Assembly: GCA_013416795.1 (NCBI GenBank)
Contig: RQSC01000030.1
Location: forward strand, 1-49,590
Reading direction: 5' to 3'
Source: Prasinococcaceae sp. CCMP 1430
Lineage: Eukaryota > Plantae > Prasinodermophyta
DNA length: 49,590 nt
A model generated the notes under the pieces. It was not told where the DNA came from. It saw nothing but the letters and a program-made list of their open reading frames with translations, and searched no databases. This document shows, in pieces, positions 1 to 49,590 of the stretch. A program made the translations under genes and the position numbers. Within the stretch, counting starts at the first letter, position 1; every line of letters starts with the position of its first letter.

Positions 1-2
1 CC

Positions 3-1217
3 GCGGAGGGCGCGGCGAGCGCCCCCACGGTGTGCCTCGCGGGCCGCGACGCGGCGCGGCTGCAGGCGCTCGCGGGGGCGCTACCCGACCCTGTCGCCGG
101 CGTGGCCGTGGCTGACGTGGCCGATACCGCCGCGCTGGATGCGCTCTGCGCGCGTGCGCGCGTCGTCGTGAGCTGCGTGGGGCCGTACCGCCTGTGGGGT
201 GAACCCGTGGTCGCCGCGTGCGTGCGGGCGGGCACTGACTACGTCGACATCTCGGGCGAGCCCGAGTTCATCGAGCGCATGGAGCTGGCGTACGGGCAGG
301 CGGCGCGCGACGCTGGCTGCCTCATAGTGTCCGCGTGCGGCTTCGACAGCGTCCCTTGCGACCTCGGCACGCTGCTCACCGCGCGCGAGGTGCGCGAACG
401 CGCGGGCCCCGGCGGCGCCCCCGCCGGTGTCGAGGCGTACATCACGATTGGCACGGACGACGGCCGTTCGGTGGTCGGCAACTTTCCGACGTGGCAGTGC
501 GCCGTCATGGGCTTCGGCGCCTCGGGGGAGCTGCGCGCGCTGCGCAAACGGGCCAGGGGCGCGCTGCCTGTGCCGGTCATTGCTGGGCCCAAGATGGGCG
601 TGCGCCGCGGCTGGCACCAGCGTGCCGAGCTCCCCGGGCGCCACGCGTACCCTTTCCCGGGTTCGGACGCTTCCATCATTAAGCGCACGATGGCGTACCT
701 AGGCGCGCACCCGGCTGACGCCGAGCAGGGCTTTAAGCCCGTACACGCGGCCGTCTACCTCACGGTGTCCTCGGCGTGGTACAAGTTCCTCTTCAGCTGC
801 TATGGATGGCTCTTCGGCTTGCTGGCCTCAAAGAAGTGGGGGCGCAACCTGCTCCTGCGCTACTCCGCGCTCTTCTCCTACGGCGCGTTCACAGAAATGG
901 GGCCGACAGATGACGACATCGACCATACCACCGTGCGTGTCGACTTCTTCGGCACGGGCTACAGCACCGCGCCCAACGCAGAGGCGCCTCCAGGGCCACC
1001 GGACGTGAAGGTGCATTGCCAGCTCAACGGCCCCGAGCCCGGCTACGCGCTCTGCAGCCGCGTCTGTGCTGCGGCGGCGATGACTCTGGTCGACGACGAC
1101 GAACGCACGCGCGCTATGCCCGCGGGAGGCGTCGTTACCGCTGCAGCTGCCTTCGGGCGCACCCGCTTGATGGAGCGGTGCGCGAAGCGCGGGGTCACCT
1201 TTGAGGTGCTCGAGTGA
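3..1217 (+). CDS. SCCPDH: Saccharopine dehydrogenase-like oxidoreductase (5'-partial, begins before window)
   Basis: Frame is open from base 3. Motifs LAGRD, VVVSCVGPYRLWGEPVVAAC, DYVDISGEPEF, ACGFDSVPCDLG, GPEPGY and GGVVTAAAAFG are typical of the SCCPDH family. Stop TGA at 1215-1217. Confidence 0.9.
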   Translation, partial: AEGAASAPTVCLAGRDAARLQALAGALPDPVAGVAVADVADTAALDALCARARVVVSCVGPYRLWGEPVVAACVRAGTDYVDISGEPEFIERMELAYGQAARDAGCLIVSACGFDSVPCDLGTLLTAREVRERAGPGGAPAGVEAYITIGTDDGRSVVGNFPTWQCAVMGFGASGELRALRKRARGALPVPVIAGPKMGVRRGWHQRAELPGRHAYPFPGSDASIIKRTMAYLGAHPADAEQGFKPVHAAVYLTVSSAWYKFLFSCYGWLFGLLASKKWGRNLLLRYSALFSYGAFTEMGPTDDDIDHTTVRVDFFGTGYSTAPNAEAPPGPPDVKVHCQLNGPEPGYALCSRVCAAAAMTLVDDDERTRAMPAGGVVTAAAAFGRTRLMERCAKRGVTFEVLE

Positions 1218-1430
1218 ACGACGGTGCGCCCCAACGGGGCACGCGCGCAGATGTGCAAGCGGAGAGTCGAGTGCATGTGTGCTCAAGAGTGAGCTGCCTT
1301 TACCCCCATCTCTCTCTCTCCACCCTAAGTAATTTGAGCGTACTGTACGTACATATAATTGGTGTACGATCAAGTTCGCGCCGCGTCCACGCGCGCGACA
1401 ATGCGTCGTGCGTGTGCCCACGTTTGCGCT

Positions 1431-4400
1431 TCAACGAGCGCCGCGCGATGAAGCGCCGCTGCCACCGCTCGCAAGCGCTGCGACGGCATCCGCAATCCCG
1501 AAGGCGTTGCAGTAGTACGCGACGCCCACCGCCGCACTCGTCGCCGCCAACGCCAGCGCCTGTGATGAGCGCGAGGCGCCCTGCGTGCGCGCGAGATTCG
1601 CGCGCGCATCTGCAGCTTTGCCGGCGTCCTTATCAAACGAGCAAATGAAGTCGTGAATGAATTGCACATCGAACGCCGCCTCGCAGTACGCGAAGTAGAA
1701 GTCGTACTTGCGGATGAACTCGATCGGGTAGCCGAGCTCGAGCAGCTTCGACTCGTTGGCCAGCCAGCGCTTACGCCATTCCTGTGGAGGCAGACGCGAG
1801 CGAAAAGAGTGTGTCAGTCAATAAGTGGTTGTGCTCGCGAACTCTCACTTTCAGCCGCGTGAAGACAGCCGCCGGGTCGGAAGAGTGAGCGCAAGCGCAA
1901 GCGCGCACGCGCCAGCTGCTATTCGTACCCTGAGCGTGATCGCGTAGTCCTTGCCAATGTCGAGAGTCGCCGTGCGCGCCAGGCCATTGCGCGTGCACCA
2001 CTTGTCAAGCACATTGAGGCACGGCAGGTGGCCACCCGGGAAGATGTGCTCGCGGATGAAGTCCGAGCTCGCGCAATAGCTAGCGTAGTTTTGGTCCTTC
2101 ATCGAGATGACCTGCACCACGGCGCGGCCCCCGTCCTTGAGCAGCGCACCCAGACACCCGAAGTAGCTGGGCAGGTGCTCGTCACCAACCGCCTCGAGCA
2201 TCTCGCACGAGACAATGCGGTCAAACGAAGCCTTGCCCTCGGCGCCCTCGATGTGGCGGTAGTCCTGCAGACGGAACTCAACCAGGTGGTCCACGCCGGC
2301 GGCCTCGGCGCGCGCGCGCGCGACGGCGAGCTGCTCTTTGGACAGCGTGACACCGACCACGCGGCAGCCGATCCGCTGCGCGATGCGCACGCCCATGGAG
2401 CCCCAACCGCAGCCGATCTCAAGCACGCGGTGCGCGGGCAGCAGCCCGGCGCGGGCGATGATCTCATCGAGCTTGCGGAGCTGCGATAGCTCGAGCTCAT
2501 CATGGGCAGAGCTCTGGCCGGCGAGGCCGCCCTTCGCGAGGGAAGGCTTGTCAAATGGCCCACTGATAGGCCAGTGTCTCCTGGGCAGCTGCGCGAGCGT
2601 GCCCGTTTCTTCGTCAACAATGGGACTCGCTAGCCCCGGCGTTCCATCGCGGGCGGGCGCCGTGTCTGTGATGCCACTCGAGTACGTCATCGTGCGATCC
2701 AAGAAGAGCGCGTACATCGGATTGCCCGCATCGTAGTGGTACGAAATGTTGCGGCGGGAGTTTTCCACGGTGTTGGTGCGCGTGGCGTGGCGCAGGTGGG
2801 CCAGCGTGGCTCCCATCCACTGGAAGGCGCCCAGCACGCCGAGCGCGTCACGCGCGGCATCCGCATTGGCGGACATGACATTCATCAGATCGATCAGCGA
2901 GGGCGTCCAGATCTGGCCTTCAATGTACGCCTCGCCCAGGCCGATGTCAACCTCCTTGACGATGCGCACCAGTGCCTGCGCGTCGAGGACGCGCATGACG
3001 GCCGCCCACGGCGCGTCGGGGGTCGTTTCGCCAACGCTGAACTCGTGGCCGGTCGGAAGGATCACGCGCAGCGAGCCCTTCTTGATACACGTGCGGCAAA
3101 AGGCCTCGAAGAGCTGCTTGCAGCGCGCCTGCATGAAGTTCATGCGTGGGCTGAGGGAACGCGCAAGCACGCTACCCTCCCACGGCACGCTCGCGCCCAG
3201 GCCCTTGGCAGCGGCCATTCCGGCCTTGAGGCCGTCCTCGTGGAAGCCGTACCCGCACCACGCGCCCGCGAGCCACACGCCGCCCGTGCCATTCACGCGT
3301 GCTAGCGCCGCCTGCGCAGCGGGCGCGCGTTCGGTGAAGACGGGGTGATCCAAGCGCAAGCGGCGCAACACTTTGTCATCCGCCGGCGCGTGCGTCGGAT
3401 TGAGCGTACAGAAAAGGTCGCGCGTGCCCTCGGGGTAGTTTTGGAGGCGATTCAGCCAGTACGAGACGCACACGGCGCCCTTCGAGGCGGCGCCGTCGTT
3501 GGCACCAGCGCGCTCGAGACAGTTCCAGCTCGCCCAGCATTTCCTCGAGCGCGGCATGAGGCTCGCATCCGTGTGCAGGTACACGTCGTTCGACGAGTAG
3601 GGGATGTCGGAAAGGAGCGCCTTCTCGTCGGGCGTAGCGCCTGTGCCGGCTTCGAGCAGTCGCAGCGACACGTCGGTGTGCGTCGCGAGGACGCACGCGT
3701 CGAACGCGCGCGTCTCTGCGGCGCCGCCCGCGCGGCGGCACGTGAGCTTCACGCCGGTGTCACCCGACGCGGAGCGGCTCACGCTCTCGACCGAGACGCC
3801 CGTGTGGACGCTGTCGGCCGGGAGCTCGGCCCTGATGGCCTTGACGTACTCGCGGCTGCGCCCCTTCACCACGCGCCAGAGCGGCCGCTCGGTGAGCGAG
3901 AGCAGGTGGTGGTTCACCCAGAAGCGCACGAGCATGCGCACGGGGAAGCGCAGTACCTGCGCGTTGGGCGCCGACCAGATGGAGGCGCACATGGGCAGCA
4001 GGTAGCGATACGTGAAGACCTCGGAGTAGCCTTCCGCCTTGAGGTAGTCGCCGAGCGTCGCCTCGGCGTACTTCGATCCGTCCTGAAGCACGCGCGGCGC
4101 GGCGGCGTTGAAGCGCAGGACGTCGGCGAGCATGCGCCAGTGCAGCGGGTCGAGCGCGGTGCGCAGCGTCGGAAAGACGCTGCCGAGGCCGTGGCTCGCC
4201 CACTCGACGGCGCCCCCGACGACGCTCAGCGCGAAGCTCATGTCGCTCTCCTCGCTGTCCACGCCGAGCTCCTCCAGCAGCCCCACCATGTTGGGATAGT
4301 TGGTCAGGTTGAACACCTGAAAGCCGAGGTCTGCGGGCACGCCCGCGGCGTCATCGGTGAGCGTGTGCCCCCCGAGCACCTCTTCGCGTTCAAAGAGCTC

Positions 4401-4619
4401 CACGTCGTGCCCCGCGCGATGCAGCAGCCACGCCGCGCTCAGCCCGGAGATGCCGGCGCCGACGACGGCGACCGAGCGGCATCCATCGGCGGGGCCTGCG
4501 GCAGCAGCGCTCCCCCCGGCGGCGGCGCTGCCACCCGTGGCCGTGGAGCGCGACGCCGCTGCGGCGGCAATCTCCGCGGGCGTCACGTTGTGGCTCCCCT
4601 TGCCCTCGCCCTTGCCCAT
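1431..4619 (-). CDS. FAD-dependent amine-oxidase-like domain fused to cyclopropane-fatty-acyl-phospholipid synthase (SAM methyltransferase); exons 4619-1929 and 1781-1431
   Basis: N-terminal GAGISGLSAA Rossmann motif, DLGFQVFN and YGFHEDGL. C-terminal NISYHYDAGN, VLEIGCGWG, VGVTLSKEQ, FIREHIFPGG. Intron 1928-1782 (GTACGA...CACAG, 147 nt) restores TLR|EWRKRW...FIRKYDFYFAYCEAAF. ATG at 4619. Confidence 0.9.
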
Positions 4620-4691
4620 GGCTGCCGGCGCGCACCCGCGGCCCCCTCGCGAGGACTTCGGGCAGCGCCGCGGCACGCCCGCGCCCGCCCC

Positions 4692-4692
4692 N
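4692..4692. other. Single-N assembly junction (others at 20901 and 47253)
   Basis: Seen directly. Sequence character changes across 4692 and 47253. Confidence 0.95.
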
Positions 4693-4960
4693 GAGGACGA
4701 GAGGCTCGATGCTCACGAGGTGGCCGAGCTTCGCGAGCGGCTGGACCTCGACCAAGAATCGTTCTCGCAGAGCGTCGCGGCGGAGCAGGGTCTCGACCGC
4801 GCGCAGGTGCTCCCTCCGAGGCGGCGCCGTGGGCGCGCCACATCCACACCCACATCCCAATCCACCCTCCCAAAGCCCTCGCCGGCGGGCGGGGGGACGC
4901 ACCTCGGCCACGCCGACGCCGACGCCGGCGCGCGGCCCAGGTTTGGGGTTTTAGTACGGT

Positions 4961-4968
4961 TAGGGTTT
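4961..4968 (-). promoter_or_regulatory. Telo-box-like element (AAACCCTA)
   Basis: TTAGGGTTT at 4960-4968 lies between the divergent CFA and esterase starts. It matches the plant telo-box. Function is inferred. Confidence 0.4.
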
Positions 4969-5135
4969 GGATGCGAGCTCGAGCTAGCCAGAGCTGCACT
5001 CATCGAGGCGAGGATCGAGGGCGCGCGCGCGTGGCGGCGCGGGCCCGAGCGAGAGCCTCGCGGCGGGCGCTAGCGCGGGGATGACGACTACGACGAGCCG
5101 CGCGACGCGAGCGCGGCCCGGGCGCCGCGCTCGGC

Positions 5136-6644
5136 GTGCTCACCAAGGCGCTGCCCATGATAGGCTCCGAGCTGCTCGGCACGGTGTCAATGGTGCCCTA
5201 CGGCGTGCGCGCGGCGCGAGCGCGGCGGCGCGCCGCGCGCGAGGGCCGCCTGCTCGAGCGGCGGTACGGCCCCAAGGAGAAGAACGTCATGGATGTCTAT
5301 CTGCCGCCGGGCCACGTGATGGGGGCCACGGCCACGGGCGACGCGCTGGCCCGCCGGAGAGGCGATGGCGGCCCACCGATCGTCCTGTTCGTGCCGGGGG
5401 GGATCTGGGTCAACTGTGACGCGTGGCAGTACTCCGTGCTCGCCTCCAGGCTGGCAGGCGAGGGCTCAATCGCGGCGGTCATGGAATACACGACGTACCC
5501 CACGGCGCTGGCCGACGAGATGTCGCGTGAGGTGGGCGCCGCGCTCGACTGGCTACAGAGGCACAGCGCGTCGTTGGGGGCGAGCCCCGACCGCGTGATG
5601 CTCATGGCGCACTCGGCGGGCTGCCAGCTCGCGGCGACCGAGATCCTGCGGAGGGCGCTGTTGCACGCGCAAGCGCCGGGGCGCGCAGACGCGCGAGCAC
5701 AAGCTCCGCTCGAGCAGCGAGCAGACGCTGACCGAGGTGGGTCAGTCATCGACGCGGAAACGGGGGGGGGGGCGCTGCCGCGGCAGCCCACATTGTTCGT
5801 CGGCATGAGCGGCGTGTACGACATCCACGCTCACTTCGAGCACGAGCTCTCGCGTGGCGTGGCACACGTGTCCACGATGAAGCCCGCCTGCGGTGGGCAC
5901 GAGGGCTTCGATGACGCCAGCCCGGCGATCCGGATGCGGAAGGTGCGCGCACCTGCGCGCGCGGACGCGTGAGCGCTGCTCGCGAGCTCGCGCGTGCCTC
6001 CGGTGGCATGCACTGGTGACTGCTCGCCAAGCGCCGTCCGTGCTGACCGTCGCCTCCCGCTCGCGTCGTCCCTCCTCCGCGCTCGGCAGCTCGCGGAGGA
6101 GGATTCGGCGCCCGCGGTCGCACTTCGCGAGGCGCTGTGCCTCGCGCTGCCTCGCACCGTGCTGCTGTCGAGCACCGCAGATGTGGTTGTGCCTCCCACC
6201 GCCAGCGAGCGCCTGGCGGACGCCTACCAATGCGTCGGTGCCGCGCCTAAGCTGACGCACCTCGCGTACGATGGCATATGCCATGGTGATTTCGCTGTCG
6301 GCTGGGACGCGGGGGCGCCGCAGTGCGGCGGCGCTGCAGCGCTCGCAGAAGAGCCTCTGCTCGTCGATGCGCGGCGCACGCGACTGGCGCGGGCCCGGCG
6401 TGATGCTCTTTGCGGAGGGGTGCAAACGGCGCGAGCGGCGGCCCACGAAGAGAGTGCGAAAGCTGCTGACGCTGACAAGACGCTGGCACCCGTCGAGGAT
6501 GTGCTCGCGATCGTGCTTGGCTCCACACCCGTGTCTGCGGTGCCGCCGGGTCGGATCAATGCGCGCAGCGCCAATGCCAGCACTGAGCCTGCGACTGCGC
6601 GAGCATCGACTGCCTCGGGTGGTTCGACCGACTCCACCCCCTGA
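5136..6644 (+). CDS. Alpha/beta hydrolase, isoprenylcysteine methylesterase (ICME)-like; intron 5943-6089; start uncertain (ATG 5157 or an upstream exon)
   Basis: RYGPKEKNVMDVYLP, VLFVPGG, YTTYP, nucleophile AHSAG, MSGVYDI..H, STADVVVP and YDGICHGDF give a Ser/Asp/His triad. GTGCGC...GCTGAC...GGCAG intron in phase 0. Confidence 0.8.
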
Positions 6645-7046
6645 GCGCGGCAAGCGTTGCACTTCTGTAATAACAATGTTCGGCCGCAGTTGACCGCGGG
6701 CACCCTTCGTCTGTGAGCCATCGCGAGCATGTCCTTCGGCTGTGCAGCACCCTCTTGCCCCCACCGTGGCTCCCACGCGCCGCGCTGCGCGGTGACGCCT
6801 GGGAGAACTGGCGTGCCACCGAAACGACGACGGAACCTGATTTCGGCCGCGCGTGGTCCCGTTTTTTTTTTGGTTTTCGCGCGTGCGCGCGGCGCCCTGC
6901 GGCCGCGGCCACACTGCACGCGCGGGGCAGCACGCCTCCGCGGCAGCGGCGCCGCAGTCGCGCTCGCAGGAGGGGCGCGGGGAAAGGGGGAGGGGCGTGC
7001 GGTTGCCTGAATCGGACTCCCAGGAAGGACTTCACCCGCCGCCGCG

Positions 7047-8324
7047 ATGGTCCGCGTGGAGGGCGCCGAGTGCCAGCTGCCCATCGCCTTCGGCACGGTT
7101 GCGTTCTACATGGGCAAGAAGGCCACCGAGAACAACTCACACAAGTGGACGGTGTACCTGCGCGGCGCGGGTGGCGAGGACGTCGACCTCAGCCACGTCG
7201 TCTCTAAGGTCGTGTTTGGGCTGCACCCGAGTTTCAAGCAGCCACAGCGGGGTGCGGGCGCCGCGAGGAAGCGCGCGTGCGTGGGCGATCCTGTGGCGCG
7301 GCACACAAAGCGGAGCGAGTGCCCAGTGCTCGCACGCGCGCGTGCCGCAGCCTGCTCTGCATACAAGTGGGGCTCGCTGACGCCTAGCGATCCGCCCATT
7401 TCTATCCATGTGCGCGCGCGATGTGGATCGAACTCCTCTCTTCCCCGTGCCCGCCCGTCCTCTCACCCCCTCGCTCTCTCATGCAGTGATCGAGTCTCCG
7501 CCGTACGAGGTGACCGAGATGGGCTGGGGAGAGTTTGAGATTACCATCACGGTGCACTTCCATGCCGACGCCAACGAGAAGCCGCTGGTGCGTGGTGCCG
7601 ACGCCAGTGGTGCCACGGGGGCGTCGCGACTGACTCAGGGCGGGGGGATGCATTTCCGCCGTGCGAGCGTGCCGTTGCGCAGTGCCAACCCTAAGTGCTG
7701 ACGCGCTCCCGTTCGCTCGCTCGCGCGTTTCCATGCGCTCGATGACCCGCCTGCCCTCGTTCGCTTGGCCCTGTCGTAGGAGCTCACGCACGCGCTGAAG
7801 CTGTACGAAGATGGTTTCCAACAGGGCGCCGCGCAGAGCACAAAGAAACCCGTCGTGAGTGAGAAGTACGACGAGGTGGTCTTCCTTCACCCTGAGGAGA
7901 CCTTCCACAGCCGCATGGAGAATCATGTGCCGGTGCCGCTTGCCAACCCGAGCTCACTTTCAGCCCACTTTCCTGAGGTGCGTGTATGCGGTCGTGTGGG
8001 TGCACAGAGCTGCGTGGGCGTTCGAGCGTTTGCACGTCTGTGCTGGTGCCCTGGCTGCTGCGCATGTGCGACTGCAGCGCGCGCCCTTGACGAATCCGGG
8101 CGACAGCGCCCGGCGCGTTTCCGCACGGTGCTCACACTGACATGCTCACATGCGCCCTCGCGTACTCTGCGCACGATCTCGCGCGCATTTTGCAGCACGT
8201 CGACCGCGACGAGCTCGTGCTCATCGACGACGCGCGGCGAAAGATTGCCGAGCAAAAGGCCGAGCTTGAGCAGCAGATCGAGGCTGTCGACGCCGAGGTC
8301 AGGAAAATCAAGGGCGTCGTGTGA
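7047..8324 (+). CDS. GAS41: YEATS-domain protein (GAS41/Yaf9); exons 7047-7251, 7487-7587, 7780-7977, 8196-8324
   Basis: [40 protein letters not shown] and SEKYDEVVF, followed by a C-terminal coiled coil. Three canonical GT-AG introns give one continuous frame. Confidence 0.92.
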
Positions 8325-8430
8325 GGCCGGGCGTGCATGGCAAGCTGTCGCGCGCGCGGCCCTAGCGAGTCCCGCCATTGCGCGAGCGAGCGACGCAAAT
8401 GTATCATAAATGAGTACTATCCTACACAAT

Positions 8431-10077
8431 TTATGGCGACGATGCCATCCTCCTCTGCTCAGAGTTGGCGAGGCGATCTCGCTCCCTATGCTTTCGCTCC
8501 TTGGCGACGTACGTGATCGCGAGTGACGCGAGCACGAAGGCGAAGCCTGCCACGTAAGCAGAGTTGATCGACTTCCGGAAGAACACGAAGGAGAGGCTGA
8601 TGGAGAACACCTTCCTGCACGACTTGACGATTTCCGCGTCAGTGGCGCTGAAGTTCCGTATGAGAAGCAGAATCGCGTTGACCGACATGTACCCCACGAT
8701 CGCTGCGCTCAGGATGCGCGCGGGCACTGCGGGGTTCTCCCACGAGTGCATGAGCGCGGGCCAGAGCTCGCCACTCGTTGCGGTTGTGCACAGGCCGATC
8801 AGGGTCGAGAACGACGACGTGTAGCACAGCAGCTCAGCATGGCACGCCGGATTCGGTACCTTGAAGAGTACCCTCTCCTCGAAGACGCCCGTACCCGCAT
8901 CGATCGCCACGGCCACGCAGATGAGCACGATTCCGACCGCATTGAAGCTCTCCGCGCGCATCACTCTGTCGCCCAGCGAGAATTCAATGACGCCGAAAAC
9001 GAGCAGCGTAGCTGCCAGCCACTCAGGCAGCGTGTACAGCTTCAACAAGCGGCCCATGCCACCGCCACCGCCGCGCACGGCTGATGAAAGCGAGCTGAAC
9101 AGCATGACTGGGATGACTTTAGAGCTCTTGGCGACGATGCGCGTGGTATAGTCGATGTATGACAAGCTCAAGTTGGTGCAATACATCCCTGCGAACGTAA
9201 GCATGGACAGACACAGGTACGCAAAGACTCGCCGCCCGGCGAAGAAGCTGCTGCAGCCAGAAGCTCCGGTGCGCTGCACAGAAGAGGATGGCATCGTTGA
9301 ATTCCCACCATGACCAGAAGTCGTGGGGCGCTGTTGTTTCGCGGACGTCGTAACCCCCGGCAAAGCACCGTCGCCAGCGCCAATGATCGCGACGGTGCGG
9401 GCGGCGGCCTGCGCGCCGCGCCCCTTGACAGTCATCTCGGCCATTCCACAGAGCGCGTACGCAGCGCTTGTCAGCACTGTCATCCAGCCGAAGTACTTGA
9501 AGTCCGGCATGCGTGTGACACCCTCTTGAAGAAGTGCAAACGCCACACTGCAGGTCGTGGCAAGCGTGGCCAACAGCAAGAATTGCGTCTGCCTCCCTGT
9601 TTTCACGGGGATCACGCCAAATAATATCAGAGGCGGGGCAGAGGCGGAGGGCGGGCCGCTTCCATAGAGATTATACTGACGGTGCTTGGCGGTGAGCTCC
9701 TTGTCGCCGTCGTACGGACGATGAATGTGCTCACACTCTATGATGTGCTGCTGGCTGCTGTTGAGACCGTGGCGACTTGTCTCTGTCACCTCGACGTCGG
9801 TGGGCGCAAAGCCCTCTCCGGGAGCCCCGTCACTCAGGCTACTCCTGGGACTGGCATCGGACCTGTTGCCACCCCTCACGCAACGCTCTGGCGAGGCTGA
9901 GGCACCCACGAGACTGCGAGATGCGCCGCCGTCGGCAGTCGCAACCTTCCCGCCGCCATTACTGCCCACTTCGAATACTACCCCGCCGCCGTGAGGCCCG
10001 CGACCTTCTGCGGCAGCTGCGGCGGCAGCGCTGCCGTCGCTGGGCGCGGCCTGCGCAAACAAAGAGCCCGGCAACAT
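8431..10077 (-). CDS. UAA-family nucleotide-sugar/PAPS transporter (SLC35B3/UTR2-4-like), single exon
   Basis: About 10 hydrophobic segments. LLQEGV, TNLSLSYIDYTTRIVAKSSKVIPVM, GVFEERVLF and VKSCRKVFSISLSFVFFRK. ATG at 10077. Confidence 0.88.
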   Translation of the reverse strand: MLPGSLFAQAAPSDGSAAAAAAAEGRGPHGGGVVFEVGSNGGGKVATADGGASRSLVGASASPERCVRGGNRSDASPRSSLSDGAPGEGFAPTDVEVTETSRHGLNSSQQHIIECEHIHRPYDGDKELTAKHRQYNLYGSGPPSASAPPLILFGVIPVKTGRQTQFLLLATLATTCSVAFALLQEGVTRMPDFKYFGWMTVLTSAAYALCGMAEMTVKGRGAQAAARTVAIIGAGDGALPGVTTSAKQQRPTTSGHGGNSTMPSSSVQRTGASGCSSFFAGRRVFAYLCLSMLTFAGMYCTNLSLSYIDYTTRIVAKSSKVIPVMLFSSLSSAVRGGGGGMGRLLKLYTLPEWLAATLLVFGVIEFSLGDRVMRAESFNAVGIVLICVAVAIDAGTGVFEERVLFKVPNPACHAELLCYTSSFSTLIGLCTTATSGELWPALMHSWENPAVPARILSAAIVGYMSVNAILLLIRNFSATDAEIVKSCRKVFSISLSFVFFRKSINSAYVAGFAFVLASLAITYVAKERKHRERDRLANSEQRRMASSP

Positions 10078-10330
10078 GCCCCTGCGCCGAGCCCGCAACC
10101 CCCTCTGCGGCCGGTGCGCGCCGTGCGCGCACTGTGCCGCGGCACCCGCGCCTCCCCGCTCCTTCCTCGCTCCTCGGGGCGCGTGGCGCGTGCGTGCACT
10201 GGCAGATGCGGTGCATGAGCCACCTTCATTGATTTGACCTGCCTGATTGATGTCCTGTTCAAATTAAAAAAAAATCAGATCGCCATCAATCTGAATGCAC
10301 TTTGCACGCATGCGCTTGGCGTCGTAGTGG

Positions 10331-11251
10331 CTATAGACACCGACGGGACCCACGCTTGCGCAGCACGTAGAGGTAGAAGGTCGCCTTCTTCTTGTGCACC
10401 TCGCGCACACCATCGAGCCGCCAGTCGAGTCCCTTGCGGCACAGCATGTGCGTGCGCGTCGTCGGCCCGCCGTATGAGAGGCACACGTACACGCCGCCAG
10501 GCCGCAGCACGCGGTGCGACTCGTTCAGCATGCGTGCGATGTCGGCCTCAGCGTCTTCATTGTTGGCCAGGCTGTCCAGCGTCGCCTTGTCGACGACGGC
10601 ATCGAAGGAGCCACCCTCGGCATCCAGTGAGCGTACGTCCATTTCCGTGTAGGTGATGCGCGCTCCGGCGTCCGGGCCGCCAGCAACAGCTTCCCGCTCC
10701 TGCTGACGCACCTGCATGAACTTGACCGCCTGTGGCGAGAAGTCTACCGCAAGCATGTTGTCACACATGCGTGCGTCGGCGAGCTCCTCGCAGAGCAGGC
10801 TCATGCCGCAGCCTAGCACGAGCGCTCGCTCGCCGAGGAGGGGGCCGTCGCCAGTGCCGCCACCGCTGCCAACCTCGGACGCGCATTTGCTCGCTTGCAT
10901 GAGCTCTTCGAGCGGCTCACGCCACGCGTCGAACCGAACGTACCATTCCTCATTGGCGAGCGCCTTCTCGCGCGCGCCACCATCGCTGTCACTGCCGCTG
11001 TCCGCGCCCGCCGCGCGTTCATAGCGTTCGCCCCAGTACCGCTGCGAGCCGTACACAGACGCCGACGCCGAGACTGCGGGCGCGCACTCGCGTGCGCCAC
11101 GCGCTCCCACTCCCTCGCCACTCATGCACGCCTCGCCCTCGGCCCCGCCCCCGCCTTCTCTGCTGTTCACCTCCTCACTGGCATTGGCAGCCGCTAGCTG
11201 CGCCGCCTTCTTGGCCGCGAGCCGCGCGATGAGCTCCTCAAGCCGCCCCAT
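10331..11251 (-). CDS. Class I SAM methyltransferase, EEF1AKMT4/METTL13-like
   Basis: YGSQRYWGERY, EWY, LVLGCGMS, VDFS, MDVRSL, FDAVVDKATLDSL and HRVLRPGGVYVCLSYG. ATG at 11251. Confidence 0.85.
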   Translation of the reverse strand: MGRLEELIARLAAKKAAQLAAANASEEVNSREGGGGAEGEACMSGEGVGARGARECAPAVSASASVYGSQRYWGERYERAAGADSGSDSDGGAREKALANEEWYVRFDAWREPLEELMQASKCASEVGSGGGTGDGPLLGERALVLGCGMSLLCEELADARMCDNMLAVDFSPQAVKFMQVRQQEREAVAGGPDAGARITYTEMDVRSLDAEGGSFDAVVDKATLDSLANNEDAEADIARMLNESHRVLRPGGVYVCLSYGGPTTRTHMLCRKGLDWRLDGVREVHKKKATFYLYVLRKRGSRRCL

Positions 11252-11879
11252 CGCGCGCGCTTTGCGCGGGTATACTTCGCGTGCGCTCCCGCTTGCGCTC
11301 CTGCGCGAGCGCTCCTGTGCGCAGTGGCGTGCACGCAACCGCGCGCGACTGCGTCTGCCCGCGCGTTTGTGCGCTCACACCAGCCGCCACATGGCTGTGC
11401 CGTGGATGCGCACCCGACCTCCGTCCCACCCACCCACCCACTTGCCCCTTGCAAATGCACACGTGCCATGCATGCAGTGTGGCGCGCCTGCCCGCGCGTG
11501 TGCGACCGCGCGCCATGTCACCGAATCGAACCACACCGCGCGCCCCATGCGGGGGGCGGGCGCCCACCTGCGGCGCGTGCCCCCCGCACCTCACCGCTGC
11601 CGCTGCTGCAAGGGGGGCTCGACGTGGTGTGCCGTCGTGTGCCGTGGCCCGCAGTGACAGCTGGGAGAGCAGCGGCGCCGCGCGCTAGGGTGCGGTGCTC
11701 CGCTCAGCGCCTGGCTGCGTTGCATCGCGTCGTGCAGCGCAGACCGCGCCTACTGAGCCGTTGCGCAACGCACAGCGCGCGCACTGAAAGCCGGCCGAGG
11801 TGGGGGCCATTGTCGCCACCAACGCCGCGAGGGCCCGCGGGTGTTTGGGTGTGGCTGGTGTGGCCGCGAGGCAGGCAAG

Positions 11880-12425
11880 ATGTCGACGGTGGCAGGTGCG
11901 CCGGCCTCAGGCCGCGTCGTGCTCCCGGACGAGGTGTGCGCAGCGATGGTCGGCGCGTCAGTGCGCGTGACGGGGAACGTCGCCAAGATCGACGCCGCGG
12001 CGGGCACGGCGACACTCGAACAGGTGCGCATGTGGAGGTGGCGCACACGTCCCTACCCCCTTGGGCTATGGTCCCATCTCTCTCTCCTTCTCTTTCGCAG
12101 GCGCGAGCCAGTGCATGCCGACGCCACGCGCACGCTGACCATTGCGCTCGCACTCGTACTCGCGGCGCTCGTTGCCACGGCGCAGTCCGAGCTGGTCATC
12201 GACCTTAGCAACTGCGGCACGTGCTCAGGGGTAGACGGCCACCACGGCGGCGGTGGCGCACCGCCTGTCGTAGGGCGCACCTTCCAATTCATAGGCGAGG
12301 TCGTGCGGCGCGAGGTTGGTGCGGGCGTTGCAGTCGCAGCGCGCATCTCGCGCGACGTCACAGGGATCGACATGCCCCTGTACGCGAATGCGGTGCGCCT
12401 CAGGCGCGCGAGAGGCTACCCCTGA
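11880..12425 (+). CDS. TEN1: CST complex subunit TEN1 (OB fold); exons 11880-12023 and 12186-12425
   Basis: GRVVLPDEV...GASVRVTG..., FQFIGEV and ARISRDVTGIDMPLY match the TEN1 pattern (SLRVT...YQFIGE...ARTGRNVDGIDMNLY, recalled from plant TEN1). Intron GTGCGC...GCTGAC...CGCAG. Confidence 0.78.
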   Translation: MSTVAGAPASGRVVLPDEVCAAMVGASVRVTGNVAKIDAAAGTATLEQVRMWRWRTRPYPLGLWSHLSLLLFRRREPVHADATRTLTIALALVLAALVATAQSELVIDLSNCGTCSGVDGHHGGGGAPPVVGRTFQFIGEVVRREVGAGVAVAARISRDVTGIDMPLYANAVRLRRARGYP

Positions 12426-12634
12426 GAGGCGCGCGCTCAGTCAAGAGCCTGCACAGCGCGCGGCGCCGTGGCGTCTTCACATGCACACACTTTACTGTAT
12501 ATATAGTCTATAGTCCACCAATCATGCAACGTGTCGCGACCTGTCAGGGCAACAGCATACGCTTCAATCGTCGGGCTCGAGGCGCGCCCATCAGGCCGTC
12601 ATCTCCCGAAGTGCAATGCCCCAGTGCCTCGGCC

Positions 12635-15600
12635 TCATTCGCGGACGATGCGGGATACGCTCAGGAAGTGCTCCCGCGCGCGCCGCACCAGCATTGCGAG
12701 GTTTCGCAGCGTCTCCACGTGCGTCGCATGCGCCTCTGCGGACCCCACTTCCTGCTCAGCGCCTTCGATTGCGCGGCGAAGCCGTTCGGCGTAATTGCGC
12801 AGGGTCTGTTGCTGAAACTCGATCATTGCGAGGTCCTGCGGCGAGCGCTCAGCCCCCATCCTGTGCGTGGCGGTGGTAGGAACGCCAGTGCCGCCGCCGC
12901 CATGCTGGGTGACGAGGGTCGACACCTCGGCGCACGCGAGAGTACTGTTGACGCCGCGAATGAGCGCGCGCATTTCCACCAAGACCTCGCCCAGCTCTTG
13001 GGGTTCTATCTCAGTTGGGCAGGCTCCTTGCACATCACCATCCCACCACTCCGGACCAAGGAGGTCGTTGTGCCTGTCAACGACTTCAACGACGGCGTCC
13101 ATGAACGCAGTGGCGGCCTCGAGCAGCTGCGCTGGTGTCGCAGCCGCGGCCTCCGCAGTCGCAACCTCAGTTCTCTCCGAGGACGCGGTGTTGCCCCCCT
13201 CGCTGCTGTCAACGGCACCACTGCCGCATGCCCCACCCCGCGGGGAGCTAGGGGGAGGAGCGATGTCGACATTAGCGTCGCTTGCGACCTCCTCGCTGAG
13301 CGCGACGTCTCCGCCCTCTGACGAAGGAGCTGCGCGGGGATTGGGATGTCTGAGGACACCCGAAGGACTGGCAATGTACGGGAGCGTAGCACGGACGACT
13401 TCGCGATCATGCGAGGCCTGCGCTTCCCGCAGCGCTACGAGCCGCACGCGGAAGTTCCGCGCGCGGTTTGCCAGTGTGCCCAAATGGGGCAACTCCTCGG
13501 CAGACTCTTGCCGTGCGCGTGCGCCAGCGGGCCCGGGATGGTTGGGTGCGCAACTCCCAGCACGGCGCGCAACGATGATCCAGTAGTTCGGAGCGTACCG
13601 ACACGGCCGGTCCTGCCGGTAGCGCCCAGCAAGCCGTTCCCAGGGCGAACGTTTGGGCACATAGGAGTCGCGAGCCTCGGTATCCCGGCGCATGCGTTCT
13701 GCTATCCACGCCGCTCGGTCGGGCGGCTTCTCGCCCACCGATCCCGTGATAGGCTGCCGCTTCCTGTCACGAGGCGATAATCGACCAGATGCCTGCCCCC
13801 TCGTCTCCCCGAATGTCTTCGCGAACAGCTCCTCGTACTCTTGCTTGGTGCGCACGGTCACGGACCCTGGGCATTTGTGCCCGTGCCCAGTCCACGCGGC
13901 AAGACAAACGAAGCAAAACTCAAAGCCGCAGCTGCGGCAGCGCATGTGAGAACACCCGCCGTCGTGCTCGATTGGCCGATAGCAATTTGGGCAATCCTTT
14001 GTGTGAGTGGCGAGATACTCATCATTCTGTTTCGCGATCACGTCGTTATCCACGGCGCCTGTCGCTTCCGCTGCACCTTCTTGTTGTACCGTAGATGCGG
14101 GTCTAGGATTGTCGTCTGCAGCAGTGGCAGTGGCTGCTGCGGCGCCTCCAGCTGAAGCTCCTGCGGGCTCCGGCGCAGCGGCATGCCACTGTCGATTTTG
14201 GGCCGGGCGCGGCGCGCGCATCGCCACGGGCGTGTCCTCGACGGGGTCCGGGTCGTCAAAAAGGCCCGCGAGAGCTGCGTCATCCAGCAGGCCTGCTTCT
14301 TCTGGCCTTGGCAGCAGGTCGTCCAATGCAAGAGTCAACTGGTCGGCGATCATCGGGGGTGCACGGATCGTTGGACGTGCAGACCGTCCCTGCACCTCTA
14401 TAGCCGCATCCTCATCACTGTCTGCAACTGTTGGATCATCCACATCAACGCCTGCAACCGTTGGATCTATCACGGGCGCGGCTCTCATCAGTTCGTCGCG
14501 ACGGATATCCTCCGTTGGATTTGCCACGGCCATAGCTCTCGTCTGTTCGTCGCGATGAATATCCTCGAAGGCTGCCACCAGGACGTCGAGGATGGCCAGC
14601 CTATCGCTCGAGCCATTCTGCGCCATGGCACTAGCGCGCGTGACAGCGCCAGCTGCACGCTCATCGCTGAAGATCCTGCACGCAAAAAAAGCCATCAGAG
14701 GCGACATCCGCCCTGCTCCGAATGTTTCGAGCCAGCGCACAAGTTCGGCGCGCCCAGAAACATCACCTCCAGCGGCGGCACTCCCAGCGGCGGCGCTACC
14801 AGCGGCGGCGCTGCCAGCGGCGGCGCTGCCAGCGGCGGCACTCCCAGAGGCGGCGCTGCCAGCGGCGGTGCCCACAGCAATGGCAGTATCCCCAGCAGCA
14901 CCGCCGTTAGGGACGGCAGCAGCCTCCGCGGCAGCGCCAGAGTTGGTAGTAGTGCCCTGGGCCGCCCTTCTTAAGCTACGCATCGCTTCTTCCCAGGTGT
15001 TCCTGACATTGAGGTCCCTGTCGTGGGCGGCCTCGAAGCGGAGGTCCCTAGTAGCCTCGGCGAGCGCCGTCCTCGCATCATGCAGCGCTCGGCGCACTGA
15101 TTGGGTGCCCTTGTCGACGACTTCGACGGTGGTTCTCCATGACCGCATCTGCGCACACGTCGCAGGCTCGTGCCCGGCCGCGCCACAAAGGAAGCAAAAC
15201 GTCCACCCGCAACTGCAGACGACGTCGAACCCCGTGCCATTTTCCTTCGCACGGTCCACATCCCTCCGAGGAGCCTGCACAACGCCATTACAGCCTCCAG
15301 GGCGCGAGCAATGCACCTGATGCGACGGCAGCAACTCGGCTCGCACGCGCGCGAAATGCTTGACGGCGTCCGCGTCGACCTTTCGCGGCGACGCGCGTGC
15401 CGTGTCAGCACGTCAGCCATCGGGACGCAAACGTCAGGCGAGGAGCGCGCGGGCGGCCGCGACCCACGCACCAGCTGTGCCACCATCCCCAGCGGAAGAA
15501 AGCCCTGCTCTTCGTCGCCAGCGGCCATGCAGGTCGGACACGAGACTGAACCGGGATGGCCTTGGCCAGTTCCAGCCGCTAGCGAGCTGATGGTGTGTTT

Positions 15601-16164
15601 CACGTAGTTCACGGCGCAGTCACGATGGCAGATGTGGTGGCAGCCGCGGAATGTGACGGTCGCCGTCGCTTCGGCGGTGCCTGCACTTGCCTCGACGTCC
15701 GAGCTGCCAATGTCCTCCATGCATATCGGGCACAGACGACGACCAAGCTCCTCATCCTGCGAGCTCTTGCCGATGCGCTTGAGCATGCTGCGCAGACCTG
15801 CCCCCCTGTCCTCGTCGTCGTCGCCGCCCCCGTCGCTGCCACGGCGACCGAGCACCCCCTGCGGATCCCATCGTTTCCTCACAAGCTGTTCCTCGGCCTC
15901 CTCCGGGCTCACATTCCGCAGCTCTGCGAGGAGCGCGATGTCCTCGCGCCTGCGCTCGTCGAGCTGGTACGGCGCAAAGGTCCGAATGTCCGCCTCCTCG
16001 CGCCCTGCGCGCCCTTGCTGCCCGCCCGTGGCGGACTCGTTGCCATTTCGGGTGGAGGGCTCGCCGTACCCCTCGTACGCGCTCGCGTCGGAATCGAAGG
16101 TGACGCAACTCCAGTTGCTGACGTCGCTCCCGTAGCCGCTCGTCGAAATGGCGGCCCCAGCCAC
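12635..16164 (-). CDS. Ariadne-like RBR E3 ubiquitin ligase; exons 16164-15472 and 15379-12635 (further introns possible)
   Basis: RING1 (CPICMED...CHHICHRDC...CPTC), IBR (CSRPGGC...CSCGWTFCFLCGAAGHEPATC) and RING2 (TKDCPNCYRPIEHDGGCSHMRCRSCGFEFCFVC). A 92-nt intron GTGCGT...GCTGAC...AAG joins the two ORF frames. Confidence 0.85.
14770..14874. repeat. 15-nt minisatellite x7 encoding (GSAAA)n in the RBR linker
   Basis: Units CAGCGGCGGC[A/G]CT[C/A/G]C counted directly, the last two being degenerate. Confidence 0.9.
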
Positions 16165-16320
16165 GCCTGAGCCGGCGCGGGCGTCCCCCTCGGCCGCGCC
16201 GCCGCCGCCCGGACCCCATCTCCGTGCGCACTTCCCCCCGGCAGCGCGCCGCGCACCGCCCGCTGCTTGCGCGGCCGCGCGAGGCCGGAGGCATCAATTT
16301 CGAGGCGCTTTCCGCCGATT

Positions 16321-19300
16321 CTAAATTGATAGTGATGTACACATGTATGGGACATTGTCCGTTTTGTTCCGAATGTTATCTGCGCTTCGGCCTCGCGATC
16401 GCTCGGTGCGCTGGCAGGCGGAGCGGGGAGGGGGGCGGCGGGGCGCGGGGCGCGGGCGCTCGCCCGGCGACGGGCCGAGCGCCGCCGCCGCCGCGGAGGC
16501 CGCCATGTCCGCCACCTCCATCTCCTCGAGCGGCAGGCTGGCCATCTCGCGGCGGAGCCACGCGAGCTGCGTCATGACGGACTCGGCATCGCTCGGCGCA
16601 GCGGCCAGCGGCGCTGCAGCCGGTGGCGGTGCGGGCGCGGCGCTCAGCGGTGGCCAGGGCTGCCCGAGCTGCGCCCCCACGTGCGGCAGCGGCTGCGTCC
16701 CAGTGGCGGGCGCGGTGCCCCGCATGCGGCTCAGCGCTTCGTCGAGCTCCTGCAGGCGGCGCTTCTGCAGCGTCTCAGAGACCACACCAGCCGCCGTGAT
16801 GCCCATGGCTGGCGTCCGAGGGCTGTTGGCGTCCACGTCTGCCAGGACGCCGCGATGCGCGCCGCCCGCAGAGCTGTGTGGCGATGTCGGCATCGCGGGC
16901 GGCAGCGGCGCGCTCACCGAGTCCTTTGCGACCTCAGCGAACAGGTCATCCAGCTTGAGGTCTTCTGCCGCTCTCGGCGGCTTCTGGTCCTCGAGTGGCG
17001 ACGGTTCTGCCTCGTCCACGCGCGCGCCGGTCGCTAACGCTGCCTCTTTCTGAAGACGCTCGACCGTGTGCGTCAATTGCTCCACGCGTGCCTGCAAGTC
17101 CGGGGCTGTGGTGCTTGCCTCAACGGCTGCACCTTCCCTCACGGTCACGTCGCCCGCCGACGCGACGGCCTGCCCGCCGAGCGTCGCCCGCGAGCTCTCA
17201 CCCACCGTGACGCCGGTGTCTGAAGCAGCCTGGCCATCGGTGGGAGCACACCCGGCACCTTCGGTGGCGCTTTCGCGCGGCGTCAACTTCTTTGAGGCCG
17301 CCAGCTCCGTGCTCGCTCCGAAGAGCACTCGGCGATGGGGCTCGCGCGCAGGCGTTTCCGAAGGCGAGATGCTCGCGCGCGCCGGTGTGGATGCGACGGA
17401 CCCCCCGGTCGGGGCCGGAGCGCTCTCCTGCGCGGTCGATGCCCTCTTTGGGTTGCTTGTTCGCATGTGGGCGGGGGTCCTGCCGTGGCTGAGGTGCGTG
17501 GTGAGCGGGTCGGAGCTCGAAAGCGGCACGCGCGCGAGGTGCCACGCAGCTTTGCGCAGCTGAGCGAGGAGCGCCTCAGCCTGCATGCGCTGCGCAAAGT
17601 CGCACTCGCCGAGAGCGCCCTGCACCTCCTCGTCTGAGAGCGCGTGTGCGCATCCCTGCATAAGCAGGAACAGCGTGATGCCGTCACCCGACATCCACAC
17701 GACCACGTCGTCGGGCACCAGCAGCGCATCGCAGTCCGATGCGAGCTTGCTAATCAGCTCGGCCTCTCCGCGCATGAAAGGTCGTACGCGCCCACGTGAT
17801 ACAATGGCTGAGGCGAAGTCACCCAGGCCAGCGAACATGTGCAGCTTCCTCAGACACGGAAGCACCAGCTCGCGCGCCTGCTCCTGCACGGTCGCGCCTT
17901 CCTCAGAGGCGGCGCCGCTGCCCGCCCCAGCCCGCGAGAGGCGCTGGACCAATTCGTCGCCCTCTCCACCACGTTGGGCAAGGCGGTCGGCAAGCTCCGC
18001 TATGCGTGACTGCAATTGCTCCGTCGACGCATGCTCGCCTGTAGCTGTGCGCGTGCCGCTCTCGGCGGCCTCGCGCAGCAGCGCGTGCTTCTCGCGCTCG
18101 AGGCGCGACAGCTCCACGCGCAGCGTCTCAGCCGCCTCGTCCGCCGCGCGCTGCTGCTCGAGCAGCGCAGCGTCGGATTGCGCCACTCGCACCTCCAGCT
18201 CGTCACGTTCCGCCTCGAGCAACTCGGCAGAGCGCTTGTTCAGCGCCGCCGACATCTGCGCCACCCGCTCTTGGAAACCGTCCAAATGGCCCGTGCGCGC
18301 GGCCTCTTCCTGCGCGAGCGCGAGCTGCTCGCGCAGCTCGGCCAACTCTTGCTCATGCGCGCGCTGCTGCTCGGCGGCAGTGTGCCTGGCCTCGGCAAGC
18401 TCCTCCTGAAGCGCCATGTGCCGTTCGGACAGCACGCCAAGGCCGTCCTCGCTCGTGGCGAGGCCATGCCTGAGCTCGGTCACGTCGGCCTCAGCTGCGC
18501 TGAGGCTTGCGGCTGCCCCACGCTCGCGCGAGAGCTCTTCGGTGAGCGCGCCACGCTCCTCCTCGAGCTTTGCGATCACGGCCCCCAGTCGTCGCTCGGT
18601 CTCCACGCGCAGGCTCTCCTCCTTTTGTAGCCGCGTGCCGAGGTCATCGACCTGCTCCTTGAGCTCCGCCATGGCCTCGTATGTGCGAGGAAGTTCTTCC
18701 TCCGCAATGACGCGAACGGCGCGGTCCTCGAGCTGAGCCTGAACATCCTCGAGCTTTTCGGCGATGCACATGATTTCGCTCCGATCGTCCACGCGCCTCA
18801 GTGCCAGGCGCTCCCGAAGCTTATCTGCGGCGGCGAGGCTCTCCTCAGTTCCATTGATGCCGTCGAGCACGTGCTGTGCCTCGCGCAAGTCATCGCGCAT
18901 CTCTGCGATCTGCTCCTCAAGCTCGTGCTCGCGCTTCTCAGCCTTCTCACGCGTCTGCTCCAGCTCGTTGCTAAGGTAGGTCACTTGTCCCTGCAGTGCG
19001 TCTACGGCCTTGCTCTGCTCTGAGGTACGAGACACGAGCTTGGCATCAGCGTCGCGCGCATCCTGCTGGCTTTCCTCCAGTCGCTCCTCTAACTGGCGGC
19101 GGGCCAGCTGCTCGTGATGCAGCTTGTCCTGCAGTGTCACACGCTCCCTGCGCGTCTCTTCCAGGGCATCATTGAGCTCCTCCACGCGCTGCTCGAGCCA
19201 CGTGGACTGCTCCGCGGCGTGCAACGCCACGCCCAGCTCACGCTCGATCTCAGCGCGCTGCACGCGCTCCGCCGCCAGCGCCTCTGCAATCTCAGCGCGC

Positions 19301-20802
19301 TCGCAGCCCAACTGCGACACCAGTGAAGTGCGCTCGAGCTCGGCGGCCTCGAGCTCGGCCGTGAGGCGGATCGTCGCGCGCTCTTGCAGCTCCTCCTCTT
19401 GTGTGATGCGGCTTTCCATCTCCCCAACCTCGGTCAAAAGCTTGCGCTCACGAGCTGCCGCTTTGGCCAGTTCCTCACTCTTTTCTTCGATCGCGAGGTC
19501 GCGCGACGTGAGCGACGATCCAAGCGCGCCCTCCTTTTCGTGTGCCGCAGCCAGCTGCTCGCGTAGCCGCTCCAACTCCTCGCGCAGCCCGACGACCATC
19601 TGGTGCTCCTGCCCGACGGTCCCGATGGCCAGAAGGCTCTTGCACGCCTCCCTCTCAGCGGCGAGCGTCACCTCCAGGTGCGAGTTCTGCGTACGCTGCA
19701 GTTCGAGCTCCCGTCGCGCGTCTCGCATGGTCATCACCGCCTCATCTCGCTCGGCGCGCACGCCCTCCAGCTCCTTGAGCGTGCTCAACGCGGACGCCAA
19801 ATCGGCAGAGAGCTCTGCCTGTCGCGCATGGGAGCCCTTGGAACTCTCGAAGGTGGTTTCCATCGCACGCGTGAGCTCCTCGGCGCGCATCTCGGCTGCC
19901 TCGGCGCGCGCCTCGGCGGCCTCGCGCGCGGAAATCTCCGCTTGTGCTCTTGCGTCAGCTATGTCACGCTCGCCGACGGCGGCATCCGCTTGGTCCATCG
20001 CGAGCTCGACCTCTTGCTCAGCCAGCTGGCGAGCACGCGCTTCCTCCGAGAGCTTGGCCTGCGCGACCTTGATGCCATTCTCGTACGCCGCCATGCGCTC
20101 ATCGCCCTCGGCGTCGCCGCTCGCGCCGCGCGCCGCCAGCGCGCCGATGCCCGGAGACGCTTCAGTGCCCGCGCTTGCTGAGGCTCGTCCGTCCGCCGAG
20201 ACGGTAGCGAGCTTCGAGCGCAGACGCGCGACCTCGCCCGCCAGCCGGTGCTCAAGCTCATCGCGGTCTGCCGCGACGGCACTCTCACGCTCTCGCGCGG
20301 CATCTGCCTCCGCGCGCGCACGTCGGGCGTCGTTCGCAGCGTCGCCCGCGGCGCGCACCGCCTCGTCCAAGCGTCCCTCAAGCTCAGCGATGCGATCTTG
20401 CTCAGCCTCCGTCGAGCTCTGCCGTCGCTCTTGCAGCACCGACGGTGCAATGTCCTCCGCTGTGCCCCCCGGCGACGAGCGCGTCGCAAGGAGCTCAGCC
20501 TTGCGTAACTCCAACCGGGCACGCGCCGCCTGGAGCTTTTCCATGCCGTCACTCGCACCGGTGGAGATGGCACCGATCTGCGACTCGTTTGCCGCGGGTG
20601 CGGGCGCGGGGGCAGGCGTTGCTACGGGCGTCCCCACGGCGCTCGATGCGCTGCCGCGCGTGGCCACTCGCTCCTCCAGCTGTTTCCGCCGCACCAGCAG
20701 CTTCTCCCTCGCCGCCGCGATCTGCGATATGGAGTCGCGCGCGCTCAGCGACACAGTCGAGGTCGCATCCGGCACCGTCGAAGCGCCACCGCTGTCGCTC
20801 AT
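16321..20802 (-). CDS. Long coiled-coil protein of unknown function (about 1490 aa)
   Basis: About 1000 aa of E/A/L/R-rich heptad sequence from ATG 20802 (MSDSGGAST), then a small globular segment and a Pro/Ser-rich tail. No recognised family. 3' introns cannot be excluded. Confidence 0.75.
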   Translation of the reverse strand: MSDSGGASTVPDATSTVSLSARDSISQIAAAREKLLVRRKQLEERVATRGSASSAVGTPVATPAPAPAPAANESQIGAISTGASDGMEKLQAARARLELRKAELLATRSSPGGTAEDIAPSVLQERRQSSTEAEQDRIAELEGRLDEAVRAAGDAANDARRARAEADAARERESAVAADRDELEHRLAGEVARLRSKLATVSADGRASASAGTEASPGIGALAARGASGDAEGDERMAAYENGIKVAQAKLSEEARARQLAEQEVELAMDQADAAVGERDIADARAQAEISAREAAEARAEAAEMRAEELTRAMETTFESSKGSHARQAELSADLASALSTLKELEGVRAERDEAVMTMRDARRELELQRTQNSHLEVTLAAEREACKSLLAIGTVGQEHQMVVGLREELERLREQLAAAHEKEGALGSSLTSRDLAIEEKSEELAKAAARERKLLTEVGEMESRITQEEELQERATIRLTAELEAAELERTSLVSQLGCERAEIAEALAAERVQRAEIERELGVALHAAEQSTWLEQRVEELNDALEETRRERVTLQDKLHHEQLARRQLEERLEESQQDARDADAKLVSRTSEQSKAVDALQGQVTYLSNELEQTREKAEKREHELEEQIAEMRDDLREAQHVLDGINGTEESLAAADKLRERLALRRVDDRSEIMCIAEKLEDVQAQLEDRAVRVIAEEELPRTYEAMAELKEQVDDLGTRLQKEESLRVETERRLGAVIAKLEEERGALTEELSRERGAAASLSAAEADVTELRHGLATSEDGLGVLSERHMALQEELAEARHTAAEQQRAHEQELAELREQLALAQEEAARTGHLDGFQERVAQMSAALNKRSAELLEAERDELEVRVAQSDAALLEQQRAADEAAETLRVELSRLEREKHALLREAAESGTRTATGEHASTEQLQSRIAELADRLAQRGGEGDELVQRLSRAGAGSGAASEEGATVQEQARELVLPCLRKLHMFAGLGDFASAIVSRGRVRPFMRGEAELISKLASDCDALLVPDDVVVWMSGDGITLFLLMQGCAHALSDEEVQGALGECDFAQRMQAEALLAQLRKAAWHLARVPLSSSDPLTTHLSHGRTPAHMRTSNPKRASTAQESAPAPTGGSVASTPARASISPSETPAREPHRRVLFGASTELAASKKLTPRESATEGAGCAPTDGQAASDTGVTVGESSRATLGGQAVASAGDVTVREGAAVEASTTAPDLQARVEQLTHTVERLQKEAALATGARVDEAEPSPLEDQKPPRAAEDLKLDDLFAEVAKDSVSAPLPPAMPTSPHSSAGGAHRGVLADVDANSPRTPAMGITAAGVVSETLQKRRLQELDEALSRMRGTAPATGTQPLPHVGAQLGQPWPPLSAAPAPPPAAAPLAAAPSDAESVMTQLAWLRREMASLPLEEMEVADMAASAAAAALGPSPGERPRPAPRRPPPRSACQRTERSRGRSADNIRNKTDNVPYMCTSLSI

Positions 20803-21589
20803 CGTGCGAGCCCGGCAAGGCGCGCTTGCGCATGCGCCTGCACGCCTGCGCGCGCGCGCACGCCCGCGCCCGCGCACGAGCGCGTGCGAACGCGCTCGTC
20901 NGTGGAGACTCGCGCCGCGAGCTGGCCCGCGGCGAGCGCCATACCCACGCCGGCGGCGCCCGCCGCCGGCCCGTCCATCCAGCCGGGCGTAGCGGCACTC
21001 CGCCCACCCAACTGACCCACCCTCCACTGGGCTGTCTGGGGCGGCGCCGCGCCGCGCCGCGCCGCCCCGCGCCACTGTGGCGGGCTAACCCCGGTCCCCT
21101 GCCCCTGCCCCCTCCCTCCCTCCCTCCCTCCCTCCCTCCCCTCGGTGCCCCTGCCGCCCTGCCGCCCGCCGGCCGCGTCCGCGCGTGCGCGCGAAATTCG
21201 AATGCGTTTTGACGTCCATGCAGACGCGCATATCAAAACGCACCCGATCCGCGCTACGATACCATTGTGTCGACTTCAATTAGCCGTTGCAAGCCGTTGC
21301 ACCCGCGGCCACCGCGGCCCCGCGGATCGACGGATCTCAGACCCTATTTAGTTACACCCCAACAGGCCGTGCGAGCGCGGCAGCGAACCAACGTTCCTTG
21401 GTTCAAAATCATCCATACCCGCGGGTTTCGGTTTCGTTCGGTGCCTTCGGCACACCCGCGCGCATTCGCTGCGGTCGGCGGCGGGAATCGGAGAAAAGGG
21501 ATTCCGAATCCGAATTCCGCTCCGAAGCAGCGGTTTCGGTTTCGCTCGCGCGTGCGGGCGCCGCCCCGCGCCTCCCGTCGCCCCGCGCG

Positions 21590-21622
21590 CCCCGATCGCG
21601 CCCCGATCGCGCCCCGATCGCG
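21590..21622. repeat. 11-nt tandem repeat x3 (CCCCGATCGCG) upstream of alpha-adaptin
   Basis: Three exact copies ending about 70 nt before the ATG at 21692. Confidence 0.9.
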
Positions 21623-21691
21623 CGCGCGCCTCGCGCGCTCTGACGCGCGCCCCGCCCGGAAACGCACCCCTAAACGCCGCGTCCGCAGGAG

Positions 21692-24600
21692 ATGCGCGGG
21701 CTCAACGAGTTCATCAAGGCCGTGAGGAACGCCAAGGTGCGCGAGCGCGCAGTCGCCGGGATCGCCAACGCGCTCCCACACACCCTCGGACGCGGCGCAC
21801 TCCCGGGCTGCGCGGATCGCCGCCGCCGCGCGCGCGCGCTTCAGCGGGTGCGCGGCTTGGGCACGCCCGGGAATCTTCGCGAAGAGCGCGTGCCCACGGT
21901 CGGAGAGGGCTGCCCTCGTTGCCTCGCGCAACGCCCCCCCCCAGCGGCTTTCCCGCTCGCTCTCTCGCGCGCGAGCGCGCTCACAGCTCTTCGCTGCGGT
22001 CAGCGGTCGGCGATGACCACCCGAATCCCACAGCGCCTTCCCGCGCGCCAGAGATCCCAGCGCGGCGACCTGCGCGTGCGCATGCGCAGTTTTGCTCGGG
22101 GCGGGGGTGTTGGTGGATGTCCGTGGCGCTCTCGCGGTCCTCCGATCGGTGGGCGCCTTTCACACGCGTGGCGCGCCCTGCTCGCACCGACTGACCCCGC
22201 CTGGCCGCTCCCCGTGCAGAACAAGGAGGAGGAGCGCGCCCGTGTTGACAAGGAGCTGGCGAACATCCGCGGCAAGTTCCGCGCCGACCGTGCACTCTCT
22301 TCATACGAGAAGAAGAAGTACGTGACCAAGATGCTCTACATCTACATGCTCGGGTATGACATGGACTTTGGCCACATGGAGGCTGTCGGCCTCATCTCCG
22401 CCACCAAGTTCAGCGAAAAGCAGGTCGGCTACATGGTGACTTCGGTGCTCCTCAACGAGCACGCCGAGTTCCTGAGGCTGATCATCAATTCGGTGCGCAA
22501 CGACATCATCAGCAACGCCGAGCACAACCAGTGCCTCGGACTGAGCCTGGTGGCCAACATCGGCGGGAAGGAGTTTGCCGAGGCGCTGGCTCTTGACGTG
22601 CAGCGACTCGTCATCAGCTCGAGCGTGCTACCCATCGTGCGCAAGAAGGCCTGCCTCACGTTGCTACGCCTGTACCGCCGCAATCGGGACATCGTGCAGA
22701 TGGACGGCTTCGTTCCGCAGATCATCCAGCAGATAGACGAGCGCGACCTGGGCGTCCTGACGGCGCTCATGTCGCTGGTGCAGGCACTGGTGGCCGACCC
22801 CGAGAGTGATCTCGAGGAGTACGCGCCCTGCGTGCCCAAGCTCACGCGCGTGCTCGAGAGGCTCGTCACGGGGCAGGACGTGTCGCAGGACTACACGTAC
22901 TACGGCATCCCGTCGCCGTGGCTCCAGATGAAGGTCATGCGCGTGCTGCAGTACTTTCCGCCTACTGAGGACGACTCGCAGAATCGCCGCCTGCACCAGG
23001 TGCTGCGCCGCGTGCTCATGGGCGGCGAAACCTCGAGCCGCAATGGGAACAAGAACAACGCTCTGCACGGCGTGCTCTTCGAGGCCATTCAGCTGGTCGT
23101 CAACCTTGGTCTGGACGCGGAGCTCATGTCGCTGTGCGTCGACCTGTTGGGCAAATTCCTCAAGGGCTCTGAGCCCAACGTGCGCTACCTCGGTCTCGAG
23201 TCGATGAGCAGGCTCAGCCTCGTGCCCGAGATGCTGGAACACATCAAGATGCACCAGGAGGAGATCATCAACGCCTTGAGCGACCCGGACATCTCCATTC
23301 GCCGGCGGGCGCTGGACGTGCTCTACGGCATGTGCGACGAGACCAACTCGAGGACGATCGCCGGCGAGCTGCTGTCGTACCTGACGACGGCCGACTTCGC
23401 CATTCGCGAGGAGCTCGCCCTCAAGCTGGCAATTCTGGCAGAGAAGTTCGCGCCTGACCTCCAGTGGTACTGCGATGTGACCCTTGAGCTCGTGGAGAAG
23501 GCCGGAGAGTTCGTGAGCGATGACATCTGGTTCCGCATTGTGCAGATCATCACCAACCATGACGACCTCCAGGAGTACGCTGCCGTCAAGGTGCTGGATA
23601 GCCTCAAGGCTGGCATCGTGCACGAAAGCATGGTGAAAGTCAGCGCCTACGTGCTGGGCGAGTTCTCTCACCTCATCGCCGCGCAACCCGGCTGCTCGCC
23701 GCAGGAGGTTTTCGAGCTGCTCAACGCACACTTTGCCTCTGCCTCCGCTGCCACCAAGAACCTGCTGCTGAGCGCGTACGTGAAAATGCTCATTCGCCAA
23801 CCGGACGCGCCCGCTGACCACACGCAGAATGTCATGACGGTTTTCAAGAGGTATGCATCCTTCGCCGACCAGGAGCTGCAGCAGCGGGCGGTCGAGTACG
23901 AGGCGCTGCTCGCCAACCGCACTCTGGGCACCGAGGTTTTGGCGGAGATGCCCAAATTTCCGGAGAGGGAGAGCTCGCTGCTGAAGACCATCGAGGCGCG
24001 GGAAGGCGACTCGCAGGAGGTGAGCGTCATGCGCAGGCGGCAGGCAGCGGCAGAGGCGGCGGGCGAGCTCGAGGAGAGCGCCGTGCCCGAGCCTGTGGAG
24101 CCAGAGCAGACCGAGGGCGACATCCTTGGGGTCGGCCTGGACGCTGCGCAGGCAGCGGCGCCCGCGCCGGCGGGCCCGGCGGCGACGGGCGGGGATCCGC
24201 TCGAGGAGCTTATGGGGCTCTCGGGTGGCGGAGCAGCCGCAGTGAGCAACGGTGGAGCCGGCGCGAATGCTGCGAGCGACCCGTTTGCCGCGGGCGGAGC
24301 GATGGGGGGTCTCAGCGGCGATGGGAAAGTGCAGCCCATCGGCGATGTGGCCGACTGGTACCGCCGGCTGATGCTCTCCGACAGCGGCGTGCTGTACGAG
24401 GACCCTTACATACAGGTGGGAGTGAAGATGAGCTTCCAGCGCAACCTGGCGCGCCTGCAGGTTTTCCTCGGCAACAAGCACACCAACGCGCTCACGCAGG
24501 CGAAGCTGAGTGTGGCGGAGGTCGCCGGTGTGGCCTCGCGGATGCAGCCAGTGCCCGAGACGTTGCAGCCGCGGCAGCAGGAGCAAACCACCATAGACGT

Positions 24601-25102
24601 GGCGCTCCAGGCGCCGTACGTGGAGCCTCCCAAGGTGTGCATTAAGTACACCTGCAGCGACGTCGGCGCCGTGAGCACCGAGGTGACGCTGCCCGTGCCA
24701 GTGACCAAGTTCATGACGCCAATGCCCATCTTGTCGCCCGGGGACTTCTTCACGCCCTGGAAGGAGATGCAGGCTGCTCCCAACAAAGTGGCGCAGATGG
24801 TGAGCGGCGTGCCACCCATCGACCTGGATGCCGTCAAGACCATTTTCAGCGGGCTGCGCCTTGGCATCGCTGAGGGACTCGACCCCAACCCAAACAACCT
24901 CGTGGCCGCGTCGGGCGTGGCACTGGCCGGCCAGGAGAGCGTGCTGGTGCTCGCGCGCCTCGAGGTCGACCCTGCGAGCCGCACGCAGTTTCGCATCACC
25001 GTGTGCTCGCGCTCGCCCGCTGCGGCCGAGGCAACCAAGGTGGCCATCCTTGCACACATGCAGCCGGCGGGCAGCGGGGCCGACAGCCCGTTCGGCCTGT
25101 GA
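21692..25102 (+). CDS. AP2A: AP-2 complex subunit alpha (alpha-adaptin); exons 21692-21736 and 22220-25102
   Basis: MRGLNEFIKAVRNAK|NKEEERARVDKELANIRGKF, YEKKKYVTKMLYIYMLGYDMDFGHMEAV, YYGIPSPWLQ, DPDISIRRRALD, hinge, and appendage (GVLYEDPYIQVG, GLDPNPNNLV). Confidence 0.96.
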   Translation: MRGLNEFIKAVRNAKVRERAVAGIANALPHTLGRGALPGCADRRRRARALQRVRGLGTPGNLREERVPTVGEGCPRCLAQRPPPAAFPLALSRASALTALRCGQRSAMTTRIPQRLPARQRSQRGDLRVRMRSFARGGGVGGCPWRSRGPPIGGRLSHAWRALLAPTDPAWPLPVQNKEEERARVDKELANIRGKFRADRALSSYEKKKYVTKMLYIYMLGYDMDFGHMEAVGLISATKFSEKQVGYMVTSVLLNEHAEFLRLIINSVRNDIISNAEHNQCLGLSLVANIGGKEFAEALALDVQRLVISSSVLPIVRKKACLTLLRLYRRNRDIVQMDGFVPQIIQQIDERDLGVLTALMSLVQALVADPESDLEEYAPCVPKLTRVLERLVTGQDVSQDYTYYGIPSPWLQMKVMRVLQYFPPTEDDSQNRRLHQVLRRVLMGGETSSRNGNKNNALHGVLFEAIQLVVNLGLDAELMSLCVDLLGKFLKGSEPNVRYLGLESMSRLSLVPEMLEHIKMHQEEIINALSDPDISIRRRALDVLYGMCDETNSRTIAGELLSYLTTADFAIREELALKLAILAEKFAPDLQWYCDVTLELVEKAGEFVSDDIWFRIVQIITNHDDLQEYAAVKVLDSLKAGIVHESMVKVSAYVLGEFSHLIAAQPGCSPQEVFELLNAHFASASAATKNLLLSAYVKMLIRQPDAPADHTQNVMTVFKRYASFADQELQQRAVEYEALLANRTLGTEVLAEMPKFPERESSLLKTIEAREGDSQEVSVMRRRQAAAEAAGELEESAVPEPVEPEQTEGDILGVGLDAAQAAAPAPAGPAATGGDPLEELMGLSGGGAAAVSNGGAGANAASDPFAAGGAMGGLSGDGKVQPIGDVADWYRRLMLSDSGVLYEDPYIQVGVKMSFQRNLARLQVFLGNKHTNALTQAKLSVAEVAGVASRMQPVPETLQPRQQEQTTIDVALQAPYVEPPKVCIKYTCSDVGAVSTEVTLPVPVTKFMTPMPILSPGDFFTPWKEMQAAPNKVAQMVSGVPPIDLDAVKTIFSGLRLGIAEGLDPNPNNLVAASGVALAGQESVLVLARLEVDPASRTQFRITVCSRSPAAAEATKVAILAHMQPAGSGADSPFGL

Positions 25103-25271
25103 GGAGCGGGTCAACCCATTTGCACGTGTGCGTCGCTGCGCGGGACGGGCGGCGGCGGCGCGCGCGCACGGCGCCGAGTGATGCACGCCGATGCTGCGGC
25201 TGAGACAGCGAGGGGCTCATCTGAGGCTCTCTCGTATTATAAATTCGTGTGAGCAGTTGTATACATCGGCG

Positions 25272-26544
25272 CTACGCGGCGAGGCGCGGCCTCCGCGCGG
25301 GGCGCGCAGGAGCGGCCGAGCCGCCCGCGGGGGCGCCATCCACAGCAGCGGGGACGGCGGGGGCATCAGCCAGCAGGCGCTCCAGCGCATTGAGCGCCTC
25401 GGCAGCGTGCGCATCGCCTGCGGCGAGAGCGCCGACGAGCATGTCCGCCTTGTTGGGCATCGCGCTGAGCGCACCCTGGACGCCATCGTCCATTAAGAAG
25501 CTGAGGGTTGAGTAGCCCACGTCGCGCATGGCCTCCTGGCGGTCACGCTCGACGGCGAGCTTGCACCGGCGCGGCAGCGGCAGCGCCCCGTCGCCGTTCG
25601 TCGAATCGCCGCCGGCGGAGTCTGCCATGCTCTCGCCGCAGTCTGCGAGCTTTGCGACGGCGGCGAAGGCCTCCAACGGCATCGTCCGCAGCCACTCCGA
25701 GCGCGGGTGGTGCACAGGCGGCAGCATGGTGGCGCCACTGCCCGCGTCTCCGCAGTAGTCGCGACGCGTGTCACTGAACGAGCTGCCACCACTAAGCGAG
25801 TACTTGAGCTTGCCAATGCAGCATGGCGCGACGACGTACGCAGCGCCATGGCGCGCTGCCTGGAGCATGGCGTAGTCGGTGGCGTTGCCGCACGCGTGCA
25901 GCGCAACGGCGACGTCAAATCGTTCGCCGTAGCTCTCGATCATGCCTTGACAGCCGCGGACGTTGGCGAGCCCGGCCTCTCGAGCGCGTGCCAGTAGCAG
26001 CTCAAGCGAGCGCGCCTTCATTTCCACGGCAACGAAGTCCGCCACAGGAAAGCGATGCGCGAGGGCGAGAACGAGATTGCCGGTCCCCGCCCCGAACTCG
26101 ACAACGATAGGTCGGTACGTGCTTTCACTGGCGCGGGCGCCATCCCTGCCGCCACCGCCGCCGCTGCCAGCGTCGCGCGAACGCGCCTCGGCAGCCTCGA
26201 GCAGTGGCGCTAGCGCCGCGCAGAAACTGAGCACCTGGGCGCGCTTCTTTGCCGCGCGCGCATTTGCGAGCCCGCCGCCGCGCCCCGGGTCGGCGGCTGC
26301 AGGTGCGGCCTCCCAGTCGCCCGGCGGCAGCGCCGCTGCGGGAAGCGTGCGGCTGGCGCCCTCGGGCGGCTCGAACGCGCCCGCAGCGATGAGCGCCGCC
26401 GCAGCTCCCTCTCTCGCACGGCGCTTGCGCGCTGCGTGCTTGCGCGCGCTGTGGCCTCTGCGATACGCCTCCGCCTGCGCCGTCTCCGCGCTCGCCGCCT
26501 GCTGCGCCGAGCCGCCGCCGCCAGTCGCGCCGCCTCTCTCGCTC
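25272..26544 (-). CDS. GSTCD-like methyltransferase (Methyltransf_32 type), 5'-partial at N gap
   Basis: Frame is open from the gap edge. DWEAAPAAADPGRGGGLANARAAKKRAQV, VVEFGAGTGNL, VALHACGNATD and VAPCCIGKL. Confidence 0.82.
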
Positions 26545-26787
26545 NNNNNNNNNNNNNNNNNNNNNNNNNNNNNNNNNNNNNNNNNNNNNNNNNNNNNNNN
26601 NNNNNNNNNNNNNNNNNNNNNNNNNNNNNNNNNNNNNNNNNNNNNNNNNNNNNNNNNNNNNNNNNNNNNNNNNNNNNNNNNNNNNNNNNNNNNNNNNNNN
26701 NNNNNNNNNNNNNNNNNNNNNNNNNNNNNNNNNNNNNNNNNNNNNNNNNNNNNNNNNNNNNNNNNNNNNNNNNNNNNNNNNNNNNNN
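26545..26787. other. Assembly gap of 243 N (other gaps: 37731-37819, 39179-39196, 43950-44231)
   Basis: Seen directly. Confidence 1.
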
Positions 26788-27512
26788 GTGCGCGCGCGCG
26801 CGCACGCCCCCCGCGGTCAGCGGCAGCGCGGACGAGGCGACCAACGGACGGCGCACGCGCCCTGCGGATGGTGGCGTGGTCGACCTCGCGGCAGCGGCCG
26901 CGACTGCCGTTGCCGACCCTGCGGAGGCCGCCGCAGCCGCGCTCCTCGACCGCTACTTCGCCGCGCGTGGCGTGCGCGACGCGGCTGCACGAGCCGCGCT
27001 GGGTCGTGTGGGAGGCGGAGGCAACCGCGCGGCGGTGCTCGCGGCACTGCGCGCAGGCGCGGGCGCGGTGGATGCAGCGGGTGCAGACACCGCGTACACC
27101 CCAGAGGCGCTCGCGTCGCGCGTGGCGCTTCTGGAAGCGCTGTTGCCGCTGGGTGAGTCGGGGGTCATCACGCTCGCGAGTGCGCATGCAGGACTGCTGA
27201 CGACGCCCGCACGTGCGCTCGGCGCGCGCGCGGCGGCGGTTGCGGCGGCTTTGGCGCCAGCGCGCGCCGATGCTGCCGCCGCTATCGCCGCCCGACCGGA
27301 GCTGCTCGCCGAAGAGGGCGGCGCCGGCGCACTCGTCGCCGCAGCAGCTCACGCGCACCGAGTGCCTCGCGGCGGTCGCACGCGCCCCTGCGCTCACCGC
27401 CGGCGGAGGCAGCGACGTCGCCGCACGCGCGCAGGCGCTGGCAGTCGCGCGGCGCGGCGAGGAGCTCGCCGATGTCGTGCGTGCCGAGCCGTGGCTGCTC
27501 ATAAGCGCGTGA
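26788..27512 (+). CDS. Possible mTERF-like helical-repeat protein, 5'-partial, with an apparent frame change near 27350
   Basis: Repeated ...A(R/E)P.LL motifs (AHAGLL, ARPELL, ARAPAL, AEPWLL) in Ala-rich helices spread over two frames. Weak, by-eye family call. Confidence 0.4.
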
Positions 27513-28072
27513 TGGACCGCACGCGGGGCCGGGCGGGGCGTGCGCGCACGCGTACTCGCGCTCTCAGAAACACGCACGCACACACACGAGCGCTCGAGCG
27601 CGCGTGCACTCTAGCATGCGCGTGCGGTCGGGCGCACACTTGGGCGAGCGCATGCACACCCACTCATGTTACAATGTGTACATACTGTCCTGCCGCACGC
27701 ACGCCACGCGCCCGCTGGCGCGCGCGTGCAGCCCTGCCATCGCCGGCGGCGACGGCGGCGACGGCGGCGTCGACCTGCGGCGTCTGGCGCGGGCCTCGCG
27801 GCGGCGCCCGCACACGCGCGTTTCGAAAACGCGCACAAAAAGCCCGCACTGCGCGCTGGCAGCGCAGCGCAGCCACACCACACGCGGCGGGCAGGGCCCT
27901 CGGGGGCCCTCCGGGGCGCGTGGGTCGCTGCGCGCGGTAGTGGGAGGGGAGTCCACGCGGGAGGTTGCGCTCGGCAGCGGCACAGGAAAACGCGCGGGCG
28001 GAGCTCCTCGCCTGCGCTGCAGCGGAGGGTGCGGCAGCAGGGGAGGGAGCGGAGGGAGCTGCAGAGGCGACC

Positions 28073-31000
28073 ATGTCGGAGACGCCGCCGCTGTCGCCAC
28101 GCAACAGCGCGGCGGCTGAGGCGGCCGAGGCGGCGCGCTCAGCCGCCGAGGCAGCCGCGCATGGTTTTGGCGCAGCTGTTGCTGAGCTCACAGTCGAGGG
28201 CACGGGCGGTGCCGCGGCGTGCGCGGCCGTGCGCGTGCCCTTGTACGCAGGTGAGAACGTGATCGGTCGCGCGCCGCGAGCAAGCGATGACGCTGCGAGC
28301 GCGATCGTCGACGTCGGAGCGATGTCGCGCACACATTGCGTGGTGACCGTCGGCTTCCCGCCCTCGGGCGGGGGCGAGACACCGCGAGTGTGGCTGCGTG
28401 ACTTCTGCTCCACCCACGGTACATTCTTGCCGACGAAAGGGGGACACGCCCGGCTCGCGGCGGGTCATCCAGTAACCTGGGCTGAGGGGGAGGTCGCAAT
28501 GCTAGCCGACGCACAGTGCACCTACGCTCTCCTGCCGGGTAGAGTGGCAGCGACAGCGACGCTGCCGGCGACGGCGACCCTGCCGCCGACGGACGTTGAT
28601 GCTGATGCAGGCGCAGACGGCGCAGACGCGGGCGCGGACGCGGCCAGGGGCGAGGAATTCGACGCGGCTGTCCTAGGCTCGCTCGGAGGCGAGGGCTTTG
28701 ACGCGGCCGCACTCGGCTCGCTAGGTGGGGGCGCAGACTCCGACGGTGACGCCACGACTGACAACCCTGACGAGGCTGCCGCGGCCGGCGCTCAGGTAGA
28801 TGCAACCACCGACACCGCCGCCGGGCCACCGCCGGCTGAGCCGCATTCGCCGCCCCTGGATTCACAACCGATGGGTGCCGATGATACCGATGAGCCCGTG
28901 GCGATGGCGACAGAGCTCGACGCGCGTCTCGCCGTGGAAGTTCCACATTCCGAGGCAGTCGTTGAGCCTAGCTCAAATCAGCCCCCTCCGATGCCGACGC
29001 CGGGAGCAACGCCGCTGGGCCCCACCATCGACTATGATTGCAACGTGGACGCTGTTGCGCGCGCGGGCGGCGACGCCGCGCCTACAATAGCCAACACCGC
29101 CGAGGACGCTGGCCAGGGCACAGCCGTTGCGACTGCTGCTACCATCGATGCCGCTGTGGTCGCTGTCGCGGACGCCACCCCCGCTGTCGACAGCGAAGGC
29201 CAGGCCGCCCGTGCAAGCCCGACAGGCGAAGCAAACAATGCGAGTGCTGCTGTACATGCAGCTCCCGACGAAGATGCTAACGTGCCAGATGTGCCAGGCG
29301 CATCCGACAACAGCGGCGACATTCAGATCGACGACGCCGAAACCCAGATGGACGCAGAGGTGCAAGGCGACGCGACGACACAGCAGACCGATGTGTACCT
29401 GACTGCGCCCACCCCTGGAAAGAGGGAGCCGGCGCTTGCGCACTCTCCCGAGCGCGACCCGGAGGGACGAGCGGCCGCAGAACCGCCATCGCTTCCAGCG
29501 GCCGAGGGCGCGGCGGAGGGGCTCGTTAAGGCAGGGACGGGTGGCGAAGGGCCCAGTCACCAGCAGATTGCGGACGCAGAGGCACCCTCCTTGGGTGATG
29601 GCACAGCCCAGGTCACGCAGCTCGAGCTCGAAGGCGAGGACACGCAGTTGCCGACCGCAAACACGCAGGCCGCAGCCGCAACCCTCGCATGTGAGATTGG
29701 CGGCGGACAACCGTCTGCAGCCGTCGAAACGCCCGCGACAGACAGCGTGGGTGCCGCCGGCGGCGATGCAGGCGAATCCGCCGGCTTGCCGGTGGCTGAG
29801 CGCGTTGTCGCCGGCACGTTCTCGGGCCTTACTGGCATACGCTCGGGCTCCATTGACGCCTTCCGCATGGACAGCGCCGGCGGGATGTCCCAGCAGTTGC
29901 CGGTGGGCTCGCGGCCTTCCCTGGCGAGTTTGCCACCAGACTCACAGCAGCTTGCGGCAGTGCTGCATGGCAATGTAGGGGAATTGCTCCAGCAGATGAA
30001 TGGCGAGGCGGGCTCAGTCTCTGCCCAAGCCACGCAGCTGACACACAGCCAGGCCGGTCGAGAGGTGATCAATGCCGAAGCAGTCACAGATGAGGGAGGG
30101 ACTGGAACGGCGGAGGAAGCGCCAAAAGGGACAGAGCCAGGGGGCGAGGAGGCCGCGCCGGCAGAGGAACCTGCCGCCGAAGAGCCTGCCGCCAACGAAC
30201 CTGTCGCCGAGGAAGCCGCTCCTGAGGCGGTGCACGCCGACGCGGCCGCACCCGCCGAGGAGGAGGCCGCACCCGCCGAGGAGGAGGCCGCACCCGCCGA
30301 GGAGGAGGCCGCGCCCGCCGAGGAGGGAGCGCTCGTCGAGGAGGAGGCCGTACCGCCTAGGGCAGTCGCGGAAGGAGATCCAGAGGAGGAGGGGCTGGGG
30401 CAGGCGACGAGCGCTACACATATGCGAGGTGGTAGGCGCACGCGCGGGCCCGCCATCTCCTCGGGCGTAGTTGAGCCCGAAGCGAGGACTCCTGCAGCGC
30501 GCAGCGCACGAAAGCGTGGCCGCGGATCCAATGCATGTGACGTAGAGGACACGCCGCCGTCTAGCAAACGAACAAAGGCCAAGGTGGGAGCCTCAAGCAG
30601 ACTCAAGGTCGTGCTTGCTGACGGCGTGCTCGGTGGCAAAGCCTCGTGGCCTAAGCTTGAAGGTTTCGTCCAGAAGCTTTCCGGCACGCGTGTCGACGAC
30701 GTGGCGCAGGCATCGGTGCTCGTCACTGATGATCTGAAGCGGAGCGAAAAGACGGCAATCGCCTTCGCTGCGGGCGTGCCCATAGTGGCGAGCAGCTGGC
30801 TCTCGGCTAGTGCTGCTGCGGGTGGCCAGCTCCAATGCAACGACTATCCTCCGCCCAACACTCGCAAATTTGAGCGAGCGCAAGGTGTGGACCTACAGCT
30901 GAGCCTCAGCGAGGCCCGGCGGCGGCCATTGCTGAGCAACCGTCGTGTCTTCGCAACCAAGAGCTGCTGGGGAGGCAAACTCGACTGGCGTGCCATAGTT

Positions 31001-31219
31001 CGCGCTGCAGGCGGTGAACCTCTCAAGACCATGCCGCGCTCCGACGACGCGCTCGTTCTTACGTGTGACGCCGACGCGCAGCTCAGAGCCTCAGCCCGAT
31101 TTGCCCTTTACGAGCAGGATCTGCTGCTCGATGTCATTTTCAAGCAGCGCCTGGACGACGTCGGCAAATTCGAGGTACCACAGAAGGGATCGAGCGGGCG
31201 CAGCGCGCGCCGGCGGTAG
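28073..31219 (+). CDS. FHA + S/TQ-rich linker + tandem BRCT protein (MDC1-like architecture), single exon
   Basis: FHA: GENVIGR, MSRTHC, LRDFCSTHGT. tBRCT: KRSEKTAIAFAAGVPIVASSWL, GVDLQLSLSEARRRPLLSNRRVFAT, LLLDVIFKQRLD. ATG at 28073. Confidence 0.85.
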   Translation: MSETPPLSPRNSAAAEAAEAARSAAEAAAHGFGAAVAELTVEGTGGAAACAAVRVPLYAGENVIGRAPRASDDAASAIVDVGAMSRTHCVVTVGFPPSGGGETPRVWLRDFCSTHGTFLPTKGGHARLAAGHPVTWAEGEVAMLADAQCTYALLPGRVAATATLPATATLPPTDVDADAGADGADAGADAARGEEFDAAVLGSLGGEGFDAAALGSLGGGADSDGDATTDNPDEAAAAGAQVDATTDTAAGPPPAEPHSPPLDSQPMGADDTDEPVAMATELDARLAVEVPHSEAVVEPSSNQPPPMPTPGATPLGPTIDYDCNVDAVARAGGDAAPTIANTAEDAGQGTAVATAATIDAAVVAVADATPAVDSEGQAARASPTGEANNASAAVHAAPDEDANVPDVPGASDNSGDIQIDDAETQMDAEVQGDATTQQTDVYLTAPTPGKREPALAHSPERDPEGRAAAEPPSLPAAEGAAEGLVKAGTGGEGPSHQQIADAEAPSLGDGTAQVTQLELEGEDTQLPTANTQAAAATLACEIGGGQPSAAVETPATDSVGAAGGDAGESAGLPVAERVVAGTFSGLTGIRSGSIDAFRMDSAGGMSQQLPVGSRPSLASLPPDSQQLAAVLHGNVGELLQQMNGEAGSVSAQATQLTHSQAGREVINAEAVTDEGGTGTAEEAPKGTEPGGEEAAPAEEPAAEEPAANEPVAEEAAPEAVHADAAAPAEEEAAPAEEEAAPAEEEAAPAEEGALVEEEAVPPRAVAEGDPEEEGLGQATSATHMRGGRRTRGPAISSGVVEPEARTPAARSARKRGRGSNACDVEDTPPSSKRTKAKVGASSRLKVVLADGVLGGKASWPKLEGFVQKLSGTRVDDVAQASVLVTDDLKRSEKTAIAFAAGVPIVASSWLSASAAAGGQLQCNDYPPPNTRKFERAQGVDLQLSLSEARRRPLLSNRRVFATKSCWGGKLDWRAIVRAAGGEPLKTMPRSDDALVLTCDADAQLRASARFALYEQDLLLDVIFKQRLDDVGKFEVPQKGSSGRSARRR
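30245..30328. repeat. 21-nt minisatellite x4 encoding (AAPAEEE)n
   Basis: GCCGCACCCGCCGAGGAGGAG three times exactly, plus one variant copy. Confidence 0.9.
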
Positions 31220-31312
31220 CTGCACCTCTATTTGGCTCTCCTGTCGTGCGATGGAAAGGTGGCGAAGGGACGGTGGTGCTCTCAGCGTTGGTTGCCGTCG
31301 GGTTGCTGTCGC

Positions 31313-33227
31313 TCAGCGCATGTCGCTGTGGTAGCGTGGAATGTACCACGAGCGATCGACTGCGTTTCGAACGTCAAGCGGCGCGGGGACGCGAGCGACG
31401 CCTTCCCGTGTTGCGTGCTGCCAAACGGCGACTGTCACTTTGTGTCCGACATTGCACAAGGTCTCAATGGGCGGGTACAGCACGCCGCTCGCAAGCTGCT
31501 CCTCCGACACCGTCCCGGCTACCTCCTTGGCTGCCGCCAAGATCATCCCGTCCGTGATGGTGGTGGCACGCGACAGCGCGACGCCCTTGCCGAGTCCAGG
31601 AAACACGTACATGTTGTTGGACTGTGAGGCCACAAAAGTGTGGCCCTGGTACTCCACCGGTGGGAAGGGCGAGCCCGCCGCGAAGAGCATTTTGCCCCTC
31701 GTCCAGTTGACGGCGTTCTCGTGCGTGATCTCCGCCTTCGTGGTTGGGTTTGAAAGCGGGAAGATGAGCGGCTTGGCGCACGTCGAGCACATCGCCTCGA
31801 TGGCGGCCCGGGTGAAGACAGGCCCAGCGCCCGAGAGGCCGAAGAGCGCGTGCGGCTTGACGTACTTGACGACATCCTCCAGGGTGCCGAGGGGCGGCGT
31901 GCCATCGGTGCGCATGTACGCGCGCTTCCACTCGTTGAGGCCGCTCGCATCCGGGCGCTCGCTCGTAATCAGGCCCTTCGAGTCGCAGACGTATATGTTG
32001 TTCCGGGCCTGCTCATAGCTTGCGCCCGCCTCGCGCATTGCCATGATCAGGTAGCCCGTCACGCCCACTGAGCTCGAGCCCGCGCCGAACATGATCACGC
32101 GCGCTTCTTCCAGGTTTGTGCCCTGCGCCTTCATGCCGTTGATGAAGCCGGCCGTCACCACCGCCGCAGTGCCTTGCACATCGTCGTTGAACATGCGGTA
32201 GCGCCCGCGGTAGCGGTCGAGGTAGCGCAGGGCGTACTCCGTCTGAAAGTCCTCGAATTGCACAATCACGTTCGGCCACTTGGTGGTCACTGCCTCCATG
32301 AAGTCGTCAACGAACTCCATGTGCGCCTCACCGTGTAGCCGCTTGTACTTGAGGCCGAGGTAATGCGGGTCCTTGAGGAGCTCCTCGTTGTCCGTGCCAA
32401 CGTCGAGCTGGATGGGCAGACACGCCTGCGGGTAGAAGCCACCCCCTACAGAATAGAGTTGCAGCTTGCCGATGGGTATGCCCAGGCCGCCCGCGCCGAG
32501 ATCACCCAGGCCGAGGATGCGGCCGCCGTCCGTAACCACGATGATCTCAGGACTTGGGAATGGCCAGTTGTCACAGATCTCGCTGAAGTAGTCGCGGTCG
32601 GCGATGGAGAAGTACATGCCCTGCGACGCGCGGAAGAGGCGTCCATACTCCTGGCACGCCTGTCCAACTGTCGGCGTGTACACGATCGGAAGCAGCTCCT
32701 TCACGTGCTGTTGCAGCGTGCGGAAGAAGAGCGTGGCGTTATGGCCGAGCAGCGAAGACAAGTAGATGTAGCGCTCCAGATCGGAGTTCTTCGCGCGAAT
32801 CTGGTTGATCACGCGGTCGACCTGTGCAGGGGCGCCAGCGGCGGTCGCCGCGGCGGTGGCAGCAGCAGCGGCGGCAACATAGTGGACCCAACCACCTGTC
32901 AGCAATCGATGATTGCGGGAATCGCGTGCGCCGTGCGCGGCGCTGGGCCAGGCCACACCACGCTGCGCTGAGCTGGCCGGCGACGGCGCACGCCGCAGTG
33001 CTCACCTGCTGCTCGAGGTTTTCGACCGCCGGCGGCACGAGGCCGCGCAGGCCAAAGTGTGCACGCGAGTTCGTCTTGAACGCGGTGTCCCGATTGTGCA
33101 GCGGGTCGTGGAGGAGCGCCCATCCCCGGGCGTTGCCGCTGTTGGACCCGCCCCCGCTGCCGCGGGACGCCTGCAAGGCGCCTGACTCGCTGCGCACGCT
33201 CTGGGACCCCGCGTTCATGCCGCCCAT
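31313..33227 (-). CDS. Malic enzyme, probably NADP-dependent; exons 33227-33006 and 32821-31313; 5' end uncertain
   Basis: LLHDPLHNRDTAF, LRGLVPP, LPIVYTPTVGQAC, VVTDGGRILGLGDLG, QFEDF, FNDDVQGTA, FGAGSS, FPLSNPT and NNMYVFPGLG. DSKGL suggests NADP preference (inference). Intron 33005-32822. Confidence 0.93.
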
Positions 33228-33764
33228 CTTCACGAGCTTGGCGCCGGTGCCCGCAGTGGCCTCGCGCACACAGGCGCGGCGCCGCGCCGCGCGCGCCGAG
33301 TGGCGCCAGTGTTAGCGTGTGCGCGAAAAAGTACGCCGCCGCCCGCACACGCAGCGCCGAACTCGCGCGTGCGGCCGGGGGCGCAGGCGATGTTATCACT
33401 CTGTGCCACGAGCAGCTTGGTGCTGTCTGGCGAGAACGCGCGCCCGCGCATCAAAACGAACTGCGCAATGCCCACGCGTGGAATGAGGCTCCCGTGGATA
33501 CTATTGACACAGAAATGCGAACATTTACCGAAGGGCGTGCACGGCGGCGAGCCCCGGCGACGGCGCCCCTCCACACGATGAGAGGGTCCGCGCCAGCCCG
33601 CATCGCATGGTGCGATTGCACTCGAACCTCCCCCGAAGAGGTGTTGGGGTCTGCCATCGCACCCTAAAACTGGGCGAGCGCCGGGACGGCGGCGCGGGGA
33701 CGCGGCGCGCGCGCGCGCCTCGCGCGTTCGGGTCGCGATTCGCGGCGCTTTTAAGGTTACATGA

Positions 33765-33772
33765 TAGGGTTT
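33765..33772 (-). promoter_or_regulatory. Telo-box-like element (AAACCCTA)
   Basis: TAGGGTTT lies in the AT-rich spacer between the divergent malic enzyme and DUF1308 genes. Confidence 0.35.
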
Positions 33773-34109
33773 ATAAATAGTAATTTAAAAAAAAAAAGGA
33801 CAAAACAAAAACAAATCCCCGCGGCCGAATTCGAACCGCTGCGGCGCGCGTCGCGGCGGGGAGCGCGGCGCGTGGGTGCGGGTGGGTGGGGGGTGGGGGT
33901 TGAAGGCTGCGATCGCGCAGGCGCGGCGCCACACCGCGCGCGAGCGGAGGTAAGGGGGGGGCGCGAGCCACGCCCCCGCCTCATCCACCGCGCGCCCGCC
34001 CGCGCACCCGACACAAACGCAAACGCACACGCACAGCCTCCTGCTGTGGGGCGCGACGCCACTGCGCGCGCGCGCGACGCCCCCTCCCACGCGCGGCACG
34101 GGCCTCTGT

Positions 34110-36201
34110 ATGGAGGAGTCAGGGCTGGAACGGGGCGCGGAGGCCGCAGAGGCCTCGAAGGCCGCAGAGGCCTCGAAGGCTGCAGAGGCCTCGAAGGCCG
34201 CAGAGGCCGCGGGCGGTGCGCGCAAGGCGCGCACGCGCGGCCTGCGCGCGCGGGGCGGCGGCGGAGGCGGCGGCGCAGGCGGCATGGCGATCTCCTTGGG
34301 CGGGGCAGCGGAGTACGGCGAGAGCGTTCCCGCGAGCGATGACGACGAGAGCAGCGGCGAGGGGAGGCCGGCGTGTCACGCCGCAGGGGCGGCGCGCGCG
34401 GAGGAACGAGGGCGCACGAAAGCTCTCGCGGCGCGCGCGGAGCGCCTGCGGCGGCTGCGTGACGTGCTGAGCGACCTCGCCGCAGATTCGCCCGGCAGAG
34501 CGCGGCGGGGGCGGGCGCGCGCAGACGGGCTCGCGAGCGAGCGCGGCGTCTCGGACGCGCGAGCGCCGGCGCAAGCGTGTGTGACGCCCGTACCTGCGCG
34601 GACGCCGCAGCGTGGACACGGCAGAGGCTCCGCCTCGCCGGCGCTTTCGCCGGCGATGTGCGCGCTCTCCGCCCGCGGCACACTCAGCCCCACTGAGCTC
34701 GCGGCGGCCTTCGTCACGCACGCCGAAGCGGCGCAGGGCGGCGTGCGTGCGCGCGCGCGCGCGTCGCCGCTGCAGGCGGCGCGCACCCTGAGCCTCTACT
34801 CGGCTCAGAAGACGCGAGAGCAGCACGGGGATGAGGATCAGACGCACGCCATGGCCTCGCAGGCCGGCGGCGATGGGCTGGAGCCGGCGGAACTCCGCGC
34901 GGCGCTCGCTCGTGCGCTCGCGCGCGCCGAGCGCGCGGCCGACGTCGCATACGAGCAGGTGGTTGGCTCGGAGAACAACGTGGCGGGCCTCGAGGCACAG
35001 TGCGTGCGCCCCCGGCCCCACGCTCGCGCGCGGCATGCGCGCGCGCGTGTTCGCGCCTGCGCGCGTTGGGAGTGTGAGTGCCCTTGCGCTGACGCTCAGC
35101 CGCCCGCCCCCCCGCGCGCATAGGCTCTCCGTCGCCGAGGCGCTCGATGCCGCTGGCCTACTACACGCCGTGGAGGCAGGCGTGTCGTCCAAGCCGCTGC
35201 CAGGCGAGGACCTCAAACAGTCGGCGCACGCGTGTGGCGTGGACGTCGTTGCGTGCGGCGGCGGCGCATGGCTCGAGGTGAAGTGGGCGGAGACGGCGCA
35301 CGACGCCGCGCGGCTCGCCGCGCAAGTGAAGGGGTACAAGGCGTGCGCAGCGGCGCGACGCAACTGGGACGCATCGTGGCGGTCGCCGGCGGTGATCGTC
35401 GTGCTCGCGGGCGCGCCGCTCGACGAGCGCGGCGTGGCAGCGCTGCGCGAGGCTGGTGCCGACGCCATTGTGCAGCCCGGTGGGGACGTCACCGCGGCAC
35501 TGCCGCCGCCACCGCCGCCGCCGCGCCGCGCAGTGCTCTGCTTGACGACGCTCTGTGCGCTGGTGTCCTCCATCTCACACGGCGCCGCCGAGCGCGACGG
35601 CCGCACGGGTGCCGAGCACGAGAAGTACGCGTGCGCGCGGGCGGGCGTGACTGCGCGCGTGCGCGTCTGTGTGCCTGCGTGGGCGCGCGCGTGCATGCGT
35701 GTGCCCCCATCCTGACAGCCTCCTTCCCCCCACCCCAACGCCCGCACACGCACATACGCACCAAGGCTTCGCACGCTGCGCGCACGCCGTCCCGAGTGGT
35801 ACGAGTGCAGCGTTGAGGCCGAGCGGCGTGAGCCCATCCTCCCCATTCTCCTCGCCGCACTGGATGGCAAGGAGCTATGGACGACGCGGCACATCATCGG
35901 CGAGTTCGAGCGCGTGGTCGAACGGTCCGCCAGCGTCGCCGAGCGGAAAAGGTGGGAGGAGCTGCGCGCGCGGCTGCGCGTGAGCGACGCGGAGAGCGCC
36001 GTGGCCGTGGCCGTCGCCGAAGAGCGTCTGGCGTCCGGCAATAAGGGCAACGCGAGGAACGCGCGCTCTGTCTTCGCGTGCGCCGACGCGCTGCACGCGA
36101 TGGCGGTTACCGCGAACGCGAAGGCGTACCGCTCGCTCGAGAGCACGGGATTCGCCCTGCCGGCGCTTCTGCACAGGCCGGTGTGGCTGTCAGGAATCTG
36201 A
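34110..36201 (+). CDS. UPF0415/C7orf25-like protein (DUF5614 + DUF1308); exons 34110-34999, 35124-35624, 35766-36201; start uncertain
   Basis: VDVVACGGGAWLEVK, LCLTTLCALVSSISHG, EAERREPILP, KELW, and VFACADALHAMAVTANAKAYRSLESTGFALPALLHRPVWL match the family pattern. Two phase-2 GT-AG introns join three frames. Confidence 0.78.
34143..34208. repeat. 18-nt minisatellite x3.7 encoding (AAEASK)n
   Basis: GCCGCAGAGGCCTCGAAG units counted directly. Confidence 0.9.
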
Positions 36202-36385
36202 TCGAGGCCGCCGACGCGCGCAGGCGCGAGCGCGCCGCGCCGCGCACCCGCATGTACGCATGTGTAGAGTATATGTATGGTCACAGACTTCAAAATTGGA
36301 TCGCACGGCGAGCGCGCGCGCCCGCGCGTGCGAGTTTGTGTGTTGTGTTTGCGTGTGCGTGCGGGGGGCTCGTGGGCGCGGGCGT

Positions 36386-37730
36386 TCAGCGCGCCAGCTT
36401 GGTGCAGAACGCGTCGATGCGGTCGAAGGCCTCGTTGAGCTTCTCGTCCGGCGCGCACACGACGATGCGTGCGAAGCCCGGCGCTGCGAAGGCCGCGCCC
36501 GGCAGAAGCACGACGCCCTCCTCGGCGAGCAGCCTCTGGCAGAAGGCGGTGTCGTCGGCGATGCCCGCCTTGGCGAGGAAGTCGGCGTCGACCCGCACGA
36601 AGAGGTACATCGCCCCCTGCGGTTGCGTGGTCACGCGCAGCGCGCGGCTGGGCATGGCCTCAACGCGGGCGGCGCACAGCGCCGCGCGAGCGCGCAGCGT
36701 CTCGCACGTGTCGGCGAAGAACTCCTCGGGCGTCTCGGCGATAATGCGTGGCAGCGCCGCCTGCACGGGGTGGGCCGTGCCGATGGTGATCTGCGCCATG
36801 CGCTGCAGCGCGAGGACGACCTCGTGCTCGCGCAGCACCCTTTCCGGCGAGTCGTGCACGTTGAGCCAGCCCAGCCGCCAGCCCGGCGCCAGCCAGAGCT
36901 TGGAGAGCGCCCCCACGGAGATGACCGGGCAGCCGCCGCGCACGGCCGCGATGGGCGTGTACGCGTCCCTGCCGTCAAACGCCATGCCCGCGTACACCTC
37001 GTCGGCCACGATGGGCACGCGGGCGTCCTCGCAGAGCGCGCAGAGCTCGCGCAGGTGAGCCTTGCTGTACACGCTGCCTGTCGGGTTGCCCGGGTTGTTG
37101 ACCATCAGGCACGCCGCGCGGTCGCCCAGCGATGCGATGGTCTCGCGCAGCTTGGGTAGGTCGGCCTCCCACCCGCGCTCGGGCAGCAGGTCGTAGTACA
37201 CGGTTTCCGCGCCGACGAAGTCGGCCAGCGTGGCGTACAGCGGGAAGCACGGGCGCGGGAGCAGCACCGCGGACCGCCCGCCGTCCGTGAGCGCCGTCAG
37301 CGCCATCTGCAGCGCCTGCGAGCAGCCGACGGTGATGATCGTCTCATCGGGCCGGAGCGGCTCATCGCCGGGAATGGCGCCGAAGCTGCGCGCGACGGCG
37401 TCGCGCGCGGCCGCCGTGCCACTCGACTCGGCGTAGCCGTCGCCCAGGCCATCGCGGACGGCGTCGGCGAGCGCCGCGCGCGCCTGCGGCGGCGGGCCGA
37501 GCCCCGGGAACGCCGTCGGGTCGCCCTGCGACAGCGAGATGAGCGGCTTGCCCTCGGGCGGCTTGGCCTCCTGTGGCGGCGTGAGGACCGGCGCGCGCGG
37601 TCGCGCCGGATGGGAACGGCGCGAGGCCGGATGGGGGGAAGGGCGGGGGGGTCGAGGGCGTCAGGGGGCGAGTGCGCGCGCCCGGCCGCCGCCGCGCGCC
37701 GGCAGCAGTCGCACATCCGCGCCTCGCGCG
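36386..37730 (-). CDS. TAT: PLP-dependent tyrosine/nicotianamine aminotransferase-like (class I/II); 5'-partial at N gap; intron 37714-37571
   Basis: KPLISLSQGDPT, GYAESSG, TVGCSQAL, LLPRPCFPLY, NNPGNPTGSVY, IVADEVY and GALSKLWLAPGWRLGW (PLP lysine), EEGVVLLPG. Confidence 0.92.
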
Positions 37731-38070
37731 NNNNNNNNNNNNNNNNNNNNNNNNNNNNNNNNNNNNNNNNNNNNNNNNNNNNNNNNNNNNNNNNNNNNNN
37801 NNNNNNNNNNNNNNNNNNNCGGCGCACCGGGCGCGCGCGTGGCGCCGCGCGGCGGCGCGCAACCAACGCCGCAAGGGGCCAACCAAAACATGTACCCACG
37901 GGCGAGCAATTCAATCTTCGGTGCATCCATTGCATCGGATCGGTCGCTGTCGTATCGGTGCTTCCCCAACGTGGCGTTTGGTTTGGAGTGACCTCCTATG
38001 AAAACGCATGGCGGCGCGGAGCGCGCGCGCCCGGCGGATCGGAAGGCTCCTCGCGGTGCCCGGGAGGGGA

Positions 38071-38346
38071 TTATAATCTCCATGCGCGTTGATATGTGTC
38101 CCAAAATTCGTCGGACTTGATCTCGTCCTCGTCGTGCCGTGGTAGGTCACAGCAAAGCGGCCGGCCTCTCTTCCCTCTGTACAGCTTCGTTGTACGTTGT
38201 GCCACGAGTTGAGAGTCACAGAAGTCCCACTGAGGCCGCTGCAGCCGGCACTGCGATAGCCAGTGGCGGAGCCACTGGCACTCAAAACCTCGGTTGTACT
38301 GGGCCACCAGCACGGGGCGGGCGCCCCGTGCTAGGGGTTCGATCCC
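38071..38346 (-). pseudogene. Relic resembling the Exo II region of a DEDDh 3'-5' exonuclease
   Basis: PVLVAQYNRGFECQWL...C....PQWDFCDS resembles VLVAHN..FD..FL...C...P.W...DS. It is bounded by stops, has no ATG, and the catalytic H/N/D positions are altered. Confidence 0.35.
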
Positions 38347-38378
38347 TCACGCTGGGTAGGTAGTCGTTTGTTGGTCCT

Positions 38379-38621
38379 ATGGAGAACCTAACTCCTGAGC
38401 ACAGGGCTGAGCGCCGTGAAGCAAGCGCCGCGGGCATGCGGGCATTTTGGAAGAACCTCACGCCTCATGAGAGGGCGAAGGTCTTCGAAAAGGCGTAGGC
38501 GAAGAAGGTTGTCTGGTGGGAAAACCTCCGGGACGATGAGAAGGAGGCGATCTTCAGGAAGAATGCAGAAAGCAATAGAAAGAGATTGCAGGGCCGGGGG
38601 GGGGCGGGGGGGGGAGCATAG
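38379..38621 (+). pseudogene. ORF relic with three 23-aa repeats (W.NL[T/R]P/D.E[R/K]) interrupted by an in-frame TAG
   Basis: ATG 38379, TAG at 38496-38498 (codon 40), frame resumes to TAG 38619-38621. The 69-nt period is seen directly. Confidence 0.5.
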
Positions 38622-39196
38622 GCAAATAAAGCGTAGGAGTTTTAAGTTACTCGGCAAGCTTTCGTGAGGCTGTCAGGCAGGGCCGGGCGGCCGCACACTT
38701 GGCAGACCCAGCTCGCCGCGCGGGTGTTCATCTCCCGCTCTGTCGGCCGAATTCTCTCTCTGCAGGCCGGCAGCTCCAGTGTGTCGTGGGCGGCGGCGAT
38801 GAGCCCTATCTCCGCCCAGATCACAGCTTGCAGCCGTTGGAGCGCCAGTTGGGCGCGCTCAACGTCCGCGAGCGTCTCTTAATATGTTGTGAATGATGGC
38901 ACACGCTTGGAACACAAAATGAATATGAAAAAAAGAGAGAGGTAAACGGACGGTCTCGTGGGGCAGCTCAATCGACTGTGACGTCCGATGGATTGTTGGC
39001 ATCTATTTCGCACATTGCAATTTGGAACTACCACGACCGCTTTTTATCGTATTTGAAAGCACTCTTTTCATGGTGCGCAAGGGTCCAATTCGGGCGACCA
39101 ATTGGAGATTCGATCGACGTCGGGCCGGGCTCGCTCGCGCGGCGCGAGCGGCCGCGCGGCGCCACAGGCGCGTGCGGCNNNNNNNNNNNNNNNNNN

Positions 39197-42100
39197 TCCT
39201 GGGCGCGCGTGCGCGTCGCCTTCTGCGGCGCGTGCGGATCGGACGCGGCCGAGTGCGCGTGCGCGTGGACGGGAGGGGCGCCGCCTGAGCTGCCGCTCGT
39301 GCCCGGCCACGAGATCGTGGGCATGGTCGAGGAGGCTCCCGGCGACGCGCCGGCCTGGGCCGCCCGCGGCGCGTGGGTGGGCGTCGGGTGCATGGTCGCG
39401 TCGTGCGGCAGCTGCCGGCGGTGCTCGCGCGGGGAGGAGCAGTTCTGCAATCGCGTGGCGTGGACGTACGGCTCGCGGCTCGACGACGACGGCGAGGGCG
39501 CCTGCAGCGATGCCAGCGGTGACAAACCCGCGGCACGCGCGCGCACCACGGGCGGCTTCGCGACCCACGTCGTCGCCGACGTGCGCTTCCTCGTGCCGCT
39601 ACCGGAGGCGGCGTGCGCGTCGCCCTCCGCGCTCGCCGCGACGGCGCCGCTGCTGTGCGCCGGCGCGACCGCGTACTCGGCCCTGAAGGCGCAGGGGCTG
39701 CTCGACGCGGGCAGCGGACGACGCGCGGCGGTGGTGGGCCTCGGCGGCGTTGGCCACCTCATGGTGCGCCTGCTCGCCTCCGTGCGTGGGGCAGACGCCG
39801 TGGCCGTCGTGTCGCGCGCACGCGCGAAGGAGGCCGAGGCGCGGGCCCTCGGCGCGGGCGAGTTCATCGAGCTGGGCGGCGAAACGAGCCCGTCCGCTGG
39901 CACCTTTGACGTGGTGTTCGACACCGCATCGGGCGACCACGACGTGGAGGCGCTGCTCGAACTCCTCGACGTCGGCGGCACGCTCGTCCAGGTGGGCCTG
40001 CCCCCGGGGGGTCTCACGCTGTCGCCCTTCGCGCTGCCCGCGCGGCGCCTGTCCGTGCAGGGCACCTTCATCGCGGGCGTCGCGGAGACTGCCGAGGCGG
40101 TGCGCGAATTCGTGTCGCGTGGCATCCTGCCCAGCGTCGACGTGATCCCAGCCACCGCGGAGACCGCGTCGGAGGTGCTCCGCCTCCTCTCGTGCGGGGA
40201 GGGTGGCGCCAGGCGCTACGTCCTCGACATGGCGCCGCTGCATGAGGTCCACGGCGCGAACGAGCTCAGAGCGGCGACCGGGGCGCCGTGGCACGACGGT
40301 GCGCGTGCTCGAGCCCTGGGCGTCTGCCGCGGCGTGCGCGGCTCGCTCTGGCCCGCAGGCGGCGCGGACAGCGTTCACGAGGCCTTCTTCCGGGCGGCCG
40401 AGCGCTGGCCCGACGCCCCGGCACTGGCATCGCCGCTCGAGGCGCGAATGACATACCGCGAGTTGGCCGCGAGCGCGCGAGCGCTCGCCGCGCACTTGCG
40501 CGAGGTCGCGGGCGGTCGCTTGGCGGTGGCCGCTGCCGCGGGGCGCACGCCCGTGGCTGCGTGCATGTTGCCCTCCTGCGGCGTGCGGATTTGCGCCTAC
40601 TTTGCGACGCTCGCTGCTGGTCTGGCGTACTGCCCGATCGAAATCGGCCATCCTGAGGCCACCGCGAGGACGCTGCTCGCCGCCGTCGACGCGACTGTGT
40701 TCGTCGCCGCGCCCTCGCTTGCGTCCCTCGCGCCAGAGGGCATTCCGACCGTGGCGCTCACCTGGGAGAGCGTGGAAGGTCTCCGTGGCGGCGCGGCGCT
40801 CCCGCCTCCCGCGAGCAACGCTGTCGCGCACGTGGTGTTCACGAGCGGCTCAACCGGCACGCCCAAAGGCGTCGTGTGTGCGCACGCGGGCTCACTCGCC
40901 TCGCATGCGTGGCGACACGCGCTGCAGCCCTACAGGCCAGGCGACGTGGTGGCGAGCTGCATCTTCGGCATTTGGGACGCCGTCGGTGCGCTGCTGCACG
41001 GCGCGTCGGTGGCGCCTGTCGCCGAGGAGACGCTGCGGTCGCCGCGCGTTTTGGGACTCTTCATGCTGCGCGCGCGCTGCAACCGCATCATGATCACCCC
41101 GTCGCTGCTCGGCCACGCGCTGTGTGACACGGTGTGCTTGGCAGCGCTGCGCGCCTGCACGGCGGTCGTCACGTGTGGCGAGCCGCTCCCACAGACGATG
41201 GCTGCGCAGGCCATGAGCGCGCTCTCAGATGACGGCTGCGGTGCATCTGAAGGGCGCAGCCTGATGAATCTATACTCGTGCGCCGAAACGCACGATGTCG
41301 CAGCGGAAGTCGCCCGGCTCAGCGGCGCCGTGGGCGCCGCAGAAGTGACCAGCACTGCAGAGCGCCTCGCCACTGTCGGCGTGGTGGCACCGCACGCCGA
41401 AGTTCTCGTGATGCGGTCGTTGGAACCACCAGTGCTGGCAGGCGTTGGCGAGGAGGGCGAGGTGGTCGTCACCGGCGATCTCACACTCGCGAGCGGCTAC
41501 TACAACCAGGACGACGGAGGCGTGAGCGCCAAAGGGCGCTTCTTCGACCTGGACGGCGTACGGGCGTATTCCACGGGTGATCGCGGCGCGCTCCGCGAAG
41601 ACGGCCGACTGGCCATTAGCGGCCGCGACGAGCAAACCGCGGTGGCGAACGTGCGAGGTCACACAGTGTCGCTGCTGGACGTCGAGCACGCGCTGCGCGC
41701 GGTGGGAGCGCTGCAGGCCGTGGCCGCCGTCGCGCCCGACGCGAAGGGCCGCGACGTTGTCGTCGCGCTCGTGCCACCCGGGGTCGAACCGCCTGCGGAG
41801 GAGCTCCTTGCGCGCCTCAAGACTGAGGGCACGCTACCATCTGCGGCGATGCCAGCGCGCGTGCTCGTGACGGACAGCCCGCTCGTGTCGAGTGCCTCGG
41901 GCAAGGCCGACCGCACCGCCGCGCGCGCGCTGGCCGCGAAGATGCTGAAGAGCGAGGCGGCGCTCTCACGCGGCGCGCTCAACGGCGCGCCCGAGGCGAC
42001 GTCGAGCGAGGGGGAGCTCGCCGAGGCTGTGCGTTGCGCCATCGTCGACGAGCTGGGCTGTGACGCTGGGCTGGACTCGGACTTTTTTGAGCTGGGAGGG

Positions 42101-43510
42101 GACAGCCTGTCGGCCGTGGCCATGCTGGGGGCGCTGTCAAAGCGCGTGGGCGACGAGAGCGTCGACCGCATGAGCTGGGACGAATTTGCGGCGTGCCCCA
42201 CTCCCCGCGGCATCGCGCGCTTGCTCTCGCGCGCCGATGCGGCCGGCTCCGCCGGCGCGAGCGTGCGCGCCAGTGAGGTCATCGGTGATGTGGAGAGGCT
42301 GGCGCTGCGCGTGCGGGCACGCGTCGACGACGCCGCGTCGGCATCCGCCGGCGCGGTGGAGGCAACGTCGGACAGCAAGACGGTCCTCGTGCTGGGCGCG
42401 GCGGGGCTCATCGGCGGCCACGTTGTGAGCTGCTTCCTGCGGCACGGCTATGCCGTCATGGGGTTGGCGCGCGCGCCCGACGCAGCGGCGTGCAGGGCAC
42501 GCGTGCTTGGCAATCTCGAGCGGCTCGCGCTGCTCGAGGAGGCCGAGCCCTTCCTCGCGCGCCTCCAGTGCGTGCCCGGCAACCTCATTGGGCTGCGCGA
42601 GAGCGCCGCATGGGAGGAGCTGCTGCGCGCCGGCGTCGCGGTGGTCGTCAATTGCGCCGGATGCGCGTCGATGGCGGCGTCGTACGCCGAGCTGTCAGCG
42701 GCAAACGTAGAGGGCGCGGCGCTCGCGTGGGAGCTCGCCGCCACGGTCGGGGCCCAGCTGCACCACATCTCGTCGTCTGTGGTCTTCCCCCCGCGTGTGA
42801 CGCCGTACCTCGACAGCGAGCTGCCGCGCCTCGATCACCTCGAGGGCGGCTACGCGATGTCCAAGTGGGGCGCTGAGGCAGTGCTGGTCAAGCTGTCTCT
42901 CGACAACCCGCGGGCGGCGCCGCCGCAGGCCATCCTTCACCGCGTGGGGAATGTGCGCCCCGCGCGGACGGCGGCGCGGGAGGACGCCGACGGCGCGGCG
43001 GCGGTCATGAGTGCGTGCGTGGCGCTTGGCGCCTTCCCGGAGGGCCTCGCCGCCACGTGGGAGTGCGCGGGCCGCCTGGCGAAGGGCATCCTCGCGGTGA
43101 GCCTGCGAGGCGTCGGCAGCAGCAGAGGCCGCAGCACGTACGGCGCGGGTCCGCCCGTGCGCGTTGTTCACCATTCGACGGCCGAGCGCGTGCGCGGAGA
43201 GGACCTGATGGCCGCGCTTCATGCCGCGGGCCACCCGCGCGTCGTGAGGCTCCCCGCCGAAGCCTGGGCAGCGCTGGTGCGCTCTGCCGTCGCCGAGCAC
43301 CAGAGCGACCGTGCGGGGGCGCCCGGCTGCCCGCGCGCGCTCGCCATCACAGCCTCCCTGCTCCGTGCGGGCGGTGGCGGCGCGGTCGGCGTGGCGGGCG
43401 CCATCGGCGCGCGCGACGCAAGCGTCGACGGCCAGAGCGACGCCGTCGCCGAGGGCAGCGTGCTGGCCCTCGCCGAGCGCTGGCGGAGCGGCGGCCTGCT
43501 CGCGCCCTGA
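39197..43510 (+). CDS. NRPS-like multidomain reductase: CAD-type Zn alcohol dehydrogenase - adenylation - thiolation - thioester reductase (ADH-A-T-R); 5' end at or just before the 18-N gap
   Basis: ADH: CGACGSD, PGHEIVG, Cx2Cx2Cx7C, LLCAG, GLGGVG. A: MTYREL, FTSGSTGTPKG, YSTGD, SGKADR. T: FFELGGDSL. R: VLGAAGLIG, NVEG, HISS, YAMSK. No stop between domains. Confidence 0.9.
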   Translation, partial: SWARVRVAFCGACGSDAAECACAWTGGAPPELPLVPGHEIVGMVEEAPGDAPAWAARGAWVGVGCMVASCGSCRRCSRGEEQFCNRVAWTYGSRLDDDGEGACSDASGDKPAARARTTGGFATHVVADVRFLVPLPEAACASPSALAATAPLLCAGATAYSALKAQGLLDAGSGRRAAVVGLGGVGHLMVRLLASVRGADAVAVVSRARAKEAEARALGAGEFIELGGETSPSAGTFDVVFDTASGDHDVEALLELLDVGGTLVQVGLPPGGLTLSPFALPARRLSVQGTFIAGVAETAEAVREFVSRGILPSVDVIPATAETASEVLRLLSCGEGGARRYVLDMAPLHEVHGANELRAATGAPWHDGARARALGVCRGVRGSLWPAGGADSVHEAFFRAAERWPDAPALASPLEARMTYRELAASARALAAHLREVAGGRLAVAAAAGRTPVAACMLPSCGVRICAYFATLAAGLAYCPIEIGHPEATARTLLAAVDATVFVAAPSLASLAPEGIPTVALTWESVEGLRGGAALPPPASNAVAHVVFTSGSTGTPKGVVCAHAGSLASHAWRHALQPYRPGDVVASCIFGIWDAVGALLHGASVAPVAEETLRSPRVLGLFMLRARCNRIMITPSLLGHALCDTVCLAALRACTAVVTCGEPLPQTMAAQAMSALSDDGCGASEGRSLMNLYSCAETHDVAAEVARLSGAVGAAEVTSTAERLATVGVVAPHAEVLVMRSLEPPVLAGVGEEGEVVVTGDLTLASGYYNQDDGGVSAKGRFFDLDGVRAYSTGDRGALREDGRLAISGRDEQTAVANVRGHTVSLLDVEHALRAVGALQAVAAVAPDAKGRDVVVALVPPGVEPPAEELLARLKTEGTLPSAAMPARVLVTDSPLVSSASGKADRTAARALAAKMLKSEAALSRGALNGAPEATSSEGELAEAVRCAIVDELGCDAGLDSDFFELGGDSLSAVAMLGALSKRVGDESVDRMSWDEFAACPTPRGIARLLSRADAAGSAGASVRASEVIGDVERLALRVRARVDDAASASAGAVEATSDSKTVLVLGAAGLIGGHVVSCFLRHGYAVMGLARAPDAAACRARVLGNLERLALLEEAEPFLARLQCVPGNLIGLRESAAWEELLRAGVAVVVNCAGCASMAASYAELSAANVEGAALAWELAATVGAQLHHISSSVVFPPRVTPYLDSELPRLDHLEGGYAMSKWGAEAVLVKLSLDNPRAAPPQAILHRVGNVRPARTAAREDADGAAAVMSACVALGAFPEGLAATWECAGRLAKGILAVSLRGVGSSRGRSTYGAGPPVRVVHHSTAERVRGEDLMAALHAAGHPRVVRLPAEAWAALVRSAVAEHQSDRAGAPGCPRALAITASLLRAGGGGAVGVAGAIGARDASVDGQSDAVAEGSVLALAERWRSGGLLAP

Positions 43511-44385
43511 GCCGGCGAGTCCGAGCCGCCCACGCGCATGTGCCCCTCCGCCACCGCGGCGCCGCGCCCCTTCGCTTCGTGGTGCCAACGAACGGGCCGC
43601 CGCGTGCGTTGTGATGTACATAATGTGAATTGACATGCGTACGATATTAGTATGTTTTACATTCGCGGTCGATTGTCTCTGCGCTTTGATGTGAGATCTC
43701 TTCACATTTTGCGTGACGTCTCAGAGTGCGTCCCAATGCAAAACGAAGAGAGATTTTCGCGATGCGTGGGATCCGTGATGGCATGGGAACGTTGGTTGGG
43801 GCGAAGAGATCTTGCGACGCCGCGCGCGCGCGCGGGCTGGCGAGGGTGCGGCACACGCCGCGCGCGCGGCCCCCGCCTGGCGCGTCCCGAGGGGACGGGC
43901 GTCGCGAGGGGGCGTCAGCGGGGCGCGGGGGCGCGATGCTAGTAATAGCNNNNNNNNNNNNNNNNNNNNNNNNNNNNNNNNNNNNNNNNNNNNNNNNNNN
44001 NNNNNNNNNNNNNNNNNNNNNNNNNNNNNNNNNNNNNNNNNNNNNNNNNNNNNNNNNNNNNNNNNNNNNNNNNNNNNNNNNNNNNNNNNNNNNNNNNNNN
44101 NNNNNNNNNNNNNNNNNNNNNNNNNNNNNNNNNNNNNNNNNNNNNNNNNNNNNNNNNNNNNNNNNNNNNNNNNNNNNNNNNNNNNNNNNNNNNNNNNNNN
44201 NNNNNNNNNNNNNNNNNNNNNNNNNNNNNNNCCGCCCCCTCTCTCTCCCCCCCGGCCCGACTCCCGGCCACCACCCCCTGCCACTTCACCCACCTCGGCG
44301 CCCTCGCGCGCGCGCGCCGCCGCACGACCTGCTGCAGCGCAGATCTCCTCCTTTTTTTCCATTTCTCCGCCTTTTTTTTTTTGGA

Positions 44386-44393
44386 TAGGGTTT
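44386..44393 (-). promoter_or_regulatory. Telo-box-like element (AAACCCTA)
   Basis: TAGGGTTT lies after poly-T tracts upstream of the MYB exon (5' UTR or first intron). Confidence 0.35.
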
Positions 44394-44630
44394 TGGGCGG
44401 ACGTGCGCGCTGCCCTGAAATGAACCCTGTCTCAAAAATACCTTAAACGCGCGACGAGGAGGTTACGGTCGTGACGAGCCGGCACGCTGCGGGGCGGGCG
44501 GCGCACTGCCTGCCAGCTCACCGGGGACGCGAGCGGCAGCGCGACTGCCCCTCCCCACCGCCTACGCTGCGCGCTGACGCGCTCGCCCCTCCGCACCGCT
44601 CTCCTCGCGCCTATACCACCGCTGCGCGGC

Positions 44631-44665
44631 TCTCTCTCTCTCTCTCTCCCCCTCTCTCTCTCTCT
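44631..44665 (+). repeat. (CT)n microsatellite acting as the polypyrimidine tract of the MYB acceptor
   Basis: An interrupted CT run immediately precedes CCCCAG at 44667-44672. Confidence 0.8.
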
Positions 44666-44672
44666 ACCCCAG

Positions 44673-45281
44673 GCGGACGACCACAGCGGGCTCCCGTCGA
44701 CGTCGGGCGATGGCGGCAGCGGCTCGGGCCGGAGCGGCTCGGGCCGCAGCAAGAAGGCCGGAGCGGCGGGCGCGCGGACGGCCGACCAGGAGCGCCGCAA
44801 GGGCATCCCGTGGACAGAGGAGGAACACCGACTGTTCCTGCTGGGCCTCGCCAAATTCGGCAAGGGCGACTGGCGCTCCATCTCGCGCAACTTCGTCATC
44901 AGCCGCACGCCCACGCAGGTGGCGTCGCACGCGCAGAAGTACTTCATCCGGCTCCACTCGATGAACAAAGACAAGAGGAGGTCCTCCATCCACGACATCA
45001 CGAACGCAAAGAACGCCGCCAACGGCGCCGGCGGCAGCGGCGGCAGCGGCGGCGCGGGCGGCAGCAGCGCCGACGGATCGGCCGCGGCCAAGTCGGGCGG
45101 AGGGAGCGGCGGCTCGATGGGTGCGCAAGGCCGCGCGCAGGCGGGAACGTCGCAGCAGGGCGCGCAGGCGCAGCGCCAGTCCGGCGGCGCGGCCGCGGCG
45201 GCACAGCAGCAGCAGGGGCCCGGCTTCGGCGCGCCGCCGATGGGCTTCCAGGGCCAGGAAGTGTACGGCCGGCAATTTTGA
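44673..45281 (+). CDS. SHAQKYF-class MYB-related transcription factor (DIVARICATA-like), 5'-partial exon
   Basis: [55 protein letters not shown]...[10 protein letters not shown]. Acceptor at 44672. Upstream exon(s) probably lie in the 43950-44231 gap. Confidence 0.92.
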
Positions 45282-45789
45282 GGGGGCTACAGAGACAGGA
45301 CAGACAGAGTTTTCAAGTAGGTCACGTGCGCGCGCTCGTGCGCGCGCACCCAAATATCCAAACACACACAAACGCCCGCCCGGCACTGCCCTCTCGCACC
45401 GCGTGAGCGTTGTGCCGGCCGCACGCGCCCCGGCGACAAGGCCGGCGCGCGCTGCTCCCTATTTAGAAGGTGCTCGTTGCCACCTACGGCGTGATGCCTG
45501 TAAGGTGCGCGACGTCCAATTGGTGTTCGACTCGCGCGGACGGTGAGCGCCGCGCCTGCCTTCGTGCCGCCATGCCCTCAGGAGACCGCACCCGCGGGCT
45601 CCTCCTCGCGCGAGCGCACAGAGCGCGCGCCTCCTCTCCCTCTCCCTCTCGCTCATTTCTGTCCATGCAATTCATCAGTCATTATTAGAGGGCGCGCGGG
45701 TTTCCAGGAGTGTGCACCGCGCGCGCGGGGGGCGAGCCGACATGCATGCGCCCGTACGCGCCCGCGCGTGGGCCACCGGCGCGCCGAAG

Positions 45790-47252
45790 TCAGTCGCGGA
45801 CGCCCTGCGCGGCGCACATGTCGGCGTACGGGCCGCCTCGCGCGAGCAGCTGCGCGTGCGAGCCTTGCTGCGCGACGCTGCCTCCGCGCAGGACAACGAT
45901 GCGGTCGGCGTGGCGCGCGGCGGCCACCCGGTGGTGTACCATGAGCACAGTGATGCCCTCAGCCCGGCAGCGCGCAAGCAGGCTCTCCACGAGGGCACCT
46001 TCGGAGACAGCGTCGAGCGCCGACGTGGGCTCGTCGAGCAGCAGCAGCCGCGGCTTGCGCAGCAGCGCACGCGCCACAGCCACGCGTGCCGACTGCCCGC
46101 CGCTCAACCCACCGCCCTCCCTGCTCACCACGTGGTCGTATCCGCCCTCGAGCTCCCCGATGAAGCCCGCCGCCCCCGCCGCCTCCGCGGCCGCTACTAC
46201 GGCCTCGATAGGCGTGTCCGCCGGCGCGCCGAAGCGGATGTTGTCTGCCACGGTGCCGCGCATGAGCGCTATCCCCTGCTGCACCCACCCGATGCTCGCG
46301 CGCAGCTCTCTGAAAAGGTGGCGCGCATGCGCGTGCAGGCGTGGGCGTCAACGTTGGCGTGAGGATGCTGGTTGACGGGGATGGTGGTTGAGTGCGCGAC
46401 AGACGGGCAAGCGGGTGCAGTCGCATTTCTGCGCTCGCTCGCTCGCTCGCTCGCTCGCTCGCTCGCTTGCGCACGCGCGCGCGTACCTGGGATTTGCGCG
46501 GCGTACATCGACCCCGTCCACGTACACGGCGCCGCCCACGGGCTCCACGAAGCGTGCAACCATGTCGAGCAGCGTGCTCTTGCCACAGCCGCTGTTTCCC
46601 ACCAGACTTACCACCTCGCCGCGCCTCACGGCGAAGCTCACGCCGTGGAGCACCGCCGGTGACTTAGGCGACTCTGCCATCGAAGAGGCGCGGCCGGTCG
46701 CGCCGTCGGCGGCCCCCAGCGAGAAGCCGTCCACGGCGTCCCACGCCGAGTAGTGAAAGCGCACGTCGTCGAACTCAACCGCCGGCTGCGCGCCGACCCC
46801 CACAGTGCCGTCCGCCCACAGCGGCTCATAGGCGAGCAACGCCCCGTCCTCCCCCTCGAACTCCGCGGGTGCCTCCAGCAGCTCCACAACGCGCCGACTG
46901 ACCCCGAGCGCCGCGTAAACCTTTCCCACCTGCGCCACGAGCTTGTCGACCGCCCCGCCCACCTCGAGGCAGTAGTACGAGAAGCTGACGAGGTCACCGG
47001 CGGAGAGCGCGCCCGAACGCACCCTCAGCGCACCAGCGGCGATGACAGCACAGAGGACGAGCCGCCCGAGGCACTGTACGACGTTGGCGGCGATCTGCTC
47101 AGCGACGGCCGCGCGCTGCGCCGCCGCGAGTGCCCTGGCGCGCGCGGCATCGTATCGCGCCGCCTCGGCGTCCTCGGCACCGAACGCCTTGACGAGGCGC
47201 GGCGCAGCGAGGCCCTCAGCGGCGAGCGCGGCCGCCTCCCCTGCGGCGGCGG
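45790..47252 (-). CDS. ABCB-type half transporter, 3' part (end of TMD + NBD); exons 47252-46487 and 46309-45790
   Basis: RLVKAFGAE, Walker [11 protein letters not shown]-loop GWVQQG, signature LSGGQ, Walker [13 protein letters not shown] and H-loop VHHR. Intron GTACGC...TTTTCAG of 177 nt. Confidence 0.9.
46432..46466. repeat. (CGCT)n tetranucleotide microsatellite in the ABC intron
   Basis: About 9 consecutive units seen directly. Confidence 0.9.
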
Positions 47253-47253
47253 N

Positions 47254-48020
47254 GGACTGGCCGCCAGGTGCTGCCCGCGGCATTGCAGCAGCAGCAGCAG
47301 ATGTCGAATGCCGATCACGTCCACTGGCGCCATGTGCATCGTTGTTTCGCCGGCCGTGTCGCGCGAGCTCCCCTCAGAGACCACGCCGGGCTCGCTACTC
47401 ACCGCCAGCAACGCCTCCAGGTCGCGTTTGAGTTCGTGCATCATACCATAGCGGATCTTGGTCTCTATGTACTTCGTGGAGGTCACCAGTGACCAGCAAC
47501 GGCCCACCTTGCGAGCCCTCAGCAGCATGGTGGGTGCAAGCTGCAGCGCAGCATCGAAGGCGCCGTACGCGCAAAGCTCAGAGGTGACCGTTCCGCCCAC
47601 GCGATCGAGCTGGGACGAAGGCGTGCCTTGAAACACCTCGGTGTGCAGCACGTCCTCAAGGATGTCGGCGTATTCACCGCACACGCGACGGTCGAGCTCC
47701 GCCGATTGCACGTATCGCGCACACGCAGCCAGCGCCACTTCACTGTGCGTTATGGCGTAAAGCCCCGAGCTGGCGTGCGTCCGAGCTATGAGCGGCCGCG
47801 ACTGCGTGAGGAGCTCGTGCCATATCGGCGAGTCATCGTATGGAATGTCCACTTGGGCCGCCTCGCTGAGCACAGCGTCGGCCTCGGCAGCGCAAGTCGC
47901 CATGCGCACGAGCTGTCCATGCGTGAGCCCACCTCCACCGGCGCATAGAAGGGCGGTGAAGAGACCGCACACGATGGGCCTGCCGAATTCGAGCTCGAGA
48001 CCCGCCAGCAGCGCTCCTGC
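47254..48020 (-). pseudogene. Fragment of an unrelated gene resembling the post-NACHT helical region of TEP1/NPHP3-like proteins
   Basis: LELEFGRPIVCGLFTALLCAGGGGLTHGQL and WHELLTQSRPLI...GLYAITHSEVALAACARYV. No room for its own start or NTPase domain, and it ends at the single N. Confidence 0.4.
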
Positions 48021-48051
48021 CCTCGCTCGCGCGCTCGCGCGCTCGCGCGAT

Positions 48052-48930
48052 ATGGACCGGCGCGGCAGGGCGGCGCTGCGCGCCGCGCTGCTCTGCGCGG
48101 TGGCGGCGGTTGCCGCCGCCAAGAAGGCCACGCCGTGGAAGGAGGGCGCCGTGAAGGCGGACGTCAAGTACGTCAAGTGCGGCGTGTGCGAGGCGACCGC
48201 GCGCGAGCTCTACCGTCAGACCAAGACGCTGCGCGAGGACGCGCTCGCCGCTGGCAAGAAGGTTCTGCCCGAGGAGGACATCCTCCAGCTCACGGATCAC
48301 ATCTGCGACCCTGAGCGGGACCAGGGCGAGTGGATCGCGCGCCTCGACATGCAGGAGCGCGATGACCGCACCATCGAGCTTGTCGACATGGGCGACTTCG
48401 GCGACTGCCTGTCCGAGTGCCGCACCATGCAGAAGGCGTGCGAGGGCGTCGTCGAGGATGCTGCGGTCGACATCGCCGAGCTGCTGTACCGCGGCGAGGC
48501 CGGGCGCGCGGCCGTCACGAGCGCGCTCTGCCGTGAGCTCACGCCCGCGTGCCGCAAGAGGGCGCCGAAGCTGGCTGCCGATCGCGCGCCGGGCCCGGCT
48601 TTCGTGCCGGCCGACCCCGAGGAGCGCCGGCTCACCAAGATGATGAAGAACATGCAGGGCATGGACGGCATGCCGGGGATGTCGATGTACAGCCGCGAGG
48701 AATTGATGGAGCGCTACGGCCTGGGCGAGGAGGGTGAGGACGGCATGGGCTTCGGCGGCGCCGGGTACGAAGACCCCTACGCCGACCCCTACGGGTACTC
48801 GGCCGACCCCGAGGGCGGCGCGAACGAGCCAGGCGCGTCCGAGACGTTCGCCGCGGTCGGGGAGTCGCTCTCGCAGGCGTACGGCGCTGCCAAGTGGGCC
48901 GCGGGCAAGCTCGCGGGCCTGTTCGGCGGC
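48052..48930 (+). CDS. Canopy/MSAP-like saposin-B protein (DUF3456 type) with signal peptide; 3' end unresolved
   Basis: Signal peptide MDRRGRAALRAALLCAVAAVAAA, KCGVCEA, DHICDP..GEWI.RLD, ECRTMQKAC and LCRELTPAC, followed by an acidic Met/Gly-rich tail. No stop occurs before it runs antisense into the ABC exon. Confidence 0.8.
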
Positions 48931-48980
48931 GGCGGCGTCGAGAGGAAAGTCGAAGGCGCCCTCAGGTGGCATTGCAATCG

Positions 48981-49590
48981 TCAACTCTCAGCCGCCGCGT
49001 CGCGCCTCGCCGGCGCGAGCGAGCGACCTGCCGCGCCGACCGCCGCCGCGCAGCACGCAACGGCGAGCGTGAGCGGCGCGTCGATGCGGAAGCACAACGC
49101 GAGGCCGCCGATGGCATACACCGAGGCATGCGTCACCTTGTTGAGGCCGTCGTCGAGCAGCTCGCGGAAGGCCTCCGCGTCGGACGCCAGGACGGCGGCC
49201 ACGCGGCCCTGGCCCGCCGCGGCGAGCGCGCGCAGGGGCAGCCGACGCGCACGCGATAGCGCGGCCGCGCGCAGTCGGCCGACGCTCGCCTCGGCAGCAA
49301 AGCGCAGAAGCACGTGGCCGGCGAACGACAGCACGTGGCGCAGAGCGAAGAGCAGCGCCGCGAGCGCGGCGTTGCGGTAGGCGACGCGGCGGGGCGCGAG
49401 CGCAGCGTCGCCGCCATCATCGCCGACGCCACCCCCTCCGGCGCCAGAGCCGGAGCCTCCGAGCAGGATCAGCGCAGCGGGCCCGCCTGTCACCTCACCA
49501 CCGAGCATGACGCCGTCGATGATGCGCCGCAGCAGCACGGGCACGGCGAGCGCCGCGAGCGTCGCGCCCGCCAGCGCGGCGCAGCCCGCG
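48981..49590 (-). CDS. ABCB-type transporter, 5' part of the transmembrane domain (continues beyond window end)
   Basis: PVLLRRIIDG, hydrophobic helices, AEASVGRLRAAAL, GRVAAVLASDAEAF and DAPLTLAV are typical ABC TMD pattern. It hits TGA at 48981-48983. Confidence 0.8.
   Translation of the reverse strand, partial: AGCAALAGATLAALAVPVLLRRIIDGVMLGGEVTGGPAALILLGGSGSGAGGGGVGDDGGDAALAPRRVAYRNAALAALLFALRHVLSFAGHVLLRFAAEASVGRLRAAALSRARRLPLRALAAAGQGRVAAVLASDAEAFRELLDDGLNKVTHASVYAIGGLALCFRIDAPLTLAVACCAAAVGAAGRSLAPARRDAAAES

What the first reader, a model, noticed from the sequence alone, without database searches (positions are those of the whole stretch)
39197..43510. ADH-A-T-R: a single-polypeptide acid-to-alcohol reduction line with a CAD-type dehydrogenase fused to a carboxylic-acid-reductase module
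Seen: one stop-free frame holds a complete MDR Zn-ADH (catalytic Cys 39233, GHE 39305, structural Cys 39404/39413/39422/39446, Cys 39656, GLGGVG, S-R after beta-2 suggesting NADPH). It then holds an A domain (A3 40838, TGD about 41573, A10 Lys 41903), a carrier Ser (GGDSL, 42104) and an SDR thioester reductase (YAMSK 42851), with no condensation domain. Known: A-T-R enzymes (bacterial CAR, fungal Lys2) release aldehydes, and fungal ATRR adds a second SDR to reach the alcohol. I do not know a characterised case using an N-terminal MDR/CAD domain. Inference: 4-electron reduction with aldehyde channelling, chemically mirroring 4CL-CCR-CAD of monolignol synthesis in one chain.
Basis: partly seen in the sequence, partly recalled or inferred. 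Interest (0 to 1): 0.88.

Follow-up and report, generated by a model that had tools for sequence, protein, structure and literature searches.

The report
Alga's fused acid-to-alcohol reductase enzyme
A marine green alga (Prasinoderma coloniale) encodes one long, expressed protein that joins a zinc alcohol dehydrogenase to an acid-activating and acid-reducing module; it most likely turns a carboxylic acid into an alcohol, like the known ATRR enzymes but with a different, unrelated second reductase at the opposite end.

Summary
Window 39197-43510 (+) is one stop-free frame encoding a Zn-ADH, an adenylation domain (A), a carrier domain (T) and a thioester reductase (R). The true start codon and about 64 N-terminal codons lie in an 18-N assembly gap (39179-39196). 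The genome is the alga Prasinoderma coloniale. The gene shows strong purifying selection in all parts, uniform GC3 and intron-free transcript contigs across the ADH-A junction.

The A-T-R part is not a bacterial-type CAR. Its A domain falls in the eukaryotic ATRR clade, whose characterised members are A-T-R1-R2 enzymes: glycine betaine to choline in Aspergillus, and L-tryptophan to tryptophanol in a diatom. Here the C-terminal SDR R2 is absent, and an N-terminal YahK/Ahr/CAD-type NADPH aldehyde reductase stands in for it.

Thioester-reductase proteins are fused to this ADH type in at least three other lineages, always with the ADH C-terminal. That supports coupled four-electron reduction.

The monolignol analogy is not supported. 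The substrate is unknown, probably a carboxylate carrying a cationic group. I rate this a new variant of a known kind, uncharacterised, found so far only in Prasinoderma.

The parts
39179..39196 (.). Assembly gap (18 N). It hides about 360 nt that hold the annotated ATG and about 64 N-terminal codons of the gene.
   Evidence: L001 509-875 (367 nt) has no counterpart in the window; the annotated protein P0124 (PRCOL_00005982-RA, 1505 aa) extends 64 aa upstream. ATG is present in L009, CTG in L001.
39197..40234 (+). Zn-dependent medium-chain ADH domain of the YahK/Ahr/CAD subfamily, probably an NADPH aldehyde reductase. It carries a disordered insertion of about 20 aa, roughly at 39680-39740.
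   Evidence: Pfam. PDB sequence hits YahK 1uuf 4.9e-44, SAD 1yqd, CAD 2cf5. All Zn ligands, the glycine motif and the 2'-phosphate Lys are conserved in a 35-sequence alignment. AF2 pLDDT 82, and Foldseek target-normalised TM-score about 0.9 to NADP(H)-bound CAD-family structures.
40235..40372 (+). Linker of about 45 aa between ADH and A, in frame and without a stop. It is predicted as a helix followed by disorder.
   Evidence: GC3 0.83-0.90. 2 synonymous: 1 non-synonymous change against L001. Transcript contigs cover 39872-40348 and 40228-40382 with no joint. AF2 pLDDT is below 50 after residue 429 of P0124.
40373..41935 (+). NRPS-type adenylation domain of the ATRR-like clade. Motifs A1-A10 are present. 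A4 reads CIFGIWD (no Asp235 equivalent), A5 reads NLYSCAETHDV, and the A10 Lys is at 41903.
   Evidence: Pfam, PDB, tree, motif table, BLASTP to the ATRR-type P0136 at 1e-60.
42026..42226 (+). Carrier (thiolation) domain with the phosphopantetheine Ser in GGDSL at 42104.
   Evidence: Pfam PP-binding 2.4e-08. The Ser is invariant in alignments.
42374..43397 (+). SDR-type thioester reductase (R) domain with GAAGLIG nucleotide motif, SSS and YAMSK (Tyr at 42851), plus its C-terminal subdomain.
   Evidence: Pfam NAD_binding_4 1.2e-16. TIGR01746 scores 87 bits, below its cut-off. It aligns end to end with P0143 and with ATRR R1.
43398..43510 (+). Low-complexity C-terminal tail and stop codon. It contains a 12-nt in-frame indel near 43421 relative to P0124 and L001. 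There is no remnant of an R2 SDR.
   Evidence: The downstream ORFs have no Pfam hit.

Best explanation
This is a four-domain enzyme (ADH-A-T-R) of Prasinoderma coloniale that reduces a free carboxylic acid to the primary alcohol with ATP and two NADPH. Proposed steps, all inferred from homology: the A domain adenylates the acid and loads it on the phosphopantetheine arm of T. R reduces the thioester and releases an aldehyde. The N-terminal Zn-ADH domain then reduces the aldehyde to the alcohol. In evolutionary terms it is a member of the eukaryotic ATRR-like A-T-R lineage (characterised members: Aspergillus ATRR, glycine betaine to choline; diatom PtNRPS1, L-tryptophan to tryptophanol). It lacks the usual C-terminal SDR aldehyde reductase (R2) and carries instead a non-homologous YahK/Ahr/CAD-type aldehyde reductase at the other end. 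The substrate is unknown. The pocket keeps the clade's Phe, Trp and acidic residue, which bind the cationic group in both characterised enzymes. It has Gly for the second Phe and Val for Trp270/Phe285, so the substrate is probably a larger or different carboxylate bearing an amino, ammonium or sulfonium group, and the product an amino or onium alcohol.
For: Shown: the gene is one frame, intron-free and transcribed. Transcript contigs lie on both sides of the junction and across it, at similar depth, and the flanks are silent. Selection is purifying (38 synonymous: 9 non-synonymous) and GC3 is uniform. The published annotation models it as one 1505-aa protein. All catalytic motifs are intact in ADH, A, T and R.

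Kinship with ATRR: BLASTP to a dinoflagellate A-T-R-SDR protein gives 28% identity over 955 aa, 1e-60. That protein carries the published cage residues at a constant +4 offset (F205, W208, W274, E308 against F201, W204, W270, E304). In the A-domain tree the query and its nearest relative P0143 fall in a clade with the ATRR-type proteins, split from canonical NRPS A domains at 98/97 and 100/100. The clade also shares a short A4 loop, the F-x-[VI]-W-[ED] motif and the YSxxE-x-x-[DE] A5 motif.

Function of the second reductase: in ATRR, R1 stops at the aldehyde and R2 is a dedicated aldehyde reductase. Diatom homologues without R2 exist, as does the algal relative P0143 (A-T-R only).

Rosetta-stone support: 24 bacterial protein clusters are A-T-R-ADH, with CAR model 1170 bits plus Ahr model 295 bits. 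T-R-ADH and R-ADH proteins also exist. In the ADH tree these fused ADHs form separate lineages. CAR plus Ahr is the pair used to engineer acid-to-alcohol conversion.
Against: No activity was measured and the substrate is unknown. The ADH is N-terminal, unlike every other fusion found, so the domain order does not mirror the proposed reaction order. The ADH has Gly in place of the near-invariant His of the CH[ST]D motif and a disordered insertion of about 20 aa. The R domain scores below NCBI's thioester-reductase cut-off. Some R domains reduce all the way to the alcohol on their own, which would make the ADH redundant. A 26-nt hole (40383-40408) in the listed transcript pieces leaves an internal start formally possible. 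The A-domain tree has only 28 rows, chosen from hits, and six rows including the query have deviant composition. No fungal ATRR or PtNRPS1 sequence was available to include.
Confidence: 0.6

Rival explanations
1. The ADH domain is fused but not coupled to the A-T-R product. It would act as a general NADPH aldehyde or ketone reductase on other substrates, with the fusion serving co-expression or localisation only.
For: YahK/Ahr-type enzymes are broad-range aldehyde reductases. The ADH is at the opposite end from R, separated by a disordered linker. The closest relative P0143 works without a fused reductase.
Against: Fusion of this ADH type to thioester-reductase proteins recurs in at least four separate lineages, which is hard to explain without functional coupling. 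The characterised relatives need a second reductase. The whole chain is under purifying selection.
Confidence: 0.15
2. The ADH domain acts before adenylation, matching its N-terminal position. For example, it might reduce an oxo group or oxidise an alcohol or aldehyde on the precursor. The A-T-R part would then release an aldehyde as the final product.
For: Domain order ADH-A-T-R. Some CAD-family members are ketone reductases (4oaq, 7c2o). A tyrosine-aminotransferase-like gene that would supply aryl 2-oxo acids lies head-to-head upstream.
Against: All other natural fusions place the ADH directly after R. The A pocket keeps the acidic residue that binds a cationic group in the characterised relatives, not a 2-oxo or 2-hydroxy acid signature. 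The adjacency to the aminotransferase may be chance in a eukaryotic genome.
Confidence: 0.1
3. One reading: an aryl-acid (hydroxycinnamate-like) reductase, a one-chain counterpart of 4CL-CCR-CAD that makes monolignol-like alcohols.
For: Plant SAD and CAD are among the best structural and sequence matches of the ADH. The diatom relative PtNRPS1 also adenylates salicylates. The host is a deep-branching green-lineage alga.
Against: Bacterial YahK matches as well or better. In the tree the ADH is not inside the plant and green-algal CAD clade (83/91 for the grouping with bacterial YahK-type enzymes, on a long branch). The A domain is unrelated to 4CL or CAR-type aryl-acid activators.
Confidence: 0.07
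4. The fusion is an artefact: a mis-join, or two genes read through by assembly error, or the ADH part is untranslated because the start is defective.
For: The 5' end lies in an assembly gap. In the TARA scaffold the annotated ATG is CTG and there is no other upstream in-frame ATG. A 26-nt hole remains in the listed transcript pieces.
Against: Three independent assemblies (window, L001, L009) and transcript contigs from two separate studies (runs X1 and X2) show the same open frame. Selection is purifying in the ADH part (5 synonymous: 2 non-synonymous) and the linker. GC3 is uniform. ATG is present in L009 and in the annotated model.
Confidence: 0.05

Closest known systems
[quoted passage not shown]
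   Same: It is a single module without a C domain. It has an NRPS-type A domain lacking Asp235, and the pocket Phe (F201), Trp (W204) and acidic residue (E304; Asp here) are kept. An SDR thioester reductase makes the aldehyde and an additional fused NADPH aldehyde reductase finishes the alcohol. The A domains share a clade and clade-specific A4 and A5 motifs.
   Different: The second reductase here is a Zn-dependent MDR (YahK/Ahr/CAD type), not a YdfG-like SDR, and it is N-terminal rather than C-terminal. Trp270 is Val and Phe202 is Gly. Identity to an ATRR-type protein is only 28%. The substrate is unknown and probably not glycine betaine.
Phaeodactylum tricornutum PtNRPS1, domains A-T-R1-R2, L-tryptophan to tryptophanol (PMC13194791)
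   Same: It is an algal member of the same lineage with the same NVFFVW-type A4 motif and the acidic pocket residue (Glu319). It performs a four-electron reduction of an acid bearing a cationic nitrogen. Diatom homologues lacking R2 exist, as does the relative P0143 found here.
   Different: PtNRPS1 has R2 (SDR) at the C-terminus and Phe285 where this protein has Val.
Bacterial carboxylic acid reductase (CAR, NF041592) paired with the aldehyde reductase Ahr/YjgB or YahK, and the uncharacterised natural A-T-R-ADH fusions (P0122, P0123 and about 22 further clusters)
   Same: The same three chemistries occur in one chain, and the fused ADH belongs to the same subfamily. This gives independent support that the ADH type partners with thioester reductases.
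   Different: The A domain is CAR-type, not NRPS/ATRR-type. The T-R parts are only 22% identical. The ADH is C-terminal, the hosts are bacterial, and the fusion events are separate.
Plant cinnamyl and sinapyl alcohol dehydrogenases (2cf5, 1yqd, 5vkt)
   Same: Same fold, both Zn sites and the NADP(H) site (Foldseek target-normalised TM-score about 0.9).
   Different: Identity is about 30%. This ADH is not nested in the plant and green-algal clade, and no link to phenylpropanoid substrates has been shown.

Membership tests
ATRR-like NRPS-like reductases (A-T-R1-R2) | A-T-R core with an NRPS-type A domain that lacks the Asp235 equivalent | tested here: met
   Pfam. A4 reads CIFGIWD, so Asp235 aligns to Ile or to a gap.
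ATRR-like NRPS-like reductases (A-T-R1-R2) | A domain groups with ATRR-type A domains and shares their A4 (F-x-[VI]-W-[ED]) and A5 (YSxxE-x-x-[DE]) motifs | tested here: met
   IQ-TREE split 98/97 and 100/100. Motif table. BLASTP 1e-60 over 955 aa. Caveat: 28 rows, with no fungal ATRR or PtNRPS1 sequence included.
ATRR-like NRPS-like reductases (A-T-R1-R2) | Complete betaine cage F201, W204, W270, E304 | tested here: not met
   Phe, Trp and an acidic residue (Asp) are kept, but W270 is Val and F202 is Gly.
ATRR-like NRPS-like reductases (A-T-R1-R2) | C-terminal YdfG-like SDR aldehyde reductase (R2) | tested here: not met
   There is no adh_short hit. The tail after R is about 80 low-complexity residues, and the downstream ORFs have no Pfam hit.
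ATRR-like NRPS-like reductases (A-T-R1-R2) | Two sequential NADPH reductions of the acid to the alcohol | not testable with these tools
   This needs an enzyme assay.
Bacterial carboxylic acid reductase (EC 1.2.1.30, NF041592) | Full-length match to the CAR equivalog model, including the CAR-type A domain | tested here: not met
   48.6 bits against a cut-off of 1300, and over T-R only. The best PDB A-domain matches are NRPS modules. T-R is 22% identical to P0122.
Zn-dependent MDR, YahK/Ahr/CAD subfamily | Catalytic Zn ligands (Cys, His-Glu, Cys) and four structural-Zn Cys | tested here: met
   C77, H102, E103, C218 and C134/137/140/148 (P0124 numbering) are invariant columns in a 35-sequence alignment.
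Zn-dependent MDR, YahK/Ahr/CAD subfamily | Rossmann GLGGxG motif and NADP(H) determinants (Ser/Thr after beta-2, and the conserved Lys) | tested here: met
   G245, G247, G248, G250 and K275 are conserved, and the motif reads VVSRARAKE. The best structural matches are NADP(H) complexes. Cofactor preference itself was not measured.
Zn-dependent MDR, YahK/Ahr/CAD subfamily | Complete fold | tested here: met
   AF2 pLDDT 82, pTM 0.83. Foldseek target-normalised TM-score 0.87-0.91 to 7cgu, 5vkt, 1yqd and 1uuf.
Aldehyde reductase Ahr (NF047908 equivalog) | Score above NCBI's equivalog cut-off | tested here: not met
   126.5 bits against a cut-off of 470. The similarity is at subfamily level only.
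Plant monolignol CAD clade | Phylogenetic placement within plant and green-algal CADs | tested here: inconclusive
   It is placed outside that clade, with bacterial YahK-type rows (83/91). However, the branch length is 3.9 and the composition is deviant.
Thioester reductase (SDR, NAD_binding_4 / TIGR01746) | GxxGxxG motif, Ser/Thr and the YxxxK catalytic residues | tested here: met
   GAAGLIG, SSS and YAMSK are present. Pfam scores 61 bits against a cut-off of 20.1. TIGR01746 scores 87 bits against 213, which is below its cut-off.

The most novel reading that the evidence does not exclude
An R2-less member of the ATRR lineage in the deepest-branching green-plant lineage independently captured an unrelated Zn-MDR aldehyde reductase at its N-terminus. 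It would use this to make a so far unknown amino or onium alcohol, for example an analogue of tryptophanol or tyrosinol, or a choline/sulfocholine-type head group derived from a betaine or sulfonium acid. Such a product could have a signalling or lipid-head-group role in marine picoplankton. Together with the bacterial A-T-R-ADH proteins, this would show that one-chain acid-to-alcohol reductases evolved repeatedly with interchangeable second reductases.
Probability: 0.2. Interest if true: 0.75.

Novelty: new variant of a known kind. Interest (0 to 1): 0.55.

Why it matters
Natural one-chain enzymes that take a free acid to the alcohol are rare. ATRR and PtNRPS1 are the only characterised cases I found.

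This protein shows that the second reductase can be swapped for a different fold and moved to the other end of the chain. Bacteria have independently built CAR-Ahr fusions, which are also uncharacterised.

That interests biocatalysis, where CAR plus Ahr is a standard engineered pair. It also bears on how multidomain enzymes are assembled.

In addition, the characterised relatives make choline from glycine betaine and a growth-active amino alcohol in diatoms. The product of this enzyme may therefore matter for the metabolism or signalling of a widespread marine picoalga whose transcripts occur in ocean metatranscriptomes.

Tried and rejected
1. P0131/L009 first looked like a 79%-identical orthologue from a second species. 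blastn shows a low-coverage (0.7x), frameshift-ridden assembly of essentially the same organism, 94.5% nt identity and syntenic. I did not count it as an independent orthologue.

2. The genome-contig scan, using the R-end plus ADH of the bacterial fusions, returned only stand-alone YahK-like ADHs among the 80 loci kept. It says nothing about how frequent the fusion is.

3. The ESM Atlas searches gave only plain A-T-R clusters (whole protein) or stand-alone A domains (A domain alone). No ADH-bearing cluster of 50 or more members turned up, and otherwise the results were uninformative.

4. The first whole-protein homology search was swamped by multimodular NRPSs. Region-limited searches and a T-R search of 1.84 billion representatives were needed.

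5. My first anchoring of the specificity code on 'FG' as Phe234-Asp235 was wrong. Anchoring on the conserved Trp239 and on the clade alignment corrected it.

6. Membership in bacterial CAR and in the Ahr equivalog was tested and rejected.

7. I considered a biosynthetic link to the head-to-head tyrosine-aminotransferase-like gene. I kept it only as a lead, because there is no evidence beyond adjacency.

8. The search of earlier findings returned nothing that bears on this locus.

Full report
**What is there.** The window is eukaryotic. Its long ORFs encode AP-2 alpha-adaptin, an IBR RING protein, a BRCT/FHA protein, a UAA transporter and malic enzyme. A near-identical protein in the public collection is labelled Prasinoderma coloniale PRCOL_00005982-RA in EukProt (P0124, 1505 aa). 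ORF 38978..43510 (+) is stop-free for 1510 codons. Pfam finds ADH_N, ADH_zinc_N, AMP-binding, PP-binding and NAD_binding_4 in that order and no condensation domain. A TARA Oceans metagenome scaffold (L001, 97.8% identical over 4760 nt) and a second, noisy assembly (L009) have about 360 nt there. Those bases contain the annotated ATG and about 64 N-terminal codons. The ADH domain is therefore complete in the organism, although its first strands are missing from the window.

**Is it a real, single gene?** GC3 is 0.72-0.95 in this frame in every 180-nt bin, including the ADH-A linker, while the flanks show no periodicity. Against L001 there are 38 synonymous and 9 non-synonymous differences: ADH 5:2, linker 2:1, A 14:5, T 1:1, R 16:0. 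There is also one 12-nt in-frame indel in the tail. Contigs from two runs of the same organism (listed as 'RNA?') lie on 39306-43307 with no mismatch and no splice joint. One piece spans 39872-40348, covering the end of the ADH and most of the linker, and the next starts at 40409. A marine metatranscriptome piece spans 40228-40382. Depth is similar on both sides and zero in the upstream and downstream flanks, which argues against DNA carry-over. A 26-nt hole (40383-40408) is not covered by the listed pieces, so an internal start is not formally excluded. In the TARA scaffold the annotated ATG reads CTG, while L009 has ATG.

**The ADH domain.** The closest solved structures by sequence are E. 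coli YahK (4.9e-44), aspen sinapyl alcohol dehydrogenase and Arabidopsis CAD5. The best NCBIfam model is the NADPH aldehyde reductase Ahr, far below its equivalog cut-off. In a 35-sequence alignment the following are all conserved: the catalytic Zn ligands (Cys, His-Glu, Cys), the four structural-Zn cysteines, the GLGGxG motif, and the Lys that contacts the 2'-phosphate in this subfamily. The near-invariant His of CH[ST]D is Gly here. There is an insertion of about 20 residues after the structural-Zn lobe. An AlphaFold model built on that alignment has pLDDT 82 and pTM 0.83. The insertion and the linker are disordered in the model. It superposes on NADP(H)-bound CAD-family structures at a target-normalised TM-score of about 0.9. 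In a maximum-likelihood tree the domain sits on a very long branch (3.9) with deviant composition. It is unresolved among bacterial YahK-type enzymes and lies outside the plant and green-algal CAD clade. 'CAD-type' is therefore right at the subfamily level, but nothing ties the domain to monolignol chemistry.

**The A-T-R part is not a CAR; it belongs with ATRR.** The CAR equivalog model scores 48.6 bits against a cut-off of 1300, and the best PDB matches are NRPS modules. A search of 1.84 billion representatives with T-R found only the protein itself and the noisy L009 copy above 36% identity. The lineage is therefore isolated. Among the weak hits, two proved informative:
- P0136 is a dinoflagellate protein with the ATRR architecture A-T-R-SDR. 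It aligns over 955 residues at 28% identity, E 1e-60. It carries F205, W208, W274 and E308, a constant +4 offset from the cage residues F201, W204, W270 and E304 published for Aspergillus ATRR.
- P0143 is a 1078-aa A-T-R protein on a 65.6%-GC eukaryotic (plastid-bearing) metagenome contig. It is 37% identical over 972 residues and shares the unusual motifs, and no ADH lies within 6 kb upstream.

An IQ-TREE analysis of 28 A domains places the query plus P0143 in a clade with the ATRR-type proteins. That clade is separated from canonical NRPS A domains at 98/97 and 100/100. The clade shares composition-independent characters: a shortened loop before A4, the motif F-x-[VI]-W-[ED] in place of FDxS-x-WE, and the A5 motif YSxxE-x-x-[DE].

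**What the characterised relatives do.**
- In Aspergillus ATRR, R1 stops strictly at the aldehyde and R2 is a dedicated aldehyde reductase. The net reaction is glycine betaine to choline.
- In the diatom PtNRPS1 (A-T-R1-R2), L-tryptophan is reduced to tryptophanol. The residue equivalent to Trp270 is Phe285, and Glu319 binds the amino group. Diatom homologues without R2 exist.
- ATRR homologues are transcribed by several marine protist groups.

**Pocket.** With Trp239 as anchor, the Prasinoderma code is approximately I/-, F, W, M, V, C, L, D, V, K. Compared with ATRR it keeps Phe201, Trp204 and the acidic residue (Asp for Glu304). It has Gly for Phe202 and Val for Trp270. P0143 has the same Phe, Gly, Trp and Asp, with Thr at the 270 position. 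In both characterised enzymes the acidic residue pairs with a cationic nitrogen. I therefore infer, but have not shown, a substrate carrying an amino, ammonium or sulfonium group in a roomier pocket than either known enzyme.

**Why the ADH is most likely the second reductase.** Region-limited searches for long proteins with this ADH type gave these results:
- 24 bacterial clusters of A-T-R-ADH, in two groups. One is from Pseudomonadales-like MAGs and the other from Saprospiraceae-like MAGs.
- A T-R-ADH protein from Tara data, and an R-ADH fragment.
- In all of these the ADH is C-terminal.

P0122 matches the CAR model over residues 11-1171 (1170 bits) and Ahr over 1191-1530 (295 bits). Its T-R is only 22% identical to the algal protein. 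In the ADH tree the fused ADHs form separate lineages, one of them nested among stand-alone bacterial enzymes. The same partnership therefore arose several times. CAR plus Ahr is also the pair engineers use to convert acids to alcohols. The Prasinoderma protein is the only case found with the ADH at the N-terminus, and the only one on an ATRR-type core.

**Comparison and novelty.** In function it resembles ATRR and PtNRPS1. In membership terms it meets the A-T-R core, the A-domain clade and the motif criteria. It fails two defining features: the SDR R2 and the complete betaine cage. It is not a CAR. Full-text searches found no description of an MDR fused to an A-T-R module, and none of this gene. 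I classify it as a new variant of a known kind: real, expressed and conserved within the species complex, but without a known substrate.

**Limits.**
- No enzymology was done.
- No fungal ATRR or PtNRPS1 sequence was available for direct alignment.
- The trees are small and include long, compositionally odd branches.
- The 5' end is not in the window.
- The transcript evidence comes from assembled contigs, not reads.

Noticed in passing
window 36386-37306 (-), probably extending to about 37935: A tyrosine-aminotransferase-like gene lies head-to-head with the ADH-A-T-R gene (mouse TAT 3pdx 4.2e-69; Pfam Aminotran_1_2 profile positions 85-361, so a 5' exon is missing from this ORF). The same order is kept in L009. 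The diatom relative PtNRPS1 uses an aromatic amino acid, so this could be a functional pair or could be chance.
   Followed up: partly
L001 683-685, equivalent to the window gap 39179-39196: The annotated start codon ATG (P0124, L009) reads CTG in the TARA scaffold. That scaffold has no other in-frame ATG upstream of the ADH domain. This could mean a non-AUG start, a strain defect or an assembly error.
   Followed up: partly
window 38010-38879: An 870-nt intergenic segment between the aminotransferase and the ADH-A-T-R gene is absent from L001. In L009 it is replaced by about 690 nt of unrelated sequence. It is not repeated elsewhere in the window. The shared promoter region is therefore strain-variable.
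   Followed up: partly
L002 10001-14602 (P0122); L005 10001-14599 (P0123): These are natural bacterial CAR-Ahr fusions (A-T-R-ADH, about 1530 aa). There are 24 clusters, annotated only as 'thioester reductase domain-containing' or 'FadD9'. They sit next to acyl-CoA dehydrogenase, thiolase and TetR genes. They appear uncharacterised and may be easier to study than the algal protein.
   Followed up: partly
L090 6111-9347 and 9566-10660: The nearest relative of the algal A-T-R (P0143, no ADH) is followed directly by a glutamine-synthetase-like gene. This is curious because the diatom homologue PtNRPS1 is reported to affect nitrogen assimilation.
   Followed up: no
window 43421 (codon 1409 of the in-window frame): There is a 12-nt in-frame deletion (the residues ALVP) relative to both the annotated protein P0124 and L001. 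The window therefore comes from a different assembly or strain than the published annotation.
   Followed up: no
window 1851-4676 (-): A 941-aa ORF fuses a flavin amine-oxidase domain to a cyclopropane-fatty-acyl-phospholipid-synthase (CMAS) methyltransferase domain.
   Followed up: no
window 26545-26787, 37731-37819, 43950-44231: There are further runs of N (243, 89 and 282 bases). L009 shows real sequence of a different length at some of these sites, so gene models near them are incomplete in the window.
   Followed up: no
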